A DNA stretch of 40,792 nt from the NCBI GenBank assembly GCA_001179505.1, contig CDMY01000626.1, positions 1-40,792 on the forward strand, read 5' to 3'. Each line of letters opens with the position of its first letter. The first letter of the stretch is position 1. Shown piece after piece: positions 1-40,792 of the stretch. The notes beneath the pieces were generated by a model. That model saw only the letters and a program-made list of their open reading frames with translations. It was not told where the DNA came from and made no database searches. A program made the translations under genes and the position numbers. This stretch comes from Vitrella brassicaformis CCMP3155. Taxonomy: Eukaryota > Protista > Chromerida.

Positions 1-8
1 GGGGGGGG

Positions 9-46
<38 letters not shown>

Positions 47-764
47 GTTGGCGACGGGTGGTTCATGAGGACTGCCAGTAGTGTCTGCACTTTGTCTGTG
101 ATTTGTTTGTGGCAAGTGACTTCTTGCGCTTTGCACTAATGCGCTCCCTCGGCGGTTGTCGAGTGGGGTTTGGCATTGCGTGTTAACCTGGTCTTGGCCA
201 TCCAATAGTTGGTACGACGCACGTGTGTGTGTGTGTGTGGTGTTGGTCGGTCTGTATGTCTTAATGTGACGTGTTGTATGAGTACAGTGCGGGTGATTTG
301 ATGTGTGTGGCTGTGAGTGATGTGCCCCCTCCGCCCAATGAGCTGAGCAGAAAAGTGCGTCGCGCCAAAAGGAGGCGACTGACTGACTGAGTGGTCGGTC
401 GGGCGGGCGATCGCGCGGCTAAATGCATTGCAAATTGAATCATGCCTTTTCTTTCTTTGGTGAAGAGACTTCATGAGTGGGTGTGGTGTGTATCATATAT
501 AGTTCATGGGGAGGGAGGGGGAGGGACATTTTATTTGGGGAGGATTGATGCATTGACTGACAGATGAGATGTTGCAACGGCGATGAATTAACAAACTGTG
601 TCGGCGAGCAAGTCAGACTCAAATCACGCGACACGACATTGATCAGTTCCGTCAGAGGGAGCCAGCTAGATCTCCCTACCTCCCCTCCTACCTATGGCCC
701 TAAATCTTGCGTGTAACGCTCTTTCGCCAATTCTTAGCTCGCCAAGTTAGTTTTCGCTTTAAAG

Positions 765-2119
765 ATGCCTCATCTGCGTCAGTTCCCACCGTGGTTGCCG
801 TGCTGGCGCTTGCCGGCGTCAGCGCGCTTTCTCTCGACGAGCCCGACGCTTCTGCAGGGCAACCAGTGGAACAGAGGTCCTGGGCGGCCGTATCGGAGTC
901 AAGAGGAGATCAACCGAGAGGCCAGGAGGCGCACAGAAGAGTTTGAGAGAAGATGGTGGGATAACTGCGCCAGACGCTCGTGTGCACTCATTGCATGTCT
1001 GTGTGCTTCTCTGCAGGGGTCCGAGGTTTGAGCGGTGGCAGCGAGAGGGCGGGGCCTACGCCGACGGCGCTCGGATTCTGGAGCGATGGATCCGACGGGG
1101 CTATCGAGAATACGCCAGACAGGTGAGTCAATGCAGTATAGGGAGCGTCCATGACAGTGTGTTTGTGTGCCTACGTGTCGTGTCTGTCGTGCAGAGTGAG
1201 CGGTGGCGGTCCATCATGCGGGATCCGTTCCCCCAGAGCTATGATGAGACCAAACGCATGCTGCCAGTGGCGGCTGTCGTAGCCACAGGTCAGTCAGTCA
1301 GTCAGTCGGCCCGTCAGTCAATGTACCACGGCAGATGGATGAATCAGCGGTTGTCGGTTGACATATATGCATCAGGTGCCTGGTGGTTTGTGTACGGCTC
1401 CTCCTTTCTGCTGCTGTACACATCCCTCCACACCAACATGTCCATCTTCCGGGGAATGAAACGGTCAGCCAACACGCGCACACACAATGCATCACTGGCA
1501 CCGACACACAGATGAAGGCGGCCCAACATGGTGTGTGTGCATCGTCCCTGCCTGGGCCTGCAGGTCCGTCCTCTCTATGCGCCCACGCACGCCCTCTACC
1601 CAATCTGCCCAGGACAAGAAGAAAGAGTCGGCCGAGACGATTCTCTCGGCCGAGTACGAGACCAAGAAAACCAAGCGGCAGAAAATGGGTCTGCCCTCCT
1701 CCTTTGAGACCTACAAGAACGAGGACCAGGACGCAGACACCCTCGCCATCCACAACGTGCTCGAGACCCCCAAGAGCTTCATGTGGCGCGCTTTCTGGAC
1801 GGCCGTCATCACCATGGCTGGCGTGCGGCCGGCGATTGACTATTACGACAGGAACATTCGCAACAAGATGGTCAGGTACACGGTGAGCGCGGGCCGGAAG
1901 AAAAGCCGGGTGTGGCAGTGGATTGAGGACATCATGCGTCGGGTGGCCAAGACGCCCACATGGAAGTTCTTCGTGACGCAGCGGCTTGCGCGCGTCGCGC
2001 GGGTCGACTGGGTGAAGATGGTTCGGAGCGAGGAGGTCATCCGGTGGTGCAAGACCCTGGGGCCGCCGGTGCTGATTTTCCTGGTGCCGACGATGTGGCT
2101 GCTCGCCGGCCATAGATGA
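765..2119 (+). CDS. Hypothetical ~344-aa protein, putative mitochondrial membrane protein (5 exons)
   Basis: Phase-consistent exons 765-955, 1017-1122, 1195-1288, 1376-1463 and 1564-2119, all with GT-AG introns. The N-terminus MPHLRQFPPWLPCWRLPASARFLSTSPTLL is Arg-rich and acid-free, like a presequence. Hydrophobic segments occur at VAAVVATGAWWFVYGSSFLLLY and at the C-terminus. No family recognised. Confidence 0.75.
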
Positions 2120-2473
2120 TGCGGGCGAGATCTAGACGTGTAGACGATGGTGGGGGGGTGGCTTCTCCAGTCGGTGTATGTGTGTATGTGTATTTGTGTG
2201 TATTTGTGGCTGATTGCGGTGAGTATGGGGTGCACCAAGTGCAGGAATGGTTCGTCGACTGGCACATTCATATGCGATGCGATGCCAGCTGTATGTATGA
2301 CACACCGTCTGTCCGTCAATTCATTGATCCACAGTCATCAACTTGCTCCATTTGACAGACAACACGATCCAATCTTCCCACTCCCATCGCACAGCTGGTG
2401 TGTGTCCATCACGTCACCAATACCCATGCACACACATGGCCGCTCGCCTCGCCTTGTCAGCCCCTCGCCGCGA

Positions 2474-5400
2474 TCAAAGGTGAGGCGGTGGACGGCGATG
2501 GGGGTGAGGGCTGGCAGATGCCTCTAGCGTCTCAATCAGCTCCGGCTGGCCCACACTGACACAAAAGCAACATAGCGCCATTCGCACGTCGCATCGGCTG
2601 TCTGCCTTGTGACTTACCCTGCTGTTCTGTACGCTTCAAGCAGCATGGCGACCTCGCCCTTGTCTTGGCCCTCCCTCGCCCACTGGCTTACCGACCCTTC
2701 AATGGCCTCCAAACACCACCTGGCCTCGTCACACGCTGCAGCCGTCTCGTCACCCTGCTGCTCATCGCCCAGAGCCATGATGGACAAGGCGATGGCTAGG
2801 TCAGGGAGTAGAGGCGAGTCGGCCTGTCTGGCCTCGATCTGACGCCGCACGGGGACCAGCTCGGAACGGAGAGACCGGAGGTAGCGGGCATCGGTCACCT
2901 GACGAAACGAACGAACGAACGAACGAACGAACGAACGGCCCACTGTGTGTCAATGAGTTTGATTCCTTGTGTGTGTGTGCCTACGTTGAGTGCGGCAAGT
3001 GCAACGGCGAGGTCAACGAGTGTCCGCAGAGGGATCGTTGTGCGGCTGGTCACTCGGTCAAGGGCACGGCACACACGGCGCACGTTCGCCCTGCGTCGCA
3101 TGCACAACACAGAGATTTGGGCAGGTGCTTGTGTATTTGTGTTTTGTCCTTTTTCCCTTCGCACCTGAGCACGTTGGCCAGAGTCCCCTTGATGGGTCTG
3201 TGGTTGGTCTCGGCTGAGGCGAGGGCGAGCTGGGCCATCATGCGCCCGAAAGCCGAGCTCATCGCGTTGCTCCCCTTAGCGTGGCGCATCGCACGATCGC
3301 TGCACACAGGAAAAGAGAAAGAGTGTCACCGGTTGAATCCACACGTACGACACTCACTGAGGCACGTCCCTCCGTCCGTCCGTGCGTACCAGAGAATCTC
3401 CTCCACTCGCTCGAGCATTATGCCCACTGTAACGTCCCCATCTCGCCTCCGGTCATGCCACCACCTCCCCAATGCTAACATGCCCTTGCTGAGAATGCCC
3501 GTAACGTCGCCCACGTTGCCCTCCACACACACATTCACGAAGCGGCAGATGTCCCGCGTCTCGCACATATTCCCCTCCCCGCCTGCGTTGGCCCTGTCCA
3601 GCAGCTGCTCGCCTTGCATGGCAAGGGCGTCCAGATGGGGGCGGAGGTCGGGCTGCGGGAAGGGCAGCACCTGGTGCAACATTGCTGTTATGTACTGACA
3701 ACGAGCGGCATGGGACAAGGAAAGGAGGCACGGATAATGTGCGTGTTCACCAGCGATGGCGTGCTCGTGCTCAGGTCACCCTGAGAGCGGTCCGCGTTGT
3801 CCAGGGTGGTGACTGGATGCGGTCGACCGTGAAGTGACGAATGAAGGGGCCGGTGCCCGGTGCCTCGGCAGCAGCCATCAGAGCCTCAGAATGTCGAACA
3901 ATGCTGACTGCCGACATTGCCTCCTGCGCACATACACACAGATACACACACACAGAGATAGATAGAGAGAAGGAGAAAGAGATAGAGAGGGAGAGGGAGA
4001 GGGAGAGAGAGAGAGACAGGAATTATGCACATTTGCTTCTTCAAGTGAAGATCCCGTGCATTACGACAGACTAACGTGTATTGACAGGGCTTGTCTCTTG
4101 TCTTCCTTGATGATCCTCTCAAGCAGCGGCACGTGGAGGGCGGCGGAAACATTAGTGTGTTGCGAGCAGAGCCACAGGAGCGGGATCAAACCCTGGGGAA
4201 ACGAAACGGCACAGACAACGAAGTCAGCCCATCCCATCGGTGCACACAGTCTCCTCTGTTCTTTCTCTTACCTCCCTCTCCTCCTCGGTCAGCTCTGTGC
4301 CGTCGCGCAGTCGCTCCGTCCACCGCGCAAACCCCTCCTGTGTCGGCTTCTCTCCTCCCCGCCACCTCCACATGTTCACCGCCCATTGCACCAGCCCAAC
4401 CTCCCCGCCCACCCGCAGCATTGCCAGCAGCGCCCGCTCCTCGTCCGTCTTTCCATACTTCCTTTCTTTCTCAAGAATGCCTTTTAGTGCCTCCCTTTCG
4501 CTGCCTCTCAACTTGCCCATCCGAGCCATGGCCACGTCGGCAAGAAGCGATCGGAACCTCTCAACAGTGCCGTCCCCGCTGTCCTCCTGTTCCCGCGCGG
4601 TCACCTCGAACAGCGACACGAGCACACCGCCATGCACCTGTTGCGGGATGGGCTCCTCCTTTGCGTCCAGCAGCGCATTCATCAGTTTCCGTTTGACCTC
4701 CCCTGCCTTGTTGACCGTCGCACGGGCAGCCAGCAGGAGCCAAGTGCCCTTAACGTTGCTGCAGTAGAAGGTTGGGTGGGACTGGAGGGACTGCATGAGC
4801 GCGGTGTCTGCGAGGTCGACAAATGCTGGGGCGGCGAAGGGGAGCAGAGGGGCATACATGACCTGCAGCAGGGCAGCGAGATGGCGGGGTCGCTCGGAAC
4901 AAGCCGCGAGGAAGCCTTCCGTGTCGTTGAGGGCCCTGTAGGAGCGACCACCAAGTACATGTATGACGAATGCAGCCGGTACACGATGTTCTCTTTCTGT
5001 TCTCACTTGGTGGCTATGCCGCGCCGCACCCCTTGATCAATCACTCCGAAGCGGTCAGCGGCCTGTGCAATCTGTCCCACGTACTTGAGCATCGTCCTGT
5101 CCCACTTCCAGTCCCCCTCCACCAACGCCTCCCCGTCGATGGCTGCAACGGCGTCACTCAGAGACTCTCGCACAGTCCCCGGACACCTGTGATAAAGCTC
5201 CCCAGCGGCGAAGACCATCAGAGCCCGTTCCCTCATCGGCATGCAGGAAATGTTGTCGGCATTGGTAAGATAGGAGAGGAGCGCCCTCACCCACTTGCTG
5301 ATAGACTCCATCAGCCGCGGGTCTCTCTTGGTCTTTCGCCTGCGTGGAGGAACACGGAAAGCCCTCGACGTGACGTAGGCGAGGTCCACTGCCTGCGTTG

Positions 5401-5971
5401 GTGGCAGCGCAGGCAGGATGGCCGTCAAGTGGTCAAGGTAGAGAGGCGCGACTGTCCGAAAGGCCTTAAGGCAAGGGTGGCTGCTGGCCGAGGCGAACAT
5501 CGCACATGACTTCAAAGTGCGGATCAGCACGTCCGTCGGCACACTATCCACAACGTAGCTCGGGTCGGCAGATAGCGCCTCCAAAGAAGCCGTAATGAGC
5601 GGCGCCAGCATGTCCACCTCTTGCCGCCTCTCGTGTAGCGGCAGGGACGCCCTGCTCCTCCCATCACCAAGCACCAACGCGTCAAGGAACGCCTCGCAGA
5701 CGGCGAGCGGTGTAGAGGGTCCTCCACTCCTCGGAAGCATCGAGTCAGCCGACAAATCGCCTCGTAAGTCCGCGATTTCTTGCTGGTGATGCTGTTCACC
5801 TGCCAGTGCTTGGCGCGGATCCATCGACGAGAGGTGCAGACCGATGTGGCGACGATTCATCGTTCGGAGTGGACGGGATAGAGGGAGCGTTGGGCTGAGG
5901 TATGCTGATACGATTGCCGGGATGCTCAGCATGAGGGAAAAGCTGAAGATGGGGATGAGTGAGGAAGCCAT
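2474..5971 (-). CDS. Hypothetical ~932-aa alpha-helical protein with putative bipartite plastid-targeting leader (9 exons)
   Basis: Exons 5971-5007, 4935-4272, 4192-4076, 3923-3780, 3694-3390, 3299-3165, 3090-2985, 2898-2618 and 2555-2474 join in phase (2799 nt). Leader MASSLIPIFSFSLMLSIPAIVSA|YLSPTLPLSRPLRTMNRR reads as a signal peptide followed by an aromatic +1 residue and a basic S/P-rich transit peptide. The last exon is the least certain. Confidence 0.75.
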
Positions 5972-6350
5972 CCATCTAGAAGATGAACCAATGGAAAGCA
6001 GGGACTTCTGTTCCTGCTGGCAGGACGCACGCAATGGGTGGGGTGAATAGGAGCCTCCCCTCACCGCGAAGCTAAGCTCGCAGGTTCCCAGGTTGCGGTA
6101 GCAGAATTGCTCACCCATTCATTCATTCATTCAATCAGTCCAGTCATGCATTAATGCACCTGCAATGGGTTTGTGTAAGTGATGCACCTGTCTGGTTGGC
6201 TGTTTCTCTCTCTCTCTCTCTCTCTGTTTGTCAAGGCACACACACGGTCATCCACTCAACGGGCACACAAACACAGACACTCACATGCGTCCTCACACAA
6301 ACACAGACACTCACATGCGTCCTCCCCCCCCCACACGCGCGCGCGCGAGA

Positions 6351-6660
6351 AGGGCAGGATAACGATAAACACACAGGCAGCCACAGTCACTCAGACGCAC
6401 TAACACCAACACTCACACACACAGAGACACACAGACAGGGGTACCAGCAGTGCGCCGGCAGATCAGCTACACTAAGATGACAGGCAGAGAGTCAGACAGA
6501 CAGACAGACAGACAGGCAGGCAGGGGCGCAGAGGACGGCACAAATAAATGGGAGCGGCCCATTTATCTCAGTACAGCACGATAGAGGGAAACGCACATCT
6601 CCTTCCCTCCCTCCCTGACTACTGCACCACACTCAGCACCTCTACCTCGTCAGCCACGAA
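6351..6660 (-). repeat. TLDc-gene 3' end plus 3' flank repeat, copy A
   Basis: Shares blocks (gggcaggataacgayaaacacacaggcagccaca; cagatcagctacact; agaggacggcaca; atagagggaaacgcacatc; ctactgcaccac) with 17871-18256 and 18390-18683. Confidence 0.8.
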
Positions 6661-7467
6661 CTCAAGCGACCCACCCAAGAGAGCATCGCTGTCATCCCTC
6701 ACTCCCGTGTAGCCCTCAGGCTCGTTGTCGCTGTGAGTCCACTGATAGAAGCTGCGGATGTCGGCAGCAGGCGGGCCATCGTCAGTGCGGCCGGCACCCA
6801 CGATGATATTTCCACCGATTGCCATATTCCCGCCCTCCACACTCCCCTTCCTCCCCGCCACATGCACATACTGCCTTTCTCGTGGTATCTCGATCTTGGT
6901 CGGTCTGGGGAAGTGGCCGGCCAGTGAGAAGTGCCACACATCACAGAAGTACTCGTGCGAGCTGGTCGGGTCCTCGGGCGGCTGGATGCCGGCACTGATG
7001 TACACGCCAAAGACATAGTTAGTTGTCCTTCCTGACCACAAAGACGAGAGGCTTTGCATCGTCCACATTGTCCAGCAGGTCGCCATAGGTGGTGCCGTGG
7101 ACAGACGTCCTACACACACACACACACACACACAGACGGAATGTGCCAATTCGCTGCTGTTGCCATGATGCGTGTGTCTACCGGTAGAGTGAGGTGAGTC
7201 GTGTGGTGTCGCGACTGCCCCCCAGTAGGCCAAGCAGCGCCTCATACTCTGACGCAGACAGCGACGTGCCGTCAGGCAATCCCTGCAGGTGGCGGAAACG
7301 GACCTGAACACAGGAATGAACCGTGCACACCAGAGAATCTAGTGACTGGGTCATGGTGTGTAAGTCCGTGTGTGTGTGGGTGTACTCACCTGTTGTGCGG
7401 GTCTTGCCTCCGTGCCAACAGTGGTCGACACCACACAGAGAATTATCACCATGACAACAGTCGCCAT
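6619..7467 (-). pseudogene. Signal peptide plus single TLDc-like domain gene, frameshifted
   Basis: Exons 7467-7390 (MATVVMVIILCVVSTTVGTEARPAQQ), 7303-7182 and 7109-6619. TLDc-like motifs: LTSLYRTSVHG, YVFGVYIS, LLGGSLEFVADEVEV. A 4-nt duplication (agttagtt, 7017-7024) creates an in-frame TAA after RKDN, whereas the paralogues read KD[QEK]YV[FI]G without a break. Confidence 0.75.
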
Positions 7468-8068
7468 CGTGAAGCACCTTGTTTGTTGAGGTCAATCAGA
7501 GGCCGCTCGCCAGCCAAAAGAGGAGAGCGGGGGAGCGCTGACAGCGCTGACACCAGGATTCGGTAGACAGGACACTGTCGGCTTTGATAGATCTCTTCTT
7601 GGAGCTGCACCGGGGGAGGAAAGGGAGAAAGAAGAAGGGAAGACCGCAAGCAATTCTCCGTCAGTCGGATTCACGGAACCTAAAAGCCCGGCATAAGTAT
7701 CGAGACCCGGTTTTGATCCGGGGACCTTTCGCGTGTTAGGCGAACGATCTTCCACTGATCTACCCCGACAGATGCAAACCCAGCGGCCCTTCCACTCCTT
7801 ACCTCGGGATGGGACGCTTTTCGATCCATTCCCCTCCGTTGTTGATGGTGGTGAGATCGGAAACGGATGAGTGAGGGTTCTTCCCTCTCGCGCTGAGTGA
7901 CGGTTCTTCCCTCTCGCATTCTATCTCTCCCCTTCTACCTCTCCCCTCTCCCTCTATCTCACCGGCTCTTCATTCATCAGCCCCTCTTCATCTATCAAGC
8001 TTCTCAGCACGAGCAATCATGGCAGCGGCGAAGCCCACTGAATTGGACCTGGAGTTGGGCGATCTCCC

Positions 8069-8797
8069 ATGTCGGCCTGTTCCTCCGGAGCATTGGATGC
8101 GTCGCGTGGCGCCTCCACTGTCGCGTCCGCCAGACAGATGCCAGCTGCGGCTTCCCAGACGCCAGAGCAACTACTGGGTGAAGCGGTGGCTGCATTCCCA
8201 CCTGAGGAGCAACTGAAGATCAACAGGGTGAGACAGACAGACAGACAGAGACGGGAAAATACGTCGGTTTTCACGGCATCTGTTCTTCGCTGTGTGCGTC
8301 TTCTTTTCCCTGTCCAGTTCCGTTCCATTGACTTCTACGTGGTGGTGTTGGTTCATCATCTGTGGTTCATGATTCCTGCCCTCTTTCTGATCGGTCTCAT
8401 CCCTTGGTCTCTCACAGCATGGGCCCTCATGACCACCTTGGGTTACGTCGCATCCCTTGCAGCATTCATCAAGCGGCTGTCTGGGGTGACAGGCCCAAAC
8501 GCCTCTTTCTCTTATGGGCGCGTTGGGGTGGCCCACGCTATTTTGGCGATATCGGTGGCCGTTTGGTTGCACCTCCTGCTGTGCTTTCCTGATACGTGGG
8601 GAATCGGAGAATCGGCCTTACTCAGCGGTTTGTCCGTAATAATCGTGGTGCTGTGTCTCCTGCCTTTAGCACGGGTCGCCAGCCCTGAGGCTGCCTTTAG
8701 CAGAGTGTGCCTGGAGATCGTCACTGTGCACGTCATGCTGATGGTGATCGAGATCCTCTCATTCCTGATTTACAAACTCGTTACGGTAGCTTATTAG
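8069..8797 (+). CDS. Hypothetical multi-pass membrane protein (~6 TM)
   Basis: Open frame with a probable 90-nt in-frame intron at 8228-8317 (gtgaga...tgtccag) and several long hydrophobic helices. The start is uncertain: an upstream ATG at 8019 (MAAAKPTELDLELG) lies in another frame. Confidence 0.7.
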   Translation: MSACSSGALDASRGASTVASARQMPAAASQTPEQLLGEAVAAFPPEEQLKINRVRQTDRQRRENTSVFTASVLRCVRLLFPVQFRSIDFYVVVLVHHLWFMIPALFLIGLIPWSLTAWALMTTLGYVASLAAFIKRLSGVTGPNASFSYGRVGVAHAILAISVAVWLHLLLCFPDTWGIGESALLSGLSVIIVVLCLLPLARVASPEAAFSRVCLEIVTVHVMLMVIEILSFLIYKLVTVAY

Positions 8798-9367
8798 AGA
8801 CCTCCAGAGAGGGAGAGTGAAATAGATATGAGCATGTGTATAGTGCGTGTGCGTGTGAATGGATACAAAGGTAGGGTGTGCAGTAGCTATCCGTCTAGGT
8901 ATGTGCTGTGCATTTGGATGGTCGTTTTCGATGTCATGGCGGCCACCCATAGCATAGTCTGCTTCATGGTATCCAGAACATTGGTCAGCCGGCTGATCTC
9001 TTTTGGTAGGTACGTGTCTGTCTGTCTGTCTGATGTGCGTGTTATGCTGTACATACACGAGTAGCCTGCCTGACTAACCTTTCTCTGCCTGTGCCCTCGC
9101 CGTCCATACATATCATTTTCACGATGTGTCTGCAGTGCGAGTGTCATACACGCAGCTCACGTTCGGAAAGGTTACATGCACGCTCTTGGTGCGCAAAAAA
9201 AGGCGTACTCTACGCAGTGCCACACACAAACACGCACAACAAACACGATTACGCGCCATCCATGCCGACATCCGTTCACCCGCCCCTTGAGTGTGCCATC
9301 GGCAGTGCTACTGTAACCGCTCCGGTGGCAGTCGGTCAGTGGAGAGAGCAGTGAGCGGAGGGGGGGG

Positions 9368-9667
9368 NNNNNNNNNNNNNNNNNNNNNNNNNNNNNNNNN
9401 NNNNNNNNNNNNNNNNNNNNNNNNNNNNNNNNNNNNNNNNNNNNNNNNNNNNNNNNNNNNNNNNNNNNNNNNNNNNNNNNNNNNNNNNNNNNNNNNNNNN
9501 NNNNNNNNNNNNNNNNNNNNNNNNNNNNNNNNNNNNNNNNNNNNNNNNNNNNNNNNNNNNNNNNNNNNNNNNNNNNNNNNNNNNNNNNNNNNNNNNNNNN
9601 NNNNNNNNNNNNNNNNNNNNNNNNNNNNNNNNNNNNNNNNNNNNNNNNNNNNNNNNNNNNNNNNNNN
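9368..9667. other. Assembly gap (300 N)
   Basis: Run of N flanked by G tracts. Identical 300-N gaps occur at 24094-24393, 28234-28533 and 30010-30309. Confidence 0.98.
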
Positions 9668-9970
9668 GGGAGGGAGCGAGGGAGAAAATGCACTCCTTTG
9701 CTCCATACGTACCGACCACAGCGCGTCGCGCTGCATGACCACGCATGTATCATAAAGCGGCACTCATGATTCCACGGCACACCATCGCACACGAAAAAAG
9801 ACACGACACAACCTCACTACCAAACTCAGATACGCCGCCCCTCCCTCCCTCTCTCCCTCCCTCCCGTAGACACACACAACTCGGTCGCTGGCTCTCCTCC
9901 CTCCACTGTCTGCCTTGTGAGTCCACAGGTGTGTCTCTTGACCGACTGACATGTCGTCATGTCAAGTCAG

Positions 9971-10958
9971 TTAGTTCTTGGCATAGCAGACGGAGAGCGA
10001 GGCGGTGGTGGGCGCCATGACGACCTGCAGCTCGCACAGGTCGCGGACCTCCACGCCCGTGCAGAAGGACTGGTCAGTCTGCGTGCTGATGGCGCCCTCC
10101 TCTTCGTTCATCCGCAGACAATACCTACAGACACAGACACACAGAGAGATGTTGTGTGTTCGTGTAAATGTGGGTGTGTGTGATGGGATGGCTCGCTCAC
10201 TCGAAGCAGTACTCCGCCGTGATGTTGGTCCCCGGTGAGTCGTATAAGGGGTAAAAAGGCCCGATGATCATGCCCTCCTCGTTCTCGACGCGGCAGAAAC
10301 CGGTGCCAACACTCTCAAACGCTGAAGAGGCACGTACACAAGACTCCGCTCACTTTGCTGTATCCCTCTCTGTGTGTGTCCCTTTCTTTTCTCACATCCA
10401 TCGACGAGTCTGAAGCATTCGTTGGCCTCTCCGCCGGTGCCGCCGTCTGGCTTGTCGCCTAGAATCATGAGGCATGAGTCGGTCGTGTTGTCGTGCTGGA
10501 TGCCTTGGCACACGCCCAAGTCGGCAGACAGATCCCTGCACAGACGGGCCTGCATACAGAATTCACACGAACACGAACACACACACTCACACACGCGCCG
10601 GAGAGAGATGCAGTCGCTTGTACATTCAGGAAGTGAGTGAGTTTGGCTTACGCATTCAGCCACAGGAATGCCAAGCGCTGCAACTGCACAGTCACGGACA
10701 CGCATCCACATGAGATCTGCAGCAGATGCGATGAGTCACTGAGTCATTCTCACGTTGCTCGCGCACAGATCCGAGCGACGTGACGACTCCCTCCTCCACA
10801 ATGGGGCTGTAGAAGTCGGAGGGCTCGCCACCAGATGCACACACACCAAAACCCACGTGTGTGAAGCCCTCGACGGCCTCAGACTCAGCCACCTGGGCCA
10901 GGCAGCGGAAAACGATGGTGATGACGCAGATCAGGTACAGCACCACTCGCGCAACCAT
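9971..10958 (-). CDS. Secreted 221-aa protein with two PAN/Apple-like 6-Cys domains (5 exons)
   Basis: Exons 10958-10754, 10683-10652, 10549-10396, 10321-10201 and 10124-9971 join in phase (666 nt). Signal peptide MVARVVLYLICVITIVFRCLA. Two repeats start FTHVGFGVC and FESVGTGFC, each with C..CxxxC..CxG..C..C spacing. Confidence 0.75.
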
Positions 10959-11293
10959 CCTCTGAAGGCCCGAGCTCTCTCGCGCCTGCGCGCTAAGCTA
11001 CCCGGTTGGTTAGGGGAGATGTGGTTTGGAGAGCGGTATCACGGAATAGGGAGGGAGGGAGGGAGGGGAGGGTTCTTCGTCCTCCATCTATCCATCCATC
11101 CATCCATCTATCTATCCCTCTATCCCTCCATCTATCATCAGGCAGATATCGTCCCAGATCTTCACTTCCCACCTTCGAGCCTTCCACCTGATCTACTCTT
11201 GCCTCGCCCTCTCTCTTGGCATCATCACCTTGATCCTTCCTCGACGACTCGATTATCGCTCTCTATCGCCCTGTTATCTATCTATCGTCGGCA

Positions 11294-13016
11294 ATGGCTC
11301 AGCTTGCGGGAATCGTGTGGACTCTGCTGGTCGCCCTGTCCCTGGTGGCCAGTCAGCCCTCTGCAAACAAGACCCCTACGGTTTCCTACAGCACATTCAG
11401 CCTGGTGAGTGATGGAGCCGCCAACGACCAGCCGAGTGTCCGTGCCCTCAGCAGTCCGCCACCGCGTCCAGCTGGTGCAGCTGGCATCCACCGCATCATC
11501 GTCAAGCTCAAGCACCCACACACCGAGGGCCTTGCCCGCGCAGAGACCATCTCGAGGGCACTGCAGGTGTCCCTGTCAGCCGAGACCACCGTGCACACGG
11601 CTGAGACGACGGTCCACCACCTCAACAGCTTGTCCATGGACGTGGTGGATCTGCCGCTAGGTGTCGATGCAGCGGCCACATGCGAGGCTGCCCTCCTGGC
11701 GTCGGATGAGATCGACATCTGCGAGCCGGATGCCGTTGTTGCGACGGCCTCTGGCCGCAGGCTGCGTGCCCGGGCAGCACAGGAGCCCAACCGCTTCGTG
11801 CCCGACGACCCAATCTTCAAGGAGCAGTGGGGGATGGCCAGCATCGATATGCCCGAGGCGTGGGCCTTCCTGTCTGAGCAGCAGCAGGAGACGGACAGTG
11901 GGGCCGACTCAGTGGGCAAAGGTACGGTGGTCGGGGTGATTGACACCGGTGTCGACTACACCCATCCAGACCTCAAGGACGCCATGTGGGTCAATCAAGG
12001 CGAGATCGCTGGCAACGGCATCGATGACGACGGTAGGCAGGGAGGGAGGGGGGGAGGGAGGGAGGGAGGAAGGGACATCCACACACACGATCTGCATGCA
12101 TTCCTGGGTCTGTATGTGTCCACTGCAGTGGAACGATAGCGGCGACTGCCAACAACCAGGAGGGCATCGCAGGCGTGGCATTTGGCAGAACCAAGATCAT
12201 GGCACTCAAATTCCTCTGCGGCGAGGTAAGTCGAGTAAACATAGGGTCGCGGGGCGCTCAAATCACATGTCTGTGTGCGCCTACATCAGGATGGTAGTGG
12301 GTACACCGCTGACGCGCTCCACGCGATCAACTATGCCGTTGCCATGGGGACCACACTGACAAGCAACAGCTGGGGCTCCCTTGGGTCTAGAGCACATCCA
12401 GGGCTCGAGGAGGCCATCAGGGAGGCAGAGGAGGCCGACATGCTGTTCGTCGCCGCGGCTGGCAACGACGACAACGACAATGACGGCCCCAGGAAAGGCT
12501 ACTCGGCATCATCTGAGCTGGACAGCATCATCAGCGTCGGCGCGTCGAATAAGGAAGGAGAGAAGGCGTGGTTCAGCAACTACGGCCTAAAGAGCGTTGA
12601 CGTATTTGCGCCGGGGACGAGAATCGCCTCGACGATGCCCGGTGGCAAGTATAGCTCATCCAGCGGCACCAGCATGGCAACGCCATTCGTCGCTGGTACG
12701 CAAGCACTGAGGACTGCTGTGTGATACCCATTAGACGATCCACTCAATCGCTGCTTTGTCTGTGACTTCAGGTTTGGCTGCCCTTCTGTGGTCGATGGAT
12801 CCGGCGCAGAGCTATCGCGACATCAAGCATCGCATTCTGTCGACTTCCGAGAAGATGGACTCGCTCGAGGGCCTGTGCGTCACGGGGGGCCAGGTCAACG
12901 CACTGAAGGCCATCACATGTGCCGATTGCAAATGGACCCCCACGGAGGAGCCGACGGCGGCTCCGACGGAAGCCCCCACGCAGGAGCCTACGACGGAGGA
13001 GCCGAGGACCCCGTAA
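11294..13016 (+). CDS. Subtilisin-like S8 serine protease precursor; catalytic-His exon absent in this assembly
   Basis: Signal peptide, prodomain, catalytic Asp VIDTGVDYTHPDL, oxyanion AAGN, catalytic Ser GTSMATP and a C-terminal PTEEPT repeat. Exons 11294-12032, 12129-12225, 12290-12695 and 12772-13016. Exon 1 ends in phase 1 but the next exon needs phase 2, and no HGT motif is present. Confidence 0.9.
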
Positions 13017-13288
13017 GGGCCCCCCAGGGCTGGTTCGCTGACGAGAAGCTGCACTGACGGCCGGGGGGAAGACGGCCGGGGGGAAGACTGCCTGCCTGCC
13101 TGCCTGCTGTCTGTAGCGGCGGATATGTATGTGTGTGTATGTCTGCGGCATGTTGGTGTACTGCACTGTCTGTGGTTCGCTGTGGTGTGGTGTGCTCTAG
13201 CTTAGTAAGTGAGATTCGTGTGTAGGTAGTTCTTCGTTCGTTCGTTCGTTCGCTGGTCGGCCGGCAGCGCCGCGCCAGTCACTGCCAC

Positions 13289-13864
13289 TCACTGTCTCGC
13301 GCAGCCTAGTCGGCTGCATCTGCTCTTCGTTGTGTGTGAATGAAACAGCTCTCTCTCTGTCTGTCTCTCTGTCTGTCTCTCTCTGAATAGCTCTCATTGT
13401 GCATACACTCGTACGTTAGTGTGTGTTATATCGGTGCTTTGTCAAGTCGTCGGTGCACCGAGTTCTGACGCGACCTGACGTGATGTGCCCTGCCTGAGTG
13501 CTTCGTTGTCTTTGTTTGTGTGTGCTGTGCTGTGCTGTGCTGTGCTGATTCTTTGTTAATAGCAACTTACTGTACTCACTGCATCTGATGTGTGTGTGTG
13601 CGTGTGTGCGGTCCATGTGGACATATCCATTCCATGAGGGGGGGGATGGGGGGGGAGGGATGGGAGGGACAAGAGACAGACCCACGAGAGACGCATGCCG
13701 TGCCGACAATCACGTCAAGTGAAAAATGACATCATGATGATATCGCTAACTGACACATGTGCCCAATTGTATGTATGAGAGCGAAAGTGCACAGCACGCG
13801 GCTCGCGACACCCATCGCCACAGCACACAAACATTGTCGCACAACTCAAATGCCATTCATTCAT
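13289..13864 (+). repeat. ~575-bp non-coding segment duplicated in inverted orientation at 40225-40792
   Basis: For example tgtctcgcgcagcctagtcggctgcatctg at ~13293 is the reverse complement of the window end. High similarity continues to caactcaaatgccattcattcat. Confidence 0.92.
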
Positions 13865-14395
13865 AAGTACTGTCAATCCCTCCCCTCATTCGTTCATCCC
13901 TCATTTGGCATCTCCACCGCCTCAATCGGATTGACGTCATTTCATGTGAGACATCAGATTGAAAGGGACCGGAGTGACTGAGTGACGATTTGAGTCTGAT
14001 GTCGGTCGGGCTGATTGGCTGTCCGACTGCTTTACCTGTCACAGAGACACCTGCAGGCCGTTGATCATCAATGCGGCACACCAACGAACGCGCAATGCAC
14101 CCCTTCAGCCGACAATCACATCCTCACACACACACACACACATACGCAGGCCTCAGTTGTTTGATTGAGGCGGCATGAGTCGGCCGATCGGCCAGGGAGC
14201 AGTTGGCGGGCATCAGGCTACAGATGTCCAGCGGTCATCACGGAGCGCTCGGCAGGCGTCAGCGGCCCCGGTTCTCTGCCTCCAAAACCCGGTTCTCTGC
14301 CTCCAAAAACCGGTTTTCTGTACAACGCTGCTGGTTTTGTGTACAGGGCAGCTGGTTTTGTGTACACCGCCAAGGCGGGCATCAGTTTGACCATC

Positions 14396-14721
14396 GGTGA
14401 GCGGGGGAGCGTCCTGTCCCGCCGTGTGTGCGCGGCTGCCCAGCAGCAACAGGGAGGTGGTGGGCCACATGGAGAGTGTGGATGGCAAGATGGTGCGGGT
14501 GCTGATGCAGTGCTTCGCCGTGAGGGCCGGGTCGAGTGTGCGCCGGCTGGGGGTGCGTCAGGTGGTGCACAAGGCGCGGCTGGACGAGGTGGTGGCTAGT
14601 GGCGGCTCACGGGCTGCAGGGCGTCGTCAAGGGGCTCAAGACCCACCTGGGCAACACCGACTGCGTGTTCCAGTGGGGCCAGCTGGGACGTGTTCCGTTT
14701 GTGGCGCTGGGAGTCCACTAA
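14396..14721 (+). pseudogene. Frameshifted coding relic of unknown family
   Basis: Protein-like frame (...EVVGHMESVDGKMVRVLMQCFAV...RLDEVVASGG) appears to continue in another frame (HGLQGVVKGLKTHLGNTDCVFQWGQL...VH*), with the shift near 14601-14610. No clear start or upstream exon. Confidence 0.4.
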
Positions 14722-16333
14722 CGGACTGACTGTCTGTCTCATCGCTGTGTAGATAATGAGGGAGGGGGAGTGGGACGGGCTGATGGAAGGGAGGGAAGGA
14801 GGAAAGGGATGCACCGCATGTGAACCTTCGTGTGTGTGGCATGCCGGTGGGGAGAGAAGTTTTGGGCTTTCCCGATGGTGGCCACACATTCTACAACACC
14901 CATCCATCCATCCATCCATCCACAGCCGTTGTGAGGTAAGATGGCCGTGGGCGGATGGACGATGGCATGGACGGACACGGACACACAAAGGCACGAACAG
15001 AGGTAAGGAACCGACCGCAGGCAGGCAGGCAGCTCTGCTGCTGGAACACTCTCACATCTGTGTCCTGGCTGCAAACCTTCAAAGCGTGGCTGCAGATCTC
15101 GAGAGAGGCTCACGATCGCATTTGGCTGTGTCCAGTACGACCGATGTGCATGCCGCTCTGTTTGCTGCTGTGCGTTGGAATTGCATGCCATGTCTGTTAA
15201 TGGGTTGTGAGACACGAGGAAGTCATGCGAAACATTCAGCTAGGACCGGACCATGCGGGGCCTGCTTCATCTATCTACACAGCTGTGCCGTCACCACAAG
15301 CAGCCTCTCTCTGTGTTGCCTGCAAAGAAGAATTTCAGTTGATGCGCTTACTTTGTCTCACGCTGCCCCCCTTTCACAGTACCACACCCCTTAGTTGAAT
15401 TCAGCTCACGTCTCAACGCATGTGCACACACCACGCAAGTGGCCACCGACATATCACTCACACGTGCAGGAGCTTCAGCGAGGAACAAAGCACAAGACAG
15501 CATGCAAATCACGCGACAGCATGATAGACCCGACGAACGCTGAAGGAACGAAACAGCCCCCCACCCTCCCCTCTCTCTCTCCCTACACACAAAAGAGACC
15601 GAGCGGACACACGAAAAGAGCACACAGGCGGGTGATTCAGGTATGGTGCATGCGATGAAGGGTGGGTGTGGCGTGGATGGGGCGAGCAGGCGGCCATTGG
15701 CCTGCGGGAAAAACGAATGCATGCGATGAAGCGAAGCATGACAAGTGGGCCGATCGACAGCTTGATGGCTCAGACTCTGTCTCGTACGAGGTCAGTAAGG
15801 TAGCCAGCCACAAACACTTGAAATCCCCCATTTGCGACACGCACGGCATCAAAACGATAAAAGGAAACGAGACGGGCACATCCACACACACACACACACA
15901 CACATGGAGATATGGATAGAGGCGCGTTTGCTTACGTACTGGAGAATCCTGTACAACCAACGGCATGATGCGATCTGTGTATGCACAGCACACGACACGA
16001 ACATTCGAAAAGGAGCGCATTCATTCGACAACAAAGCCCCGCCGCAAAACAGCCCTCATTCACAGAAGCCCTCCACACGCAATGATGCGCATCACAGCTG
16101 GAGACGGCTGCAAGACACCACTACCTGCGGACGGCCAAAAGGAAGAGACACCATCTCTCTCAACACAGCCCACGGCACCAACACAGCATTTATGCATCGC
16201 GAATTCCTTCTGCCGCCCGCCGACAGAAGCACAAAAGCCTACATGTATACCGAGAAACATGTACACCGAGAAAGGGCCTCTTTGCTTATTGGTCGCCGGC
16301 CAGCATTTAACGCCTCGCTCGTTCGTCCCTCGG

Positions 16334-17585
16334 TCAGAACTGCGCGGCGCACTTTTCGCAAACGGGTGAGCTGGACGGCGACGTGTCGCGCCCTCGCGGC
16401 ACCGAAGGCAGCAGCACATCACCCCCCAGCCCATTCGGCGCCGCACGCCAGTCGTAACCATACCTGCACACACAGACAGACACAAACAGAGGGAGAAGGG
16501 CATAAGCGTGCTTATGCTTGTGGGAACGTTTGCGCCGCGTGGCGTGTCGTGTCGTGGGTTACCCTTTGAGCTGTTGAATGACCCTGCCGAAGTAGTCTTC
16601 TGTCTTGCCCCTGTGGTAGTTGGCGAGCACCCTGTCGAGCTCCTCATGGCACTTGGCAGTGAAGGCCTTGTCCATGTACTCGCCCTTGATGTCCACGTGA
16701 AAAGACGACTGACATGTTGCAGATGGACAATTGACGCAGGAATGTCTGTCTGCGGAGTGTCTGTTTGTCTGTCTGTCTGTCTGTCTCACCCTTGTGCACG
16801 CCCCCGCCCTGCCGACGATCTCGCGCGTCATCTTCTTAGCGACAAACTGACGCGCACATCCCCGGGACCTGCCGCATGTGTGTCCCCCCTCCCTGCCCAC
16901 CTCGAGGAGTGCGTCTTCCGCATCATGGTCCATGGACTGCAGTATGCCCCGCACTGTGCTCTGCAGAGCAGCCACTGACTCCGTCTCTACCAGCATGTCA
17001 TTATCACCCAGCTGCACAGCGGACGAAGACAGACAGACAGACAGACACGACACACATGGATGTGGTTGCCGTGATTGATGGTGAGTGCTGTGGCACGAGC
17101 CCAGCGGTGCGGACCTCAATCGCAAAATAATCAAACTGAACACACAGCGGCACGCGATGTGTACGTGAGTGTGCGCAAAGCTCTATACGCGTGCGTGTGC
17201 GCTCACTGACCTCTCGTTTGACTTGCCGCTTAGACAGTCCTGACGGCACCACCACGGGCGTCGCATGGCGATAGTAATCAAGTATCTGACACACACAACC
17301 ATGTGCACACGGCGAGAGACGGTGAGACCACATCCGTCAAAAGACGCAGAGAGAGATCTCCGTGCTTCTGCGCACCAGCGGGAACAGCTCTGGGTTGCTG
17401 TCGATGAATATGCTGCTGCCCTTCTCTGCCTGCGGCGCCTCTGATACCCGCCCAACCAGCGTCGCCAGCACGGTGGTCGGGTACCGCAGGATGGTACTCC
17501 TCGCCACTTTGAATGGCGTGCCGGCCACGTCGAACTCAACCACATCGCCGACAGTCTTGGACAGTGCCATTTCTATGTTCCCCAC
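16334..17585 (-). CDS. KCTD-type BTB/POZ (T1 tetramerisation) domain protein, ~249 aa (7 exons)
   Basis: Exons 17585-17376, 17285-17211, 17135-17115, 17011-16901, 16846-16790, 16708-16563 and 16463-16334 join in phase. BTB_2-like motifs: VEFDVAGTPFKVARSTILRYPTTVLA, IFIDSNPELFPLILDYYR, REFDYFAI. Confidence 0.85.
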
Positions 17586-17647
17586 TTTCGGTGCTGAAGG
17601 TATGGGGTTTGGGGTTTCAAACCCAGAACCCAGATAGAAGTGGGCTC

Positions 17648-17683
17648 AGGGTTTAGGGTTTAGGGTAGGGTTTAGGGTTTAGG
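17648..17683 (+). repeat. Interstitial telomere-type (TTTAGGG)n tract / telo-box
   Basis: agggtttagggtttagggtagggtttagggtttagg, 63 bp upstream of the BTB gene ATG. It reads AAACCCTA repeats on the gene's sense strand. Confidence 0.85.
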
Positions 17684-17870
17684 CTGATTGCTGAACGGGA
17701 AGGGGCAAAATGGACTCCGAAATTGACCCATTCATTAAATCACTCATGGCTCATCCGCACCTCCAAAAGGTCCATGTAAGGCATGCAGCTGTCTTGCCGG
17801 CTGTCCGGCTGGCTGGCTCTCTGTCTGTCATTCACTCAACACACACACACTCACACTCGCAGAAACACAT

Positions 17871-18256
17871 CAGGGCAGAATAACGACAAACACACACGCA
17901 GCCACATCCACCTAGTCACTACATTCAGTCCAGCCACCCCACACACACTCACTTCAACAAACAAACACACCAATACACACACACACGGGCCACAAGCAGT
18001 GTGCTGACAGATCAGCTGCACTCAGGCGTGGAGGCATGGAAGCAGACAGACAGGCAGACAGGCAGACAGACAAGCAGACAGACTGGCAGACAGACTGGCA
18101 GACAGACGAGGACGCAGAGAGGACGGCACAGCTAGTGGATGGCACCTATTTATGTTAGTACAGCACCATAGAGGGAAACGCACATCTCCCTCCCTCCCTC
18201 CCTCCCTCCCTGGCTACTGCACCACGTGCAGCACCTCTATCTCATCCGCCATGAAC
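17871..18256 (-). repeat. Orphan TLDc C-terminus (KFMADEIEVLHVVQ*) plus 3' flank repeat, copy B
   Basis: Only the last ~14 codons of the domain are present, followed by the flank shared with 6351-6660. It could serve as a terminal exon (18269-18214). Confidence 0.75.
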
Positions 18257-18389
18257 TTACCGATCTCATCTGACGCACCCACGCATTGTCCCACTCATTC
18301 AATCAGTCAGCAGCTGTCTGTCTGTACGCAGACAGGGCAGGGCCCCTCGCCGACGCGAACACACTCACACAGACATTCACACAAATGCC

Positions 18390-18683
18390 TCAGGGCAGGA
18401 TAACGACAAACACACAGGCAGCCACAGCCACTCAGACGCACCAAAACACACACACACACGCAGGGGCACCAGCAGTGTGCTGACAGATCAGCTACACTCA
18501 GAGGACAGGCAAACAGACAGACAGACAGACAGGAGGGGCGCAGAGAGGACGGCACAGATAAACGGAAGGCTATATCAGTGCAGCACCATAGAGGGAGAGG
18601 CACATCCCTCCCTCCCTCGCTCCCTCTCTCCCCCACTACTGCACCACGTGCGTCGCGCGGCACCTTTATCTCATCCGCCATGA
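18390..18683 (-). repeat. Degenerate TLDc C-terminus (FMADEIKVP...) plus 3' flank repeat, copy C
   Basis: Same flank blocks as copies A and B. The coding remnant is disrupted by a small insertion after gtgc. Confidence 0.75.
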
Positions 18684-18730
18684 AGAGAATGGCCCGCCCA
18701 GATGAACGACACGAACAACTCATGGCTGGG

Positions 18731-21054
18731 TTACATCAAAAACAGGAATAGCGACAGCCACAGACAGACCGACAGACAGACACCCATCTGCGCCGCTGAC
18801 GAAATGAAAGGGGCCGCCTGCAGCACCTCTATCTCGTCAGCCATGAACTTCAGCGACCCGCCCAACACAGGATAGCCCTCCTCATCCCTTCCCATGTAGC
18901 CCTCAGGCATATCAAACAAGGACTGATTGCAGCTGCGGATGTCGGCAGCAGGCGGGTCATTGACAGTGGGGCCAGCACCCAAAATGATACCTCCACCGAT
19001 GTACATATTCCCGCGCACCTCATCTTCCTCCCTCCCCGCCACCTCCACCCACTGCCTATATTCTGGTATCTCGATCTTGGTCGGTGTGGTGAAGTGGCCG
19101 GCCAGTGAGAACCACCACACATCACTGTCGTACTTGCGCCAGGTAGTCAGGTCGTCGGGCTCCTGGATGTCGGCACTAATGTAGACGCCAAACACATACT
19201 GGTCCTTCCTGATCACAAAGATGAGAGGCTTCGCGTCGCCCACATTGTCCAGCAGGTCGCTATAGTTGGTGCCCTGGACAGACGTCCTTCACACACACAC
19301 ACACACACACACGCAGATACACACAGACGGAATCTGCCCATTAGCTGTCAGATGATCCCTCTTGTTGGCATGATGTGTGTCTACCGGTAGAGTGAGGTGA
19401 GTTGTGTGGTGTCATTGCCCATGCCCAGCAGGCCGACCAGCGCCTCGTACTCTGACGCTGTAGGGTAAGGGACCTGCAGACACGATCGTCAAAGGATCGT
19501 CAAAGCATCGAAAAAGTGGATGGGCCGTGTCCATACCTCTAGCACTTCTATCTCGTCAGCCATGAACTCCAGCGACCCGCCCAACACGGCATTGCCATCC
19601 TCATCCCTCTCTCCCGTGTAGCCCTCAGGCTTGTAGAAGCTCAAGGTATACTGAAGGCAGCTGCGGATGTCGGCAGAAGGCGGGCCATTGACAGTGGGGC
19701 CAGCACCCAACACCAGATGCCCCCCGATGATCATATTTGCACCCTCCACATTCCTCTTTCTCCCCGCCACACGCACTTCCTGCCACTCTCGAAGTATCTC
19801 GATCTTGGTCGGTTGGGGGAAGTGGCCGGCCAGTGAGAACCACCACACATCACTGTCGTCTGATGGTAGCTGGTCTGGTTGTCGGGCTCCTGGATGCCGG
19901 CACTGATGTAGACGCCGAACACATACTCGTCCTTCCTGACCACAAAGACGAGAGGCTTTGCGTCGCCCACATTGTCCAGCAGGTCGCCATAGGTGGTGCC
20001 GTTGACAGACGCCCTACAGACACAGACATACACACACACACATAGACGGAATGTGCCCATTGGCTGTCTGTTGGCACAATGTGGGTCTACCGGTAGAGTG
20101 AGGTGAGTTGTGTGGTGTCATTGCCCATGCCCAGCAGGCCGACCAGCGCCTCGTACTCTGACGCTGTAGGGTAAGGGACCTGCAGACACGATCGTCAGAG
20201 GATCGTCAAAGCATCGAAAAAGTGGATGGGCCGTGTCCATACCTGCAGCACCTCTATCTCGTCAGCCATGAACTCCAGCGACCCGCCCAACACGGCATTG
20301 CCATCCTCATCCCTCTCTCCCGTGTAGCCCTCAGGCAGATAATCGCTGCGAGTGGACTGCTGGCAAACACGGATGCCCTCAAGAGGATTATTGTTGCCCA
20401 GCCTCAGCTCATCACCGATACGCACTGTTCGTCCAGAGAAATCCAATTGTCCCTCTCTCCCCGCCACAAGCATCAGCTGATCGTCTGGGGGTAAATCCAT
20501 CTTGGTCGGTTGGGGGAAGTGGCCGGCCAGTGAGAACCACCACACACCACTGTGGTAGTAGTTCCAATCGGTCCGGTTGGCGGGCTCCTGAATGCCTTCA
20601 CTGATATACACGCCGATCACATACTTGTCCTTCTTGATCACAAAGACGAGAGGCTTCGCGTCGCCCACTCGGTCCAGCAGGTCGCTATAGTTGGTGCCGT
20701 GGACAGACGTCCTTCGCACACACACACACGCAGATACACACAGACGGAAACTGCCCATTAGCTGTCAGATGGCATGATGTGTGTCTACCGGTAGAGTGAG
20801 GTGAGTTGTGTGGTGTCATTCAGCAGACCGACCAGTCCCTCATACTCTGACGCAGACATCGACGTGTTGCCAGGAGGGGACACCTGCAGGCCGCGCAACT
20901 GGACCTGAACACACGAGTCAGCCATGGACGCCAGAGAATCTGATGACTGGGACATGGTGTGTGTGTGGATACCCACCTGTTGTGCGGGTATTGCCTTCGT
21001 GCCGACCATGGTCGACACCACACACAGAATCATCATGATGAGAACAGTCGCCAT
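18731..21054 (-). CDS. Secreted protein with three tandem TLDc-like domains; one frameshift in domain 2 (possible pseudogene)
   Basis: Exons 21054-20977 (signal peptide MATVLIMMILCVVSTMVGTKA), 20904-20789, 20711-20243, 20179-20091, 20013-19537, 19473-19385 and 19286-18731. Junction phases match except that exon 5 is 1 nt short (cag-ac-gac-agt versus aag-tac-gac-agt in domain 3, at ~19860). Confidence 0.75.
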
Positions 21055-21670
21055 CGCGTGAAGGGGAAGAGATGAGCGAAGAGGACAAAGATCCTTATTT
21101 GTTGAGGTCAGTCAACACGAGGCCGTTGCCAGCCAAAGAGGACAGCGGTGGAGCAAGCTGACACCGATTCGGTAGAAAGGAAAACCGTCGGCTTGATAGA
21201 TCTCCTCTTGGAGCTCCACCGGGGAAGCGAACGGGCAATAGAGGGTTTGGGTTAGGGCAGACAAATTTAAAGGCAGAAGCTCGCAGGCTAGCTCGCAGCA
21301 ACAGCAGCGTAAAAGTCCCGCTGCCGCTGAGAGTGGCATCCGTGGATAGATCAAGACTTGACCGGCCGTCTGACGCCGCCAGCCGGCGAAGAGTGACGGT
21401 CACAGAGGTGTGCAGACGGACGTAGAAGTCCGGGCAGAGCTGGCTGCCATCGCACTCATCTGAACACGCAACACCAGGAGAGGAGCACGGCAACAGCTGC
21501 TCAACTTGAAGCGCCAGATCATCAATCAGACGATGGCGTCGAATGCGCCAGCCACAGCTCCTCAATACACGGGAGGGTGAGCACGCCAGACAGAGCGAGA
21601 CAGAAGCACGACAAGCACACTCATGCTCTCTCTCTCGTTGCCCTGACGATTATCACACAGCAAGTCGCTG

Positions 21671-22427
21671 ATGGCGGCCTTACTGGGATCCCATCCCCAC
21701 GCACCCGAGCCCCCGCCGCCCATGACCATCCCGCCGCCACAACCGCCACAACCGCCACCCCCCCCAGCACACCCCAGGATGGCGTGGCACCATGAGGACC
21801 AGTCGGGCAGAGGTGGGACGACTGTCACACCCATAGGCGAAATGATACACACCCATACCTGTGTCACGTATCTGTAGGTGGTGATGGTGACACCGTGATG
21901 ATGGACCAGAGTGGTGCATCGTCGAGCGGCCATCCCATGGAGACTGAGGGCGAGATGGCCGCGGCCCCACCAGCAGCAGCGGCAGCAGCAGAGGAGGAGG
22001 ACCTGCCGATTATGAAGCACCGGCAGATGATTGTCGACCACATCGAACACAACCCCGTCACATGCGTACAGGTGAGTGAGTGCGGTCCTCTGATGAGTGG
22101 ATGGGTGGGGACACACGGACGGTGTGTGCGATTGCGCGTGTGTGCGTGTGATGGATCAGGGCGAGACGGGCTGCGGCAAGTCCACTCGTGTGCCGCAGTT
22201 TCTGCTGCAGCACCACCAGGCGATGAAATCGACGTGAGAAAGGACATATATGTGCCCGGAAAAGACAGACAGACGCGCGTGTGTGGCCCTTTGCCCAGGT
22301 CCAATTTGAACATCATGTGCACACAGCCACGCAGACTGGCGTGCATCGCGCTGGCGAGAAGAGTGGCCAGCGAGCTGGGCGAAGACGTAAGCACACGCTC
22401 TCTTTCTCACACACACACACACGCACA

Positions 22428-22460
<33 letters not shown>

Positions 22461-25400
22461 GGAGGGAGGGAGAGAGGGTATCTTCCACCGTCTCTCTATG
22501 CGTGCGTGTGTGGGAATGGGTGCAGTTGGGCCAGACGGTAGGCTATCGCATCAGCGGCGACTCGATGGTCTCCGGGAGGACCAAGCTTACGTTCGTGACC
22601 ACGGGATACCTGCTGCAGGTAGGTATTGCACCCATTCCTCCATGGCTTTTGACGGGTGCGTCTGTACTCGCCTGTGCAGGTGTTGGTGAACGACCCGAGC
22701 TACCTGCGGTCCTACAGCCACATCATTCTGGACGAAGTGCACGAGCGGGACCTTGACGCGGACCTGCTGAGGTGAAATGGGTGCGCAATACGTGTGGGTG
22801 CATGTGTTGACTTTGTGTATTGTGTGTGTCAGTTTGGTGATCAAGCTGCAGATGCACGCCCACCCGCACATGAGACTCGTCATCATGTCGGCCACACTCC
22901 AGGTCATCTTCTGCGCGTGCTGTGGCTGTGTTTGGATGTGCGGATGCGTCTTTCTTGCGTCGTGTGTCGGTCAGGGTGAGCTCTTTGCGTCCTACTTTGC
23001 CGTCAACAACATGACCCCCAACACCATCTTCGTCGGCGCCAAACGATTCCCTGTCCAAACCATATGTGCGTGCGCACCACAAGAGCACCCAGCACAGACA
23101 AACAAAAAATGCCACCCATGCACCCCTTCTCCTTGTCTCTGTCCATCAGATCTGAATCAGCTGACGAACATTCCCTCGTCGACCCACCCCTCCCACCACC
23201 ATGGCCAGCCCCACCCACCGCTGCAGCCAAAGGACTTCCCGCCACTCGACCCACACATGGCGGCCGCACACGGTAGGTATCCACATAGACAGAGAGAGAC
23301 CACCCACCCACCCACCCACCACATGGAGGGTGTCTTATGTGTGTGCAGGTGGTGGTGCTCACGCTCATCAGCAGCATGAGCTGCTGCTGGCCAACGGCAC
23401 TGTGGTGGAGAACCTCCTGGCGCGCAAGCTGGGGCCCGGCCGCACTCAGCTGCGGCTCACCAGCAACAGCAAGGGGGTCCTCACACAGGTACTCACGCAC
23501 GCAGACGCACCTGTGTGTGTGTGTGTGTCCGGCAAGTGTCCATCTCCCTCCCTCCCTCCCTCCCTCCCTCGCTCGCTCCCTGTGTGTGCAGACGACTCGT
23601 GAGTTCGATGATGCCGCCGCTCCCGATCGCAAACGTGGCAAAGGGAACCAGCCACAGCCACAGTACATGAGGAACCGATACGAGCAAATGGTGAGTAGGT
23701 GTGAATCACCCCGCCGCCCCCAGCACACACAACATGACATGACATGACATGGTGTGTGTGCGTTTCTTTATAGGAGGAGGATGGCGACCAAGACGAGAAC
23801 GACGACGACGCCGACTTCCGCAAGATGGACTCGCTCGGGGCGGACGTCACACACGCACTCATCGACACCAAAATGCAGCCAAACATCCTCAAGGTGCGTT
23901 GTTGCGATGCTCAATTGTTTGTCAACACACGGATGGATGGATGGATGGATGTTATGTGTGCATTAAGGGGCTGGACACCGTGTGTTACGACCTGATCCGC
24001 AACCTGGGCATCGGCGGCGAGTCGATTCTCATCTTCCTCCCCGGCATCGGCGAGATCTCAGAACTCTATGAGACACTCGCAAACCTGGAGGTANNNNNNN
24101 NNNNNNNNNNNNNNNNNNNNNNNNNNNNNNNNNNNNNNNNNNNNNNNNNNNNNNNNNNNNNNNNNNNNNNNNNNNNNNNNNNNNNNNNNNNNNNNNNNNN
24201 NNNNNNNNNNNNNNNNNNNNNNNNNNNNNNNNNNNNNNNNNNNNNNNNNNNNNNNNNNNNNNNNNNNNNNNNNNNNNNNNNNNNNNNNNNNNNNNNNNNN
24301 NNNNNNNNNNNNNNNNNNNNNNNNNNNNNNNNNNNNNNNNNNNNNNNNNNNNNNNNNNNNNNNNNNNNNNNNNNNNNNNNNNNNNNNNNNNNNCCCCCCC
24401 CCCCCCCCACCCCTCTCACACACATACACTTTAGTCTGTCTATGTGTGGGTGCATCAGGCTGACACGGAAGAGTTGGATCATGACGAGAGCCAGCCCGCT
24501 GGTGGTGGTCCGTCCCTGATGCGTGACCACTCGTCGCCCCTGCCGCTGCTTCACCAGCAACAGCACGCCATGGCGCACCACCACCACCACAGGTAGTCAC
24601 TCGTGTGTGTGTGTGAGGGTGTACATTTGTTGTGTGTGTGGGTGTCTGTATGGCTCCCTGTCGCTCTCTCTGTGTGTGTGTGTGTGTGTAGGCCTCGTTA
24701 CAAGTATCGCCTGTTTGTGCTGCACTCGCTGATCGACAAGGAGGAGCAGGAAGCCGTGTTCAGCCCACCGCCAAACGGTGAACAGACACACAACACACAC
24801 AACACGCACACACACACACACAGAGGGAGAGACCAGACTCACACATATGTCTACAGACACGGTCCACGTGGTGCTGGCCTCCAATATCGCCGAGAGCTCC
24901 CTCACCCTCCCTGCCGTGAGGGTCGTCATCGACTTCTGCCTACACCGGCGACTCGTGCACGACAAGCGGCGCCACATGTCGGCACTGCTCCGGTCCTGGA
25001 CGTCTCACGCCTCATCCCAGCAGCGGGCCGGCAGGACCGGCAGAGTGTTTCCGGGAGTAGCCATACGACTGGTGTGCTTGATACACCTATACACAGACAC
25101 ACACATACGTGTGGATGCGTGTGTGCAGGTGAGCGACAAGTTCTACCACAACTGCATGAGCAAGTTCGACCCGCCCGAGATGGAAGTCGCGCCGCTCGAG
25201 AAGCTCTACCTGCAGGTAGGGGCGGGACAGCACACAGATGTGTGTGTGGATGGATGTGTGGGTGTGGGCTTGGGTTTGTGGGCAGGTGAAGCATCTGGCC
25301 GTGAAGCTCAACGCCGCTCAGAAGCAGTTCAGCACGCCCAAGGAGCTGCTCCGTATGACAGTGCAGGTACCCACACACATATCCTCAGTCAATGTCCGTC

Positions 25401-28400
25401 CACACAGCACCATACGTGTCCCTTTCTGTGTGTGCGCCAGCCGCCCCCCATGGATGCGCTCGACGCGGCCCTGACGACCCTTGACGAGCTGGGCGCCCTG
25501 ACCAACAACCACCGCAACGAGGACGCGGGCATCACCCCACTTGGCGCGCTGATGATGACCCTGCCGCTGGACATACACCTGTGCAGGTGGGGCAGCCGTG
25601 GACCATGGCCATCAAAGATGCGCTTCCATCCAGCTGATGTGTGTGGGGGGGTGTGTTGCAGGTTGGTGCTGTTTGGTTTCATCTTCGGCTGCCCCTGCGA
25701 CGGTATTGTGGTCGCCGCAGCAGTCTCAGCACAGGTACGCACCTATCCCTTCCGTCGCTTCGCGCGCACACACACGAAGCGCAGCAGAGCCGACGCATGT
25801 GGGAGTTCGTGTGTGGGTGGGTGTGAGTAGGACCCCTTCACGATGCCGTCCCATCTGGTGATCAAAAACCCTGCTGAGTTCGGTGCGTCCCTGCAGAAGT
25901 CGCTCCTCTCTCGCGCACACTTCGACGCCAACCACCACTCGGAGCCGCTCATGCTGCGGTAAGGACACGCACAAGTGTGTCTCCGTGTCTCTCTCTCTCT
26001 GTCCCTATCTGTGTGTGTGTCATGTCATGTCATGTCATGTTGTGTTGTGTTGTGTTGTGCTGCGCAGGAATGTGTTTGTGGAGTGGCTGTTGCGTCTCGA
26101 GGAGCACCTGCTGCACAAACACAGGAACCAGCCCAACTGGCAGCGGCAGAACGGGTGTGTGCGGACGGACCGGACCGTCCCCCACCTTCAGAAAAAGCGT
26201 CTGTGCACGCCCCGCCTCTCTCTGTCTGTGTGAGTGGGTGCAGGTACCGACCTCCACGTGGCGGGGGCCGCGGCGGCGGGATGCGCAACGTCACGCAACA
26301 AGTTAGATCCACCTCGAGAGTCATGAAGGTGCCCTCACACCATCCCACACAGCACACAGCACACAGCACACACCACACCCACTCGTGTGTGTGTATACGT
26401 GTGAGTGTTTGTCATGCAGCGGGAGTACATCCAGGTGTCTCGTGAGTTCGGCCGCGACCACGCGGTGATCCCCAAGCGGCTCACGCAGCTGGCGCTCACC
26501 ACACTGGACATACTGCAGCGAGTCGACAAACTCATCCCCGACGTCGAAGGTACGTCCCCACACGGACTGCACCGCATGGGCGGGCACGCGCTACGTGTTG
26601 TGTTTGTTGCTGTCTTGGGTTACGGTAGGTTGTCCGCTGAAGCGTTCGGTTGGCATCTTGCTGGACCTGCTGCAGGGGCTGCCGCCCTGCCCCAATGTGT
26701 CCATCGCCGAGCTCTTCCCGTCCATCAAGGTAGGTATTCCACCCGGGCCCTGCGGGGACTGACACATACGCGAACACGAAGTGACGGATCTACACGTGTG
26801 TATGCGTCTTTGGGTGGGTGGGTGTGGTGTAGGAGAAGAACGAGTACGCGCGCCATCCCGACCACGATTACTCCGTCGGCGCGCTCTTCACGGTGAGGCG
26901 CCAACCAACACCTACACACCGTGCTCTCACTCCATCCATGTGTGTGTGTGGTTGTGTTGTTTGTGCACTCAGAGGGACATGCGCCTATTCCGTCTGCTCA
27001 TCTTCGCCTCATTCACACCTCAGTTCATCGTCGGCAGCCCGAAAGTACCACCACACACACACATCACGCACACACAAGGATCCCACACATGTGTGTGTGC
27101 AGGTGTATGCCCCCGATGGGATGGGTATGGACGGCTCGGCCGACTGGCAGATGAACGCAAACGACAAAAACACCAAAGCCGTCGCCAAACAAGCCAAGAT
27201 CCTACAAGGTCTGCTTCCTTGCTCGCACATGTCTGTTGCTGACCACATGCATGGGTCTGTGTGTGGGGGATGGGTGTGATGTCAGATATGCATGCTCGTG
27301 GCATGGGCAACATGATCGACCGCACCGTCGTGCTGAGCATGATCCCGCGGGACCTCTCCCTGCCCGAGCTCGAGACGTCGCTCAGACTCATGTGCCCCAA
27401 CCTACGCCTATCACTGCAGGTTACCTTTCCCCCATGCACCCACCCACCCACACCCGCACACACACATACAGACACTGCTCGTTGTGTGCCTGTCTGGCTG
27501 GTTCATCAGACGCTGGAGTCCCAAGTGCTTGTGACCTTTCCCGCCTGCTCTGCCAACGATTTCATGTCTCCCTTCGGCCCGCCCAATCCACCACCCGGCC
27601 CTTTCGGCGCCAACAGCCGCGGAGGAGGATACCCACCCATCCCTGCCATGATGCCCTCGCCGCCCCCACTGCCGTCGCCCAGCAGCTCGTTTTATAGTCA
27701 GCCCGCCAACAACGAGAGGGAGATGGTGGGGTATGAGCCGAGAGACGACAGACAACAGCAGCAGCAGCCGATCGGAGAGGACGATAACCTGCGGAACGCG
27801 CGGGGGCTGCTCAGGGGGATGCCCAAGCCGCCGCTGGGCGGGCACATTGTGAAAGGTGCGGTGCGCCTTTGTGGCGCGAATATGGACGGATGGATGGACG
27901 GATGGATGGATGGATGAGCGCGTGTGTGCGCAGGTGACGGAGTGATCGCTTCTCTGGACCTGGCGGCGCACCTGCTGAACCAGTTCGGGATGGGCAGATG
28001 GTCAGCCACCAACACCGACACACAGACAGCTCACCCATTGATGTGTGTGTGTGTGTGTTCGCGGGCTCGTGTGTGTGTGTGTGTGTGCTCAGGAAGTTCA
28101 CGATCCCGTTGCCGCTTGACGAGCCGGTTGCGTCGTTCAAGCAAGACAGAATGCAGCTAGACACCAACGAGGACAGATACATCGACTTCTACAGGTAGGT
28201 ACCCACACACGCCATATCTACCAGCCCCCCCCCNNNNNNNNNNNNNNNNNNNNNNNNNNNNNNNNNNNNNNNNNNNNNNNNNNNNNNNNNNNNNNNNNNN
28301 NNNNNNNNNNNNNNNNNNNNNNNNNNNNNNNNNNNNNNNNNNNNNNNNNNNNNNNNNNNNNNNNNNNNNNNNNNNNNNNNNNNNNNNNNNNNNNNNNNNN

Positions 28401-31400
28401 NNNNNNNNNNNNNNNNNNNNNNNNNNNNNNNNNNNNNNNNNNNNNNNNNNNNNNNNNNNNNNNNNNNNNNNNNNNNNNNNNNNNNNNNNNNNNNNNNNNN
28501 NNNNNNNNNNNNNNNNNNNNNNNNNNNNNNNNNCTCCCTCACACACACTCGTCCATCTCTCTCCATCTCTCTCTCTGTGTGCGTGCGTGCGTGCGTGCAT
28601 GTGTGTGTGTGTGTGTGTGTGTGTGTGAAGGCGCAAGCTCGAGATAACCAAGCCCGCCCACCCTTATGCGTTGGGGTGGGACATCGTCGCCGGCACTGCC
28701 GTCTACAACTTCGATGGCGTCAACATGAGACCTAGCGCAACTAGCTCGGGTGCGCTGCACCATCGGACGGCACGGCACAGCACACATCGTCTCATGACTG
28801 CCTTGGTGTGTCTGTGTGTCTGTCTGACAGGTGCGCAAAAGCAGAAGAAAAAGGCCATCAAGGGCTGCTGCAACTTCAGAAACCCCATCGGTGAGTCAGT
28901 CGGTACCCTCACACACCACACCTGTCTGCGCCGAGATCCATCTGTCGGCTGCGCCTGCCTGTCGCAGGGTTTGCGGCTGCCTGCCCGCCTGACAACAACA
29001 CCGCCAAACAGCCGAAAGAGGTGTTCGGCGTATTCGTCGCACAACAAGTAGCCCCACCACCCACACACACATAGCCACCCACACACGAGTGGACACATGT
29101 GTGTGTGTCTGCCGATGTGTGTGTGTGTGGTCAGGGCACCGACTCGCCCGGCCTGACGTGGATCGAGGGCGTGACGCTCGTCCCGCCCCACGAGTTCTTC
29201 ACCTCCCTCCTGGCCTTCTCACGGCACCACTACGACATCCACCTCATGTGCGAGTTCACCCTGCATAAGGGGACCGTGCTCAAAGGGTGAGCGTGAGTTG
29301 AGTTGAGACCAGCCAGCAGACACACGTATGTCAAATGTGGGTGTGTGTGCTCAGTATGCGTCTGTATGACAATCTGCGGGAGTGGAGTTTCCCGCCGTGG
29401 GACGACGGGCCGATTCTCACACTCACCGACCTGCTCAGGATCAACCATGTACACACACACACATACATAGACACACACGCACGTGTCATCCATCCATCCA
29501 TCCATCCATCCATGTGTGTCTGTGTCTGCACACAGGTGCGTCGGTTGATCTCAGACGCCTTCGGTCCCGTTTCTGTGCACCAAGAGCAGCCGCAGCACTC
29601 GGTGAGTGGGTGGATGGGCACGTGCTGACGCTGTCCGTGTCGCTATTTCTCTGGGTGGGTGGTGTCTCGTGGGTTGTGTTTGTGTATGTGTCAGGCGAGT
29701 GCGCTTGGCCCGCGCGAGCGAGAGGAGACCGAGGTGGCGGTGCTCACCAGCATGGCCGAGAATGCCACTCGAGTGCAGGAGGCACTCAATGTGGTCAGCG
29801 GATCAACAGCCACACGCACACAAATGCATGTGTGTTTGCCTGTGTGTGTGGATGTGGGCAGATGTTGGACTATCTCCACTCACCCGAGTGCGATGAGCAG
29901 GACTACTCATGGATGGCTGACGTCGGTCCCCCAAGGCCCGACTCATACGACGGACTCGGCAGAGAACTCATCCGGTACTCTCAAGCAACCCCCCCCCCCC
30001 CCCCCCCCCNNNNNNNNNNNNNNNNNNNNNNNNNNNNNNNNNNNNNNNNNNNNNNNNNNNNNNNNNNNNNNNNNNNNNNNNNNNNNNNNNNNNNNNNNNN
30101 NNNNNNNNNNNNNNNNNNNNNNNNNNNNNNNNNNNNNNNNNNNNNNNNNNNNNNNNNNNNNNNNNNNNNNNNNNNNNNNNNNNNNNNNNNNNNNNNNNNN
30201 NNNNNNNNNNNNNNNNNNNNNNNNNNNNNNNNNNNNNNNNNNNNNNNNNNNNNNNNNNNNNNNNNNNNNNNNNNNNNNNNNNNNNNNNNNNNNNNNNNNN
30301 NNNNNNNNNCCCCCCCCCCCCCCCCTCACTCATTCCATCTCTCTCTCTCTGTGTGTGTGTGTGTGTGTGTCTTTAGGCTAGGCGAGGACAGGGAGCAGCA
30401 GTCGCAGAGGCAGGGGGGCGGGAAGAAGGGCAAGAAAAAGGGCGGCGGCGGTGGGCAGGCCAACCAGTTGGGCGCGCCGCAGCTGCTGGATGTGTTCGCC
30501 TTCGACACCGCGCCACCGGAGCCGGCTGACGGCGTCAAGATGTGGGAGTTCTTCCGTCCTCTCGCTCTGCGGCAAATGGGCAACTGCCAGGTAACCCCGC
30601 CCACACACAGACATCCATCCACACACTCGTATATGCCCTCTCTCCCTCTGTGTGTGTGTGTGTATGCAGATGGACCAGAGAGCGCGGGAGCTCAACGCGA
30701 TCCGCTCGCAGATGGCCAAGCAGCGAGAGAGAGAGCTGCAGGTGGAGAGGCAGCGGCAGAAGGCCGAGAACAAACGCATCACCGAGCAGCAGCAGGCCGC
30801 CGCGCTGGCCAGAAAGCAGCAGCAGCAGCATCACGCGAGAGGAGGGCGGGGCGGCAAGCACTTCCGAGGCGGACGCGGAGGTGCTGGGGGAGGAGGCATG
30901 CACCCCTACCACCAGACACACCATGGCCACCACCACGGGCACCACCAGATACCGACTCACCATGGCCACATGCCCCGCCCGCATGTGATCCCCCCACCAG
31001 CACCAGCGCAACCCCCCAGCGCGCCGCCAGGGTCGTTCTATGACAGCTTCTCGACTGCGTCATATCCACCAGCCCCACCCGCCCCTGCAGCACACCCCTA
31101 CCACGGGTATGGTGGCCGGTTCCCACAGCCAACACAGCCGCGGGCCCCACAGCCGTCACACACACAGCCGCCCCCGCCCCCCGTACCTGCACAACCGTCT
31201 GCACCCGCACCTGGCCCAGCACCAGCTGCGGCGATGCCCCCGCCGCCCATGAACGTGAATATGAGTATGAATGTGAATGGGCAGAACCAGTATGGCTATG
31301 GCGGCCAGAGTCAGTTGTACCAGCAGCATCAGCAGCACCAGGCCCCACAGCAGCATCACAATGCCGCTGCCTTTGCCCACGGCCAGTACATGCAGCATCA

Positions 31401-31470
31401 GCAGCACCAGAATCAGGGAGGAGGCTACCCAGGGTGGCAACAGCAGCAGCAGGGCTACTACAGGGAGTGA
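21671..31470 (+). CDS. DExH/RHA-family RNA helicase, Spindle-E/TDRD9-like, multi-exon (>30 exons), with low-complexity termini
   Basis: Motif I GETGCGKST (22160-22186), Ia TQPRRLA, II DEVH (22731-22742), III MSAT, IV FLPGIGEI, V ASNIAESSLT, VIDFCL (24925-24942), VI QRAGRTGR (25021-25044), then an HA2-like region. The three N gaps fall within introns whose flanking exon phases agree. Confidence 0.93.
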
Positions 31471-33295
31471 CTCAGGGAGGGAGGAGCAAGGGGGGCATTT
31501 TTGTCAGCACACGCACACGGTGACCACGATTTTTGCTGCCAGCTGGCTTGGCGCATACAAGACCGAGGGAGGGGCACGTGTGTGTGTGTGTATGTATATT
31601 ACCGCGTCGTAATTCGTGCGTCGGTGTGTGGTCGACTGACTAATTGAAGCGGAGGGATGACGTGTGGACTTGTGTGCTTTTGGTGTCTATTTTTCCGCGG
31701 TGCGTGCGTGTGCGGCGTTCCCTCCTTCATTCATACGATGAAAGAGGCGAGGGACGTGGTTCGGTTCGGTGCATTGTGGTGTGCGCAGCAAGGCAAGCTT
31801 GGAAGAAGAAAGCCACGCATCAGTCGCCTTGGTCCAGACAGACAGACACACTGACATCAGTGTCCATCCACAATCTTCTTTATTTTTGTGCCTTTCTCTT
31901 TCATTCGCTCATTTCTCTCCCCCTCTGTTTGCCTGTCTTTCTGTCTACCCGTCTTTCTCTGGCTGTCCCTCCCTCGTGAATGTACAGCCCCCTAAATCCC
32001 CTCCCCCACCCCGCTACACGTAGGTCTGTACCCTCATGCCCCCATGACCCGGTGAGCGAGTCAATTGTCTACGAGTGCGTCTATCTGCTCCTGTCGTTAG
32101 TATACAGGGGATGGAGGCACACAAGCCGGGCGGGCGGGCCGCAGCAGGTGGCGGGCAGGGGAGGGGAAACTGCCCGTTTTGATCTACCTCTCTGGCTGAC
32201 TCACTCTGACTCATTGACAGTTTTGCAGTGGACGGGACGGGAAGGGGTGGGGGGCCCTTTTGTATCATGGACGGAGAGGCGTCGGGAGGCGCATACGTGC
32301 TCGCTGGGTCATTGGCTGACGGACACGGCTAACGGAGGATCGTATGTCGTGTGGCGTGTATGGTGTGGGGGAATTCGGCAGTTTTGACCTGGTCTGCTGT
32401 GATTGCTACAATCGATCGTAAACATAGCTCTCCGGCCGCGCCTCATACTGGCCTCATCATGGTCATACCACCGGAGGCCACCAACCATGGCGCACAGACC
32501 AGCAGGAACCAGGTAACCAAGTCCCTGCGGAAAAAATCACAGTGCCACCATATGCATCGTCATACTTCTCGTACATCGTAAATTCACGACGGTTGCGCCA
32601 ATCGTCGTGAATCTACTCAGACGTCTTCCACTGAGGTGTAAACGTAGGTCGAGGCGTTGTGGCCTTGGGAGCGAGTGTGACTGTTCTGATGGCTGACGTC
32701 AATTCATGGGCCGGCATCGTCGCCGTGAGCGGCATCGGTAGGCAGGCGAGCCGCGAAAACACAAAACACGCATTGCAATACGTGAGTTCTCATTCCTTCG
32801 CTGCTCGATCGTTTGGTGCGTGTCTTGTTGCGTCTTGTCGTGGTGTGTGTGCGAGAGAGAGAGAGTGTGTGAGCGCAAGTGGGATGGCTGCTGTATGAGG
32901 TTGGCCTCGCCCTTATCGCCCTGACTGATGTGTGCTCGATGGACACATGTGATTGATGCGCGTGATGGATGTCGGTGAATGTTTCTGTGTGTGGTGAGAG
33001 AGAATGACCACTGCATCTTGACAATTGAGAAATTCCGCCACGCACACACACACACATTCAAACACATTCACACACTGCAGTCCGTCTGCGTCAATCCACT
33101 CCAGCCCCTCACCCTTGGCGCCCCTTCGTCTCATCCCATTCAGGCAGGCACACCATCCACAATGCATCCACAAACTTATCTGTCTGTCGGTCTCTCAAAC
33201 AGCCATCCTGCCTGCCTCCCATCTGCTGCTCTGGCGTGGCAAGACAGGCAGGCAGACAAACAGGGTCTCTGTACACTCGAGAGTTGAGAAATGAG

Positions 33296-34728
33296 TCAGT
33301 CTACGGCTACGGCTAGCAGACTGCCAAACGCCACCTGTGCGTCGGCTCCCATCACCTGCTGCGCCACCCTCACTGTCTCGGGGAACCTCGCGGCACCCTT
33401 CTTGCCATCCACCGGCCGCTCCGTCGTGTAGAGTTGGGCGGAGGCATAGGACACGTAGGGGTAGTTGATGCTGTTGATGGAGATGTCGGCCTTGAAGGTG
33501 TGGTCCGGCTGATCGCCGCGCCGTGCAGCACTATCACGCGCTGGCGGCGTCCTTCCGCCGCCATGCTGCGTGTGCCGGTGGTGCGGCAGTTCCACACGGG
33601 CGGCTGCTGAGTGGCGAGCTGCCGCTGAAGAGAAAGTGAGATATGACAATGAGTGAGTGGGGCAGCTGGTGAGGCAATCGTGTGTGTGTGTGTGTGTGTG
33701 TGTGACTGACGAGTCGCTCGTAGCCTGGGGTATCCCTGTGCTGCCAGACATCCTGGGCCGCGACTCGCGACTCTCCCCATGGCAGAGGACGCATGGATAT
33801 CCTGATCAGACACACCATGGCAGAGCGGTGCAGCCAATGTGTTCGTGTGTGTCATTCTGGTCGTTTTCCTCACTCATACAACACAGCGTCGCGAAGTGAA
33901 GCATAGGCAAAATCTGCCAAGAGCCACACACAGCCAGACGATCTGTTAGTTTTAGCTCTCCCTTCCCCTCCCTCACCTTCAATCTCACACACGGGCTTGG
34001 CCGGGTCGAAGATATCGCGGAAGTGGCTGTCGGCCGGCAGCGTCTGCAGTGTGCGGATGGTCAGCCGGCACCCATTCAGCCGCTCCTCGCCGTTGTTGTC
34101 GCGCTCCAGCCTCACACCGAGGTGGCGCTGGATGAGTGACAGCTGCCGCATCGCCGCACACCGCCCGTCGAAGACTGCCCGGCTGCCCACCCCCTCCACG
34201 TCAGCATTGCCCACCTCTATCGGCAGTCGCCGCTCCACCCGCCCCCGATGCTTGGCCAATCTGATGATGGGGACCGTCGCCGCCCAGTCGCCGCTGTGGT
34301 CGATGAAGTACGCCAGCTGCAGCAGCAGGTCGATGGACGTCAGGTGAGGGGAGAGGGCGATGATGCCTGTGAGGCCCTTGGCGACGAGCTGGCCATCCAT
34401 GTGCTCCTTGACCTTCTCGAGCACAGTGCTGGTGATGCCTTCCCGGTTCTGGTCGTCGTTGATCTGTGCGATGAGTGCTTGTCTGGTGGGCTCCGAGTGG
34501 GCGGCCTTGCTGATCACCAGGGACCGCAGTCGCAGTCGTGGAGGGGTGGTGGGGCGGACGTGGCCCGATGAAATCAACATTGCCTGACGGATGAACCGAA
34601 CCGACAAGAGAGCGACAGAGCCACCGTGGTGCATGCCTGGCACATGATCTGTCTGTGAGTGCAGCCCTTCATTCACCTGTGGCTGAGGCAGGTCGGCTAC
34701 TTCAGCAGAAGCAGATGATGATGATCAT
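33296..34728 (-). pseudogene. Probable pseudogene of a lineage-specific multigene family (unknown function)
   Basis: Exons 34728-34677, 34583-33977, 33913-33874, 33801-33711 and 33624-33296. Exon 1 is 1 nt out of phase (atg-a-tca-tca-tca). The last exon has a 5-nt tandem duplication (cgccgcgccg, 33514-33523) separating VIVLHG from DQPDHTF. Confidence 0.7.
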
Positions 34729-35370
34729 GGCTTGCGCCGAGCCTCCACTCCTGACACTCCTGGACAGGGGAATCGCTGAGCTCGCAAAACCCTGCGTTCC
34801 AAACCCCAAACCCCAGCTGGGGTTGTGGCGTATTTGGTTTCCCCTCTCAAGTGTTGGGATCTCAATCAGCTAGGAAGAAGGTCCAAAGATCCATCACCAC
34901 GAACGCTCGCAAAGATCGCCTGTGGATGCGGTGAATGTGTGTGCTGGTTTGGCAGATACGTGTGTCGAGGAGGTGTCTTCCGAGTCCGTCGAGCAGCGCC
35001 GCACACAGACAGACCAGGTGGATGACGCGTGTGCAGAGATCTGCTCTTGACTCATCCACTTCTTCTCATCCATCTCTATCTTTCACTCTGACGACTGGGA
35101 GCCCTGACGAGGGATGAATCAGAGGATCCTCATCCGTCAGCCCGCTGCAGCAAGGTCTCTCTATGACAAGAGCTCTTGACGCAGACAATTCATGGGATCG
35201 GCTTGGTGTGGTGTGCCTCCAGGTGACGGCAGAATGATTGATGCTGGATGGCTATAGATTTTGAGGAACGAGGCTGAGGATACGTGGACCCGTCGGCCAT
35301 TGTTCATTGTCCTGGTCATGTGCTTGTGATGTGGTGTGTGCAGTAAGCGCCTGGTTGATCGTGTGGCCTG

Positions 35371-35765
35371 ATGGACACCGATGACGGAGGTGCTGCAGGG
35401 GGGCGGCCGTGTGTCGATGTCAGTGGCTGCCGCGACGTCCTGCACAAGATACACTCGGTGAGGGACGAGGGGAAGAGGACGGCCCGCCAGGACCATCGCT
35501 GTGTTGGGATTGCCTGGCAGGGCGCCTCTCAGATTGCCTCTGATGCTGAGAGGGCAGAGCACATCATAGCCACACACACCGACGACAATTCACAGGTCCG
35601 CACGGAAACACCACACAGTCAGCCGAGCTGCAGCACTTGCTGGCGTCTGTTTCGGTGGTGCAGGATGGTGTGTCCCTCACCGATGCCCACTCGGCTTGCA
35701 ACGAGCTGGCACAGATGTCCAGTGACCGCGAAACACACGTGGGGATTGGACGGGAAGACCGATGA
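35371..35765 (+). CDS. Possible small hypothetical protein (2 exons)
   Basis: MDTDDGG...DDNSQ could splice (cag|gtccgc ... cacag|tca) to SAELQHLLASVSVVQDG...GREDR*. No family recognised. Confidence 0.3.
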
Positions 35766-36584
35766 ATGGCTCACAGAGGCCGACAAGCCAGTGACGTCCG
35801 TCTCTCTCTTGGTGCGTGTTTGGGTTCATGTCAGCGGATGGAAGGCGACGGCAGGCTGTTCCGGTGCATCCACCGGGTGGGCGGTGCTGTAGAGAGTTTA
35901 GTGCCGGTCAGTGTGCACATGGATACACAGACACACAGGCAGACAGATGGATGGACCAGCATCTATCTGTGATGCTTTCTTGGTGATAGGTGCCTGTTGG
36001 CGACGGAGGCAAGCGCGCGTGTGTAGCTATCGAATCGGCTGCTGCAGCTGCTGCAACTGCGAATAGCAAAGGTACACCAACCACACAGGGGTGAAAGTAC
36101 TGAGAATCCCTTGGTCGGTCGGTGGATGTCTGCGGTGCTGCAGCAGCGACACCGAGGCCGATGAACAAACCAAAGGTGACACGAGAAATGACCACCACCA
36201 TGACTGCCTTTACCAATGTGCATGTCTTCATGTGTGTGTCAGAAATACGGCCGTCCGTGTCTGTGTGGTCTGCCTGGTCGGTCGGTTAAGGGTTTGACGA
36301 GACACCTGTCCTTAAGCCCCGCGCTACCTTCCGGCGCAACCAGGCATCTTCTCTGTCCACAGAACACACCAAACAGGCAACAGGCACACGCAGAATGCAT
36401 GCACAAGGCAGCTGCTGGTCTGACTGGTCAGCTGAGGGCTGACGAGCTCGCACCAGTGGCCCGAGGCGATCGGGAGAATAGAGAAGGGAGGGAGGGGAGG
36501 GAAGGGAGAGAAGGGAGAGATCAACACCTCCAACTCCTGGCTTTCGCACCCGAGCATCAACCACTCGATTGCCCATCAACACCC

Positions 36585-37171
36585 ATGGCTCTCTTCTCGC
36601 GCCTGACGCTCTTCGTCCTCGCCGCTCTGCTGGTGGCGGCATGGACGCCCTCAACCACCATGGCCCAGCCACCCTGCATCACGACTCCTGCGCTCGCTTC
36701 CACTACTGCTGCTCCCACTGCTATTGATGAAGCCGACAACGCAATGGGGAGTGTGGATGAGCTGCTCGACGACGAGGAGGACGCCCTGGTCGATGCCGAC
36801 GAGGCGGACATGGAGGATGACGAGGATGATGACGAGGAGGAGGAGGAGCAGCCTCTGACGTCGGGCAACCTGCGTGCCCTTCAGCGAGGTTAGCAACCAC
36901 ATGCAATACTCCCACCGTTTTTCTGACCAGACAGACACTGAGCATCATCCCTATCCCTCGGTTCTGTGTTGTGTCGTGTGCAGGCCGTCGTCGTGGGGGT
37001 CGTCGTGGTCATTCGGGCCATCGTCATGGGGGCCGCTGGGGCCGTGGTCGCTGGGGTCGTGGTCGCTGGGGTCGTGGTCGCTGGCGTCGCGGTCGCTGGG
37101 GTCGTGGTCGCTGGGGCCGTGGTCGTTGGGGCCGCCGGCACCACCACCATTACCGCCACCACCATGACTGA
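36585..37171 (+). CDS. Secreted 163-aa prepro-peptide: signal peptide, acidic pro-region, and cationic (RWGRG)7/His-rich C-terminus
   Basis: Exon 1 36585-36888 ends in phase 1 (cga g|gttagc); exon 2 36984-37171 (gtgcag|gc cgt). Product: MALFSRLTLFVLAALLVAAWTPSTTMA...DDEEDALVDADEADMEDDEDDDEEEEEQPLTSGNLRALQ-RGRRRGGRRGHSGHRHGG(RWGRG)-like x7-HHHHYRHHHD. Confidence 0.85.
37034..37138 (+). repeat. Coding 15-bp tandem repeat x7 (cgctggggycgtggt)
   Basis: Seven units read directly from the sequence; most variation is synonymous in the RWGRG frame. Confidence 0.95.
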
Positions 37172-38426
37172 TGTAAGTGAGACTGAAGGACACCGGGCGT
37201 CCATGTGTGTGTGTTGGTTTCTTTCAGGCCACCGGTCCGATTGAGCCACTCGTCTGCCTGTGGTGTGTGCGTCACTGTTCTTTCATTAAGTGTGCAGAGA
37301 GAGACGTGTATGTTCATTGTGTATGTGTGTCTAGAGCCTTCCTTGTTGTGTGTGTGATGCGTCTGCACTGCATAGTCCGAGGGCGTCTGGTGCGGTGTGT
37401 GTCCTGCCCTTTGCCAGCCTGTCAGTGCATTGTGAATTGTGTTCTTGTTTCTGACTTCACCATGTAGATGGGTTCGCGCGTGGGGGAGGGAGGGTCAAGG
37501 GGAGAAGGGGCCAGGGAAACACCGGGTTTATATCATAAGGGTGTGGTGTGCTTGTGTGCTGTGTGGGCTGAGAGAGGGGTGGATATTCCCTGGTGTGGGT
37601 GTGGGTGTGTGTGGATGTGGATGTGGCGGCCATGATGACATGGCCATCACACGCACACCCACACACCAGTCGTATACACACATTTGTGTGCCACTCACTT
37701 CACTGGGGATGGGTAGTAGCCCTATCTGTCTGTCTGTCTGTCTGTTGTAGTGCATTTCTGTTTTACGTGGGAGGGGTTTTACGTCGTATACGGTCATTTG
37801 TCACTCACTTCAATGAGTGTTTTAGTAGTGCCCTGTCTGTCTGTCTGTCTGTCTGTCTGCACAGTACGCAGCACATACCTTTGTCCTGTATTTGTAGTGC
37901 ATTTGTTTCACATACAAGGTGACCGACACACAAGGGGACACGAACGAACGAACGAACGATATCACCATGAATCGTCACGACAAACATGGAATCAGAAGCC
38001 GTCGGTTCATTCGGTCTATTTACAAACAGTCGACCGACACATACCAAGGCAGCAGCGGTAGCCTGTCTGCATCGCATCGTACCTGGTCGACCGTGAGCGG
38101 CCATCGGTCGACATGTGAGGGACAAGGGAGGCAATAGACAGGCAGAAGCCACACTGTCGTATCAGTGTCAGCAGCTACCACACGGGCAGCTACCACATTT
38201 GTTTGCTCGTCTTAAGACGACGTCTGTGTACGTACAACTAAGTAATGATCACACACACACACACACGCAGGCAAAGTCACATCTGCAGCGACACACGGCA
38301 GCCATCAAGAGCAACATGTCAGCACGTGGAAAGCCCCGAGCCGCAAGCAGAGGCAATACAGGACGACAACGGAAGAAAAGGCAAGTACATGCAGACGGAG
38401 ACATCCACAGCGTTAGCGTGGCACAA

Positions 38427-39970
38427 GTCAGGTAAGGGGAGGCAAGGAACAAGTCAGAGCTCTGTAGCTGAGCTGCAGCGGTGGATACACCTCAATTGTC
38501 GACACCTGACAGGCATAATTGACAAGATATGGAAGACGACCATGTGTCTCCATCTGTATCTGCCCGACGCACACTCACATGTTCGCCCTTTCTGTGCCTT
38601 TGTGACTTGGATGCTGACTTCGATGCCGCCCCCGGCTGTGTAACCAGACCAAAGACCCTGCACACGTAAGAAGGCAAAACCTCTCTCACTTCACAGCATT
38701 CCTTCGATGTATTCCTCACTTTTCCGCAAGATTAAGGTTCGGCACTCTCGGTCTCTTGCTCGTGCGCATCAACGACGTCTCACCCTCACTGACACCGGTA
38801 GAGCGGAGAGACTGCAACCGGCCTCTGTGTCTCTCTCTCTCTCTGTTCCTCCTTTCTCTTCTTTTTTCTTGGGCAGTGTCGAAGCGCACGCGGCCCCTTT
38901 CAGTGATCTGAATGGGAGCTGGCTGCTCCTTCAGCAGTGGCAAGTTGCGGAGGTCTGCGGGGCAAGAGAGACGTGGGTGAATGTCTGCGTGTGCATATAC
39001 ATGCTGACGCACCTGGTGGGATCATGTCCTTGTGTCCGAACCGCTCCTGTTTGAGAACGGGTATGCCCTGGGCGCGCTGCTCCTCCAGCAGCGCGTCGAA
39101 CATGTCTCCCAGCTCACGCTCCAGCCGCCGATCGGCCAAATCACGAAGCATGGCCTGGCGGGGAGACTTGAGCTGAATTTGTGCCCGCACGAGACGCGGC
39201 GTGATGGTGTTGGAATGACAGATGTCTTTTCCCCTCCGTCCATTGTCGCAGACCTGGTTGATCGACGCTTGTGTGACGGATGAGGCAGACGACAGGTCTC
39301 CTGTCGCCGTGCTCGCCCCGGGCGAGCCGACACCGTCATGTACATCCGGCTGTTCTCCTTCCTTGTCTTCCTCTGCTGCTGCTTTTGTTGGTTGTTCCGG
39401 TGCTGAAGGAGGTTGTTCGGCAGCCGGCTGGTCGTCCTGCTCTGGCTGTGGTGGTGCCTGGTGGATCTTGGCGGATGCCCGGGCCCAACTCGCTTCCCTC
39501 GGCTCCTTGATGTGGTTGTCAATCCGATACTTGGTGCGACGAAACAAAAGGGGATGAGTGAGTGTTCTGCCGCACAGACACATACTCAGAGATAGCATGT
39601 TGGCAGCGATAATCGGCTAAATGTTGCTCTCTCACTTGAGCCTGAAGGGCTGTCGTCTCCTTCGCGTTGGTTTCTCCCCATCAGCATCTTCGTCCGCCGG
39701 CCTCTTGCCCTCATAGATGGCCACGTCAGGCAGCACCGCCACCAAAGAAAGAATCCGGTAATCATACCACTTTCCCAGCGATGACACGGCTCCGTCCTTC
39801 TTGATCAGGGCCGGGCCGCGGAGAGGTTTCGATTTCTTGTCCTTGCCCGCCTTCTCGTCCGGCGTGTTTGCCTTGATGAGTGGGACCGACGGGACCAGCC
39901 GACGTTCTCTCGATGTGATGGTGCTGCGAGCAGTGCTCGAGCCCGGACGCGATTCAACCATCGTGATCAT
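38427..39970 (-). CDS. Hypothetical low-complexity, basic protein (~5 exons)
   Basis: Phase-compatible joins FRLK|TLTHPLLFRR, DMIPP|DLRNLPLL, NLAEK|VFGLVTQ and KGEH|VSTIEVYPP...LT*. Start uncertain (39970 or 39961). No domain recognised. Confidence 0.6.
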
Positions 39971-40224
39971 GAATGATGTACTTACACAGACGTCTTCCAC
40001 TGGCTGGTTGGGTATTGTTTTTAACGAGCGGTTTCACGGAATGACAGCGAGTGCGTCTGGTCGTTCCTCAGTGCTCTTCCGTGTCATTTGTGGAATGTAC
40101 AGCCGGAGAGACAGAATATGCCCCTTCGCGTGAATCGGTGCGTGCAAGGCCGGATATATTACAGTCGTGTGTGTGTGTGTGTGTGTGTGTTCGCATTCGA
40201 CGCGATTACGTCAGCTGACTTACG

Positions 40225-40792
40225 ATGAATGAATGGCATTTGAGTTGTGCGACAGACAATGCTCGTGTGCTGTGGCGATGGGTGTCGCGAGCCGCGCGCG
40301 TGTGCACATCTCGCTCTCATGCATACAATTGGGCACATGTGTTAGTCATACCATCATGATGTCATTCACTTGACGTGATTGTCGGCACGGCATGTGTCTC
40401 TCGTGGGTCTGTCTCTTGTCCCTCCCATCCCATCCCCCCCCTCCCCCCCGTCATGGAATGGATATGCACACATGGACCGCACACACGCACACACACATAT
40501 ATCAGATGCAGTGAGTGCAGCCACTTGTTAGCTATTAACAAAGAATCATCACAGCACAGCACAGCACAAACAAACAAAGACAACGAAACACTCAGGCAGG
40601 GCACATCACGTCAGATCGCGTCAGAGCTCGGTGCACCGACGACTTGACAAAGCACCGATATAACACACACTAACGTACGAGCGTATGCACAATGAGAGCT
40701 ATTCAGAGAGAGAGACAGACAGAGAGAGAGAGCTGTTTCATTCACACACAACGAAGGGCAGATGCAGCCGACTAGGCTGCGCGAGACATTGA
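40225..40792 (-). repeat. Inverted copy of 13289-13864, truncated by the window edge
   Basis: Reverse-complement match including tcggtgcaccgacgacttgacaaagcaccgatataacacacactaacgtacga. Confidence 0.92.

Follow-up and report, generated by a model that had tools for sequence, protein, structure and literature searches.

The window analyzed here, the whole stretch of 40,792 nucleotides, comes from a chromerid alga, very probably Vitrella brassicaformis, and contains a plus-strand gene for a small protein with an acidic front part and a strongly basic tail (Table 1). The open reading frame starts with the ATG at 36585, leaves exon 1 at 36888 and is completed by exon 2, encoding 163 amino acids; the spliced coding sequence is 492 nt long (translated from the pieces 36585–36887 and 36986–37171 and also as the spliced whole). 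The sequence context preceding the ATG is kept in the paralogous genes described below, and the exact window sequence is present in public runs. Intron 1 (donor G/GT, 36888/36889; acceptor AG/G, 36983/36984) interrupts, in phase 1, the Gly codon directly after RALQR, and thus lies at the acidic/basic boundary to which the original prediction, made from the letters alone, had assigned it. Intron 2 begins one base past the stop codon.

Expression and splicing were examined by aligning contigs from four public runs to positions 35500–38500; runs X1 and X2 behave as RNA, and X3 and X6 are of the DNA type. The predicted joint 36888/36984 is carried by contigs of both RNA runs and is absent from both DNA-type runs, and the whole coding sequence is tiled by RNA contigs. 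Across the repeat in exon 2, none of the three forward frames contains a stop codon. The RNA joint fixes the reading of exon 2 in the RWGRG frame, which the prediction had favored, and rules out the PSSW and AVVVG alternatives. The ratio of RNA depth in X1 to that in X2 is about 55:26 for the transcript lying upstream and 18:104 for the window gene, which indicates that the gene is expressed independently of the upstream transcript; in run X2, it is covered about four times as deeply as the upstream transcript. DNA depth over the gene is about 1.5–2.7 times that of the flanks, and half-depth variants occur at 37207, 37237, and 37258, both of which fit a second close copy. Neither the signal-peptide DNA nor exon 1 recurs elsewhere in the window, and Rfam and tRNA scans of 35900–37800 gave nothing above threshold. 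No public protein model containing exon 1 was present in the collections searched, and the gene appears to be unannotated. The locus is a real, expressed, and spliced gene for a small precursor, which we infer to be secreted.

Table 1. Features of the gene and of the end of the window, with positions in the window.
Feature	Position	Strand	Description
5′ UTR (minimum extent)	36518..36584	+	RNA contig X1 spans 36518–36612
Putative signal peptide, aa 1–27	36585..36665	+	MALFSRLTLFVLAALLVAAWTPSTTMA; hydrophobic core, small residues at −3/−1 (T-M-A)
Propiece, aa 28–99	36666..36881	+	Spacer, acidic tract, PLTSGNLRAL; net charge −25
TSGNLRAL block	36858..36881	+	RAL, an RxL-type candidate processing or sorting motif
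Intron 1	36889..36983	+	95 nt, GT..AG, phase 1, propiece/cargo boundary
Exon 2, coding part	36984..37171	+	Cationic cargo GRRRGGRRGHSGHRHGG-(RWGRG)n-RRHHHHYRHHHD; stop codon TGA 37169–37171
Seven 15-nt units	37034..37138	+	RWGRG ×3, RWRRG, RWGRG ×2, RWGRR
His-rich C-terminus	37139..37168	+	HHHHYRHHHD (translation)
Intron 2	37173..37227	+	55 nt, GT..AG; joint in RNA runs X1 and X2
Vestigial terminal mini-exon	37228..37244	+	T/GC CAC CGG TCC GAT TGA, which would read C-H-R-S-D-stop
3′ UTR (minimum extent)	37245..37413	+	RNA contig X2 spans 37228–37413
Segment at the window end	40354..40792	.	74–75% identical to the DNA directly preceding the paralogue-adjacent convergent S8 gene

Layout of the Precursor

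The predicted order of signal peptide, acidic pro-region, NLRAL, and basic tail was borne out by translation, in its counts as well as its coordinates. The signal peptide was called by inspection and from family conservation: residues 1–27 hold the hydrophobic core LTLFVLAALLVAA and end in TMA, Kyte–Doolittle values reach 3.05, and AF2 on the paralogue CEM10085.1 places a helix at the equivalent signal residues 4–20. Residues 28–46 form a Thr/Ala/Pro spacer. The acidic tract, residues 47–89 (36723–36851), has 26 Asp or Glu among its 43 residues and is followed by PLTSGNLRALQR. The 64-residue tail past NLRAL contains 24 Arg, 19 Gly, 10 His, and 7 Trp, together with one Asp and one Ser, and neither Lys nor Cys. 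Its Trp residues stand at 120, 125, and so on to 150, with a spacing of exactly five residues, and the underlying DNA is a 15-bp tandem repeat (37034–37131; 6.5 copies, 91% matches) in which third codon positions account for 3 of 4 differences among units 1–6. The repeat had been described as (RWGRG)7; the seven units stand, and strictly they are six RW(G/R)RG units plus one RWGRR.

The cargo has a net charge of +23, a pI of 12, and a mass of about 8 kDa, compared with 15.6 kDa for the intact proprotein. Owing to its His residues, the cargo goes from a charge of about +24 at pH 7 to one of about +31 at pH 5.5. Acidic and basic residues are segregated along the precursor more strongly than in 100,000 of 100,000 shuffles. 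The AF2 model of the tail is featureless and without secondary structure (pLDDT 61, pTM 0.12), which is taken as predicted disorder. Pfam searches with exons 1 and 2 each found nothing meaningful; in exon 1 there was no cathelicidin or cystatin-like match, and thus no cathelin-like pro-domain, and neither exon matched the Dickkopf_N (PF04706)/colipase-fold model. ESM Atlas features of the tail were uninformative (best score 0.68).

Family Members and Descent of the Cargo Exon

Database searches were run with exons 1 and 2 separately. An exhaustive phmmer search of exon 1 against 1.84 billion representatives returned three relatives, whereas the original prediction had recognized no family. Two are annotated paralogues of Vitrella brassicaformis CCMP3155 on contig CDMY01000400.1, namely CEM10085.1 (P0002; UniRef name “Dickkopf N-terminal cysteine-rich domain-containing protein”) and CEM10064.1 (P0003; uncharacterized), and the third (P0001), an ORF in unspliced form, comes from an ENA metagenome contig; the relatives comprise the two paralogues and a metagenome orthologue of the window gene. 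The phmmer E-values against the paralogues are 4.7e-15 and 7.1e-12, and identity to them is 52–57% over exon 1 (tblastn) and 58–66% over the matched stretches (phmmer). The relatives have the signal peptide, acidic propiece, and RxL motif (LRAL in this family) that the original prediction had proposed as search features for paralogues. Reads point to at least two further members, with ..TSMAQ-VCVT.. and ..TSMAQ-ECV.. sequences. A search with the family profile returned P0001–P0003 only, and word-index protein searches with the signal-peptide region and with exon 2 gave no passing match; two sub-threshold candidates from the signal-region search are probably the paralogues. A scan of JGI metagenomes with the family alignment gave pattern matches and no confirmed relative. 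A second JGI scan, in which the known JGI transcript L002 was not recovered, was not used.

Conservation in the family is concentrated ahead of the cargo. Of the 27 positions in the signal peptide (MALFSRLTL..LLVA.W.PS.T.A), 24 are identical or conservatively replaced in the four sequences, and the propiece aligns with those of P0001–P0003. The residues T, S, G, L, R, A, and L of TSG-x-LRAL are invariant in 4/4 family members and fall within the best-conserved block outside the signal peptide. A phase-1 intron follows the LRAL block in every gene (RAL^G in the paralogues, RALQR^G in the window gene). Because the block ends two codons before the splice site in the window gene, the conservation of TSGNLRAL is not explained by the donor site alone. 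Intron 1 is homologous to the paralogue introns (score 47–48 versus a shuffle mean of 13), and the DNA of the cargo exon resembles the paralogue cargo exons no more than shuffles do (14–16 versus 13–14).

The paralogue cargos are rich in Cys. That of CEM10085.1 has 59 residues with 8 Cys and is rich in Lys, Trp, and His; it alone among the sequences tested matches Pfam Dickkopf_N (PF04706; 33.4 bits versus a cutoff of 25). AF2 models it as two small beta units with pLDDT of about 80–89, and Foldseek matched this model to small disulfide folds only, Dkk and ICK toxins among them, none of the matches being significant (E ≥ 0.065). The cargo of CEM10064.1 has 26 residues with 4 Cys and contains Arg, His, and Trp. 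The window gene lacks the Cys-rich cargo of the family (C-x5-C-x5-C-xn-C, with the last Cys on a mini-exon). Judged by these comparisons, it is a member of a small, lineage-specific chromerid prepro-peptide family, and a derived, Cys-free one.

The paralogues also bear on the destination of the protein. Red-lineage bipartite leaders have an aromatic residue at +1 and a Ser/Thr/Ala-rich transit-like stretch. The leader of the window gene could be such a plastid or periplastid targeting signal, cut at VAA/W and continued by a transit-like stretch, in which case the protein would work inside the plastid complex, perhaps as a polycation that binds nucleic acids; Trp20 is family-invariant, and residues 20–46 are rich in Thr, Ala, Pro, and Ser and include no acidic residue. 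However, this stretch has no basic residue at all and runs into 26 acidic residues, and the paralogues carry 4- and 8-Cys domains of the disulfide type, one of them a Dickkopf_N domain, which are typical of the extracellular route. We consider plastid targeting highly improbable. Readings of the tail as an RGG/GAR RNA-binding protein or a GW/WG Argonaute hook were rejected on the basis of the signal peptide and the family context.

In alignments, intron 2 corresponds to the final phase-1 intron of the CEM10064.1 and CEM10085.1 genes, which in both lies just 5′ of the final Cys codon and leads into a tiny last exon (CKKH-stop, CFRRY-stop). The window gene reads TGA T/gtaagt ... cag/GC CAC CGG TCC GAT TGA, and its counterpart in the CEM10064.1 gene reads AAA T/gtaagg ... 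cag/GC TTC CGG AGG TAC TGA. A 3′ UTR block (CACTCGTCTGCC...) is common to all the family genes (alignment, blastn). Intron 2 is a relic of the last coding intron of the family, and together with the mini-exon it shows descent from a Cys-rich ancestor. The Cys-rich cargo was replaced or overwritten by the 15-nt repeat, with a stop codon arising one codon before the old intron. The window gene thus shares with both paralogues a homologous signal peptide, propiece, TSG-x-LRAL, intron 1, last intron, and 3′ UTR block, as well as a cationic cargo with Trp and His and balanced charges. It differs from them in that their cargos are folded and Lys- or Arg-rich, with 8 and 4 Cys, whereas its own is a Cys-free, Gly-rich five-residue repeat.

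An orthologue on a metagenome contig (L004) has about 93% nucleotide identity over 36500–37300 and retains the ATG, the ORF, both introns, the splice sites, the stop codon, and the PLTSGNLRALQRG junction. It encodes 170 amino acids, with an 18-nt insertion in the propiece, one fewer repeat unit, and extra His; its C-terminus consists of HRHHHRHHHD with an additional HHHHH run. Between the two, the Nei–Gojobori dN/dS comes to 0.48 overall, with a value of about 0.3 for the tail, as calculated from about 24 substitutions and an ambiguous alignment of the repeat, and replacements in the tail involve R, H, G, and Y only. The indels in the tail preserve the frame, which is no evidence of selection since it is automatic for repeats of 15 and 3 nt.

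The orthologue and paralogues are informative also for the start of translation. The upstream plus-strand transcript, which has six GT..AG introns in RNA, is open and in frame from an ATG at 35371 to 36585, so that the hydrophobic stretch could be an internal membrane helix of a protein of about 420 amino acids rather than a signal peptide. Against this, the RNA depth ratios of the upstream unit and the gene differ about 12-fold, and positions 36410–36480 are without an RNA contig even though a contig of the DNA run X3 spans them. The L004 contig lacks window positions 32424–36439 entirely and still has the gene. In the paralogues, in-frame stop codons precede the corresponding ATG at distances of 5 and 25 codons, and a cDNA supports one of these (CEM10085.1); family similarity begins at the ATG, with loose ends of reads, ascribed to other genome copies, at 36583 and 36637. 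The ATG at 35371 was rejected as the true start on RNA depth, the L004 contig, the paralogue stops, and the onset of similarity, and a membrane helix of a longer protein is scarcely credible.

Charge Balance and Comparison With Known Precursors

Charges were counted with the leader ending at TMA or TVA and with LRAL as the junction between propiece and cargo. In the window gene, the propiece carries −25 and the cargo +23 (sum −2), in agreement with the charge-balanced precursor of the original prediction, and near-cancellation extends to every family member: −29 and +24 (sum −5) in the L004 orthologue, −15 and +13 (sum −2) in CEM10085.1, and −9 and +6 (sum −3) in CEM10064.1. Because the propiece of the window gene is far more acidic than those of its sisters, matching the larger charge of its cargo, the pattern, drawn from three independent family members, is suggestive of co-adjustment of propiece and cargo charges.

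This pattern matters for the possibility that the window gene is a decaying or neutral family member, which has lost its Cys-rich cargo through expansion of the repeat and an early stop codon and is transcribed without a specific function. Its cargo exon has no homology to those of the paralogues, the stop codon lies one codon short of what used to be the last coding intron, the window and the orthologue differ in repeat number and His runs, and three open forward frames over the repeat are what low-complexity DNA is expected to give. However, a propiece of −25 or −29, compared with −15 and −9 in the paralogues, matches the cargo as it would if charges had been co-adjusted after the cargo changed. 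The orthologue retains the ORF, splice sites, and stop codon, with the tail dN/dS and the restricted replacements given above. The elevated RNA depth in run X2 and a DNA depth that suggests a second copy also speak against neutrality, which we regard as decidedly improbable.

Charge-matched propieces of cationic defense peptides are textbook knowledge in animals and plants; we know of no charge-matched cationic defense peptide precursors in alveolate algae. An anionic propiece neutralizes cationic defensins, and a “net charge balance” hypothesis has been put forward that includes frog peptides (PMC7073735). Precursors of α-defensins and frog-skin peptides share with the window gene a signal peptide, an anionic propiece, and a cationic, variable mature peptide whose charge is offset (PMC7073735). 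They have no sequence relationship to it, their junction is KR/RR whereas that of the window gene is LRAL, and the host of the window gene, unlike theirs, is a free-living alveolate alga.

As in indolicidin, tritrpticin, puroindoline-derived peptides, and synthetic RW repeats, Arg and Trp are prominent in the tail, and these peptides are likewise non-helical, extended, or disordered. They differ in having 6–13 residues, about 25–40% Trp, and cathelin-type or other precursors, whereas the window tail has 64 residues, 11% Trp, 30% Gly, and a His-rich end. Helical lytic peptides are also unlike the window peptide, which has 30% Gly and no amphipathic periodicity.

Sil1p and RXL-processed diatom wall proteins resemble the window gene in having a signal peptide, an acidic domain, and a basic part of seven repeats, with an RXL motif between the parts (PMC4557024), and the RAL of the window gene resembles the RXL sites of diatom wall-protein precursors (PMC4557024). 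Silaffins are rich in Lys and Ser, contain KXXK motifs, are heavily modified, and have RRIL/RRNL after each repeat (PMC4557024). The window tail, in contrast, is made of Arg, Trp, Gly, and His with no Lys, has a single RAL upstream of the repeats, and shows no homology to silaffins.

Substrates of plasmepsin V and ASP5 also have Arg-x-Leu downstream of a signal peptide (PEXEL/TEXEL), and the hosts are apicomplexans, close relatives of the alga. TEXEL sites may lie far from the N-terminus (PMC4764566). The sites of the family read RALQR, RALGH, and RALGP, with R, H, or P at the fifth position, and do not agree with PEXEL RxLxE/Q/D or TEXEL RRLxx. Membership in the PEXEL/TEXEL, silaffin, or cathelicidin classes was rejected because the respective motif fails.

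Proposed Maturation and Possible Role

Arg/Trp-rich peptides are established antimicrobials, and a hypervariable cargo behind a conserved prepro region is a signature of arms-race families. The window gene has the layout of an antimicrobial precursor, with a signal peptide, an anionic propiece, a cationic mature part, and a multigene family with variable cargo; the pairing of conserved prepro sequence with hypervariable cationic cargo is characteristic of defense-peptide and toxin gene families. We give about even odds (roughly 0.5) to the whole chain in which a secreted pre-pro-peptide, masked by charge, is cleaved to release a polycation for defense or competition; this activity we infer. 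After removal of the signal peptide behind TMA, the acidic propiece would fold back on the polycation and keep it soluble and harmless during passage through the secretory pathway. Next, an endoprotease may cleave at or just past LRAL, the candidates being an RxL-directed enzyme or the S8 subtilase encoded beside the paralogues, and further trimming at RRR/RR sites is possible. A disordered Arg/Trp/Gly peptide of about 8 kDa and pI 12, with a His-rich end, would be released extracellularly and would most likely bind and disrupt anionic microbial surfaces in defense or competition. Its His residues could add about seven positive charges at acidic pH or could bind metal.

The main rival is that the cargo is no weapon but a material or packaging polycation, a coacervating cation-π “sticker-spacer” peptide. 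It would associate with polyphosphate, with acidic polysaccharides of the wall, or with the acidic propiece of its own precursor, and would give rise to dense secretory-granule cores, a sporangial wall, or a cyst or adhesive matrix, with a layout like that of diatom silaffin precursors. Simple coacervation is reported for the designer peptides WGRGRGRGWY and WGRGRGRGWPGVGY, which are built on the same W/G/R pattern (PMC12954654). Peptides of this type share with the tail Trp and Arg stickers with Gly between them (PMC12954654); they are synthetic 8–14-mers, whereas the tail is a natural 64-mer that is made together with a polyanionic propiece matched to it. Disorder is predicted for the tail, the precursor has a net charge of about −1 at pH 7 and is thus an extreme case of a block polyampholyte, and the order of parts in Sil1p matches (signal 1–19, acidic 20–107, seven basic repeats, RXL motifs; PMC4557024). 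However, the sister cargos are compact, disulfide-rich cationic mini-proteins, typical of bioactive peptides and not of matrix, and the arms-race signature of the family also argues against packaging. The tail lacks Lys/Ser KXXK motifs, and silica is not known in the organism. Packaging is, in our view, unlikely.

Cationic peptide precursors with neutralized charge are already known as a kind; what is new is the lineage, together with the prepro cassette, the junction at LRAL, and the (RWGRG)n-His cargo. A broader and rather doubtful reading is that the family represents a modular chromerid prepro cassette, whose cargos are exchangeable via the phase-1 intron. In this speculative scheme, exon 1 would supply a signal peptide and an RxL-type site along with a polyanionic chaperone that can be tuned; the sticker-spacer cargo would be stored as a complex coacervate with the propiece of the same molecule, and cleavage together with pH or metal would activate it; and the RxL step would be a forerunner of PEXEL/TEXEL processing. 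The host is the closest free-living relative of apicomplexan parasites, and RxL-type maturation in its secretory pathway, if true, would bear on the origin of PEXEL/TEXEL export. The family illustrates how a disulfide-rich peptide gene may turn into one for a linear repeat polycation with its delivery cassette retained, and it provides a natural setting in which the charge-balance idea can be tested cleanly. The peptide, an (RWGRG)n repeat followed by a His-rich end, is a naturally encoded equivalent of designer condensate peptides and is cheap to synthesize and assay.

As for the preferred reading of a cleaved and released polycation, the neighborhood of the paralogues contains a candidate for the cleaving enzyme. 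An S8 subtilase gene lies about 2 kb downstream of both paralogues in convergent orientation, and its product has a signal-like N-terminus and Pfam Peptidase_S8, with no P-domain listed. This neighboring subtilase is a candidate convertase; the linkage was inherited by segmental duplication and counts as one observation. The window is not identical to CDMY01000400.1; it carries an S8 subtilase copy 86–95% identical to those there, which, with the exact match in public runs, points to the same organism or one very closely related. A counterpart of this gene beyond the segment at the end of the window (Table 1) would fall past that end.

Further members of the prepro-peptide family and their exon layout

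RNA and DNA contigs from public sequencing runs agree with each other over window positions 36583–36637 and then differ, the loose ends of reads continuing as ..TSMAQ-VCVT.. and ..TSMAQ-ECV.. The genome holds at least two more members of the MALFSRLTL/TSGxLRAL prepro-peptide family, one of which is expressed; these additional members are missing from public protein sets. In the paralogue gene encoding P0002 (CEM10085.1, with an 8-Cys cargo), each of the two cargo modules lies on its own symmetric exon, and all three introns are in phase 1. This layout permits duplication or exchange of modules without loss of frame.

Coordinates of features in the window and in the paralogue-bearing stretches L001 and L003
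Feature	Location	Strand	Description
Upstream spliced transcript	window 35371–36409	+	begins at ATG 35371; six short introns
Introns of upstream transcript	window 35458–35520, 35596–35663, 35739–35834, 35907–35989, 36072–36143, 36176–36242	+	all GT..AG
P0002 gene	L001 10144–10580		three introns, each phase 1
Secreted S8 subtilase	window 11049–13741	+
Secreted S8 subtilase	L001 12614–14456	-
Secreted S8 subtilase	L003 12552–14457	-
Long ORFs	window 38900–40000	-	open frames, 232 and 122 aa
TLD-associated unit	window 6351–7468, 17728–21086; L003 18636–19822; L001 20060–20593		several copies, 74–88% similar

Subtilase copies and the region downstream of the gene under study

The secreted S8 subtilase gene is present in three copies (86–95% identical) across the window, L001, and L003, and the annotated copies encode 532 aa. 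Two of the three adjoin the prepro-peptide genes for P0002 and P0003 (CEM10064.1, with a 4-Cys cargo); alongside the window copy, no member of the family is detectable. The minus-strand ORFs, together with RNA contigs at window 37866–38500, indicate another gene between the gene under study (window 36585–37171) and the expected subtilase. The paralogous loci carry no insert corresponding to this putative gene.

Repeats, the upstream transcript, and rearrangement

Window ~36207–36409 is a dispersed element of roughly 70–100 copies, as word depth in DNA runs is ~1,700–2,700 vs ~25 in the flanks, and reads part from each other at 36276 and 36409. Its sequence is also found in RNA, and Rfam and tRNA scans over it gave no match. 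The upstream transcript has a single open frame, stop-free as far as the ATG of the next gene (36585), and may not code for protein at all; alternatively, it could come from a young gene or from one that ends inside a repeat. The entire segment holding this transcript (window 32424–36439) is absent from the orthologous metagenome contig L004, which resumes directly at 36439 after its match to 32424. When L004 1–1821 is compared with window 30320–32424, the part matching 30320–31079 is inverted relative to the neighbouring segment. The close lineages thus differ by an inversion and a 4-kb presence/absence. Elsewhere, the TLD-associated unit forms at least three tandem copies at window 17.7–21.1 kb, and its L003 copy overlaps genes with Pfam TLD matches.
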